NCBI RefSeq assembly: GCF_003704095.1
Contig: NW_020844647.1
Coordinates: forward strand, 124,001-188,000
Length of the DNA stretch: 64,000 nt
Direction: 5' to 3'
Origin: Pocillopora damicornis
Taxonomy: Eukaryota
A model generated the notes under the pieces. The model was given only the letters and a program-made list of their open reading frames with translations. It had not been told where the DNA came from and did not search any database. Shown here one piece after another: positions 1-64,000 of the stretch (position 1 is its first letter; the number at the start of each line of letters is the position of its first letter). Position numbers and translations under genes: made by a program.

Positions 1-594
1 TCTTTTCTATCATCCCAGCAGACGTCACTAAATAAGGGTTCTCAGGTTGTGCATATGGCATTCCATCGACCCAGGGCATTCGCACATGCAAAGGGCGATA
101 ATCGATCTTGCCATCGTTGATTATCTGCCAGACGATTTCCTGAGTCCAAGTTGTTCCTATTAATGATAAAAAAAAAAACACTTCAATGGGTAATTTTTCC
201 CTGCAGGTATGATTATAATGGTGCATCAAGCAAGCTCGGGCACCGGCCAGGCGAAGGGTAATAGAGAGGAAGTGAGTACGATTCTTTTCGATCCCCTCCT
301 CCTCATAGAATTTTGATAAAACAGTAGCTTACGGAAGGAGCGGGGAAGCTTACGAGATTAGAACCGGCGAGAGGTCAGTGATGGGTCTGGCACTAAAAAT
401 GATAATTACGAGTGAAACGAGTAAGCATCTTACAAACCTGATCTTGGAAATGTACAAACAAAGATGTCTTCTTTCTTGGGAATTAGCTTCGGAAATGTGT
501 CCAACATTTCCTTGGTAGTGCCTTTTACCCAGACTTTTCCATCAATCACAGCGTCATTACTTGGCCCTATGGTGCTGTCTTCTGACATGGACAT
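1..594 (-). CDS. Cytosolic sulfotransferase (SULT1-like), first two coding exons; gene runs off the window
   Basis: Exons 594-438 and 156-1 with GT/AG ends and matching phase 1 give MSMSEDSTIG...EDIFVCTFPRS/GTTWTQEIVWQIINDGKID...RMPWVDG. TFPRSGTTW is the 5'-PAPS-binding loop of sulfotransferases. An acceptor near 607 implies an upstream non-coding exon. Confidence 0.88.
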
Positions 595-1229
595 TTCGTT
601 ATCAAACTAGACCAATAAATACGAAAAACTATAAATTACTTGACTGACATTAGGGAGAGAAGATTTTACTACTTTTTAAATATGGTAACTCGGAACACTA
701 TCTTTACGTATCGATTACTTGATTGATTGATAATGCTACAGCTTTCAATTTGTTTAAGTCTGAACACTGTCAGGGAAGCCTGACCAAATTCGCCTGATGC
801 AACTTTGCCAGAACCAATTTATACTCCTGAGAGGCATTGTGAGAGTGAACTGTTTTGCCAAAGAATACAACACAATGACCCCGCCATGTCTCTCTTTAAA
901 CCTGGACCTCTCTACCCGAGTTTAGTACACTCACTAGTACGCTACTTCGTCTTTCACGACACCACGATTCGTTTGCTTCCTTGAAAATAATATCGAACAA
1001 CAGCTTAGTCACTTCTCAACTAGGTTTTGACGCAAACTATACGTGTGACCATACAAACGTAGCAAGACAAATGCGGCATGTCGAGAGCGAAAATGTCGTG
1101 CACGTGGGTTACACATGGAAGTGAACCAATGTCATCCCACATTTGTTATGTCCTGGGTCCGTCACAAGCTTGTCACATGCAACAAAGTCAGTTCCGTGTA
1201 GATCGGACCTTAAATATATGATAAAATAC

Positions 1230-2010
1230 TTAAGTCGCGATCTCAGTGAAAGCGGTCCAAGGCGTTTCGCATCGGAAAAAAGTTTGCCTCAAACTTTGTC
1301 TATCTATGGTAGTTAGTAAATAAAACCATATTGGTCTCTGGAAGTAAGTTAAAAAAATTTTGAGAGCTCTCAAATTGCTAATTTCCTTCGCCTTAGTGAC
1401 CTCAGACTTTTGGTGATTTTGCTAGCTCGACAGCAGAATTATGCAAATTAGTCTGCAGTGCAAACTCCGACCGTTGATACTGATAGCTTCATAAATCTTA
1501 AATTTTAACCACTTTTAAAGAAAAGACTGAAAAGGCTTTTAGAACACACTGATTGATACTATAAACATTTTATACGGCTAAAATAAGGCAAATTATCCTG
1601 TCCCGTGATGTAAACGGTAAACAAAAAGTATTGACTATCATACTGAAACCAATTTTCAAAGAGTTTCTCATTAAAACGTTGACCGAACGCTAATCAATAT
1701 GAGTCACTCAGGGGAAGGAAATTAATAAGTACACGATATTTTTATATACAAACGATTTCTCGCAGGACGTAGTGTGTTACGAGGAGAGAGCTTATCAACT
1801 TTTGAAATTTTCGATGTCGCAAGAGGTCAGAAAGGGATCTTTTGCAGCTTCGATTATTGAGAGTTCTCAGTATTTTTATTAATGTATTCCCAGAAACCAA
1901 TGTGGTTTTATCTACTTATCACCAAAAATAGTTTAATGGGCAAAGTTTGAGGCAAAACTTTTTTCCGATACGAAACGGCTTAGACCGCTCTTACAGAGAT
2001 CGACGCCTAA
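1230..2010. mobile_element. Non-autonomous DNA transposon with long imperfect TIRs (Kolobok-like ends)
   Basis: About 1230-1375 is the imperfect reverse complement of about 1855-2010 (e.g. gtttcgcatcggaaaaaagtttgcctcaaactttg vs caaagtttgaggcaaaacttttttccgatacgaaac). Flanks are TTAA and CTAA. No ORF. Confidence 0.65.
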
Positions 2011-3799
2011 CTGCCTCCGTTATGTAATCGAAAATCAGTAATTCTGTATTCTTTGTCGCTGTCATTGATTTGAATTTCTTGAATTTTCGACGTCTTCACG
2101 TAAATGGAAAGTAGCGCGCTCATTTACTTCAGCAAAGATGCTATCGCGTGAGATCAGATAAACATTTGCCCAGACCTACCATGTTTTTCCGCCCGCTTCA
2201 CTTTTACCGAACATGATTCTTACAAATGTTGAAACAAAAATTGGACATTATTGTACATTATGTGGACGCCAATTAATTTAACTTTCATGCGTTAAAATAC
2301 AATGTGCTCTTCATCTATGAGCTCTAAAAATTACAGGGGAGGAGGCAGGTCAAAGTAAAACATGAATTAAAAAAGGAGGGCCCCCATTAATTTCAGTCCT
2401 CATTAAAGGAGGATCCTCACCTTTCCAGATTCCAACCTTTTAAAACTCGCAAATCTTGTGACCAATTCCGTATATCAATGTTTAGTTTGGGTATAAGCAT
2501 TGATAAGAAACACCGTGCATTAATGAAAGCTTGAGCGAGAGCATTTAATGCAATCTAAATAATAATGTTACATGTTACAATGTGGTAACTTACACGGCAA
2601 AACTATATAATCACACAATTCTAAACAAAGGAAGTCAGGCTATCGACTCACCTGCTTCAACTTTGAGGGCTTATTAGGTACAGAGAAATAGATATGGCAA
2701 ACAGTTACAATTAATACAAAGTTGAAAGTTTGAAAGCTAAAATATATACATTGCAATCATCAGACCCTATGTATCCTAGCAAAGAAAGGGTCAATTACAA
2801 CAATTACTTCACCCAAATATTCATGCTTACAGGAAGTCATTAATTTTTATCACCAGGTGGTACTGTACTTACAATAGTTCTACCGACACAAGTACATTTT
2901 TCTTAAGTTATCTCATAACATATGACTGTTCAGGTCATGTGGAAAGTTCCTGCATAGGGCTAACATTTCAATTACTTCAGCAAACTGTAATCATAAGAAT
3001 TGCAAGCCAAGGTGTATTTACCAAGTGCTCAAGTTTCCAAATTAGTCACCTAATTGTTACAGTGGAGTTCACTCCTTTTTGAGGCTATCGTCAGCTTGAT
3101 CATCCTGTAACAAGGGAAAACATCAAATGTTACTCACATATTCAAATAATTACTTGAATCAAAATTTATAATTTTTTGAATAACCTGATTCCTTTAATTA
3201 TGCTCCAGAAATAGTAAATGATATTGAAGAGAAAAGAAGAAAGTTCTTGAATGTAGAATCCAAAATCTAACTAACTCACTGGTGAATAGGAAAAAGCTCA
3301 TTGTGTTTTTACTGCTTCTGTCATTCTAAATATTACAAATCAATCACGCCGCCAAAAATTGCAAAATACTGAGAATTACTGTTCAACTACAACCTCACCA
3401 GTTTGATTTCCCGCTCAAAACGCGTGTTGCAGATTATTTGCTCACGCAGCTTCACATCTACTGGCTCACGTGAAGCCCTCGTGTAATGCCTAGCCGTATG
3501 CCCGCGGTACGCTGCACTAAAGCTCGGCACTCGAGTATGCGCACTTCATTGTGATCTGCCAGTGTCCCCTGGCACTAATGGGGTATCCTGGTTACGTACG
3601 CTATCACGCCTGCGCATTACCTTCTCCTTTGCCCTTCCATTGCGTAATGTCTAAGTACGTACCCGCAATGCACTTGGCCGCGCATGCTAAAAGCAGCACC
3701 TCGAACAGTTGGTCGTACGGTCGTAAGTCCAAAATTTTTCGGCTTGATGGGTTACAACTATTTCGTATAACTATGGGGCTACACTGCGAGCTCCGCAAT

Positions 3800-4080
3800 T
3801 AGAGAGTTTAAGAAACGACGATGGTTAGTTTCTCGCTGTCCAAACTATTTCAAAACTGAATATGGAACGCAGCGTTAAATTAGAAATAGAAATTTAAAAA
3901 ATTAGCCGTCGTCGTTCACGTTTTCCAGAGAACGCAAAGTTTGGTTATGTCACGTTATTGTTTTGCAGAGGACGCAAAGAAATTTACAAAGATTTATAAC
4001 GCACGTGCATAGCTATTGTTTTGCTTATTAAACCTTTTGTGACGTTCCCGTTACCGTTGTGGTTTTTTAAACTCCCTACT
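3800..4080. repeat. Short interspersed repeat/MITE with terminal inverted repeats
   Basis: Starts tagagagtttaagaaac and ends ttttttaaactccctac (inverted match). Confidence 0.45.
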
Positions 4081-4939
4081 ATTATTGAAACAGGAACGTG
4101 AATTTATTTTTACATGGCAAACCTCTCCTTGCAATACTTTAGCACGACTATTTATGTATACCAACACCAGAGGAAACTGGTGTTATTCAGTTAAGAATGA
4201 AGCACTTACTTGCAAAATGAAGTAAAAGTTTTCAGGGCTCTGAAGACAGTCTATAACGTGTCAATGAGTACCACACTGAGAAAGAGTCCGTTATCCAAAA
4301 GAGGGTAGCAAAGGGTTTTTGCTTGACACGTGATGGCCCCAAAATCTGCAGGGTAACGCGTGATTGAACCCAAATGGATCCTTGTGTTTGCACAAAGACT
4401 TCCGGGATCGTCACGGGGCAAACATTGCAAGTAGGTGGCGAAAGGTTGTGTCGACGTCCATAAAAACGATTTTGGAGAGAGATCAACGCATTTTCGACAC
4501 AGTTTTAGCATCAATGGAGTAAAATAATGTTGATACGAGGAAAGTGTAAGTTTTGTTTTGTCATACCAGTTCTCGCGAGATAACTTGTGAGCCATGTTCA
4601 AAACTACGAAAAAATTGTCAAAACTACGACTACTGACTTATTAAATAACAAACTGTGATGACTATGGTGCCCAGACGAACACCTCAGATGTCGAATTGAA
4701 AAAAATAAAAAAATCTTCGCGAACAGAACTTCCCGGAAGGTGAAGCAAACAACAAGCTATTGGATGAAGAGGATACTCAACGGAGCAACTTGAATAGTTA
4801 ATACGTACGGCTTAACTCTTGTGCTAAATATTCTAATTCTTTAATTTGTTTTTTCTGTGTTTGATACTTGTAACGCACGATGTGATATTGCGATACGAAG
4901 CATGTGTAAACGCTCTAGGTGCGTCTACTTTCGACAAGT

Positions 4940-5095
4940 NNNNNNNNNNNNNNNNNNNNNNNNNNNNNNNNNNNNNNNNNNNNNNNNNNNNNNNNNNNNN
5001 NNNNNNNNNNNNNNNNNNNNNNNNNNNNNNNNNNNNNNNNNNNNNNNNNNNNNNNNNNNNNNNNNNNNNNNNNNNNNNNNNNNNNNNNNNNNNNN
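4940..5095. other. Assembly gap (N run)
   Basis: 156 N. Confidence 1.
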
Positions 5096-6163
5096 TCCTT
5101 TGCCTCTCTGTCGAAACGTATCACGACTTCTCCTGCTTCATGCATGATTGACTTATGATCCGAAAAACGAAATCTATTTGTGAAACAGTCGTCCGAAATA
5201 AATGGAGAGTTTAGGAGAAAGCAGGCACACCCGATCAGTAGTTTCAGCTGGAATAGCCAGGAAAAATGTTCCATTAAAACTTTTTTCGGAAATTCACATA
5301 AAATTTATCTCCAGCAGTAAATCAGTTTCCTTTTTCACAGAGGTAAAGGCATCTAGTGCATGAAGTCATTCTTTCCAAAACATAAATTACATTCAAACTG
5401 AATTTAGGTTCGCTCAGCTTTACGCGTGAGAATGGAGGAAGACATACGCCTACTGTTAGATGCACTCTTAGTTCTGAACGAGTTTGCACCCTTACCGTAT
5501 CCAACTTAACGTATATCCTTGTAGCAAAAGCAAAATAATCACACTGGAATATTGGGAGCCAATGATAACTCAGAGCGAACACAAGTAGCCGCCGTCACGC
5601 GCAGGAAGTCGCACGTAACCGTAGCTTCCTTCTTCCGTCTTTGTTTGATCTCGTCACGCAACGCGTGGGAAGAGGTTACTTCGCGTGACGACTAGATCAA
5701 ACAAAGGCTGCGAAGAAGATAAATGTAACCGGGACCAAATCACAAATGGTTTAAGTATTGCACCTGATTGGTGGGAAAGTCGGCGCCAACTTTCACGATG
5801 AATCAAGGTGCGCAGCGGAGCAGAACTACAGCAATTTCGGACTATTGTCGACCCTCAATTGAAAATTGCTCCGGCTACCGTGCTCGCTGCGTGAAAAACT
5901 TCGAAAAGAGCGTTGCCCTTTCTTTAAGTGTTTAAGTATGTTGAAAACACTGTCTGGCACGCTTAATAAAATCTAGATCCTAAAAGAGATGCTCAATTCT
6001 TTCAGTACTGAGTGTATAGGCATGTATCAATGACATCTTGCAAACTTTTATCTTCGTTAAATTAACAGCCTTCCTCTTATATTCTCAGCCAGGGTCTTCT
6101 CATATAAACTCAGCAACAGTCGCCCAAAACCGAAATTTGGTTAACAACTGGTACAAGGAGGCC

Positions 6164-9100
6164 TCATTTTGGTACTAGGGGCTTGCGGAGTTCGTTTGTG
6201 AGCCAAAGAGCAATTGTTAACAATGACACAGCACCAGCTTGATGTAACGCAGCGAGATGAGTTGGAACATATAACAAAAGTGTAGAAATACCTAGAGTGA
6301 CCTGAAATAGAAAAAAAAGTCAAATAAAAAAAACGATGACTCAGAAAGAGTGTAAAGTAGAGAAACTGAATCAAAAGACTGCTTAAGCCTGCAGTGATTT
6401 TGCGAGCGAGAGCTTATTATATTCTTGGAGAAAATTATAGCTACCATCTTTGATTTCTGTGTCAACGGAAGGTTGGGGAGAGAAAGAAATTTGTACCAAC
6501 TTTATACCAAGTCTGTCTCGTATCTGAAATTTGTTCTGAGGAAAAAGGCGCGAATAAAAAATAATTTTCCAGGACATACGAAGTTGGGGAAAGAAGATTT
6601 AACTCCTATGAGTGACAAGGACAAAATTTCTCTATACAATATCAATACAATATCAAGCACATAAGGTATGAGAAAAAATGCATCAATTAGGGATTGTATG
6701 TTGATCCAATACCAAATTCTTCCAACTAACATCGTAAAAATCGTATGGCGTACAGTAAGGAGAATTACTAATGAAAACTCGGGAGTGAAAGGGTGAGGCT
6801 ATGTTATGAGGACTACACAATGATTACAACCAAGGAACATCTCGATCCTAGGCTCGAAACGGAAACTGAAAGCTATAAAATACACACTATAGGGTTAGAA
6901 GTTTTCAAATTTGTTGGAAGTTTTAAAATCAGAATTACGTCACCTGCATAGCGGACATTCCCAGCAGACAGTTTAACGCTATGTTAGCTCTTCCAGGCAG
7001 TTTTAGTGGTCTCGCGAGTAAAAACAGAATGGCAATGGAAGACACAGTGGTTGTTCCCTACAAAGAAGAATATTTCAGTGCGTGATCAGTCGTTAATTCT
7101 GCGAATGGAATTGTTCTTTCACCATTTGTCACACAAGGCAATAGCAAGATGTCACGCAACACAGGAAGGAGGCATTAAAATGATCAGAAATCCTTCACAC
7201 TGTACAAAAATTTTCCGTCCTTTCTTTGACCAGCCCACGTGCGTTTGTTTTTAACTGGATTACTCAAAGCACTAGCTACCAGAAAAAGTTACCACAATAT
7301 TTAATCAAAAGCATCAACTCACAAGAATTCTGTGTACAAACTGAGTTGTTGTTGGGTTTTCGAAAAAGTTTTTCCATTTCGGTTCGAGCGCGAACAAATC
7401 GCTTGGAATCCAACGGTCTGCCATCTTGGGAAAAGAGTTATAAACAAGACCAGCGTCCAAACCTGCGACAAACGCACCTGTAAGGAGAGGGGTGGAGTTG
7501 ATTACATAAGTTTGTACACTGAGAGAGAAGCCACCATAGACGAAGTGAACTACGAAACGTGATAATGCCGCATGAAAAAGTCAATAATTTACAAACTTAA
7601 GCCGGAAACAATAAGATCGCACGAAGAGAAGGGGAGTTTGTTAGGTGGGTTAGTTCAGGCAGATTGGAAACGTGCGAAGCCGCGTGAAGAAAACGCACGC
7701 GGAGGCCAGCGCACATGTACGGGGAGAAACGCACGAAGGCCTAAGAAGAGACAGGAGTAGATTCGAACTTCGGGGGCTACACAGCCTGCAATAAATGCCA
7801 CCATAATTTCTCATTTTCTAGAAATACTGTAATTTTCTGTGTGGAACTGAGACAGCAAACCAGTCTCGAAAATATGAGACTGCTAGTTGATACAGAGATA
7901 CAACGGTACGCTTTAAGCAATGTCAGTTTGATTCTCACCTGAAACAGCAGTGAGCGCTACAAAGCCCTTGCATGTGTGAGCAAATCTTCTGAACTGCCTT
8001 AGTTGTGAGGTCATGACATACTACAATAAACAGAACAAGCTAGGATAAGGTCACAAATAAAATAAATTAACGAAAAATAACCACATTCTACAGCCTTTAA
8101 ACTTATTTAACTATAAAGTATCTCTCTGCTTTCTGTAAGTTTTCAACCCTTAACCCCTAAGATTTCATTGATGACTCTCCCTACTGGCTACTACACATTT
8201 CCTTGTAAATTAGTTATGAGAATTTGGCATTAGATCAAGATAAAAACTTCTACTTGATAAGGTTTGAGTAATCTCATTACCTGTTTGCTAAGTAATGTAT
8301 GGATAATTTATGAAGAAGTTACATCTTGATCTCTTCTGGGAGTTAAAGGTTTAAGAGTTAGAAATTCACTATTTGTGCATCTTGAAAAAAAATTTGACCA
8401 CACTTACTCTTGGTTGAGGGATGAACTGACTCAGGCCACACCACACTAGACCAGAATACAGAAGAAAAGCAAGCGACAGATGCGCAGCAAGGCGGTACTG
8501 ACTGACCCGAGGTATCTCTGTTTTACTGATATGTTCTTCATCAAGGCCACTCTTCACCATGTACCAGCCCATCAAACCCTGTCATAGACATTGAGAGATA
8601 ATAAGGGGTGTGTGTGTTAGTGTGGGGGGGAGGCATTATTGTATTATTGTCACTGCGTCCATGAAATGGTAGTTAAAATAGATACCAGTAGGTCTGTATA
8701 GGGAAAAATTGGACCTGAGGCCTTGATAACTGCCACTAGCCTTTGGCCTGCGGAAACAGTACAGACCAAGGGCACACTTTTTTCCAGACAGACCAACCCA
8801 GATCAGACTCATCAAATATTTTTGCAGCTGGTTTCTATTTTTCTGCTGGCATAATCGAGAGGGTAAGTGTACATTTCTTTCTTCCTTTTGCTTCTGCTGT
8901 TCAGTAATAGATCACAGATGTTGTCAAACTGTGGTAAGAACAAAAAAGTGATACATGACACGCATTTGAAAGTAGAAATTAGACATTAGTGTCCAAAATC
9001 AGAAGCTAGTCTCTAAAATTGGACACTAGTATCTAAAATCAAACACTAATGTCTAAAATTGGATACCAGAGTCCAAAATTGGACACAAGTGTCTAAAATC

Positions 9101-11010
9101 CGACACTAGTGTCTAATGTTGGTCAATAGGATCTAAAACTGGACACAAATTGAATTTCAGATAACAAAAAACTTTCTTTGTGCCATTAAAAAATTGTAAA
9201 GAAATCTTTTAGTTTCTACCTGACTCAGTAACAGTGCTCCAAACACTCCAACTCTCATCTTCAATCCTTTATTAAACCAGCCCTTGTACCAGAAGTATCC
9301 TGCTGGGAGATAAAATGCAACTCCAACCAAACGACCCCACATTCTGTGAGCATACTCCATGTACCAGATCCACTTAAACTGTGCAAGACTGATTCCTTGG
9401 TTGGTACTATAAAAAAAAATGCACCTTTGTTATTAGATTCAAGGATCAAGTCAAGATGCCTAATAATCCTCTGCATCCAAGGGCTTAAAGTTAGAAATCT
9501 TTTGTGGATGATCTGATTAAAAAACATCATTTCCAAAAAAATTTGGGGTGGAGATGCAATCCCATATTGAAGCAATGAAGGTGATTTTTAGGAACTCTGA
9601 AAAAAGGAAGGGCGCCTAGTAAGTAAAAAGTAGCAGGATCACTCCATTAGAAGAACTCTCCCTTAGATCTTGTTTTATTTGCATATTACTGTTTGGGCTT
9701 TGTGTTCCTCCACTCTAGTAAGTCCAGCATCTTAATTTAAGGGAGGAGTGTAAGCTCATACTTGGCACAGAGGCTTTTTACTGGACTCAAGTATGATCAT
9801 CAGGATTGTTCTTCTTACTATTTATATTCAGGAAACTTCTGGTATTTTTCAAACTCCTTCTCCCATTCCTCTTGTGTTGTTGGTGGCTTCATTCCTTTGA
9901 TCAGATGCCAGTCAACCATTGACAAACCAGATTCTGTCAGCCGTGTGACTCCTCCCAGAACAACGGAGCCAACTGCCATGCCAGCACATCCCAATAACCA
10001 GAAGCCTTAAAAATAGGTGAAAATTATGGTGCTTTCATTAATTCATATTAACTGATGACTGTTAATATGTGTTAACAATGCTTATGGTTTAGGAAATGTA
10101 AAGTGAAAAGGCTGCATCTACAACTGATAACAGCGTGAAACCAAATGTTATTAAAAATGATTCTACAAATAATACTTATTATAATATTCATCTTTCTGAC
10201 AGAGAAAGTAACAAAAGAGGAAGAAGAGAGAATATAGTTCTCCTCTACCACTTAAGTTTTAAAAATCAAAATACATGAATTGTTAAAATTTTTTTTTTCT
10301 GGTAAATGTTGTCTTGACCTTCTCTTTCCCAGCAATAGAAAAAATAAGTTTACAGTACTCAAGGTTTCAGAAATAGCGATTGACTTTGTTTTGTATCCAC
10401 TGCTAACGACCTGATTAAAATCCCTGCCATTCTTTGACAGCAGTGCACTATGCTCTAAACCAAGATAACCAGACCCGTCAATAAGCTACGATCCAAACCC
10501 GGAAGAAAATTTCTATACCTGTTATTTTGGAGGCTCTGGGAGAGATTTCAGCTGTTGCTGTTGCTGTAGAAGCCTCTGTGGTAAGTAACTTGCGGCATCC
10601 TCTTGATAAATTTCCGAGTCTTACCTGAAACTTTGAGCATCAGATGGTAATGATCACATTACTGTGCTACAGTTAATATAGGCAATAAAATTGATGGAGG
10701 CTATGTTATGTAATCGCACTAACTCTATTTCATCATACTTTACAGACAAACATTTCGTTCCAGTATTTTTGACATTTTTCTAAGTCAACCCAAATACCGA
10801 ATTAGCTTCAACATCCAGTAGAAACATGCTTGAATGTACTAGATCTAATTTCAGTTCCATTTACACGAACTAGACAAGCTTGAAACCGAAGCGAAACATT
10901 AACAAGAAAATTGTAAAAAAAAAAAGGAGAACAAACGTTTTCCTCACCGATTGTCGCGGCAGAGCATTTAACGAGCAAAGACCTCTGATAGTACACCCTA
11001 ACCGTAACAT
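6164..11010 (-). CDS. COX15: Heme A synthase COX15 (9 exons, about 400 aa)
   Basis: Exons 11010-10948, 10624-10519, 10005-9819, 9406-9220, 8578-8408, 8020-7939, 7477-7323, 7057-6944 and 6301-6164 are phase-consistent (1203 nt). Motifs: [80 protein letters not shown]. The N-terminus [11 protein letters not shown] looks like a mitochondrial presequence. Confidence 0.96.
8143..8354. mobile_element. About 210-bp MITE, TTAA/CCC-ended (piggyBac-like) family, in a COX15 intron
   Basis: aacccttaacccctaag ... ctgggagttaaaggtttaa. Related copies at about 6597-6795, 12684-12886, 13278-13493 and 20622-20833. Confidence 0.6.
8975..9148. repeat. About 20-bp minisatellite (gtctaaaattggacactagt-like), roughly 8-9 degenerate units, intronic
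   Basis: Head-to-tail repetition without unique spacers. Confidence 0.85.
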
Positions 11011-11270
11011 TGTCGTCAAAAATACGTAATTTTACAAGCGTGACATTAAAACATGAACTCAAAGAGGATCCACATAATATTCGTTCACGAAGCAAGGCTT
11101 AAACGCGGGAAACTGGGTCAAACTATAACTCTTATACGACACATTTGCCTCAAAATGTGAATCCGCTAGATTCATGTGGGCTCACTATTGCATTTGCTTT
11201 CTGCTTTTTGTCAAATCCTTTACCACTTTCATATAGAAGTCTTTCATTGAAAAATTGCTGCATTTCTTAT
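11011..11270. promoter_or_regulatory. Bidirectional promoter region between COX15 and PUS1
   Basis: Only 260 bp separate the divergent start codons at 11010 (-) and 11271 (+). Confidence 0.7.
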
Positions 11271-18438
<7,168 letters not shown>

Positions 18439-19244
18439 GAATAAATGCAATCGTCACGGTTGTTGGGGAAGCAAATGTTGTATAATTTTAAGAAAAACAA
18501 TTAAAGAAACTCATTTTTAGCTATCCGTTTGCTTGAGTTAGTCATCCAGAGAACTCATCCTTTAAGAAGATTGAAAAATTGTTTTGCATTTGGAACACGC
18601 ACACAGTGATACTTTTGTTTTAGAAACGTGCGCAAAAGAGCAGAACCTGCCAAAATATGCTGGAGTTTTAAAACAATTTTTTTGTTAGAATGGTATCAGT
18701 CTAAGTCGAGTTGTATTTCCCTTTGATCATGATAGTTGACCATAATCCCCAATCATTAAGAATATTTAATATAACTACAGAAAACATAGAATCAAACCAG
18801 GTTAAATCCATTGTAATCTAAAATAGTTCTCATGCAACCAACTTCCTTCTTAGTAAGACTATTCAATCAGGTAGCGAGAATTATTTTATTTTGCATTTGT
18901 GCGGGCAAGCGTGCCATTTTAGTTACAATTCTTAACGCAAAACTAAAAGCAGCATCAATACGAACAACAACAATAGCGTACTCAATTGTTGGTTTTTGGG
19001 GGGGGAGAGGGGCGGGGTGTTTTTAGTATTTTTCCAGCGCTGCTGTCAATAGACCTCTTCAGCTTGTATGCTTTGTGTCTTTCAGGTCGTGTGACGATAC
19101 TCTAGGGAAATGTTTCTTTTAAATTTTTTCTTTCAAATTTCCTCTTATTCACGTCCAGACGTACGCATATGTAATTTATAGGTAAAGCTGGCAATTAAGA
19201 CCTGAAACGGGTAAACTAAGAATACAAGCTGTAGAAACACGGCA

Positions 19245-19460
19245 GGGGTAAGTTTCTAAAGAAACTGTGGTGTTGCGTTAGTGGGAGAGTAAATTGGCCT
19301 TCGTTTAGAGTTTCAAAGCTGATGTTTAGAGCGTTAGCCCTTCGTCCGAACAGAACCTCCCGTTCTGACGGAGGGCTAACGCCCGAAACGTCAGCTTTTA
19401 AACTCTAAACGGTGGCCAAGTTACATTATTGACTCGGACGATAATACCAAGTTACCTTGT
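19245..19460. mobile_element. Penelope-like element-derived palindromic repeat with degenerate hammerhead-like motifs
   Basis: Inverted arms at about 19294-19348 and 19363-19419; ctgacggagggctaacgcccgaaac. Same family as 23494-23730. Confidence 0.55.
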
Positions 19461-19583
19461 TATACAAGCTGTAGAGGTCTATTATAAAGTAATTTCTCTT
19501 AGAACTTATTCTGGCTATAACTGTGCGGCCAGAAAGTACGTCCAGCGACTCTCTGGTCTGTTATATGGCAGCAATACAGAGTT

Positions 19584-22500
19584 TCAGTGTCTCAAACACG
19601 CCTTATCGGCTTGGCCACATACATCAAACCATTTAAATTTTGTGACTGGAGTCGGTTGGATGCAGTGGTTGGTTTTGTTGATCCTGATCTCATAAGGCAG
19701 AGATTGCACACGTATTATCCCATTTCTTTGAAAAAAAAAAATTAAGAAAACAAAAAAATGGTGTTGATAATTGTCATAATAGTTAGAGTAACAGGTAAAA
19801 AGACGTGGAACAACTGTTCTCTAGTACGATTTGCATCCAAGAATACCGCAGTCACGTGGCCTGAACGACGTAAGTGCCAGGCGCATGGGAAAGAATAGCT
19901 GTCTCCTCCACGCTCCTTCGGTGGCTTATTCATCTCTTTGTTTTATGATTTTTTAAAAATTAATTGTTGCTTTCTATTTATGGGAATTAACAGACAATGA
20001 TCAGTACCTGGAAACTTCAGCTCGAATGAGGCGTCCTTGCTGGAGGGCTTTGAAAGGAACTGTTATCTAGAAAAAACGATTTCAGATTAAAAGTTGAATT
20101 TTTAAAATATCATCATAAAGAAAAGTCTTTCTCTTAAAAATACAAAAACAAAAAACCAAACAAAAATTGTCACATCAGACAAAAGGAGTATTTCCCAGCC
20201 AAACAGAAATCAGACATGAATTATTTAACAGGCTGAATTTCGTGCACTTTTCAATAGGTTCTTACCTATGATCTGTTAGAGAACAGAAGCACAGATGACG
20301 TCACCCGTTTACATTATTTTGCTCCTTTACTATATAAGGCAATTCCATGTTGCCGTGGGTTTGTTCAGTAATACATCACAGAAAATTCAAAATGTGGAAA
20401 GAACATCCTTCAGTGACACACTTACACTCGGCCGGTGTGCCACTTTTTTTGTCCATACCACATTTAGGCGTCATGTGTGATTTATCACGGAACAGACGCA
20501 CGGCAACATTTATGCACGCAACTTTCGACCTCTGTACGGTAGTCTGGCTTTAAGGGCTCCTGAGATGAAACTCGACCAGAACACAATCTGGTAATGGTTT
20601 ATATTTTTAAAGAAATCGTTATTTAGCCCTTTACATCCAAACATCAGTATGCATATTCTCCATAATATCTCTATACATTTCTTAAGGTTCTGAAAAGGAG
20701 AATTTGTTTAACGATCAAGAACTTCTCTAGTTGGTGATCGTTTCCCTTATTCTCATGACCTGAATGTTTTATTCAGGGGTGATCTTGTAAGGAGGAATTA
20801 GCTCCCAGTCACTCTTAGGGGTTAAAGGGTTAACAGAATCGGGTTCATTTTTAAAATTAGGGCGTAATAAGATGCATGGTACATTTAAGGCAATAATAAA
20901 AATCGGAATTAAGGGGCTCTTTGACAGCTTGAATTCCACAATAATTTGGTATGCACATTTCACTCTTGGATGTAATGCTTACGTTCTCCTTATCTGGAGT
21001 ATAGTCATGGACAAAAAGTAAGTTTCCCACACTGTAATCAACAAATCGGCTGTCAAAGTAGCTGTACGGTTGTTGTATGTGAGGATGGGCACCAATGACC
21101 AGCTGGACGCCGAGTGACGTCAGATGCTGAGCGACCTCTCTCTGCAAGTTGTTCATTCGGGGACGGTATTCTCTGCCCCAGTGCATCAGAACAGCGATCA
21201 CGTCCACGTTCTTTGCCTGAGTGAGTCAAACAAGTGGACACGAATTTAGATTCCATTTTTTATGGTGTAAAACATCCAGATCGCTTGAAGGCAAGGAGCC
21301 CTTGAACATATTTGATCACTGGACCGTTATGTCGCATTGCGATAGATTGTTGTGAACGAAAACCCATAGTAAACACGAGGAGCCAATGAGGACTCTTTAG
21401 AAACACGCCAACTGACTCAAGCGCAGGAAAACGAGTGCGGTCAAGTCACGATTGGTTTTGGTTTTGCATTTTATCGGTTGAGAGATTGGGGCGAGTTTTT
21501 TTTTTTTCCAGACCAATCACAGAGTGAGAGGAGAAAATCAAACCCAAGCAACACTGGAATTAATTTTGCTTGTAGCTTATAGCTCTATCAGTAAGCTGCT
21601 AATAAAGCAATTGCAGGGTAAACCTTTATATATAAATACTTCAAGCCTCAACGAGGATTGAACCTGCGGTGTTTCCCTGATTCCTTTCAGTCTCTTCGAT
21701 TTAGTGTTCCGACTGATAACAATGAAACTAGGAGGCCACGGTTTAGGAGCGAAGCAAAGGTAATGGGGGGGGGGGGGGNNNNNNNNNNNNNNNNNNNNNN
21801 NNNNNNNNNNNNNNNNNNNNNNNNNNNNNNNNNNNNNNNNNNNNNNNNNNNNNNNNNNNNNNNNNNNNNNNNNNNNNNNNNNNNNNNNNNNNNNNNNNNN
21901 NNNNNNNNNNNNNNNNNNNNNNNNNNNNNNNNNNNNNNNNNNNNNNNNNNNNNNNNNNNNNNNNNNNNNNNNNNNNNNNNNNNNNNNNNNCCCCCCCCCC
22001 CTAGGGGATTGATAATAACCTGCCCTTAATGCTGAAGCGTTCTTCGTTCCACCTTAAGGAGCGTGATCATCATGAGTCAGTTGTTTGAGGGAACAGAGAA
22101 GGAAAGACGGTCAACTTTGAGTCCGGCAATGAAATGGAAGTTTTCAATTTTTCTGATCCTAGTATAATATTATGTTGGGCGTGTGTTACCTTTGAATCTA
22201 GTGATGGCTTTGCTCACCGTAGTCACTGTGGTGCAGTCGATGGCCTGAGGTTGGATTCCAGTCTTGGAAACTGAGAAATTTTCGATTGTCCCACGCAAGT
22301 GATGGGAGGAAATAACATCTCTCTCCAGTTATTAGGTATTTACTTGATGTATGGCACCAAATGGGGCAGCACAAACGATTTAAAATATACAGTAGGACTA
22401 AGTAAGTTGTTACCTTCAAGTCGTTGATGTCCTTAGTAGCGATCTCTTTCTGGTAAAGAGCGGCTCCCGACTTGAACATTTTCCGGACCTCACTACAGTT

Positions 22501-23683
22501 TTTATATCTTGGGCTACTTTGAGTTATACAGTAAGCAAGAATCCCAATCCTTATTGATTTCTTCTCCATAATCAGAGGAACCTAAACACCGATAACCAGA
22601 TTTAGTAATCAGAGTACTGCGTTACCATTAGTCGGAAAAAAAAATGTGTCAGTTTGTCCATTGATTAAGCCAGGAAACTGTCGATGAATTTTCCATTTCT
22701 GGTCAAAGTAAAAAAAAGTTGTTGCAAATAGGTTATCAATGGAAGACATTTTTCGAGGACTTGTATTACCCTTGGGAAATCGCCCAAGCGGAAAGTACTC
22801 AATTTTACAAATGACTTTTTAATGATAAAGATAAAAATTGTATGGTCTTCCATGGTCAGAGTACACCTCTCCTTTGAAACTCTTGAGGGTTATTATAGGC
22901 AAATCTGCTGTTACCTGACGGGAATTGTAAGGTCCATATGTAACACCAACAGTTTTTATTCCAATTTCTTTCAATGCATTAACTGTATAATCCACTGGAA
23001 GCTCACCAAAGTCGTTCAAGTGATTGTTTGCTAATGTCATCACATCAAATCCTGCGAAACTGTTGGCAAAGAGAAATTTGAGTACCGGCAACATGTTGGA
23101 GAGTTGATATATATCTGGGGTTGCATTGGTTTGGTTAACTTCAAGTTGTAATTGGTTAAGCAAATTCGCGACAACCCTTCAACCAATTAATTACAAACTT
23201 GAGCCGATTGCGCCGTGGCCAGTCGCGTTATCTTTCGCTTTAGGTCTTTGCGCGACATCACTTTGAGTTCTCATTGGCTTCTGGTCAAAACCTTCGTTCC
23301 AATTGGTCGTAGGGGTCACTTTTGTGATGGGTTTGCAACAAAATATCAGAATACCCACTTAAAGGTCTTAGCAGTGTTGCAAGAGATTATCGACTAAATA
23401 GGATATGTATCTTCAAGAAATTCTGTCTTTGGGGCTTCTTTGGACTCAACAATAGACGCAACCACGAAGATTCTCAAACGCAGCTTATGAGAGAATAACA
23501 GGTAATTTAGTGTTAACAACTAAGTTAGCCACCGTAAAGGGTAAAAAAGCTGACTTTCCGAGCGTTAGCCCTTCATCAGAGCGTTTGACGAAGGGCTAAA
23601 ACTCGAAACGCCAACTTTTTTATCTTTTACGGTGGCTAATCTACGTTTTCAACTTGGTTGTTAACACTAAATTACCTGCTATA

Positions 23684-23722
<39 letters not shown>

Positions 23723-24075
23723 TACACCCTCTATTCATTTATGAGAGAATAGTTGATGTGATATCGCACTTAAAAAAGTGTGGTAAACTAAGTTTTTTAA
23801 TAGCCACAAACACGTGTGAAACAACACGAACCTCAATGCTGGGGCGCTTTTCTTTTCAGCCTCCAGAAATATTCGTTTCCCAACCAGGACTCTACCAGAC
23901 AGCGCTTGCTTGGGAACGAAGGGCGACTCTAGGTTTCCAAAGGCGATGTCGGCCTCTCGGATGTACTGTGCCACCCGTTTTAAGGTATCGTTGTAACTGT
24001 AAAGGTGACGTTTGACATCAAAGCGAACCGGGTCCGAGAAATTGATATCTCCGGCAAATACAAGACTTAAGGTAT
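19584..24075 (-). CDS. CapA/PgsA-family (PGA_cap metallophosphoesterase-fold) poly-gamma-glutamate synthesis protein; 5' exon(s) unresolved
   Basis: Phase-consistent exons 24075-23832, 23059-22915, 22581-22414, 21216-20983, 20066-20008, 19725-19584. Motifs LVFAGDI, ADIAFGNLE, TLANNH, MHWGREY, IGAHPH and YSVGN occur in CapA order. Confidence 0.9.
21779..21990. other. Assembly gap flanked by poly-G and poly-C
   Basis: 212 N. Confidence 1.
23494..23730. mobile_element. Penelope-like element-derived palindromic repeat with hammerhead-like motifs, in a capA intron
   Basis: About 90-bp inverted arms across 23494-23681. Minus strand ctgatgaagggctaacgctcggaaa; plus strand ttgacgaagggctaaaactcgaaac. 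Confidence 0.55.
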
Positions 24076-24335
24076 CTGCAAAATTTAAGTGTCTTTCAAG
24101 TTAGCCTCGAAATACATTTCTTAAGAACCTTTTAAGATCCTTTGCTACTAATATTTCGGATTTCTCTACGATTACTAGCCACGTTAGCATGGAATAACAC
24201 CTGGAAAGATCGTTAATTTATGTGTCCTCGCGAACTATCCTATAACAATGGTGGAACAGGAAATAGCTTCTTTCTAAAGGATTTCCTAGCTCTCGTCCTT
24301 CTAATCGTTCAATTTAACTCAAACACACACTTAAA

Positions 24336-24518
24336 GAGGCTCTCAATAGGGTTAACCGTTAGCCGTAAAATGGCAAAAAAAATTAGACGTTAACCGTTAA
24401 TCGTAAACAAAGTTAACCGTAAAAATCTTAATTTCAAACGTAACGGAAATAATTTAACCGTTGATCGTAAAGTGGCTAATGTATTAATCTGTAAGCCTTC
24501 ACCCCGTTGAGACCCTCC
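24336..24518. mobile_element. Small MITE-like element with internal (ttaaccgt) repeats
   Basis: Inverted ends gaggctctcaatagggt ... accccgttgagaccctc. Confidence 0.5.
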
Positions 24519-25692
24519 TTAGAAGGCTGTTGTGAATCATATCATGTTCCGTATCAAAAAAAAAGTCATAGTTTTCATTGTTTTTATCCATCAAAGGTTG
24601 TTACTGCCGAAAAAAAAAAACGAAAGCGTATTCGGTTTAAAATAGAGCCAGAGATCAATATGATAAGCTTAGGAAACAAAGTAAAAATACTGAATAACTT
24701 TCTAGTCAGCTCCTTTGTTAGTATCAGAATTTTATAATACTACACACTAAGGACGAATAAAAGAAATGGAATCTTCCTCGTGAGTGTATCACCACTGGCA
24801 TAAATTATCTATCCCAAATACCTTTTGCTGCTTCGTTGAGGACACCATAAGTTGACATTAGAGTAAAAAGCGTCCAAATATGGTCCATTTCGTGATAGAA
24901 CTGTTACAGCTAATGCGACTGCTCGAGCTTGAACCTTCTTTAGAGGGGGTACAGGTTGTTTTATAACTACCAGAAAACGGTTTCGTCTTATCACTGAGGT
25001 TGAATTAATTTTACCAACGGTAGAGGTCATTTCACCAACAAGAGAATTTATCTCCACAACAGGAGAAGTCATTTATAAGCCGTCAACACTGTGTCTGTTT
25101 AAGATGATAAAAGTTTCATTTACATATACAATGCAATATGGCACTTTCGTGATTGGACTGGTTAAGTTCATTGATCATGACCCTCACTGGTATACACGTG
25201 AGGTTAAAAAAGTGAGGCATGGGTTGGAACCCCTGTTAAAGCTATGTTTTCTTTTTTTTCACGCATCATTTTCCGCAATTTCTTAGATTAAAATTCATCT
25301 TGGAGGATTATTTCCTCTTTGTTATCATCCACGTTTTAAAAGAGAGTACTTTTCAATAAGGTGTCGAAAGTTATTCAGGGTTGATTTTTTTTCGCTTTAC
25401 TTCATCTCGTGATTGGTCCAGAAAACTCGAGTAATTTTCTAAACCAATCAGAGTCGAAACTTAAACTACCTGTGACTTGGTCACCCGTGTTTTTCCCGCA
25501 CTTTAGGCAGTTTGCGCGTTTTTACCTTGAGTTCTTATTTGCTGCTCTTAACAAATTTTCTCTCGTCTATGAAAATTTTTCATTATTTTAAAGAAAAACA
25601 GAAGTCGCTAAAATTCACCTCACTCCTCCATCACCTTTATAGCTCAATTGAAAGTAAAGCAATCCAATTTTTACCAATTCTTATTTTAAGTC

Positions 25693-26628
25693 TTATTGGA
25701 AACGCGCTTTTGAAATGCAACTTCGAAAAGTCCGGACAACCTCAGATCGAAAATTCGCATTTCCAAATGAATAAATAAATGGATGAATAAAAGAACTAGT
25801 CAATGAAATACTAATTGCAATTTTCATGACTGAGATATCTCCTGTTCGAACTTTAAAATCGTAAGCTGTTGCAAGAGTGCTACACATGAGAGGTCCCCAG
25901 CTTAAAAGGAAACTCGCAGTGATTATGACCAGCATACTCAAGGCTTTGTATTTGGATCTTATGTAAAATGCACTCAATTTTCGCGTTTTTGCTCTGTCTC
26001 GTAGATAAATGAATATTTGGTAATACGATCGCGAAATTATTGCTAAGGGAACAAAAAAAGCGAAAAAGAAGTAGATAGTAACTGATATCATGCTTGAAAG
26101 CCGGCCACGTGGTAGAAGGCAAACAAATAAAGGTTTTTCATAGATATTTTGTCGCCCAAGCATCTTCAATCTCGGGCTGAGAGTAGCGCTCAGTGACATA
26201 GGAATTGATAAAATGAGCGCAAACAGCCAAATAAAAGCAATCCTTGTCTTTCGGTGTTTATTCATTGTCATAGCTTTTATGGAATTTATGATGTGTTCTT
26301 TGCGGTCCGTGGCGATTCCGACAAGAAGTATAAAAACAGCAGCACAGAATGCCTGCCGCCAAAATATAATCACTTTGCATTCGGCATCCGAAATTAAATG
26401 ATGATTATTTCTGTTTAAAAAGTAGATTTCTAAAACAGCCAGTGCTGTTCTGTAAACAACTTCTGCCACCGAGAGTTGGAAAACGTAAAAATTGGAGATA
26501 CTTTTCTTCGTCAGTTTGCAACGAATCATGATAAAACAGACGAAGAGGTTGCTTGCCAGTCCGAGGGCTAAGAATACTGAATCTAAAGTCTGAGATGCTT
26601 TCTGGAACTGAGTTGCTGCGGAATTCAT
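25693..26628 (-). CDS. Intronless class A (rhodopsin-like) GPCR, divergent orphan
   Basis: 311 aa from the ATG at 26628, with seven hydrophobic segments. TM3 Cys (AECKV), IATDRK, TM4 Trp, TM5 FFVPL..Y, TM6 LSWGP, TM7 HPFIY, helix 8 NANFR. Confidence 0.88.
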   Translation of the reverse strand: MNSAATQFQKASQTLDSVFLALGLASNLFVCFIMIRCKLTKKSISNFYVFQLSVAEVVYRTALAVLEIYFLNRNNHHLISDAECKVIIFWRQAFCAAVFILLVGIATDRKEHIINSIKAMTMNKHRKTRIAFIWLFALILSIPMSLSATLSPRLKMLGRQNIYEKPLFVCLLPRGRLSSMISVTIYFFFAFFVPLAIISRSYYQIFIYLRDRAKTRKLSAFYIRSKYKALSMLVIITASFLLSWGPLMCSTLATAYDFKVRTGDISVMKIAISISLTSSFIHPFIYSFGNANFRSEVVRTFRSCISKARFQ

Positions 26629-27608
26629 CGTCACGGCAGAAAGTGGTGATCGCAAACTTGATTGAAACTCTTACAGATGATTAACCAAACGAAGAGAAGT
26701 TTATGGAACTGCCAGATTAATCCAAATTCAAGAGTCTAGAAATATGAAACGAAGAAAACAAATTTCCTCCGGAAGGCAGACCGAAGGGTGCTATACAGCT
26801 GAACTTGTACGAGCGAAGGAAGTTTCTCCACAAGCACTTGTAAATCTACTCATGAAACTGTCTGTAAAGTCCTCTTTGATGGCGAGAAGATGTCAGGCAG
26901 ATATAATTACGCGGTTTACATCTATTTTTGAGTAGGACTAAAGAACATTTGCAAATCAATTAACCTTTCTTGAAGTGTCAAGCGGAAATTATATAGCTAA
27001 GTTTATTGCACTTCTAAAATAAGTTGACTTTGTGTAAGTAATAAAAGGAAGTTGGGAAAACCATGTTTACTTTTCTAAAAAAAGCCTTCCCCCTTAAAAA
27101 GCGCGTTCTTTCAAAACTTGTCGTTTCTCTTGCCAAAGCACTATGGGGGATTTATTTATTTTGCTGCTTGGAGTTTCCGAGATATGGAAGATATTCGGTC
27201 AACTACTGAGTGTACAAAATTTTTTTGGTGGTTAAGACTTTCAGTTCTAATAAAAGTAACTTATTCTGTTCGTTCTATTTAATCACTATTTCATACAGGA
27301 AAACTTGCCTAAGAAAATATTCGCTTGACCGAAATGTAATTACTTGGCACAGAGAGTCACGAACGAAATGTATTTAATTAAAATTTTCTCCAGTATGTAC
27401 ACATGTGGTACTGTTATTCTCGCCGTGAAATATAATCTGGAAGCCGCAACTACAAATCAAGGATTTTAATAACGTTATTAATTATTTGTTTGACGGACAA
27501 TCTGTACCGCTGCTCTTCATGTAAACAAGAACGTTGGAAATAATGATTAAGTAAAATACAAGAAGAATTTAGAGCTGTGCATTTAACTCCGGCGAAAAAT
27601 TACTTCTA

Positions 27609-28505
27609 ATGGCCACCGCCAATGTTTCCTGTGCGAATGAGATTCCCTTCCTCATGTTTCTTCAAACAGATGTTTCTCTGCTCATTTGCGCCGTTTTAAA
27701 CTGCTTCTTTGCCGCTACAACCACGGTGGGAAATTTATTGATTATTATCAGCATCTTTCGCTCTCCAGCTTTGCGTTCGACGGCAAATTTTTTGCTTCTC
27801 GGCTTAGCTATTGCTGATTTTGGAGTAGGCGTGGTATTAGAGCCGCTGTACATTACAGTCCTGCTCAAACTTTTCATGGCTTCGCCTGTCAGTTGCACCT
27901 TGGCAGTTTCTTTCACATCCGTTTCGTCGTTTCTAGTTGCAACTTCCATGTTTGCCGTCACGGCCATCAGCCTGGACAGATACCTGGCGATTCATTTCCA
28001 TTTGAGATACAAGGAATTCTTCACGGAGAAAAAAGTCATTTATCTGCAGATTTCTCTGTGGATAACAAGCGGACTTCTCACTTTAACAAGGATGGCGGGT
28101 TTTAGAATCTACCTTGTTATCGCTTTAATCATTGTCATAGTTTGTCTGAGTATCATTTGCCTCGCCTACTGTAATATTTTTCTGGTTTTGAGACGGCATC
28201 AAGTTCAGATTCAAAATCAAATGCGCACCACAGATAGAATAAAAAACTTGAAGCAATTGCGAAGCTCGGTTGTAAACAAATTTTACGTGTTTTTCGCGCA
28301 TCTAGTTTGTTTCTTGCCATTCGGTTGCCTGACTATAATCGCTAACACTTCACGTACACGAAGCAGAGCCGTCATGTTACTTAATTTGCTCTCCACGTCT
28401 ATTATTTTATTTAACTCATCTTTAAACCCTCTCATTTACTGCTGGCGCCGACAAGACTTTCGAGAGAATGTTAAGCAAACTTTAAAAAACCACTGCTGTT
28501 TATGA
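27609..28505 (+). CDS. Intronless class A GPCR (melanocortin/adenosine-receptor-like orphan)
   Basis: 298 aa with GN, LAIAD, SLDRY, CFLP and NSSLNPLIY motifs, an N-terminal NVS sequon and C-terminal CC. Confidence 0.92.
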   Translation: MATANVSCANEIPFLMFLQTDVSLLICAVLNCFFAATTTVGNLLIIISIFRSPALRSTANFLLLGLAIADFGVGVVLEPLYITVLLKLFMASPVSCTLAVSFTSVSSFLVATSMFAVTAISLDRYLAIHFHLRYKEFFTEKKVIYLQISLWITSGLLTLTRMAGFRIYLVIALIIVIVCLSIICLAYCNIFLVLRRHQVQIQNQMRTTDRIKNLKQLRSSVVNKFYVFFAHLVCFLPFGCLTIIANTSRTRSRAVMLLNLLSTSIILFNSSLNPLIYCWRRQDFRENVKQTLKNHCCL

Positions 28506-29318
28506 AAGATTATCAAAAAATATGGCTTTGTTATATTTTGCGTTGTCTGGAGAATTTGATAGGGTTTTGACCAGATTGTAATTTTGTAAAGTCGTTTATT
28601 TTAGAGCAGTCGCAGAGTACAACGTACTAGCGAGAAAGAAATTTTTTCCTAAGCTATCGGATCTTTTAAACATTGGGATGTAACGAGGTAATTTTAATTA
28701 TTGTGAAAAGTTAATAAATTTCATTGTTCATAAACACATTTACACGGTCGCTTCTAGCATTAGAGTCAAGTGACAGGAGTAATTCCAGATCGAGGTGCTA
28801 TCTGATAATTTTCTTTCACGATTTTCTCGTGGGCTACAAAACAAAACACATAACAGTGTAAGATTCTGACACATTCAAAACAGGATAAAAATTTTACGGG
28901 TTAACTTTTGTTATGACTTATGGCTAAAAGTTGTCCATTTTTACGGAAAACACATAAGTTTTTACTCTAGAGCCTGAATAAACTGAAAAATATTTCAAAT
29001 AAGTAAATTTAAAGTCCTTTAAGGTGGGGGGGAAACTCGGACCATCCCCACGGGACCGTTCCCCTGAGAAGCTGACTCCAAACACGCCTTCGATCAGTAA
29101 AACAATTTTAAAAGTTATTCAGTCCTAAATACCAGTCTTTTCCTGGCCTGCCTTCAATCGAATAACAACCGGCCAATTGAACGTCCCTTTTGTCCTGATT
29201 GACATAAATCAATAATTGATTACAAAAGCGCTGGCTTAATGGAAAGAAAATTTTGTTTAACAGTTTTGATTGGAAAACCGTCGATGTATTGTCTATCTTC
29301 TCTGACAAACACCTAGAG

Positions 29319-32300
29319 ATGGAATCGCGGAGAATTTGGTACAACTTACTTTGGAGCTTTTGGTAAGTATACATATTGAACAAAAAATTGTCGCTTTGAA
29401 TCAGTTGGCGTCTACTTAGAATACGTTTTGATTGAAAAAATTAATTTCACTTTGACAATTAAGTAATAGATCTCAGGGGTTGTTTTAGCATCAAAAACCC
29501 TAAATTTGCTACATTATTTTAATATCTTCGTGGCTCTTAGTTATTTCTGTTGTTAAAAACCTTGCAGAGCAAATTAAAACGGCACCGAACGAATTACGCG
29601 AATGTGTGACCTCCAATCATTTCAAGCTAATTAACCGCAGTGTTACCAGCTTTCAACTTCCTCAAAAAAAAAACATAGACGAATAACAGGTGATATGGCT
29701 GTTAATTGCTCTATCTTTCATGACCTTTGATTTTAGGCTGCACTCTCTGTGAAGTTTTGTAGCCTACTAATTTGCCTGGGGCTATTTCTAGTAACTGCGT
29801 TAACCGCTTAGCCAGAAATACCTTGTTAGCCAAGCTATGACGAACAATGCAAGCAGTGAATTAAGGCGCAGCACCCGTTCATTACCGCCTTGAATTCGAA
29901 CCTCTGATCTTTGTACTTCTATTTATTATTTTTTTTCGAAGTACGATCTAAGATGGAATCTTCTTGGTGTAGAATACCATTGCTTGAGAAAGAAAATGTG
30001 AATTTCTGAAATAAAAGGTGACAACAATTTTTCTGAATCCATTTGGCGTGAAAATGCCACCTGTTCCAACTTGTTCTAATTTGACTGATCGGTTTTCAAG
30101 ATGAATAGTTTTAAAATAACCTGTTTGAGATACTATCAGTTGTAGTTAAGAACCGACCATCTTAACAAGTAAATGAACTTTAGAACTTCCACCTGGTTTC
30201 GCTCATACACGGATTTTCACAGTTACGCGTGCGTATTTCACTGATACTGCAGCGATACGTGCAGTACTTGTGACTGCAGAAGTTCTACCCTCCAAACCCC
30301 TCATTTTTGTGCATATAACAGAGCATACCGCAGCCCTTGTTGAAAATGATTAGAGCGTGTACATGTTATGCCATGAAGCGCTTAACTGCGTTTGGTTCAA
30401 TCTGAGTCATCCCGGCGTAGCTGAACTCGACGACAATCTGCAAGATTCCCATTTAATTTCAAGATAATGTCAGCTTGCTAGTTATTTACTTTGGCTCTTT
30501 TTTGATTCGATCAATGCAAAATATTATCTCAGAGCAATTTCAATATATCGCGGCTCTGACCCGCATGTTGTTGTGTGATATTATTGTCTTTATATGAAAA
30601 AGAAATCTCTGCACGAGACAAACATTCATCTGTCATTTCTGTTGCTCAAATTCGTTCATAACTTTGCATTTTCAGCCTTATTTTTGTGGTTCTTAACTCA
30701 CATCACGTGCTTGGAAAGAAAGGAAAGAAGTCGCATTCAAAGAGGAAGCCATCTTGGAAAGCGCCCAGACCTCACATTATTATGATTGTCGCTGATGATC
30801 TGGTAAAGAGTTTCGCTAAAAGACTATTTGATTAAGAGATCACTTAAGGTTATTCTTATTTAGTTATTATCAGATTACTCCAGTCGTCGCGAACCTTAAG
30901 AAGGTCTGATCTAGAGCTATGTTATCCTGCATCGAGAATTTTGCCACCGAGGACATTTTTATGGAGCTTCTAGTCAGCTCTACCAAGACATTCAAGTAAC
31001 ACGTACCAGTCACATGTGTTTAAAAACAAACCAATCACAGAAAAGTATACTGCTTTATGAGACGATGGGTCACCGGTCGACCTAATCGCCTGAAGGAGAC
31101 TAGAAATATGCAGCAATATCACGATCCGCTTCTTCTTCCGCATCACTTCTTTATCATGCGTGAAATTCGTGTCTCACTTTGATCCACATATCACGCTTAG
31201 CTTGATCATCTCTCGCTTCCAGACGAAAATTGATATTTCATTAAAGGACCGGTCCCTATTTTTTGACCAAAAATTGAAAAAGGATTTAGACTTTTCTTAC
31301 CATTTACACTTGCCTAAGCTCGCTGATTTTGACCCAGATGATGTAAGTATCGTTCAATTGCAGGGCTGGGATGACGTCAGTTTTCACGGCTCTCGCCAGA
31401 TCCCAACTCCTCATATGGACAAACTGGCCAATGACGGAGTGATTCTAAACAGTTATTACGTATCACCAATTTGTACTCCTACCCGGTCCTCTATCATGAC
31501 TGGAAAACACCCGGTCAACTTAGGTTAGTACTAGTATCCAAGGTTGGAGGAAAGAGAAGATGAGTAGCAGAGAGAGAATCCACCATATAAGCTGTATTAC
31601 AAACAAGTCATTATTCATCGTTTGTGGGGTGGGGTGGGAGGAGAAGGATTTGGGGATCACTTGGTCTTTCACCGTGAAAGGAGGGGGAGGGAAGCAATCG
31701 TCGCCAACGGAGTATACGGAGGGAACTCTAGAAAATTGATCGCCAATAAACCGNNNNNNNNNNNNNNNNNNNNNNNNNNNNNNNNNNNNNNNNNNNNNNN
31801 NNNNNNNNNNNNNNNNNNNNNNNNNNNNNNNNNNNNNNNNNNNNNNNNNNNNNTCCCCACCTTCCCCCTTTTCATCAGATAAATCTACTCGCGGAATCAA
31901 ATCTGAAGGAGAAGAAACGGTGTTAAAGGAGCCATTTGTTCGACATCGTAATTTTGCCAGCTATTTGTATCATCTGTGACCAGGTTTTAAAATAAAGCTG
32001 TGTGTTTTCTGCCTATGTTGTTTTGTCTAAGAAGGGAGAATATCACAAATCTCCCCATTCGTGCTTAAGATACTTTCCGCTAGAACAACCTCTTAACAAC
32101 TTTACCTGGTTTTCCCACATTTGATGTCGTTGTGTTGCTAAATAGTTTTTCAACAAGACCTACTAAAGATGGGAAAACAATTTTTTTCTATCAGTGGCAT
32201 TTAGGATTTTTTGAAAAGGAATACACTCCAACTTATCGCGGATTTGAGTCTTTCTATGGATTTTGGAATGGAAAAGAAGATTTTTGGGACCACACCTCAC

Positions 32301-35300
32301 TCGAAGATGTATGGGGGACAGATCTACGAAATAACATGAAGGTGAGATCGATGATGTTCTTTTATGAAGCTTGCTTCAAAACTCATCGGAGGTAATCCTT
32401 TCCTATAAGCAGTTTCATGTGTCTAGCGGTGAGGACGATACAAACAACTTCGTAAAAGGGTCTGGGTACAATCATGGCTCATGGACACAACAATCTTCAG
32501 AAGCAGGAACCGTTTTGAAAATTATTAAAGACTACATTAAAAATATGTCACAATAACTTGGTTGCTTGAACTTCTTTTCGTTCTACAGCCCGTCAAGAAC
32601 GAGAGTGGCCATTATGGAACAGAATTATTCACAGAAGTGGCTGAGCGAATCATTGATACTCACAACAAATCCGAGCCGCTGTATTTGTATTTTGCGCATC
32701 AAGCTGTTCATTCGGGAAATCCAAAGGACCCTTTGCAAGCTCCAAAGAGAGTGCTGGACGTAAGTTGTACAGGTTATATGTACTCGAGGCTTAAGGGACA
32801 CCAAAGTATATACAACTTAAAGGAGTAATGTGCTTTCGAAACTAAAGAAACTTTAAAAAAAAACACCTTTTCACGTTCTGAGATTCAAAAGGGTAAAGTG
32901 AAGGTTCGAAACTTGTCACTTTTCAAATGGGCTCAACTGTCGACTATGAACGCCGCCATTTTGAAAGCAACTCAGTAACCTGGCTGCACACCCATACGCT
33001 CGTAATGGCGAGCAGTGTTGCTTGCAGTTTGCAGACAGCTGCTGCAGGAAAACGTTAAAAATCGTTATTTCGGTCATGAATGCCTCTTTACGTAGATTTT
33101 AATTATTCAAAAAGATCATTTGGAGACGGAAAAACGGCGTGAGGTATCCATATATAAGCCTATATATGGAGTTCAGTCTTTAAAAATGATCTTCTACTGG
33201 GCATTAGTGTGGCGAGCAGTCTGTTTGTCTTTCTGACTTCAGGTGATTAACTGTCTTTTTCATTCTTCAGAAATTTCAGCATTTTTCAAAGGAAGACAGA
33301 AGAATTTATGCTGCCATGGTGGCGTCTTTAGACGAGTCCATTGGAAATGTAACTAAAGCTCTCAAGAGAAATGCAATGTTTGATAACTCTGTGATCGTTT
33401 TCACGACAGACAATGGAGGCGCTCCATGGGGATTTAACTGGTAAGAAAGAATCGCAGCCGCACACAGAATCAAATAGCAACGAAATTTTAATTAATGTGG
33501 TAATAAGGGACAGTTTTAAATAAGTATCTTTGCCAAAAAAATCAGCTTATTTTAAAAAAGCAGGTGCAAAAATTTCCATGATACGATTTTGCCCCCCCCC
33601 CCCCAAAAAAAAAAACACAGGATCCGAGTGAGAAAAAGAATCAATCTTTAATCTCAGAATTGCTTAACAAGATCCTTGAAATTTTTCCATTTCTTTTCAT
33701 TCCCATGCATCTTCTAACTAATTTAGGAACGCGGGATGTAATTACCCACTCAGAGGAGGCAAGGACACACTCTGGGAGGGAGGAGTCCGTGGAGTTGGTT
33801 TCGTTCACAGCAAGCTCATCGAAAACAAAGGCCGTGTTAGCTATGATTTGATTGACGTCACAGATTGGTTACCAACCTTCTATCATCTGGCCGGAGGTGA
33901 CGTCACTAAAATACAAGATAAGATTGACGGTATGAATGTGTGGGACACCATTGCAAATGGGAAGAAATCTCCGCGCACGGAGGTATAAGAAATTCAAAAT
34001 AACATTTATTCAAATTTTCATTCAGGAAAAAACTTCAATTATTTTATTCGCTAAAGTTTTTTTTGCAAGGATGCGTTGTAACAGGACGAATTCAAGTTTC
34101 GTACCCAGCTCATTAATTAAATTATTTTACCACATCAAAGGTTCTCCACAACATCGATCCCTTTCGCCGATTTGCAGCCATTCGAGTGAAAGAATACAAG
34201 TTAGTCGTGAATCAAGACGCTGATTACAAAATCACTTGGCTTCCGAGGTATAATGTCCCTGGGGAACTGGACTCTCTTCCCCAGCCCTCTACCTTACCTG
34301 GCGCGGTTATTGAATGTGGAAAATGGGACAGTGAAGAAGAGGCTGCATGTAAAAGTGATGTTTTTCCTTGTTTGTTTAACGTGAAAGAAGGTAAAGTAAA
34401 TTTCATTGCTTTTATAGGGTGCAAGTTGATTATGGTTTGTTTGACTGACTAATTGATTGGTTAAGTAGCTAAGCAAGTGATTTGCCAAAACTAAGAACTG
34501 AGCCTTTCCGGCTGACTGATGAAAGAACCGCTCACTTGCTTGACTACCCAAAAACTGTCTGAGTGGCTGGCTGACTTATGAACTGATTGACGTATTAAGC
34601 GACCAAAGAAGATAGAAACAGTCTTACTGACTGGCCAGCTAGTGCGTGACCGGTCGGCTAACTGACTGACTGACTGACTGACTGATTGCCCGACTGATTG
34701 GCTGACTGACTTACTGATTGACTTACTGACTTACTGACTAACTGACTGCTTTAATGACTGACAGATTTGCTGACTGACTGACTGACTGACTGACTGACTG
34801 AATGACTGACTGACTGATTGAATAATTGAGTGCCTAAATGACAGAAGGAATGACTGGCTGAGTAACTGACTGACTGATTACAGTCATATTGAGAACGTTC
34901 TAAAAGAACAAAAAATACTCAAGATTACGAACAATACTTTCTACTATAAAATTTGATAATTTAATTTACTTTTTTCAGATCCGTGTGAGTACAACAATAT
35001 TGCTCAATCCAACCTTGATACAGTAAAACGTCTTATTTTAAGACTTCTTCATTATCACAAAAAGGCCGTTCCTATATGGTTCCCGGAGAGGGATTGCGAT
35101 GCGGACCCAGAAAATCATGACGGGTTTTGGGGCCCTTGGAGGTCTTCAGAAGCTAACAAGGCTATTTTGAAAGAAGTAATCGAGAGCATACCGTCAGTTA
35201 ATGAAGAGAAGCATTCTAAACGTAAAAAGATTGCAATCGATAAGACAGAACTTGATGAAGAGTCTTTAAGTTTATATAATGAACAGAGCAAGGAATTTGA

Positions 35301-35385
35301 AAGTATGTTAAAAAATTACCTCAACGAAGTTGATAAACGTAAAAGGAGTGAGACTTCTCCACAGAGAAGTGGCAAAATGAATTAG
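29319..35385 (+). CDS. Arylsulfatase B-like sulfatase, copy A (one exon not visible, probably in the gap)
   Basis: Exons 29319-29362 (probable, signal peptide), 30676-30802, 31364-31523, [missing], 32195-32341, 32589-32759, 33271-33440, 33727-33982, 34141-34390, 34979-35385. Motifs [18 protein letters not shown] (CxPxR formylglycine), WHLG, TTDNGG, YPLRGGK, WEGGVR, DWLPT, DPCE. Confidence 0.92.
31754..31853. other. Assembly gap (100 N, probably of unknown size)
   Basis: N run. Confidence 1.
34655..34880. repeat. (GACT)n microsatellite, intronic
   Basis: Visible directly. Confidence 0.95.
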
Positions 35386-36656
35386 TGCTGCGTTCAAGAA
35401 TTTTGGTTTACTGTGAGTACAAAATATGAGAACGCAGTAATTTTCAATTGAGTGTCAAATTAATCTGAGATTACTTTTAGTTTCGCTCTACTATGCCCTG
35501 TGATTGGTCCAGAAAACTCGCGCCACTCTCTCAACAAATCCGTACTAAAACCAATCACGACTTGATTGGTTGTTTTTACCTAAAATTCTCATTGACTCTT
35601 ATCAGCATTCTCCTTTCTTCCGATTGGTTGTTTTGGTTTTACGCGCGACACTCAATCGAAATGCGCTCTACCTTTACGTGAAAATTGGTTGTAAGTTGTC
35701 ATTGCATTGTTTTCGAACACGGCTGTAACATAATATAAAGTTTTGAGCGAGTCTCGTTTGTTTCTGTTATTATTCGGTAATCGCTCGATTGTGGTGATAA
35801 GGAAAAAAGTTACGTTTGACGCAAGGGTTAAAATAAAATTTATTTTGGCTCAGAGCTGAGGCCTATATCTACTTCAAAGTGATAAAAAAGGCAATAAAAT
35901 ATTTTATCTTTGAAAGTTTTTTTTTCTCATTTTGATTGTAAATGTTAATTAAATATATGTTATGAGTAACTTTCTAGGTTGTGTCAAATACGATAAGAAA
36001 AACCATACAAAGAAGATGATAGTTAGTGATCTTTCTCTAAATTGCAGATAGTTCGACTGCTCCCTTAATTAGTGTAGGTAATTCCGAAGGAAAGAAAAAA
36101 TGAATAAAAACGAAAGAACACGCGTGTTTCGCCAATTAGAAGAACATGGGGCTTCGAATGTATGGCTCATTTTCATTACATTACGGGAATTTCCTGTCGA
36201 GAAAACTCCCTCCACTTCGTGCAAAAGAGTTCGGAGATCTGCTTTCAAAAGATTTAAATGTCGAAAACATAACTGGCTTGCAAAGCCCTAAATATTTACC
36301 CATACTCAAAAAGATTAAAATTGATTTACTTCGTGTTGCTCATTTGTAGCCTATAGACTAGGTGTAATTTTTTGTCTCTACGCCGAGCAGAACTGGGGAG
36401 GCAAGCATGACGCGCTACGAGTGTGATCATGAATGATGGGTAAGCCACACTCGAATGGACTCAAATGACTCGCTCTTCGCTTTCGCCTTGCACCCACCTG
36501 TGCGCGCCTGAAAGATGCAAACAAAAGAAAAACAAGCAAAAATTCAGGTTCCATGACCTGCATATGGATCCAGCCATATGATGAGAACGGTTACGATTAC
36601 TGCAAAACTTGTTCCCAGGGTGCCTCTTCCGCCTACCCGGTAAGAATTGCTTTTGA

Positions 36657-39600
36657 CTATTCATCAGCGGTGCGATTGCTTTCAAAAAATTCCATTTCAG
36701 ATCCTGTTGCGGATGTTTGACCTTCACTGGCAGGGTATTCGTTTGAAGAGTCCTCCAGCAAATCACTTACACTATCTGCTGGGTCAGTAGTGTCAATGTC
36801 TGCACTGATATTCATTAAATCATCGTCATCGCCATTATTTTGTTCAGCGTTTGATGTTACTTTCAAAGAGGACATCCCTTCTGGATATTGATCGTCGTCT
36901 ATCGAATCACTATCGTCAGCTGAGGAGTTCTCAAGTTCACTTTTTAAAATTTCGTCATCTCTAATTGCAATGTTTCCTATTTCTGTTCTTCGTGTTCCTT
37001 GTTTCTCCACCTTGCGAGGTTTATTCGCGATTTTTTCTAATTTCCTAATAACTGAGGACGTGTCAATATGGCTTAATTTAGTGGCTAAAGTCTCCTTCCC
37101 TCCTTTGTTTGACTTAACAACAACATCCTCGGCTATTAATGCTTTCTTTATCATTTGCAATTTGTGCATCAAGTCGTCCTCTTGAGTTTTCTGTTTCATC
37201 TTGGCATACAACAAAGCTAACGACTCCTTCATCAAATGGCCATTACGAGGAATCTGAACCTTCTTTCCTGCATTTGTAATTTTTAAAATTGACTTCAACA
37301 TCTGATAGACTCCTTTGTCGTGTTCTTCGTGTGTGCTGAACACCTTTCCAATCCTCGTCGTAGTGACAGTGCTGTTTATTTGAGATGAGTGTCTCTTCGC
37401 ATTCACCGCAGACGGGATGGAGTCGAGAACCCTTTGTAAGATAACCTTGTTACCTTTTGAGGATTTCCATGGGCCCCAGTAACCTCCGTGATCTGCAGGG
37501 CTGGCGGTAGGGTCCCTCTCAGGGAACCACACGGGAAGGGCATTTTTCTGGTAATGAATGAGTCTACGAAGGAGCCTCCTAACTTTTGGAAGGTGAATGT
37601 GCGCAAGATTTCTATACTCGCAGGGATCTGAAACAATAGATAGGAGAAAGTGATCTATCTGACAAACACAAGTGAAACATTATGGATTAATATCCTTAAA
37701 CTGCGTAACTAGCAGTTATGTCCAATCGTCGACCGCGAAGCCGTGTTAACGTGTGGCAAAGCCGCGTAAGATTTGTGACGGAAACTTGTACTTTCTCACT
37801 CGCGGCAGTTTATGGTAGACTATCAATAGCCACTTCGTAATTTGTTGCACCAACATTCCTGCGCAAGCACTGATACATTCGATCTTAAAGCCGTCCACAT
37901 TTTTGGCACTGAAGAAGTGACAAAGTTATGCGGTTTGAGCCAAGAAAATAAACAGATAAAACAAAATGATTATCACATCCCGGTCACGGTCATGTTTTTC
38001 AGGTTTGTGGCCGGATCTCGTGAGGGTAAAAGTATGAACAGTTGATTTACTCCAATCTGTCAATCTGTCAATTCCATTAATACTTCATCTCGAACTTCCC
38101 AGCCTTGCAATTCAAAATTGCATTCAAGTCTGCAACGCTTAGTTAACAAAGATATTTAGCTTTGGAATTGCGAAACGTTAACAACAGCGCTCGCACAAAA
38201 GAATGAGCGTGGTCTTGTCATGAACCCAACTTGAAGGCTTCTAACATTTGGGCATGACGACTTATTGTTTGCATGAGAGCGCGGAGTTAGAAATTGCCTC
38301 GATCTAAGGCGATTTATCTAACCAGACGTCGTTTTCCCAACCTCTTTTAAAGGCAAGTAGTTGTAAAATGCTCACCTTTTCTAACGTTGAACAAACAGGG
38401 AAATTCATTAGTGTCACAAGCATCCCTTTTGCTCCTGGGTCGCCTACCACACTTAATAACAGCACCGGGCAACGTAGAGGGCTGGGAAAGAGAGTCCAGT
38501 CCTCCCTCGACTTCGTAACGCGGATGCCAGGTTGTGTTGAATACAGCGTCCTGGTTAATAATCAGTTTGTAGTCACCTACTCGAATAGCTGCAAATTTAC
38601 GGATGGGATCAATGTTGTGGAGGACCTAAAAAAAACAACATCAAGGTACATGTCAGCCTCTCCGTTATTTTAGGGAAATTAAGAATTTGCACAAAAAATA
38701 TGTTGTTTAAGCCAGTTACACTTTTGGTATTTACCTCCTTTCTTGGGGATTTCTTTCCATTCGCTATTGTATCCCACACATTTACGCCATCAATCTTGTC
38801 TTTTATCTTGTTGACGTCACCTCCAGCCAGATGATAGAAGGTTGGTAACCAATCTGTGACGTCAATCAAGTCATAACTGATACGGCCTCTGTTTTTGATC
38901 AGGTTGCTATGCACAAATCCCACTCCACGGACCCCTCCCTCCCAGAATGTGTCTTTACCTCCTTTTAGAGGGTAGTTACAGCCTTGATTCCTGAGAGGGG
39001 AATGACGAGAATAGAGATGAAACTGATTGGGTAATTAAGGATATACCAAAACAAACCAAAAAAATTGGACTTAGTTGCCGCAACTATCGTAACTCTTGAA
39101 ATCGTTTGTGAAGTTCTTATCACTGCGCTTTGAAGTTTTTAAAGTAATGTACTTGGAATGGACCCGTACGGAGAGGGGGGGGGGGGGGGGGGGGGGGGGT
39201 GGTGAAGTTATCCTTGCCCCCCTGCTCTCGGCTGAAAATAGAAATACTGATCATAACCCTTGCTACGTAGTGGGAAATCCGCTCGCTGTTTTTAAGGTGG
39301 GGGGGGGGGATTTCTCATCGATCGCATGAATAATTTATTTATCTTTATCTTTACCCCCGATGGTGTATGGTTTATTTTTGCTTCACAGGATGATCAGGTA
39401 TGAATTTTTTACCAGTTGAATCCTCTCGGAGCGCCTCCATTGTCGGTTGTGAAAACGATCACAGAGTTATCAAACATTCCATTCCTTTTAAGAGCTTTCG
39501 TTATGTTTCCAACGGACTCGTCCAATGAAGCTACCATCCCAGCATACGTCCTTCTGTCGTCCATTATAATATCCTGGAATTTCTGAAGAATAGAGTATGA

Positions 39601-42600
39601 AACAGGATAAAATGTATTTCTAACCACATTGGTTTAAGACTAAAATACGAACAAGTTGAAAATACATTTAGTTTGCGCTGCATTAAACTTGTGTCGCCTT
39701 ATCAATTGGGATAATGAACGGAAAGACATGCAGGTGCAAAGACATCGAGATTTCCTTAGATAAAGCGGCAAGTGTAGAATTAGACAGACAGACAGCCAAA
39801 GGGAAAGATAGACAGACGGATAGACAAGCTGGTTGATGATATACAGAGGGGCAGACGTACATGCAGATAGATAGACGAACATACAGACATGTGGGCAAAC
39901 AAACTGATAGACAGATTGACAGACACACATGCATATAGACAGACAAACAGACAGACATACGGACAGACAGAGAGACGGACGGAAACACAGACAGATAACG
40001 GACAGACCGACAGATTACAGACAGATACACAGACGCACATGCAACTAAACAGGCGAACAGACGGACAGACAGACAGACGGAGACAGACAGAAAGAAAGAT
40101 GGACTGGAGACAGCCAGAAGAGCGACAATTGTTCGGATAAAGAGACATGAGGATTTTACAAACGTGAGTCGCTACATAGATAACTGGTCGAACAGACAAA
40201 CACTCAAAAAAGGAACCAGTGATGTAATAAGGAGTATACAAAGCCATGTATCTTTGCTTACATTAACAAGTCTTTCTGGTGCTTGCAGGGGCTCGTTACC
40301 ATTGGCCGAGTGAACTCCTTGTTGAGCAAGATACAGATATAGTGGTTCAGACTTGTTGTGAGTATCAATGATTCGTTCAGCCACTTCTGCAAACAATTCT
40401 GTTCCATAATGGCCGGTTTCGTTCTTCACAGGCTGCCAAGAAACGAGGATAGTCAGTATTCCGGCAAAAGTTAAGCTCTTTCAAGCCTTTATTGATCAAT
40501 CAACTCTATTGATCAATCAACTCTATTGATCAATCAACTCAGAACTGTTTTCTCAAATCTCTTATGCGAGGGTTTCGTTTTTTAATCAGGGTGAAAAACT
40601 GAGAGTACAAAGTAGTTTCAAATGAGTTCAGATGGTAAGCCGGAATCGCGTTGGTTTCGCCTCGTCTACCTTCTCGTCGTGATCGGGCGTAAAAATTTGC
40701 CCTACTTTTTAAACCAATCTGTTGCAAGATTTTATTGCAACTTGGTCCTCCGAGAGGTTTCTTCCACTCAATTCAGGAATATTCTTTTCCAGTTAGTATC
40801 ATATTCTGGTTACTGTTTTATTTTTGAAGGAAAGGTGGAGTGCCTGCAACCAAATTGGTTCTTTGTGAAATTCACCTTCATGTTATCTCTGAGATCTGTC
40901 CCCCATACGTCTTCCTGTGAGGAGTGGTCCCAGTAGTCTTCTTTTCCATTCCAAAATCCATAGTAGGTCTCAAAGCCGCGGTAGGATGGAGTGTATTCCT
41001 TTTCGAAGAATCCCAAATGCCACTGAAAAAAAAAACCTCAATAATACGATGAAACGATAACAAATGCCTTTGCAAAACAAATCGGAATAAGCCTTGACGT
41101 AGAGAGCTTTAGCTGGTAAACCTATAGGATGCCGTCGATGATAAAAAAGCGAACAATTTGATTGGCTGTGAGACCTATACCTATATCTAAGAATTAAAGC
41201 TGAAAATGTAAATTTATTAGCTAAGAAATGTAGAAAAATAAAATAAATATATGAGATGTAAAATTAAAGAGCTTTTGCGAATGAATAGCTCTTGATAGCT
41301 TTCTTGAACTATTTACAGACATCGTGTTTCTGCATGAGATTAATAACAGTTTATATTCTTTTAGTTTCTGTTAGTACTTGGAAGGTCATTACAGAGTTTA
41401 CAGGTGGCTGTATGAAAGGAACGATTCCCGAGCAGAACGAGTGATTTACTCCCACTCCCACTATAATCAGGGCGTAACCCATTATCGGAAACCTACCTTG
41501 CCCACGCCATGTGTCCTGTATCCAAGTGCTTTAAGGTACTGAGGGGTGGTAGCCACACCTAACGGAAGACCGTACGGTTGCGTGCCAAATATGGTAGCAT
41601 GCTGAATTCCTGAGGCAATGTGAAAACACGCGTGAGAACGGTTGTAGATATTCAACGTCAAGAACGTTTCATTTTCTAAGGTATGGTTACTTAATGGTTT
41701 CAGATGGAGAGACACGATGTAAACTTAATTTCCTCTGTTTTTCCCTTTAGAGACATGCTAGAAGCCTGTTGGCGCGATAATGGCCGGAGAATGAAAACAA
41801 CGACTAGACCCAAACCTCCCTGGGTTTCGCTCTGCCGCAACAATGTCGCCTTTTGCCATTTCGCTCCGTTTTTCCAACTGAACGCCTGGGACAGGATACA
41901 CGCTAGTAAATTGCTTTCCGAACCTATGTGTAATGCATTTTTACATTCCGGCATTTACCTTTAAAATAAACCATCTGAAAGAATAGTCAAATCACCCAAA
42001 ACCAGGAGTGAATGTGCACAATCATATCGCCTGTGGGGAGCCCGCGGGAATTAGCAGTCATTTATTAACTGTCTCGTCTTAGTCAAGTTTTTTTAGGTTT
42101 CATCGACGAGGCAAAGCATACGCGAGAGGTTTGATCGAAAAAAAAAAGCTCTTGTACACTCGAGCGGTGGTGCATTTACGCAAGTATAAGAAATTGACCA
42201 TACCGTGAAGCTATGTTGCGTGACAAAGTTTCAAGATATCTGATTTTATCCCGAGTCGAAACATAACCACGACTGCCATAAGGACTTAGGAATTTAAAAC
42301 TTATTATCATTGTTCCTCTTGTGGCCGCAACACAGCCATCGAAAAAAGGCATAAAGCTCTTATTGCCCCCTGGGAATATCCCTACTTCCGTCGGTACCGA
42401 GAAATTCGAAAAAAGCGAAAAAAATGAAAAAAGGAGCTTAAGTAAAAATTATCTAATGGTACCTAAATTGACCGGGTGTTTTCCAGTCATGAGAGAGGTC
42501 CGGGTAGGAGTACAAATCGGTGATACATAATAACTGTTAAGGATCACTCCACCGTTGGCCAGTTTGTCGATGTGTGGAGTAGGGATCTGGGGCGATCCGT

Positions 42601-43850
42601 GAAAACTGACGTCATCCCAGCCCTGTAAAGAGAAATCGGTTCAAAACAGTTTCACGCTTTCGCTATGGTTGATCGCATTGAAGGCGGACAAAATAAATTG
42701 TGTCGCTGTGTAATTAATCCAACTGATGAAGAGACATGTCTTGACGCAAGAAAATATCTTTTCGAGATCTTCAGTTGGAGTGAAAATGGTTGAAAAATTT
42801 TTATTTGAACTGCATGAGTTGCCATACTTTTGTGGAGAATCAGCCCTACTGCGAAACGAATCAACGAAAAAACAACAGGTGTAACTTTTACTCCAGTAAA
42901 AACAATACACCACTGTGCAACCTTCCGGCTTAGCTTTGAGGTTTTATACGCCTTGAAGTTCGATAAAATTGCGTCAACAACAGAAACCTAGGACCTCCTT
43001 ACCAGATCATCAGCGACGATCATGATGATGTGGGGTCTGGGCGCTACCCAGTTTGATTTCTTCCTTTCTTTCTTTCCATACACGTGATGCGAGCCTAGAA
43101 GAACTAAAACAAAGCTGAAATGATAAAAATAAAAATAAAAAATTATCAAACAAATTATGATAAATACTACATTCTGATAGGTGTTTCAGTCTACAGGCTA
43201 AATTAATTTTTGCATTTGTAAAAATATCCTTAGAGCGCTGTTAGCAGACATGGGAATGGCATCGATCCATCTGGGATTCTAACCAGAAATTGTCAACAAG
43301 TGGGAATTTCTCGAAAACTAGCATGTCACATTACGTGCGTTATAACAAATAAATTTGCCCCTACATAATTATGAACAACTGCGTAAATGATTTAATCAAT
43401 TAATCGAACATTAACCCAGGCATGATCAGCGTAAGTCGCGCTTCAGGATTCAGTAATCGTTGCTATCACGGTTTCACAAGAAAAACGCGCAGTGATGATT
43501 AATAAAACATGATTTTAAACTTCTCTTATTCACCGTAGGATTCACATATTTTCGTGTCATTGGCTGATAATGGTTTACATTCGATAAGCTAGAAGTTGAA
43601 ATACACAAGCATGTATGCGCCGCGGTGTAAAAGCTAACATATATACTATACGAATGCGAGTTTAGCGGGAGTTGGGTTAAACGGCCCTTACGAGTTACAG
43701 GTTACACTGAAGACAGACTTATGTATTACTAAAAGTTGCACAAATAAAACAATCCAGCTTTTTTTTTATCTATGGCCTGCATGCCTTATGCAGTCTACGG
43801 GTTTCGAGTTATGATACTCACCGCAACAACCTTAGAAAAACGCTCTTCAT
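36657..43850 (-). CDS. Arylsulfatase B-like sulfatase, copy B, with long C-terminal extension
   Basis: Exons 43850-43822, 43114-43003, 42622-42463, 41609-41497, 41022-40876, 40432-40262, 39582-39413, 38990-38735, 38625-38376 and 37627-36657 are all in phase. Signal peptide [17 protein letters not shown]; motifs CTPTR, GKWHLG, TTDNGG. Confidence 0.95.
39780..40115. repeat. Degenerate (GACA)n microsatellite, intronic
   Basis: Visible directly. Confidence 0.92.
40490..40540. repeat. Three tandem copies of a 17-bp unit (tattgatcaatcaactc)
   Basis: Visible directly. Confidence 0.9.
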
Positions 43851-45531
43851 CCTGTAAAAATGATTGCAAATAAGTTACATCCGATACATTTAACTACTCG
43901 GAGATCAACATCGCAGACACAGCTCTCAACTTTTCAATTATACCTCTTGAAATCAATTATTTATTTTGTATTTGTCTATTAGCCGCGCACGAATGGCTTA
44001 AAAGCGTAAACAGAAGGCAAAACAACCTTTGAAAACAGGTAACGCTTAAAGAATCTTTTGTGAACATTTTGTTTTCCACAGTTGGCAATGTTTTGTTCTC
44101 TTCTATTTTCCTTGAAATTTCCTCTGTATCTGGTACCTGTAAAACACTAAGAACACAGTAATCAAAACAGTCAGCTGCATCATAAGAAACTCTGCTACCA
44201 TGCGATCGCAAACCATTGGACCGATTTAAGATAAGGAAAAAAAATTTACCCTTGAACTATTTTCTAAAATTGGGCGAGGTTTTGGTTAAGGTGAAAGAAA
44301 TTTAAAGTTAGAATTCTCAGACCATATAAATACGTTGGGATAAACAAAAACGAATCAATTTTTTTTCGTGTTCTTCGCCGCCCAGTTATTGTCTACATTA
44401 AATCGATATTATCACAAAATCAAGATAGATGGTCTCGTGTGTGGAGACATTTGAAAACACCGGGGAGCTGTTAATGCATCCTTAAAGTAACGATTTCAAC
44501 CTCCGCCCGAGGGCTACTCAGTTTTCAAAGAGTGGCGATTGCTTTGGCTGGTCAGATCCAGACTCGTCCCCGGTCTTCTAAAGGTGCACTGCGGTAAAGT
44601 GAGGGAGAAAAGGGTGACGGGAAGGAGAAAGAGACTGAGGCTCTCTCTTGCTTTCTCTCTATCCATCGTACTTTGCGCTCCCATTGTATCAGCGTGTCAG
44701 GTCACATCCGCAGATTTGGTTCTCGGGATTTACCTATCACACCGAAGTATATCTTTATAAATTTCAAGGTAATAATTTGAGGTCGCTGTTATCTGACGCT
44801 ACAACTTTTCCTCTACCCAATCTGAGAATAAAACTCATTCTGCGTCTTTGGATCTGATTGGGCTCAGGGAAAGCTTGACCTTTGAGGGTGAGTTTTGCGA
44901 CAGACAGCCCAGAAAATTCCACCTCCCTCCCAGATAATTTAAGGTAAATACTTTATTTTGGTGTCTAGCAAGAGAAGATATTTACAAGTTCTACACAATT
45001 AATATTATAATACAATGGCGCTTAGGAAAGAATTTAGCATGCAAAAAAGAACAGAAAAGAAAGCTTATGAAATGTGCAATACAAGAAATACGAAATTAAT
45101 TGAGAAAAATAATCATGAAGTCACCAGACTGTACAATTGAGAATTTTTTTCAGCTGAAAAAAAGTCCGTCATAACTACTTGATGTAAGTCGAAGGAGAAT
45201 CTATCGCCCCAGAAAATCCCAAACTTAAAATGGCAAGTTGCACGTTGAGAACGCTTCGTCTGTTTTAATTTACAGCCAGCTGTTGAGACTGCGAAATTCT
45301 TAAATTTTCACTCAAAAGAGCTCTTGGATTATTACTAAGTCTATGTAGAGTATAATTATCAATTTAATTGTCATTAAAAACATTCGTAAAATTAATCTAC
45401 ATTTTGTGATTAGGCAATGTTTTGTAGTTCACTAACAAACGATTCAAACAGAAAAAAAAAAGATATATTAAGCTATTTTCTTGAAGAGAATGACGAGATT
45501 TCCAGTTGAAAGTTTGAAAACTAGAATTGCT

Positions 45532-45679
45532 CTGGCCTACTTGTTTAAAGGGTGGATAATGCTATCCACGGGATAAACCGCCATCCAGCGGACGTGTTTA
45601 CAAAATGTGTAGCACTATCCACTGAGCAGAAATTTATCCAGTGGATTGGGTTATCCAACCTTCCAACAACACGGGCCAG
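45532..45679. mobile_element. About 150-bp MITE with internal tatcc/ggata repeats
   Basis: Inverted ends ctggcc..ttgtttaaaggg / ccttccaacaac..ggccag. Same family as 53139-53290. Confidence 0.65.
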
Positions 45680-45836
45680 GATGATAAATAAATTAACGGC
45701 CTGAAAAAACACACTAAAACCAAAGGAAAGACGTTATCTGAATTGCAAAATCAATTTAGAGGCTAGAAGGCTCTGCGTAGAATTGATTACAGATTGATTA
45801 AGAGAGTCACTCCGCAAAGAAGAAGATCCGAGCAAT

Positions 45837-48800
45837 TTATCGTTTATATCCTAGTCCCGGTCGAAACCCTTTTGAGAGGATGTTTCCCTCTGATTTGGAT
45901 CTTTTAGTGAACAGCTTCAGGTCTTGCGCGTGGTTCTCATCTAACATTGGCAGGTAGAACTGAGGTTCACAATATTCCTGGAAAAGAAAGAGCAACAACG
46001 CCTTGAGATATACGACTTTCCTTTAGTGAAACGGTGTGGGAGAGACGCAAGGCTGACGACAAAAATTCAAGCCACACCTCACTTAACAGTCAGTTTTGCT
46101 GCGTCGGTATTCTCGTATTCTCGATAAGAGTCCTCGCAAGTAAAACTAACCACAACACGTTACTCCTATTCTATAGCATTCTTACTGACAATGTCGACAC
46201 TTGATTGCAAATGATTTCATAACGAATCATACACGATGAATTCTACCGAGCCGTAAACACAGACCTCAATCCGCACCATTTTAACGCGTTAGCAATCAAA
46301 CCAATCCAACGAGACATCAACAAAATGTCGCTAACCTTGCATTTCGCGAAGAATGCTTTGTAGCCGCCTTCTAAGAGGTACAACTCAGGGTAAAACAACT
46401 TTGGATATACATGGTAATGAAGATCACGGTCCCTATTCCGCAAGTAACGAGACCTGGAAAAGAAAAACGGTACACGTTTTGTTAAGTTAAAAATAGTGAG
46501 TTTCCAAAGGAGTATGGAAAATGATCAACTTAACCAATCGCGACTTGGTCACTTTCCCGCGCTTTTGAAAGCGCGGGAAGACGACACAGACGGTTCATTA
46601 TCAAGATCACCATATGATTGAACCTTCAACAGCAGCGTTCTTTTGACGCAGACGAGCTCACGCTTCTGTTCTAGTATTTAAATCACTGAAGTAAAGATTG
46701 CCACTTAAAAAAAAAACGCACTGAAACAGTACTCACATGTCTGGTCCTCTCTTGGACGAGAATTCACAGTGAAATATCAAAACTGTTTTCTTTCCCGTTA
46801 AACTTCTCTTCGGCTTTTCAATGAATTCGCTGTAAATATCCTCCTTACTGTAAATATTTTTCGCACCCTATGAAAAAAAAAAGTGAAATATGTTTACGCT
46901 CTTGTCAACTCGCGTGTTGACGAGAAGTGTTTCGTGACATGCGCTCTGTACGAAATAGAATTACGAGTATGCTGAGAGAAGTGGAATCTGGGAGCGACAC
47001 GATCTTACAGAGCCTTAGAAATTACCTTAAGGACGCAAAACCAAGGCACTATACAGAGGACGAAAATTTCGTAGTGCGCCTAAGGGTTCCTACTCGATTT
47101 TTTGTATATAAAATTGAAGACTTTTTCCTAACGTATTTCCCTATGTATTCAACTTTTCAGACTAGAGAATGTGTCTAACATTACAGGGCGTGAATAAAGT
47201 AGCAGTTGTCGAGGAGACAGCTTCCAAGGTAAGAATTCTTCGACTGCACCATCAATGTATTGACTAAGGTGAATTACGAAAAATTTAGCGACAAAAAAGT
47301 ATATCTTACGAGTACTGAATAGTACTTCTTGCCGCATTTTCTTAAGAATTTCACTTCAATTGCAACTGATTTCCTTAATTGTATCAAGAACAGTTAAAAA
47401 CTCCATACAAATGCCGTATTTTGTGCCTTTCCTTATGTGGTACTTACCTTAATGTGACCTCCATTGTACTCGTAAGGGTAGCGACAGTCAATGATGTGAG
47501 CCTCCACTTCAGGAAATTCATTATCTAAGACACGTGCAACCTGAACGAAAGGCACGGATGGTGTTAAAACGAATTCCATTTGAGTGTTGTGAAACCAACA
47601 CCAAGCTACCACAACAGCCATTAGGAAAAGGTGAATTCACAGGTAGCCAATGAGAATTCAAAGTTAAAACAGGTAATCTGTCTAAAGCGCGGGAAAACCA
47701 CGCTTGTAACCAACGCTTGGTCGAGAGTGTTGCCTTTTGACAACTATGTTATCTGAGAAAAATCTCCGGGGAGATAGCGTGCTTTCGGAATATCAGAAAA
47801 ATATCGCGTTACAAGAGTTTTATAACACACACAAGACAGCAAGTGACAGTGTTTAAAACTTTTTTCGATTAATTTCAAAACAAAGTGATAAATCAAAAGA
47901 ATACCTGTAATTAATTATACTTTGTTTTCAATAAGTCTTGAGTTTTCTCTTCCCCGTTTTTGCTTCCTTTCACCGATTTTTCATGAATGTTTCAATTTTT
48001 AATTTTTAGTATATTTTGCGCGACGGTGATTGTTTCTTATTTTCTCCCTGTAATTTTGAGCGAGAAATTGGCACACGGCAGGCCAGAATTGATCTACTTC
48101 TCAGAAACGCAGCCTGACACGCTGTGTTTCTGAGAGAGAAAGCTTACACGTCTGCCTGGTGTATAGCAGAAATTCAAATTACCGTTTCTGGAGACAAACA
48201 TTTCAAGTCTTCATGTTGTCCTGGTATCAACGGTAAAGTGTATGGCTGTAATAAAAACAAAAATAGAAAACAAAACAAGCTTATTGAGGAATCACAATAG
48301 AAAAAATACAAAGGTTTCACAAATAAATTATCTTAGCAGATCAGTGCTATAAATTTCGGACTAAAAAAATAAAGAATGAAAATCTCTATACTTACCCCAC
48401 TAAAATCTGCAACTAAGTCTTTGTTAGCTGCAGGAAGGCAAAGAACAAACAGATAAACTCGTTAGCTTAAAATAATCTTGCTCGTATTATAGGAAGAAGA
48501 TCAAAAGTATTTTCAAACGTTACAGAGCAGCCTTGATAATGACGATTGTACAGCTGTTTAAGTTCATGTGTGCTTGCCTACACGGAAGCAAGATGCGATG
48601 TGGGAGATTTTCAGACAAAAGTGAAATCTTTGCGACATGAAGCCTCTTGTTATATGTTGAAATACTTCACAGACTGACGAAACTTAAAGAAAAAAGTGAG
48701 ATGAATGCTGTACACGAGACAAAGGAAAAAACTGAGTCTCCTGTGAAGACGTGCGCCCAAACCTGTTGCAATTTTGCAATCAGTCTCAAGCCAGGGTTCA

Positions 48801-51800
48801 GCAAGATACATGACTTTTTTTTTGGTTTATTCAATGGGTTTTCCACAATGACAACCCATAATGACATTAGAACTTACTTGATGCATCCAGCATGTTTCCC
48901 AGGTCATGCTCAAATGTTGCAGACTGCGAGCGCCGCATTTGGCAGGTTTGACCTTCACTTGGTGTGATCTGAATTGATGTTAGTTATAAAAATACATTGA
49001 AAATGGTCATTAGACATAAATCTAAGAACTTACAAAAAAATACTTGGAATGCATACTTGTCGCACACTGCAGGACAAAGATTTGTAAACATTTGCTGTTG
49101 TTTAAAGGCTGTTACAGGGCGTGAAATTAATCTTTTTTTTCCTGATAGCCGCTTGGCTCCTAAATTTTTTAGAGTGGTAGCCAATTCAAAAAACGTTCGT
49201 CGCCATTTTTAAAGACAAACAAAACCTTTTTTTACGCTGTCAGCGATCTCGATAAACCCTCCAAAATTAAGTTTGGAAAAAGATCTTTGACTTCTACAGA
49301 GTGGACACTAGGATGGATGATATACAAAGTTCAAGCTCACCTAAACCCAAGATGGCGTCTAGTTATCGATCGAGATGCGCTACGTTTTGGACATAAACTT
49401 AACGAAGAAGTTTGCCGCGGATTTATCTTTGCAAACCTTTTTAATTCATTATGTCTCTAGGTAAGGTTATGATGAAGCGTTCTAGTCGTCAATTTGGCGA
49501 CTGATTTTCAGGATTTGGTCGCCAAAGTGAAAAATTTAGTCGCATTAGCGCCTGTACTAGGCGCAATTTCACGCCCTGTGTTATTGTGTTTTGAAATTTG
49601 GTCACATGAAAGGCACATCGGACATATTTGAAATCAGTTAATATCGTAGGAAAATCACTGACATAAAGGCATAGCAGAGTAGTCAACAGTATTTTAAAAA
49701 CTAAGTAAGGTAAATAACTGTTTGGAATAATGGTTACAGAGGGAGATATTAAAGTGAGAGCATCTTAATTTACCTAATTCATTTATTCTTCAAAAACATC
49801 ACACCATTGTGAAGCAATAAAAAAGAAACTTTTTTGCCCCATCAAAGCTTTCAAATAACGTTACAAGCAAGTCATGTGGGCAGACATCACACCTTAAGTA
49901 TCTTTGACCAATCAAAACGTACATTGAGCACCACAGCCCAGATCTTCAACGATAAAAATTGCTATCTATTGGACAAATTACTCCGTTACAAACTGTATGT
50001 CATACATGTAGTATGTTCTGTTTACACTTAACCACTCAGTAAAAATATATTCAGGTGAATACCATTATCCAGCCTTTGAACAAAGGAAAAAAAAAAGTAA
50101 AGCCTTTATACAGGCCCAGTTGGCCCATGGGGCCAGTACTTGACTCCCATTTCATTAGCATGAAGTGGCTAGGAGTATTGCTACTCCCCTCTGGATGGGA
50201 TGCTAGTCCATCACAAGCCACTGGGCTTGAACCTGAACCACTCGATCCGGAGTTGAGTGCACTAACCATGAGACCACCGCGCCTCCACACATGAACAAAG
50301 AAAGCCTTACTTATAAACATCAATACATATACCAGTTCACTCACCATATCAAGTCGCGATGGATGGACACCCCCTTCAATGACAGACATACACCTTTGCC
50401 TTATGAACAGAAACAAAGCAAGAATAAGTACATAATTGAGTGTGCAGAGCTGTCAAAAAAAAGCAGGTAGCAAGCCAAAAATGACAGCTAGTCTGCTATC
50501 TTTAACACAGGACGAAATTGCAAGAATCCGTAAACGGAAACGTGGCAGAAACATGTTAATCCGTTCCGGAAACACGACGGATAACCTGTGTTTCCGTTAC
50601 CGGTTTCGTGACGTTTTCTCGCGTTTCCGTTGCTGTTTATACAACGGAACCGGACCACTTTTACGTAAACATAACGGAAACATGGAGTTGCATGTTTCCG
50701 CCACGTTTCCGTTTACGGATTCTTGCAATTTCGTCCTGTGTAATCCCCTGCTTTCACTTCACTTTACTTTACCATAGCTACTGATGAAAAATCATACAAT
50801 TATTTTAAATACCATAAAAAAAAATTGCACAGCAGTCATTTTCCAATTTTGGGTGGAATCTACTTATAACATGTTTAGATGACCTTGTGTGAATGAATTT
50901 TTCATTCAGAATTTTCTCAAAGGTTCATGCAACCTTCATCAAATGCCTGGGAAATTTTAAGCAAATACTTCCTAGCCTTGTGTAATCTGGCTGGAAAAAT
51001 GCAAATAAACCCAATTGCCCACTTTTTCCTCTTTGCCTTCTACTTTGATATCAATGAAACTTATTGACAGCCCTAAGTACATGTAAATTTTATACAGAGG
51101 AGTACAATGCATGAAGGAGTAAAATTTACTTAAGTAAGAATAACAGATCCAATCATCAAAAGTTAATCATACACACCTTAGCCTTTTCTTGAGATTAGGA
51201 CTTGGGTCTCTTGGATGGTTTGGTCTCTGATAGATAATTAGGGAAAAAAGGTAAAACATATGAATTTATGAGCAAATCATTTGTTTCATGAATGTTTCAA
51301 TCATTAATCTCACCATAAACCATACAATTAAAGTCACTTTCAATATTTATTACAGATTAAAACATTTCGACTGCTAAACTGCCATTCTTCATCATGCCCA
51401 AAAAATCCCCTTTCTTTCAATCTTTACTGTATCTCCCTGTACTATTTTGCCCTTTTTCCCTCTGTTTACACAACACTAAATGAGGAAAAGGGAGTATTCT
51501 GACAGCCATGCCCTCCACTCCTTGAAAGTGGTTACACAAACATAATGTGTACAATAATTCTGTCATGGATTGTAGGCCATGAAACTAAGTTGTCACAGAT
51601 AACACAGTACCTTGAGAGCTAAAGATTTTGACTTCTGTCTCATTGTGCATCGTTCTTTTGTTGGGCTCTCTGATGCGACAGAGTGAGCCCTGTCTCTTCC
51701 AGCATTAAATAAGTCTCTAGGTTTATAACCAGATTCTGAAGCCTGTCACAGAGAACAAAATAACGTTATTGTCTGGACACAGGTAATCAAAGGTATTTTA

Positions 51801-54800
51801 AGATTTAGTCTTTAAATCAAGACTGACTTTCATAGCTGTTGGATCGGATTCTCTTACTTAAAGTGACCAGGAGGAATTAGGAAGGCCTCCCTGAGGTGCT
51901 TGTTCATCCCAACCTTCTTTCCCCCCCTGGACCTTCCTTAAAAGTAACCACATTTCTGATAATTTATGGTAGGTATGTCATGTCTGTAATTGAGTGAAGT
52001 GGCCTACCCAGCCACAGCTTATCCCAGTTTCTGCTACATGAAGCAATTGGGAGTATCACTCCTACCCCCAAGTGTTTTGTTTAAGAAAACAACACAGTGA
52101 CCCGGCCAGGTCTGGAACTTAGACCTCTCAGCCCTGAGTTCAGTGCACATACTGGGCCACTACATCTCTTGATTTATGACCACCCATAAAATGTTTCCTT
52201 TTTTGGGAGGGAGAGGCACTGTGAGAGGAAAGTGACCTGCCTGAGAACACAACACAATGACAAGGACAGGTTTCAAACATGGATTATAAAATCAAGAAAA
52301 CACTCAGATATTACCACAACACCATTACATTTTTCCACGGAAGGACAAGAAGGAAAATAGATTTGTAATATTTTTTGTAACATCATCATAAGCTGAATTT
52401 CAAAACTTTGAAGAGAAAAGAGAAAACAAAATAGGACAAAGACTGGTAACTAGGAAGAGATTGTGGAGGGAGCTTGGACTGGAAACAACTCCTGTCAATG
52501 AAGTTCTTAACACTACACACAAAACACAATAAAAAATAGTATTTCATACCTTTGGTGTATCATTGGTGGACTTCCTTGAATCATCAGCCTCCTGTCATGA
52601 TAATATGAGCATTGTACAGTGTATTAAATGCTTACTAAGTAACTTTTAATTAGTTAGTAAGAGACATGCAATCAATTTGCCTCTTTTTGCCATGCAATAT
52701 ACCAATAATAATCTGAGCCTGTGGCAAGGGTCTTTAAATTATTGTGTTTTAAAACCACAAATTTTTAAGCAGTACAAGCTATAAAAAAGTGTCAGTCCTA
52801 ACATAAAGATTGAAATGTCTTTGACAATGGCCACAAAATTTTTTTTCAGCCAAATAACATTACTGACAGATGTAATTCTATTATATTCTGCTGGCTAGTG
52901 ATACATGTTACAGTAAGAAAAACCTTCTTCTGGTTAAATCGTACATGTTACAAAAAGAAAAAAGAAAAAAAAGAAAAAGAACAGACCCACAAACTTTCAC
53001 ATAACAAACCTCATCTTTAGTCACCAGTGGCCCACTAACAAGTTCTGTAATTCCAGATGGAACCTCTAAGCTATTTTCCTGTGAACAAGATAAAAATAGA
53101 TAGGACTGTTTTGAATTTGTTAATATATGCTAATGTATCTGGCCCTGGTTGTTCAAAGGTGGATAACACTATTCACTGGATAAATTGCTATCCAGTGGAT
53201 AGTGCATTACATTTTGTTCACAGTTATCCACTGGATAGTGATCTATTCATTGGATAACATCATCCATCCTTTGAACAACTGGGCCCTGGACCATAGTAAA
53301 CCACAAATCAAGCAAGGTTGAAACCATTATTATTAGAAATTATCAAGGCCTCTCGTGATAAGAGTGCTTGCCTCCCACGGCTGTGGCCTGGGTTAGATTG
53401 CAGGACCTGGCATCTTGTTGTTGGTTCTTGTCCTGGCTCCGAGGGTTTTTCTCCACATCCTCTGATTTTCTTCCCTCGGCAAAAACTAACATTCCAAATT
53501 CCAATTTGATGCAGTGGACAGGAAGAGCCACCATGTGGAAAATCCACTGCTAAATTTATTATCATCATTATTATGTACCTCTTTAGACTGTTCCTGGACA
53601 AAGTCATCAATAAATCCATCATCATCACCATCTAATTTGAAATCAAAGTCTCCTTCACTATCTTGACCATCACACTCAGATGGAGAAGGTGGGATATGCA
53701 ATTCCTGTGACTGCACCTAAGAGCAAAATATCAGATAAAAACACATTTGACACAAGTTACTAACAAGCATATGAACAGCAATGAAGCTGAAGTTTTCCAG
53801 ATGGGTAGGAGGCAAAATTTGTTCAGTTAAATGAATTTAGCAGATGATCAAGTCTGTATGAAGTTTGCTAAAAAGTCTAAAATTTCAGCCGAAATAGCAA
53901 GGCTGAAATTTTAGACTTCAAACCCAGTCTCCATTTAAGTAACTGATATGCACAATCTCCACTTAATTATAATAAACAGGAGAAACCAGAAAAAGACTTA
54001 CATTTGCATTCTGATCAAGCATTAGAAATTCAATTTTTTAAGTGAATATGTTCCGGCGTACAAAAATACAACTAGTTCCACTTTTCATTTAATTTTGAAA
54101 GCTTATTAGAAGAGGTGCTTAGAATATAAAACTCTAGATGACCTTGGATGCAACACCTTCTCCCCCTGTTCTAGATGAAAATACAAGACAAATTGGGAGG
54201 AGAATCTAAAACTTTAAAAAAAGTCAATTAGGTCTTTTTTAAAGCACACCTTCAATGTTTCCTTTACTTCTAAATCAATGAGACTAGAATCAGTCACACA
54301 GTTTGTTGAAAATCCAAATTATAATACACAAAAAAAAGAAATCCCTTTCCAATTAAACATGATACAAATGGGAATGATGGAATGCAAGTGTAAATGTTTC
54401 AGGACACACTAAAAGGAGGCAATGTTCTGTTGTTCTTAAACCGGGTAGTTAAATTAAGTAAAAGGTTAACATAGTTTAACAAGTTGTCTCCACCAAAAAT
54501 AAGACAAAATGTAAAGATTTTACCCTAGGTGATGGTTCAGAAAGAGATCTTCCAGGTAAATTATTAGCTGATAATTTCCTTCCACCAACTGGACCCTTTG
54601 GTCGGGCAAACTTGAAGTCTCTGTTTTCCAGGGTGAAAACACTTCCTGCAGACTTTTTATCAGCATCTTGGACTGCATTAAAGTTTAATTCGATGTTCTC
54701 TTTGTTTTCAGCATAAGGATCCTCTTCGGTTTTGACCTAATTGGCAGAAGGTGAATTATTTAAAGTACCACATAGAAATCAGCAGTAAATAAGAAGGAAG

Positions 54801-57472
54801 TCTTGGCTAAAAAAGAAATGATTACAAAGTGGACCACAATCATTGGCAAGATGTGTTTTTGCTCAGTACAATATTTGAATCCTTTTAGCACTTGAGCATC
54901 TGTTTGTTACTGACATTTAGCTATTGAAATTTACTTACTGGCAATGAGTTCCACCTCTTGAATGAAGGTCTTCTGTAGAAACAATGGAAACATTTTTCAA
55001 CAAAAATTCACAGCTTCAGTGGGTTTCTTTGAAATCTTACATAGTGTTCTTTTCCAGAGAAGCTTCCCTAATCTAAGGGAAAAACTTGCTGGTAGGGAGA
55101 ATGACTATTTGCCCTTCAGTCAACTGAAATATTCGTCTCACTCTACATGTGAGATCAGAAAGTACACTCTCTAAATTCAAGAAGATACTTAAACTTTATT
55201 ATTTTTTTTTTTAATGTAGTATAGCTTAGAAATGTAACTCAACATAGCTAGCACAGGACATTTTCCATAATTTTTGTACTGTAATTTGTATTGTGGAATT
55301 GTTTGTTTATTTTATAATGATATATAGACATGTTTACATTGTTTATACAGGTTCCCAATTAAACCAACTTCAAGCTATTTTTGCTCGCATGCCATTGGTT
55401 TAAGTGAATCACATGACCAAATATACCCTAGCTAAAACTGGGGAATATCCAGGGATATACCCAAGTGATATTCCTCAATTTTCAAACCTTACCACCTGCA
55501 TGATAAGTCTTACATTAAAGTATAATTCAAGACAAGGGAGAATTTTGTAGTTGTTATAGAAGAGGGGACATATTTTTTTGTTCATTCAAAAATTAGTACC
55601 AAAAGACTCAGAAAAGTAAAATCCCACCCAGCCAATGGTAAGCTGTTTGTAAACATTTTTCTTCCTGCATGTTGCAAAATGTGCTAAGGATAGTAAACAC
55701 AGCAGTCTACATTTGGTGCAGAACTATGCTCATAAATAATTATCCTTGGACATTAACAGTTCTTCATATCTCATGGTTTTCCTCGAGCTTTGCTCTCAGA
55801 AAAAACTGTTCTAAGCAAGTTTTCAAGCCAAATGGAGACTATTGTTTATTTAGTTGAATGCCCTAAAACTGATATGAAGTAACTTGCAAGCTATTCGACA
55901 TTTTGCATAAAAGGCAGAGCCAAGAAATTTTAGATTTCAAAGTGAAAATACAGCTGACGAAAAAAGGAACAGACACACACATGTATCAAATTTGAATTTC
56001 CCTCCCTCTGTCCTTGGACTTGACCACAAAATATGCCCTTGGTGTAACCACAGATTGATCGTAGCCCAAATGTATTCAGCTTTTTTTAATTTACCAAATT
56101 TCCCTAACAATAACAGTACACGTGTGCCGACGGAACAGCTGCGTCGAAATTCATGACTTTAAATGATCTGACATTACAGAATGAAGGAAACACGTGCAAC
56201 CCACATTAAGGCTTAAAACTTAGTCTACAAGACGGATTCTAAAGGTTCCTTCAACAAAACCAGGTGTTTCCAACAAGATTCGAAAGGAAATCTTGCAAAT
56301 TGTCCACTGGGCTTTAGATAAAAACAAAACAAACATCACACCTTTGCTTTTTCTTTTCGGCGTTTGCCCTTGGAATAGAAAGCAAAAGATAAGTATCAAA
56401 CTGTAAACCTATCAAAAATTTCCGAAGGCGAGGAGGAACATAGATATGAAAAGCGAACGTGCTAAATCACACGAAAGCCGATGAAGCACTTTGCGAGACT
56501 TCAAAGACGGAAGAAATAAAAGGCACTTGAGTTTTTACTGGTCAAAATCAACGAGTAAAGTCTGCAGTGCAAAGTAAATGCACATCACGTTTTAGGTTAA
56601 CAGGTTTTGAAGATGTCAGAAATATCAAAACCTCAAACCTAAAAAATACCATCAAACACCACTGTTATAGTTGCTTTGCAAAATTGTATTTGACTTATTA
56701 AAGTTTTGATTCAATTCTACAGGAATCAATCGATAAGTTCCCGCATTCTTTTCTCTTCTGTAAAACTCCTTCATCGTCTTTATCTTTCAGACGTTAGTCC
56801 ATGTTTAAGCGATGGAACCAATAATATGAAAAGGTTAATTACATTTCCACAGGAAGCTTTGTTCACAAGCTTAGTTGTTGCATGAACTGATTCAAAAATT
56901 ACACCAAAAATTATGCTTACTTTAGCATTTCCGTCGAAGGTGAGTCACATAAAAATCCTAGCGGAGAATCGGGACAGTAACCTAAAGGAAAGAGTACAGT
57001 GATGACTGCCATGATGATTCTTAATTTTGCAAGTAATCAGAATGTATAAGCTTTATTGTTTAGCAAAATTCTTTCTAGTACCTGACTCGTTGGAAACTGT
57101 CGAAAGCGACCTCTGAAAACCCGTGGTTGGCGTCGAAGGATCATTTAAGGACAAAGAAAGCTTTCTTTTGGGAGTCCTTCCTAAGCTGCAGAAAAACAGG
57201 GAAATAACTTTGATCGTTAAATCATGAAATACAACATGTTATATCAAATCACGGCCGTTCGAAATGCACGTCCAGTGCCGCTATGAAATTTACACGAAAG
57301 CTTGCATCGCGCTCAAATATTCACAGAAACTATGGGTCTACCTGTTCTCAAAATTCAATGTTAACTCTGCTACTGGAGAAAGTACAGCATTAGGAGCTAC
57401 ATCCAGTGAGTTTTTTCTTCGTGGGATTTCTAATTCGAGGTAGCTTCCAGCTCTTGGTTTCATCCCGGCCAT
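45837..57472 (-). CDS. CDC25: M-phase inducer phosphatase CDC25 (multi-exon; small exons between about 55.0 and 56.9 kb unresolved)
   Basis: Catalytic exons encode DLVADFS (about 48396-48427), GQHEDLKCLSPET, IIDCRYPYEYNGGHIK (47540-47448), IFHCEFSSKRGP (about 46867-46738), YPELYLLEGGYKAFF and CEPQFYLPM (45977-45837). N-terminal exons encode LSPVAELT, ESGYCPDSP, KRWNSLP, ENKEN and DDDGFID. Confidence 0.95.
50090..50290 (-). mobile_element. tRNA-derived SINE, internally deleted copy
   Basis: Minus strand ggaggcgcggTGGTCTCATGG...GGTTCAAGCCC (A/B-box-like) followed by a non-tRNA body. Related pieces at about 780-950, 51990-52270 and 63270-63480. Confidence 0.65.
50506..50740. mobile_element. Young MITE with near-perfect TIRs of about 50 bp and TAA target duplication, in a CDC25 intron
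   Basis: taa|cacaggacgaaattgcaagaatccgtaaacggaaacgtggc ... gccacgtttccgtttacggattcttgcaatttcgtcctgtg|taa. Confidence 0.85.
53139..53290. mobile_element. About 150-bp MITE with internal tatcc/ggata repeats
   Basis: ggccctggttgttcaaagg ... cctttgaacaactggggcc. Confidence 0.7.
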
Positions 57473-57665
57473 ATTGGAAATTGACGATGGCGTCCTGTAG
57501 TCGTACCTGGAGTGCACAAAACGGAACTTTTCGAGGGAGAAAACAGCCACGTGCGGCTGTTTAAGTGTCCAGAAAGAGGATAAAAGATAAATGGTGATTC
57601 TAAACTACTGATACATTGGGTTGGCGAGAAAGTAAAGAAGACGGTGAAGTTTAGAGGTACGACTT

Positions 57666-57800
57666 TTCAAACTTTCCCCCGCATTGCATGGTGAAAACAT
57701 TATGCTGCTTGTCAACCAATCAGATTGCAGGAATTTGCGTCTTTTTGTGGTTTCCTGGGAATCTCATTTTCGTTTTCCCGCTCCGTTACACTTCCGGTGA
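57666..57800 (-). promoter_or_regulatory. CDC25 core promoter with CDE/CHR-like element, CCAAT box, E2F-like and ETS-like sites
   Basis: Minus strand GCGGGGGAAAG-TTTGAA (57682-57666); CCAAT 57716-57720; TTTCCCGC 57774-57781; ACTTCCGG near 57790. About 200-320 bp upstream of the ATG. Confidence 0.6.
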
Positions 57801-59017
57801 GCCTCGAGTTGGAACACTCGAAAAACGAGCGTGAAACGGAAATTATAGATACAAATTCTGATGCGTTTATACGATCAGGAGCCGTTTCTTTCGTTTCCTA
57901 AGGAAATTTTTGAGTTTTCCATGCCTAACGAAAAGAAAAAATAACAACAATAACGATAATACCATAGACCAGTTCATAAATGATCAATATTTCTAATTAC
58001 GTCAAACAACTCTTTGCGGTTTTTCAGTGCCTCATAATTGAAAACGATTGGATCGTCACGAGACAAGAAAATGAAGACCGCGAGATTTGAACTGAATTGC
58101 TTAAGATTGATTCGAATTTGTCATCATTTCAGGCTCATGATTTGGTCATGATCAACACGTGCACGGCTTCCAGGGGAGGGAACAATTTTACAAAACGGAA
58201 ACAGTTTTCGTGAATTTTGAAATTTCTACTTGAGTTAATGAAACGAAATTAGGGTCTCTCAAACAATAAAACATGGAAACCGTTATATCCCGATGCCTGT
58301 GGTTAAATGGCTCGCTATGCCCTCTGCAACGCTTCAAACTGCATTTCAAACGTAACTTTCTCTTCAAAGACAGGGGTATTAGTGCAGTTGAACCTCGTTT
58401 AACTCGAACTTCCAAGCGAGACAAAAAATGGTTCGGGTCAGCGAGGATTCGAGTGAGGTGATAGTATTAAAATAAATGAAAAATGTTTCAAGGGGAAAAT
58501 GATCTTGTTTGAGAGTTTACGAGTTCGAGGTTAGATGACCATTTGGAGGTTTTATATGACGTACGACGCTAAAGCTGCTGATATACCGACGGCGCATCCC
58601 AACGCTGAGTTTTTGTTGCCTTGCTTACAAGTTTGAAGTGCTCCAAAGGCGGGATTTTAGAATGGAAGGTTAGATTTATTCTACTTTCGTTTATTGTTTG
58701 CTTAAAAGAAAGGAAAAAGAAAACAGTACTTCAATTTTTTTTTCGAAAATTTAGAGCTGAGTACGTTAGTTCTTTGTATTTTGTTAAAGCTAATTGTCTT
58801 TGTTTTCGAAGAACTTTTGATTTTGACCACGTGCTGTTCGTACGAGCTCGCAAATATCTGGAAGAAAGACGTAAATTTGTTCTTGCTTACTATAAACCTA
58901 TAATTATATAATTCTGAAGCATTCTCTCCTTTAAAGCAGCATTAAAGGAAACTAAGGTACTCTCTTACTCAATCATAATTGCTTGTTTTCGATTGTCTTT
59001 TGTTGTTCATTGTGTAG

Positions 59018-59763
59018 GTGACACTGTCTACCGACCCACTCAGAGTTCTGAAACCTATTCGGCTACTTATTGGTACGCAATGACGCAAAACTTGGTGAAG
59101 TCCTCAGAAGACTTCACTATACACTCCATACATGAAGATGAAGTCCGTCACAACTGTTCTATATGCAAAAAATCGTTCAAATGCAAATCTGAACTGATGC
59201 GGCATCATCGTGCCCACACGGGCATTCGACCGTTTATGTGTAATCTATGCTATAAAAGCTTTAACTACAATAGTGCACTCCTGGAACATTTGCGTGTGCA
59301 TTCTGGAGAAAAACCATACCAATGCAGTGAGTGCAAAAAGTGTTTTAGACAAGGGTCAACTCTCAACAGACACAAAAGGATACATACAGGAGAAAAACCA
59401 CATCAATGTGAAGTCTGTGGCAAGTGTTTTTCTGAGAAGAAAGGCCGCGATGTTCACAAAAGGACCCACACCTGTAAACAACCATTTTATTGTTCCAAAT
59501 GCCATCAGTATTTTATGCGCAGGGCATCTCTGCTCAGACATATTAAGAAAAATCATCTTATTATGGAGTCCAACCCAGGCTGTTTAGATGATGAGGCCAA
59601 AAAAATTCAGAGACATGAAAGCACAGCACCACAAGCTGGATCTACAGAGGTAGTAGTTAAAGTGGAGAGACCAGATATTGAGGAAACGAGTCTTGAGATG
59701 CTGATAAAGGATAGTGACCTTTTGAATGATTTGAATTACCTCAAGGAGGAGGTTGTAAACTGA
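59018..59763 (+). CDS. C2H2 zinc-finger protein with 5 tandem fingers
   Basis: Five CxxC-x12-HxxxH units with linkers TGIRPF, SGEKPY, TGEKPH and TCKQPF. Acceptor AG at 59016-59017; first ATG at 59080; AATAAA at 60019. Confidence 0.92.
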
Positions 59764-61040
59764 TTTGAACAGAACTTTTTAGCTTTCTCCCTTGTTTCAG
59801 AGAGACATGAAAAACTGTTAGCACTTTGATTTGATTCTGACAGGTGAATAATGTGGTCTGACCTACGAGTGTCCAAGAATTTCTGTGGGACAACTGCAAA
59901 GCAACATAGCACGATGTTAATCTTAAGTTTAATTGCAGGCAGAATTGGAGAACTCAAATTCTGCCACCAATTAATCAAACTCTGAATATAAAATAACCTT
60001 CAGTGGAACAACTTCATAAATAAAAACAAAGAAGTTGAGTGTATTTTCAATGAGACCTCAAAGTCTGTTTCCATCATTTGAACAGTATTTACTAATTATC
60101 ATTGAATACCATAGCTTAATATATGTTATGATCACCATGTTATGAACATTATTATATTTACGTAACTTTGTATTTATAAAGTATTTAATGTAATTCTTTA
60201 TCTTGTTGTCTTTCCATTCATTTTCATATTTCTAGATTAACCTTGCTAGCCTTCTAGGGAATCCTAGCTTGGGAATCCTCTTCCTGTTATGAGGTTCTCT
60301 TCAGTTAAACAAACATACTTATATATAGATTTATATGTTTTTAACTGAAAACTATCCAAAAAATAAACTCTCTTACATGTACACCACAAAACAAAAATGC
60401 ATCTGTCCAATTGCTCCTCATGGTGTGTACATTGCACTATTTGTGCTCTTTCATGCATCCGATAACCATTCATGTGTGCACATTTTTTTTTTCAGTTTTG
60501 ATCAATCATGATCAATTTTGTGCTGATTCTAAAATTACTTCCAGTCTTGCCATCAGAGAGATGGAAATTTTAATGTGATGTTTTATATGGAAGAAAAATG
60601 CCAAAGGGAAGAGCAGGCAAGAAGGCCCTCATTAGTAGATCTTCAGCACGAGCGTTTTCTAACCTGCGGGAAAGTAAGACACTATATGCGATTTGAGTCA
60701 GTGGGAGGTCTGTAAGGGGTCTGGCAATCACTATTGGCAAATTCCTCCCAACTCGTCTCAAATCCTCCCGCTGACGGAGAAACGCGCCACCAACAGTACT
60801 AAAAGTGAAGGCCTGGTCTGCGCTAAAGCAAAGAGATTCAACGAAAAAGGAACGATAATACCACGGAATTGTGAAGTTTGACGTAGACTGAAGACAGTGA
60901 ACTTGGAAAATCTTGGCTAAACTATTTAAGGTTAAAAAAACCTCTCTCCAGCTCCTTTCAGATAATCACACGTATTGTCAGTAACATAGAGATCAGTCTT
61001 TTGAGCATATTTCAGAATTCAAATGCTTTACTTGTGAATT

Positions 61041-63119
61041 TCAACCGTGTAAAAATACGATAAACAAATAAGTAGATAAATAGATAAATAACAAAGTGAT
61101 CGCCGGAAGTTTCAATTCTCTGAACACGAGAGAGGGCCGTTTGAAATAAAGCACTTGATTGCCGGCAAATTTGCCTTTAAGAAGCTGTAATCTCGCCCGT
61201 TTCTTATCATATTTGACGCGAATGGGCTTGAAATAAAGCGGACCTCGTGTGTTTCTCGATACAATTTTGGGAGGACTGTTCCCAATGTTTACGTAACCCT
61301 TAAGTTTTGATTCTAGTTTAGAGGAAGGACCAGGTATGGCGACTCCACCGTAGCCTGAAATCTGTAAACAGAGAGGAGTAAATGGTAAAGTGTGAGTTAA
61401 CTAATAACCTCTTTTTGGCGGATTCTGTCGCGCGATTGATAGAGGATAAAAAATATCGATTTAAGCGCGCCGCGCGGAACTATTGGAATGAGGCGCATGA
61501 AAAAATATCGTTTTTCCTCGAATAAGTGCCCACTCTCGAAAAAGCGTCCTTCCCCCGAATAAGCACCCACCCCTTAGGGCCAAAATGTTAATTAAGCACT
61601 ACACCCAATGAAGCGCCCCACCCCCTCCCTCACTGTCTCAAATTAGAAGGGATAAGAAAAAGCCAATTTCTATTGCTAATTAATCTATAACTTTTAAACC
61701 TTCGACTATTGCCGAATCAGTAGAGGAGAACAGTTTCTTTTCTGATCCAGTTATTTCTATCTCCATGCGCTTTCAGAGTTCCTCTGTGTGTGTAATCTGT
61801 CCTTTTAATTTTTGTCCAATAGATGCGCTCATAACAAGTGCTTCCTATTTGAAAGGTGAAATTTTTTACGCGCGTTTGGGAATATGAATAAATCTTGCAA
61901 TAGAGTCCAGTGAGCATGCGCAACGCCTTAATATGGAAAAGCCTATTTTCTTCCCCAGAGTTGTTGTTTCTATTAGTCACGTGGTCGGAGAAACGACGGT
62001 GTGGCTCTAAGGACGGCAATACTAAGTAACTTGTTATCAATACCTCTTGACTTATTTTGCCTCCCAGATGAAATTTTTCGCTGTAAATCACGCTGTAAAT
62101 AAGATGTAATTCCTCATCCTCCAGACGAGCCATCTTTCTTTTGTCAAGCTCAGTTTCCTGCAGTATATAGTCCAGATCTGGATCTTTGAAATATTCTTGG
62201 TCTAATTTCCCCAGCTCCAGTTCTCCCATATCATAGTGAATCTTGACATTACCCTCCACCATGGCTGTTATGAATCCAATGTCTATCCAGCTAAGTGACA
62301 GAAGCAAATGACGTCGTCTTTCGGGCATCATGAATTAATACAGGGGAGATTTTAAGCGATACACCACTCACAGTGTGAGCTGTTGACTTTGGAGTCCCTC
62401 AGGTTTGTTTGTGGTTGCGTGGCGATAAATTTATCTGACCCCCGCTAAGGCTCTGTAAAATTCTTATTACCCCCTCCCCCTCACTGGCAGCCAATTGCCA
62501 GTCAATTTTTTATAGTCCTCCCTTTATACTCTGTTGTTAGTGACGACTATTCCCCTTTCCGTTCCCCCTGAAAAATTTGTGACCCGCCCTCCAAAATCCT
62601 CCACACTCCCCCACCCCCCTCTGGCGATAAATAATGGCTGGTCTCCTTCAGTTCCCCCCTGCTTAGTGAGAGGTTATAAATGGGGAAAGGGAGGTGAGCC
62701 ATTGGAGTTCAAATCTTTAAATACATATAAACAGCAAAACTCTGTGGATCATATAAGCAAGTTAAAAAGTATTACCTTTCCAGAGCTAACAGACGATCTT
62801 TTAAAGTTCTCTTGCAATCCACTTCATCCTTATTCTCGACTTTTTCACTAATTATCTCTAAGTTATTTTGTAGTCGTTTTCTTGAGTGAATAAGTTCCAA
62901 AAAATTTGTCCTTTTTTCCTCCTTTATATAACTCTCTAGTCCTGCAATAGTTATAAATTCCTTTTTGGCAAACAGCTGCTGAGATATCGGCCTCAGCCTC
63001 CGCTTCACCATGAGCACGAATGGTTTTACATCTGAAACAGTGTTTGGACCATGAAGTACGGGATAGTACGTGTAACCAAAATTCAACTTGGCAAATGTTT
63101 TAAGAATCTTCCTAATCAT
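61041..63119 (-). CDS. Gasdermin-like protein (pore-forming N-terminal domain), about 300 aa, 3 coding exons; 3' end uncertain
   Basis: Exons 63119-62776, 62290-62044 and 61361-61041 join in phase (2, 0) with GT-AG ends. By-eye correspondence to recalled GSDME/pejvakin N-domain blocks: MIRKILKTFAK~MFAKATRNFLR; DVKPFVLMVKRR~KLQLLSLVTKKK; ELGKLDQE~FGTLRKQE; LHLIYSVI~LCVLTQKI; LQLLKGKFAG~FCLLRGKQGG. Confidence 0.62.
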
Positions 63120-64000
63120 CTGAAAAAACAACAACATGTATGATAGATGAGAGTCACTCCATACCGAGTCTTGAGATTAAGAGCGGATTAGAAGCTGTTT
63201 TTGATTAAGCCTTTACACCCTAACATCAGTGGTTTGTGGTTTTGCAGCTTGTAAGAAGGCGAGGTAAAGAGAAAGTCTATCTCGTGAGATGTGGCACATC
63301 TAGCCAGAACTTATCCCAATTTCTATAACGTGAAGCAACAAGGAGTATTGTTATTTCCCCTTGATACAAGCTTCCCTGACAATTCATCAGTACCCAGTAC
63401 TCCTAAGTGGAGAAACCCGCCAGGACTCGAACCTAGACCTCTCGACCCGGAGCTCATCACGCCAATCGTTAGGCCACTCAACTTGTAAACAAGTGACTAT
63501 CTTAATGATGAACATGCAGCCGGTATCGAGATGAGAGCGTTTAAATGAAGCGTGACCAGATTTTAATTTGCAACATGAAACATGACTCAGCTTTAAAATG
63601 CTTCGGAAAATGTTTAAATCCCTCTTTGTTCGTTTAAAGATAAATTAACAATCACAAATTCCTGAAGTTCAATGAATTCGTTTGATTAGAATTCTTCGTT
63701 GTTTTAAATCTAGAGCGCTACCTCAACCTTCTTGTGTTGCCGACAGATATACGTCTCCGAGCTATGTAATTTTAAGATTTTGGTTCCTTGAAAAAATTGC
63801 TTCCCAATTAGTGGGTTCAATGCAAAAATATCACTGTGTCTCACACGACCGCGCAATCAGACTTTAGACCGCGGGAATCGTATCCAAAGAAAAACCAACC
63901 AATGTTTTTATTTCTCAGGAATCTTATCTTCCCTAGCTTCTGAACAATGTTCAAGTTCCGCTTTGTCAAAACTAAAACAATATCCCAACGCTTCAAGAGT

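What the first reader, a model, noticed from the sequence alone, without database searches (positions are those of the whole stretch)
61041..63119. Divergent gasdermin-like gene apparently lacking the C-terminal autoinhibitory domain
Seen: three phase-compatible exons, which the ORF track splits or misses, encode about 303 aa. Inference: motif order and spacing follow the gasdermin N-terminal domain from the first helix, through the basic LMVKRRLR segment and alternating beta-hairpin-like stretches (FITAMVEGNVKIHY; ISGYGGVAI...LKGYVNIG), to LQLLKGKFAG. After that only about 40 codons remain before a stop. The roughly 1 kb up to the convergent zinc-finger gene's polyA signal holds no convincing GSDM-C exons. 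Established: typical gasdermins, including coral GSDME, are autoinhibited by a C-domain removed by proteases, whereas Trichoplax GSDM and fungal RCD-1 are pore-domain-only and activate without cleavage. This may be a separate cnidarian pore-only gasdermin lineage (cell death, immunity or allorecognition) with unknown regulation.
Basis: partly seen in the sequence, partly recalled or inferred. Interest (0 to 1): 0.85.

Follow-up and report, generated by a model that had tools for sequence, protein, structure and literature searches.

The report
Truncated gasdermin-like gene in Pocillopora
This coral gene is real, transcribed and folds like the pore-forming half of a gasdermin, but it is a recent truncation of a two-domain gene from a hexacoral gasdermin-like family that I found described nowhere, not an old pore-only lineage.

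Summary
Three minus-strand exons (63119-62776, 62290-62044, 61361-61041) with GT/AG borders give 303 aa. This matches NCBI XP_027039730.1 of Pocillopora damicornis exactly. RNA contigs from three studies show both splices and none leaving exon 3.

Relatives occur only in Hexacorallia, all named 'uncharacterized'. They are about 400 aa, with an acidic Asp-rich linker and a conserved helical C domain of about 130 aa. P. damicornis has at least 10 loci, seven in one tandem cluster.

The window gene sits inside a 100/100-supported clade whose other members all carry the C domain. An 8-nt tandem repeat in the linker part of exon 3 leads into a stop 9 nt before the still recognisable old splice donor. 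Exons 4-6 are gone. It alone among the ten loci has lost the conserved WKRP loop.

So gasdermin-like and C-domain-less is supported; a separate pore-only lineage is not. Whether it still forms pores or is decaying is open. The scan's only earlier notes concern this same stretch.

The parts
62776..63121 (-). Exon 1 of the coding part. ATG at 63119-63117; residues 1-114 plus 2 nt of S115. It encodes helix alpha1, strand beta1, the beta1-beta2 loop and beta2. An acceptor AG lies at 63123-63122, directly before it.
   Evidence: Translation. RNA contigs end at 63121 and continue into an upstream 5'UTR exon, with an in-frame TAA three codons before the ATG.
62970..62993 (-). Codons 43-50, RPISQQLF: the degenerate beta1-beta2 loop. 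The family consensus here is R-x-(I/V/L)-W-K-R-P-(F/Y).
   Evidence: All 9 other P. damicornis paralogues and most orthologues keep WKRP; only this gene has lost it.
62814..62828 (-). DEVD|C, residues 98-102. It lies in a low-confidence acidic loop just before the first long beta-hairpin.
   Evidence: Sequence. pLDDT is below 50 for residues 93-112. The alignment is variable here. Whether it is cleaved was not tested.
62291..62775 (-). Intron 1 (GT..AG). It contains a dispersed repeat at about 62334-62603.
   Evidence: The joint 62290->62776 is seen in 3 RNA studies with 247 nt on the shorter side.
62044..62290 (-). Exon 2, residues 115(part)-197. This is the most conserved part: GELELGKLD...LHLIYSVIYSEKF. 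It covers the first hairpin and the core strands.
   Evidence: Translation. Many homologous exon fragments exist. dN/dS is 0.14 against the nearest relative.
61362..62043 (-). Intron 2 (GT..AG). Contigs that retain this intron also occur in RNA libraries.
   Evidence: The joint 61361->62044 is seen in 3 studies, though only 28 nt on the shorter side. Unspliced contigs cover 61334-62073.
61161..61361 (-). Exon 3, pore-domain part, residues 198-264. It holds the second hairpin and the last core strands, ending at ...LQLLKGKFAG.
   Evidence: Translation. Homology to every relative stops at about residue 265-270.
61044..61160 (-). Exon 3 tail, residues 265-303. The first half is a diverged remnant of the ancestral acidic linker (FKRPSL..R....ITLL against FEMPSL.R....IMLL in the relative). 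The second half is a hydrophobic stretch.
   Evidence: Protein and DNA alignments with relatives. The model confidence here is low.
61053..61090 (.). An 8-nt tandem repeat, 4.6 copies, AAATAGAT on the + strand. It encodes residues of about 288-300 (LFIYLSTYLFIVF). This segment is absent from the nearest non-Pocillopora orthologue.
   Evidence: Tandem Repeats Finder; DNA alignment A5.
61041..61043 (-). TGA stop codon.
   Evidence: Translation. The same stop is present in P. verrucosa and in another Pocillopora contig.
61024..61031 (-). Vestigial exon-3 splice donor, GTAAAGCA, 9 nt after the stop. It is identical to the working donor of the six-exon orthologue.
   Evidence: DNA alignment A5. RNA contigs cross it unspliced.

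Best explanation
The locus is LOC113668047 of Pocillopora damicornis. It is a transcribed, correctly spliced gene whose first ~264 residues adopt the gasdermin pore-forming (N-domain) fold. It belongs to a gasdermin-like family found so far only in Hexacorallia, which Pfam does not detect and which I found described in no paper. Normal members have six coding exons. Exons 1-3 encode the pore domain plus an acidic, Asp-rich linker. Exons 4-6 encode a conserved helical C domain of about 130 aa.

Shown: in the Pocillopora lineage an 8-nt tandem repeat sits in the linker-coding end of exon 3. The frame runs into a TGA 9 nt before the old donor, and exons 4-6 are no longer present. The product is therefore a free pore domain with a 39-residue tail made of degenerate linker and translated repeat.

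Inferred: ordinary family members work like canonical gasdermins, with the C domain holding the pore domain inactive until a protease, probably a caspase, cuts the linker. A free, fully active pore domain should kill the cell that makes it. This gene is nevertheless expressed, and it alone has lost the family's invariant aromatic-basic WKRP loop. That loop is topologically equivalent to the gasdermin beta1-beta2 membrane anchor and C-domain contact. I therefore think the protein is most likely an attenuated or inactive remnant: tolerated, young, and either drifting toward a pseudogene or kept at low activity. I do not think it is a constitutive killer.
For: - **Gene model and expression:**. 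Both joints appear in three studies; no joint leaves exon 3; contigs run unspliced across 61031.
- **Sequence level:** the family profile's two best PDB sequences are bacterial gasdermins, E about 0.08. The PADLOC bGSDM model hits 18 of 21 members, best E 2e-5; for this protein it is the only hit, at E 0.016.
- **Family architecture:**
- **Secondary truncation:** the tree, the DNA alignment with the conserved donor, the tandem repeat, the negative C-domain profile search over the window, and the same arrangement in the chromosome-level P. verrucosa assembly.
- **Attenuation or relaxation:** WKRP is lost only in this gene. Its end branch is 0.54 against 0.26 and 0.21 for its sisters. Between two Pocillopora species the tail has 2 nonsynonymous and 0 synonymous differences, and exon divergence is about equal to intron divergence.
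Against: - The pore domain is otherwise well kept. It retains 36 of 41 strongly conserved family positions, as many as C-domain-bearing members do.
- The ORF and all splice sites are intact in every Pocillopora sequence seen.
- Pairwise dN/dS against the nearest orthologue is 0.36, and 0.14 for exon 2. Within Pocillopora the pore domain shows 3 synonymous and 2 nonsynonymous differences. The counts are too small to decide, but they are compatible with continuing constraint.
- Pore-only gasdermins that are held inactive by other means do exist (TrichoGSDM, RCD-1). Loss of the C domain therefore does not by itself imply loss of function.
- The equivalence of the WKRP loop to the gasdermin beta1-beta2 anchor rests on topology in a predicted model and on my recollection of the GSDMD and GSDMA3 structures, not on a residue-level superposition.
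- No Pfam gasdermin model matches.
Confidence: 0.55

Rival explanations
1. Functional pore-only gasdermin. The free pore domain is translated and kept latent by something other than a C domain, such as tight transcriptional or translational control, a partner protein, redox or lipid modification, or the 39-residue tail acting like the short inhibitory C-terminal peptide of bacterial gasdermins. On a signal it forms pores, serving immunity, bleaching-related cell death or allorecognition.
For: The ORF is intact, spliced and expressed in at least 3 studies. It keeps 36 of 41 conserved positions. dN/dS is 0.36. The predicted hairpins have alternating hydrophobic and polar residues, for example VKIHYDMGELEL. 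Other copies without detectable C-domain exons exist in the same genome, and short annotated relatives exist elsewhere. One structural alignment to an inactive bacterial gasdermin (7n52) spans model residues 8-286, which reaches into the tail.
Against: The tail is a translated 8-nt repeat plus degenerate linker. It is modelled with low confidence and carries both tail differences between Pocillopora species as amino-acid changes. The one invariant loop motif of the family is lost only here. The branch is twice as long as its sisters.
Confidence: 0.28
2. Modulator of its full-length paralogues. The free, anchor-deficient pore domain co-assembles with cleaved paralogue N domains, or binds their C domains. 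This would either poison pore growth (dominant negative) or titrate autoinhibition.
For: Six loci with C-domain exons coexist in the genome. The oligomer-forming core is conserved while the membrane-anchor loop is not.
Against: This is purely inferential. Identity to the paralogues is only about 30-40%, so mixed assembly is doubtful.
Confidence: 0.1
3. The gene is complete, and the C domain is encoded by exons that were missed, either further downstream, beyond the zinc-finger gene, or lost in an assembly error.
For: A donor-like GTAAAGCA survives 9 nt after the stop. An older annotation (P0003) ends open at ...GNQ and is marked partial.
Against: The stop codon comes before that donor. RNA contigs of three studies cross it unspliced, and no joint leaves exon 3. 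The C-domain profile has no hit in 61 kb downstream. The independent chromosome-level P. verrucosa assembly has the same stop, with the zinc-finger gene 1.3 kb downstream. A third Pocillopora contig agrees. Transcript-sized Logan contigs of 1.0-2.5 kb are on record as encoding the same 303 aa; I did not inspect them.
Confidence: 0.03
4. It is not a gasdermin relative at all. The structural match would then be convergence, or an artefact of AlphaFold placing a beta-rich orphan protein into a learned pore shape.
For: No Pfam gasdermin hit. hhalign against the two detectable exons of the species' own canonical GSDME finds nothing. Sequence identity to solved gasdermins is 8-15%. Both long hairpins are modelled with only moderate confidence.
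Against: Two independent models (mine and the ESM Atlas's) and two aligners agree, covering nearly the whole domain, with a clear gap to unrelated chains. A second family member gives the same result. Two independent sequence profiles point to bacterial gasdermins as the only or top match. The domain order of pore domain, acidic linker and helical domain in relatives mirrors that of gasdermins.
Confidence: 0.04

Closest known systems
TrichoGSDM (Trichoplax adhaerens gasdermin; PDB 8jyw pore, 8jyv crystal)
   Different: Sequence identity is only 8-12%. TrichoGSDM belongs to an old pore-only type, activated (from the literature, Li et al. 2024, cited in PMC13475620) without proteolysis. The coral gene is a recent truncation of a two-domain gene. 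Its regulation is unknown. It has a single cysteine, C102.
Coral/cnidarian GSDME (Jiang et al. 2020; 'GSDMin' of PMC9355259)
   Same: Same phylum and same fold. The two-domain relatives of the window gene share its plan of pore domain, Asp-rich linker and helical C domain.
   Different: It is a different locus and family. PF04598 hits only C3447:188.5-191 kb in this genome, not this gene or its paralogues. There is no detectable sequence similarity. The C domain of the new family is much shorter, about 130 aa. The window gene has no linker site and no C domain.
Bacterial gasdermins (bGSDM; PDB 8sl0, 7n51, 7n52, 9a84)
   Different: In bGSDMs the short C-terminal peptide is a dedicated inhibitory element removed by an adjacent protease (established knowledge). 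Here the tail is degenerate linker plus translated repeat, and there is no associated protease gene.
Fungal RCD-1 / HET-Q1 gasdermin-like proteins
   Different: The structural match is much weaker than to animal gasdermins. There is no evidence here of allelic partner variants or heteromeric activation.
Caspase-3-inactivated GSDMD (cleavage at D87 inside the pore domain)
   Same: DEVD(98-101)|C lies in the flexible loop just before the first membrane hairpin. This is roughly where, by my recollection, caspase-3 cuts and inactivates GSDMD.
   Different: This is positional analogy only. The loop is acidic and variable across the family, so the motif may be chance. Cleavage was not tested.

Membership tests
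Gasdermin superfamily (pore-forming N-domain fold) | The GSDM-N fold: an N-terminal helix, a twisted beta-sheet core and two regions that extend into membrane hairpins. | tested here: met
Gasdermin superfamily (pore-forming N-domain fold) | A match to the curated sequence models Pfam PF04598 Gasdermin or PF26164 Bact_GSDM. | tested here: not met
   No hit for the exons, the full protein or any of 38 relatives, even at E up to 10.
Gasdermin superfamily (pore-forming N-domain fold) | Any sequence-profile similarity to known gasdermins. | tested here: inconclusive
   PADLOC bGSDM gives E 0.016 for this protein, as its only hit, and matches 18 of 21 relatives, best 2e-5. The family profile's top two PDB sequences are bGSDMs at E about 0.08. 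hhalign against the canonical GSDME exons is negative.
Gasdermin superfamily (pore-forming N-domain fold) | An aromatic/basic beta1-beta2 loop used for membrane insertion and C-domain contact. | tested here: not met
   The family has (I/V/L)WKRP(F/Y). The window gene has ISQQLF and is the only one of 10 loci in the genome without the motif. The equivalence to the GSDMD loop is inferred from topology.
Gasdermin superfamily (pore-forming N-domain fold) | Oligomerises into membrane pores and binds acidic lipids. | not testable with these tools
This needs liposome or cell assays.
Canonical two-domain, protease-activated gasdermins (GSDMA-E, coral GSDME) | A C-terminal autoinhibitory domain. | tested here: not met
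   It is absent from the protein and from 61 kb downstream. Relatives have a helical C domain of about 130 aa. Some alignments to full-length GSDMD and GSDMB run into it (model 1..383 and 1..397), but with rmsd 6-13 A, so its homology to GSDM-C is inconclusive.
Canonical two-domain, protease-activated gasdermins (GSDMA-E, coral GSDME) | An interdomain linker with a protease (caspase) site. | tested here: not met
   In relatives exon 3 ends in an acidic stretch such as ..TTLAFEDEDSD|L. In the window gene this is replaced by a hydrophobic tail. Cleavage of the relatives' linkers was not tested.
Ancient pore-domain-only gasdermins (TrichoGSDM, RCD-1) | A pore domain without a C domain as the ancestral state of the lineage. 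| tested here: not met
   The tree places the gene inside a 100/100 clade whose other four members all have the C domain. The vestigial donor and the repeat insertion show secondary loss.
Ancient pore-domain-only gasdermins (TrichoGSDM, RCD-1) | Cleavage-independent activation, by a redox switch or a heteromeric partner. | not testable with these tools
   The protein has only one cysteine (C102). No partner is known.

The most novel reading that the evidence does not exclude
Hexacorals carry a second gasdermin family that Pfam cannot see. It is expanded in tandem arrays, with at least 10 loci in P. damicornis, and in one case is fused to HEPN_DZIP3 and TRADD-N immune modules. Pocillopora has fixed a natural C-domain-less member that is still translated and acts as a latent or low-activity pore former, or as a modulator of its paralogues. 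That would be a cleavage-independent gasdermin arisen within the last few million years from a cleavage-dependent one.
Probability: 0.3. Interest if true: 0.8.

Novelty: new variant of a known kind. Interest (0 to 1): 0.62.

Why it matters
Work on cnidarian pyroptosis, in the papers I could search, knows a single GSDME-type gasdermin per species, found by BLAST or Pfam (PMC9355259, PMC11508797, PMC11251625, PMC13475620). This locus exposes a second gasdermin-fold family in stony corals and sea anemones. It has many tandem copies, its own short C domain and an Asp-rich linker. That enlarges the candidate cell-death machinery relevant to coral disease and bleaching.

The window gene is also a natural experiment. 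It is a recently freed pore domain that is still expressed and differs from its kin mainly in one invariant loop. Comparing it with its full-length paralogues would test directly how autoinhibition and membrane anchoring co-evolve in gasdermins. If it proves to be only a decaying copy, the family-level finding remains.

Tried and rejected
- **Pfam.** Searched exon by exon, on the whole protein and on 38 relatives; no gasdermin model matched. There were only sub-threshold GST_C_3 hits on the relatives' helical C domain.
- **PDB by single sequence.** Nothing.
- **hhalign, family profile against the two detectable exons of the species' canonical GSDME.** Probability below 2%. This is a low-power test because the target is a single sequence. 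I could not obtain a canonical cnidarian GSDME alignment, because the length window of the search for homologous proteins excludes full-length GSDME when only exon ORFs can be referenced.
- **ESM Atlas on the relatives' C domain alone.** No usable hit.
- **Selection tests.** P. damicornis and P. verrucosa differ at only 7 coding sites, so there is no power. Pairwise dN/dS to the nearest orthologue averages over both branches.
- **Dating the truncation.** The Tara metagenome scaffolds L014-L018 hold only a lone exon-2-like relic next to a reverse transcriptase. L019 is another Pocillopora. No pocilloporid outgroup orthologue was found.
- **Homo-oligomer prediction of residues 1-266.** No verdict.
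- **P0087.** A bacterial adhesin, a spurious hit.
- **P0066.** The tail ORF read through TGA by metagenome gene callers; not a real longer product.
- **ARAGORN.** No tRNA in 60000-64000.
- **Literature.** No paper mentions this gene's identifiers or a second cnidarian gasdermin family. The library lacks many subscription papers.
Full report
**1. Observation**

The gene lies on the minus strand. Reading the sequence and translating it gives three exons:
- Exon 1: 63119-62776, 114 codons plus 2 nt.
- Exon 2: 62290-62044, 1 nt plus 82 codons.
- Exon 3: 61361-61041, 106 codons plus TGA.

All borders are GT/AG and the phases are compatible.

The exon-2 search returned a public protein, P0002, that is identical to the spliced model. 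It is XP_027039730.1, 'uncharacterized protein LOC113668047 isoform X2 [Pocillopora damicornis]'. All whole-protein work used that database entry. P. verrucosa has a 303-aa orthologue, P0013.

In one script I concatenated exon translations of a relative (L020), with X at the junctions, solely as one row of a tree. It was sent to no search.

**2. Transcription and gene ends**

Logan RNA contigs from four runs of four studies were laid on 58000-63900.
- The joint 62290->62776 appears in three runs of three separate studies, with 247 nt on the shorter side.
- The joint 61361->62044 appears in the same three, though only 28 nt on the shorter side. Contigs that retain intron 2 also exist.
- At 63121 the contigs of three studies continue into other sequence. 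That sequence lies at about 64047 in window coordinates, just beyond the window end. It is a 5'UTR exon, with an in-frame TAA three codons before the ATG.
- No joint leaves exon 3. Contigs run unbroken from 61363 down through the 3'UTR into the convergent C2H2 zinc-finger gene (ORF 58993-59763).

Contigs cannot exclude rare isoforms. The chromosome-level P. verrucosa assembly and a third Pocillopora contig show the same stop and the same neighbour.

**3. What it is**

No Pfam family matches the exons, the protein or its relatives. Structure gives a clear answer.
- AlphaFold2 on a 38-sequence alignment gave pLDDT 72.6 and pTM 0.67.
- Foldseek's first 19 PDB matches are all gasdermins: GSDME, TrichoGSDM, GSDMA3, bacterial GSDM, GSDMD and GSDMB, with E from 1.5e-9 upward.
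- The ESM Atlas's own model points the same way.
- A second family member, Oculina P0152, behaves identically.

At sequence level the signal is weak but consistent. The family profile's two best PDB sequences are bacterial gasdermins (E about 0.08). The PADLOC bGSDM model hits 18 of 21 members (best E 2e-5). For this protein it is the only hit, at E 0.016.

The canonical coral GSDME is a separate locus, C3447:188.5-191 kb. It is the only place in this genome that PF04598 hits.

**4. The family**

An exhaustive phmmer search gave 138 hits. Full-length relatives are 380-411 aa, and every one stops aligning with the query at residue 265-270.
- They carry an acidic linker and a conserved helical C domain. 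Its motifs include KLxIIK..VL...REKRKERVKKYLxWFE...PLTxEDCxFL...IQGYAIVLKLIDDLSDEHWDEIEKAW.
- All named members are hexacorals: Pocillopora, Stylophora, Oculina, Desmophyllum, Montipora, Acropora and Nematostella. All are annotated 'uncharacterized'.
- The nearest orthologue outside Pocillopora, in a 1.19-Mb ENA coral contig (L020), has six coding exons. Exons 1-3 encode the pore domain plus linker, and exons 4-6 the C domain.
- In relatives exon 3 ends in ..ETTLAFEDEDSD|L just before the donor. I take this Asp-rich end as a candidate caspase site; that is inference.
- P. damicornis itself has at least ten loci. Seven form a tandem cluster on C1708:916-984 kb, four of them with C-domain exons and three without. 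One more lies on C325 and one on C3979, both with C-domain exons. The tenth is the window gene.
- One member, present in transcript-sized Logan contigs, is fused to HEPN_DZIP3 and TRADD-N-like domains. That fits a role in immunity or cell death.

**5. How the C domain was lost**

A maximum-likelihood tree of the pore domain places the window protein in a 100/100-supported clade. The other members are Oculina P0152, JGI P0154, Desmophyllum P0010 and the L020 relative, and all of them have the C domain.

The DNA alignment with L020 shows three things.
- The first half of the tail is diverged linker: FKRPSL..R...ITLL against FEMPSL.R...IMLL.
- A 38-nt AT-rich segment follows that is absent from the relative. 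Tandem Repeats Finder calls it an 8-nt repeat at 61053-61090. Translated, it gives the hydrophobic stretch LFIYLSTYLFIVF.
- The frame then runs into TGA (61043-61041), 9 nt before GTAAAGCA (61031-61024). That octamer is identical to the working exon-3 donor of the relative.

A profile of the C domain finds nothing in any frame of the whole window. The pore-only state is therefore a lineage-specific secondary truncation, not an old pore-only lineage.

**6. Functional state**

For retained function:
- The ORF and splice sites are intact in all Pocillopora sequences.
- 36 of 41 highly conserved pore-domain positions are kept, as many as in C-domain-bearing members.
- dN/dS against L020 is 0.36, and 0.14 in exon 2.
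- Expression with correct splicing is seen in several studies.

For relaxation:
- The end branch is 0.54, against 0.26 and 0.21 for its sisters.
- Between P. damicornis and P. verrucosa, exon divergence is about the same as intron divergence. The tail carries 2 nonsynonymous and 0 synonymous changes. There are only 7 coding differences, so this has no statistical power.
- The tail originates from a repeat.
- Most telling, the motif (I/V/L)WKRP(F/Y/R) in the loop between the first two strands is kept by all nine other paralogues of this genome and by most orthologues. It reads ISQQLF only here, and ISKQLF in other Pocillopora.

By topology that loop corresponds to the gasdermin beta1-beta2 loop. 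In GSDMD and GSDMA3 this loop both anchors the pore domain in the membrane and contacts the C domain. That comparison rests on established structures recalled from memory, not on a residue-level superposition.

A fully active free pore domain should be lethal to the cell making it. My preferred reading is therefore an attenuated, tolerated, young remnant. A latent functional pore former (probability about 0.28) or a modulator of paralogues (about 0.1) cannot be excluded.

**7. Comparison with the known**

- Structurally the protein is closest to TrichoGSDM and GSDME.
- By sequence profile it is closest to bacterial gasdermins.
- By architecture its relatives resemble protease-activated two-domain gasdermins, but with a much shorter C domain. 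The homology of that domain to GSDM-C is unresolved.
- The papers I could search describe only the GSDME-type gene in cnidarians. None mentions this gene.

**8. Verdict**

Interest is moderate to high for the family, and uncertain for the truncated gene itself.

Noticed in passing
G000:C1708:916000-984000 (loci L021-L024, L027-L030); also C325:168400-171500 and C3979:130100-134100: A tandem cluster of seven paralogues of the gasdermin-like family, all on the minus strand. Four have C-domain exons. Three (at about 918.6-916.2, 979.1-975.7 and 983.2-979.9 kb) have none detectable, and one of these has a degenerate exon 2. Two further complete copies lie on other contigs. All of them keep the WKRP loop.
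   Followed up: partly
protein P0037 (852 aa, Logan transcript contigs): A family member fused N-terminally to a DZIP3-like HEPN domain (E 8e-42) and a TRADD-like N domain (27.4 bits, above the cut-off). These modules are typical of invertebrate immune and cell-death signalling proteins. Isoforms of 438-439 aa without the extension sit in the same cluster.
   Followed up: partly
window 62814-62828 (-): DEVD|C (residues 98-102), noted earlier by the scan. It lies in a disordered acidic loop before the first hairpin. The loop is variable across the family, so the motif may be chance. Its position resembles the inactivating caspase-3 site of GSDMD. C102 is the protein's only cysteine.
   Followed up: partly
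window 58993-59763 (+), with a splice 58666->59016: A convergent C2H2 zinc-finger gene whose 3'UTR overlaps or abuts that of the gasdermin-like gene. RNA contigs run continuously across both. The same neighbour is present in P. verrucosa (L013) and in another Pocillopora contig (L019).
   Followed up: partly
window 63380-63480 (-): A tRNA-like stretch with a B-box (GGTTCGAGTCC on the minus strand) inside the 5'UTR intron. ARAGORN calls no tRNA, so it is probably a tRNA-derived SINE. The adjacent 63122-63318 has very high summed contig depth in RNA libraries, as expected of a dispersed repeat.
   Followed up: partly
window 62334-62603 (intron 1): A C-rich dispersed element with many loose ends and odd non-canonical joints (62525->63204, 61771->63204) in RNA contigs. 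It is most likely a repeat shared with many other transcripts, not alternative splicing of this gene.
   Followed up: no
L014-L018 (Tara coral metagenome scaffolds), about 1420-1810: A solitary exon-2-like ORF, 64% identical to the window gene over the tblastn alignment (80% in the best local BLASTP match). It has no exon 1 or 3 nearby and lies beside a reverse-transcriptase ORF. It looks like a relic fragment in another coral genome.
   Followed up: partly
L020:557-610: Upstream of the six-exon orthologue lies another ...DLSDDQWEEIEKAWAEP exon, the last exon of a tandem neighbour. The family is therefore tandemly arrayed in that coral too.
   Followed up: no
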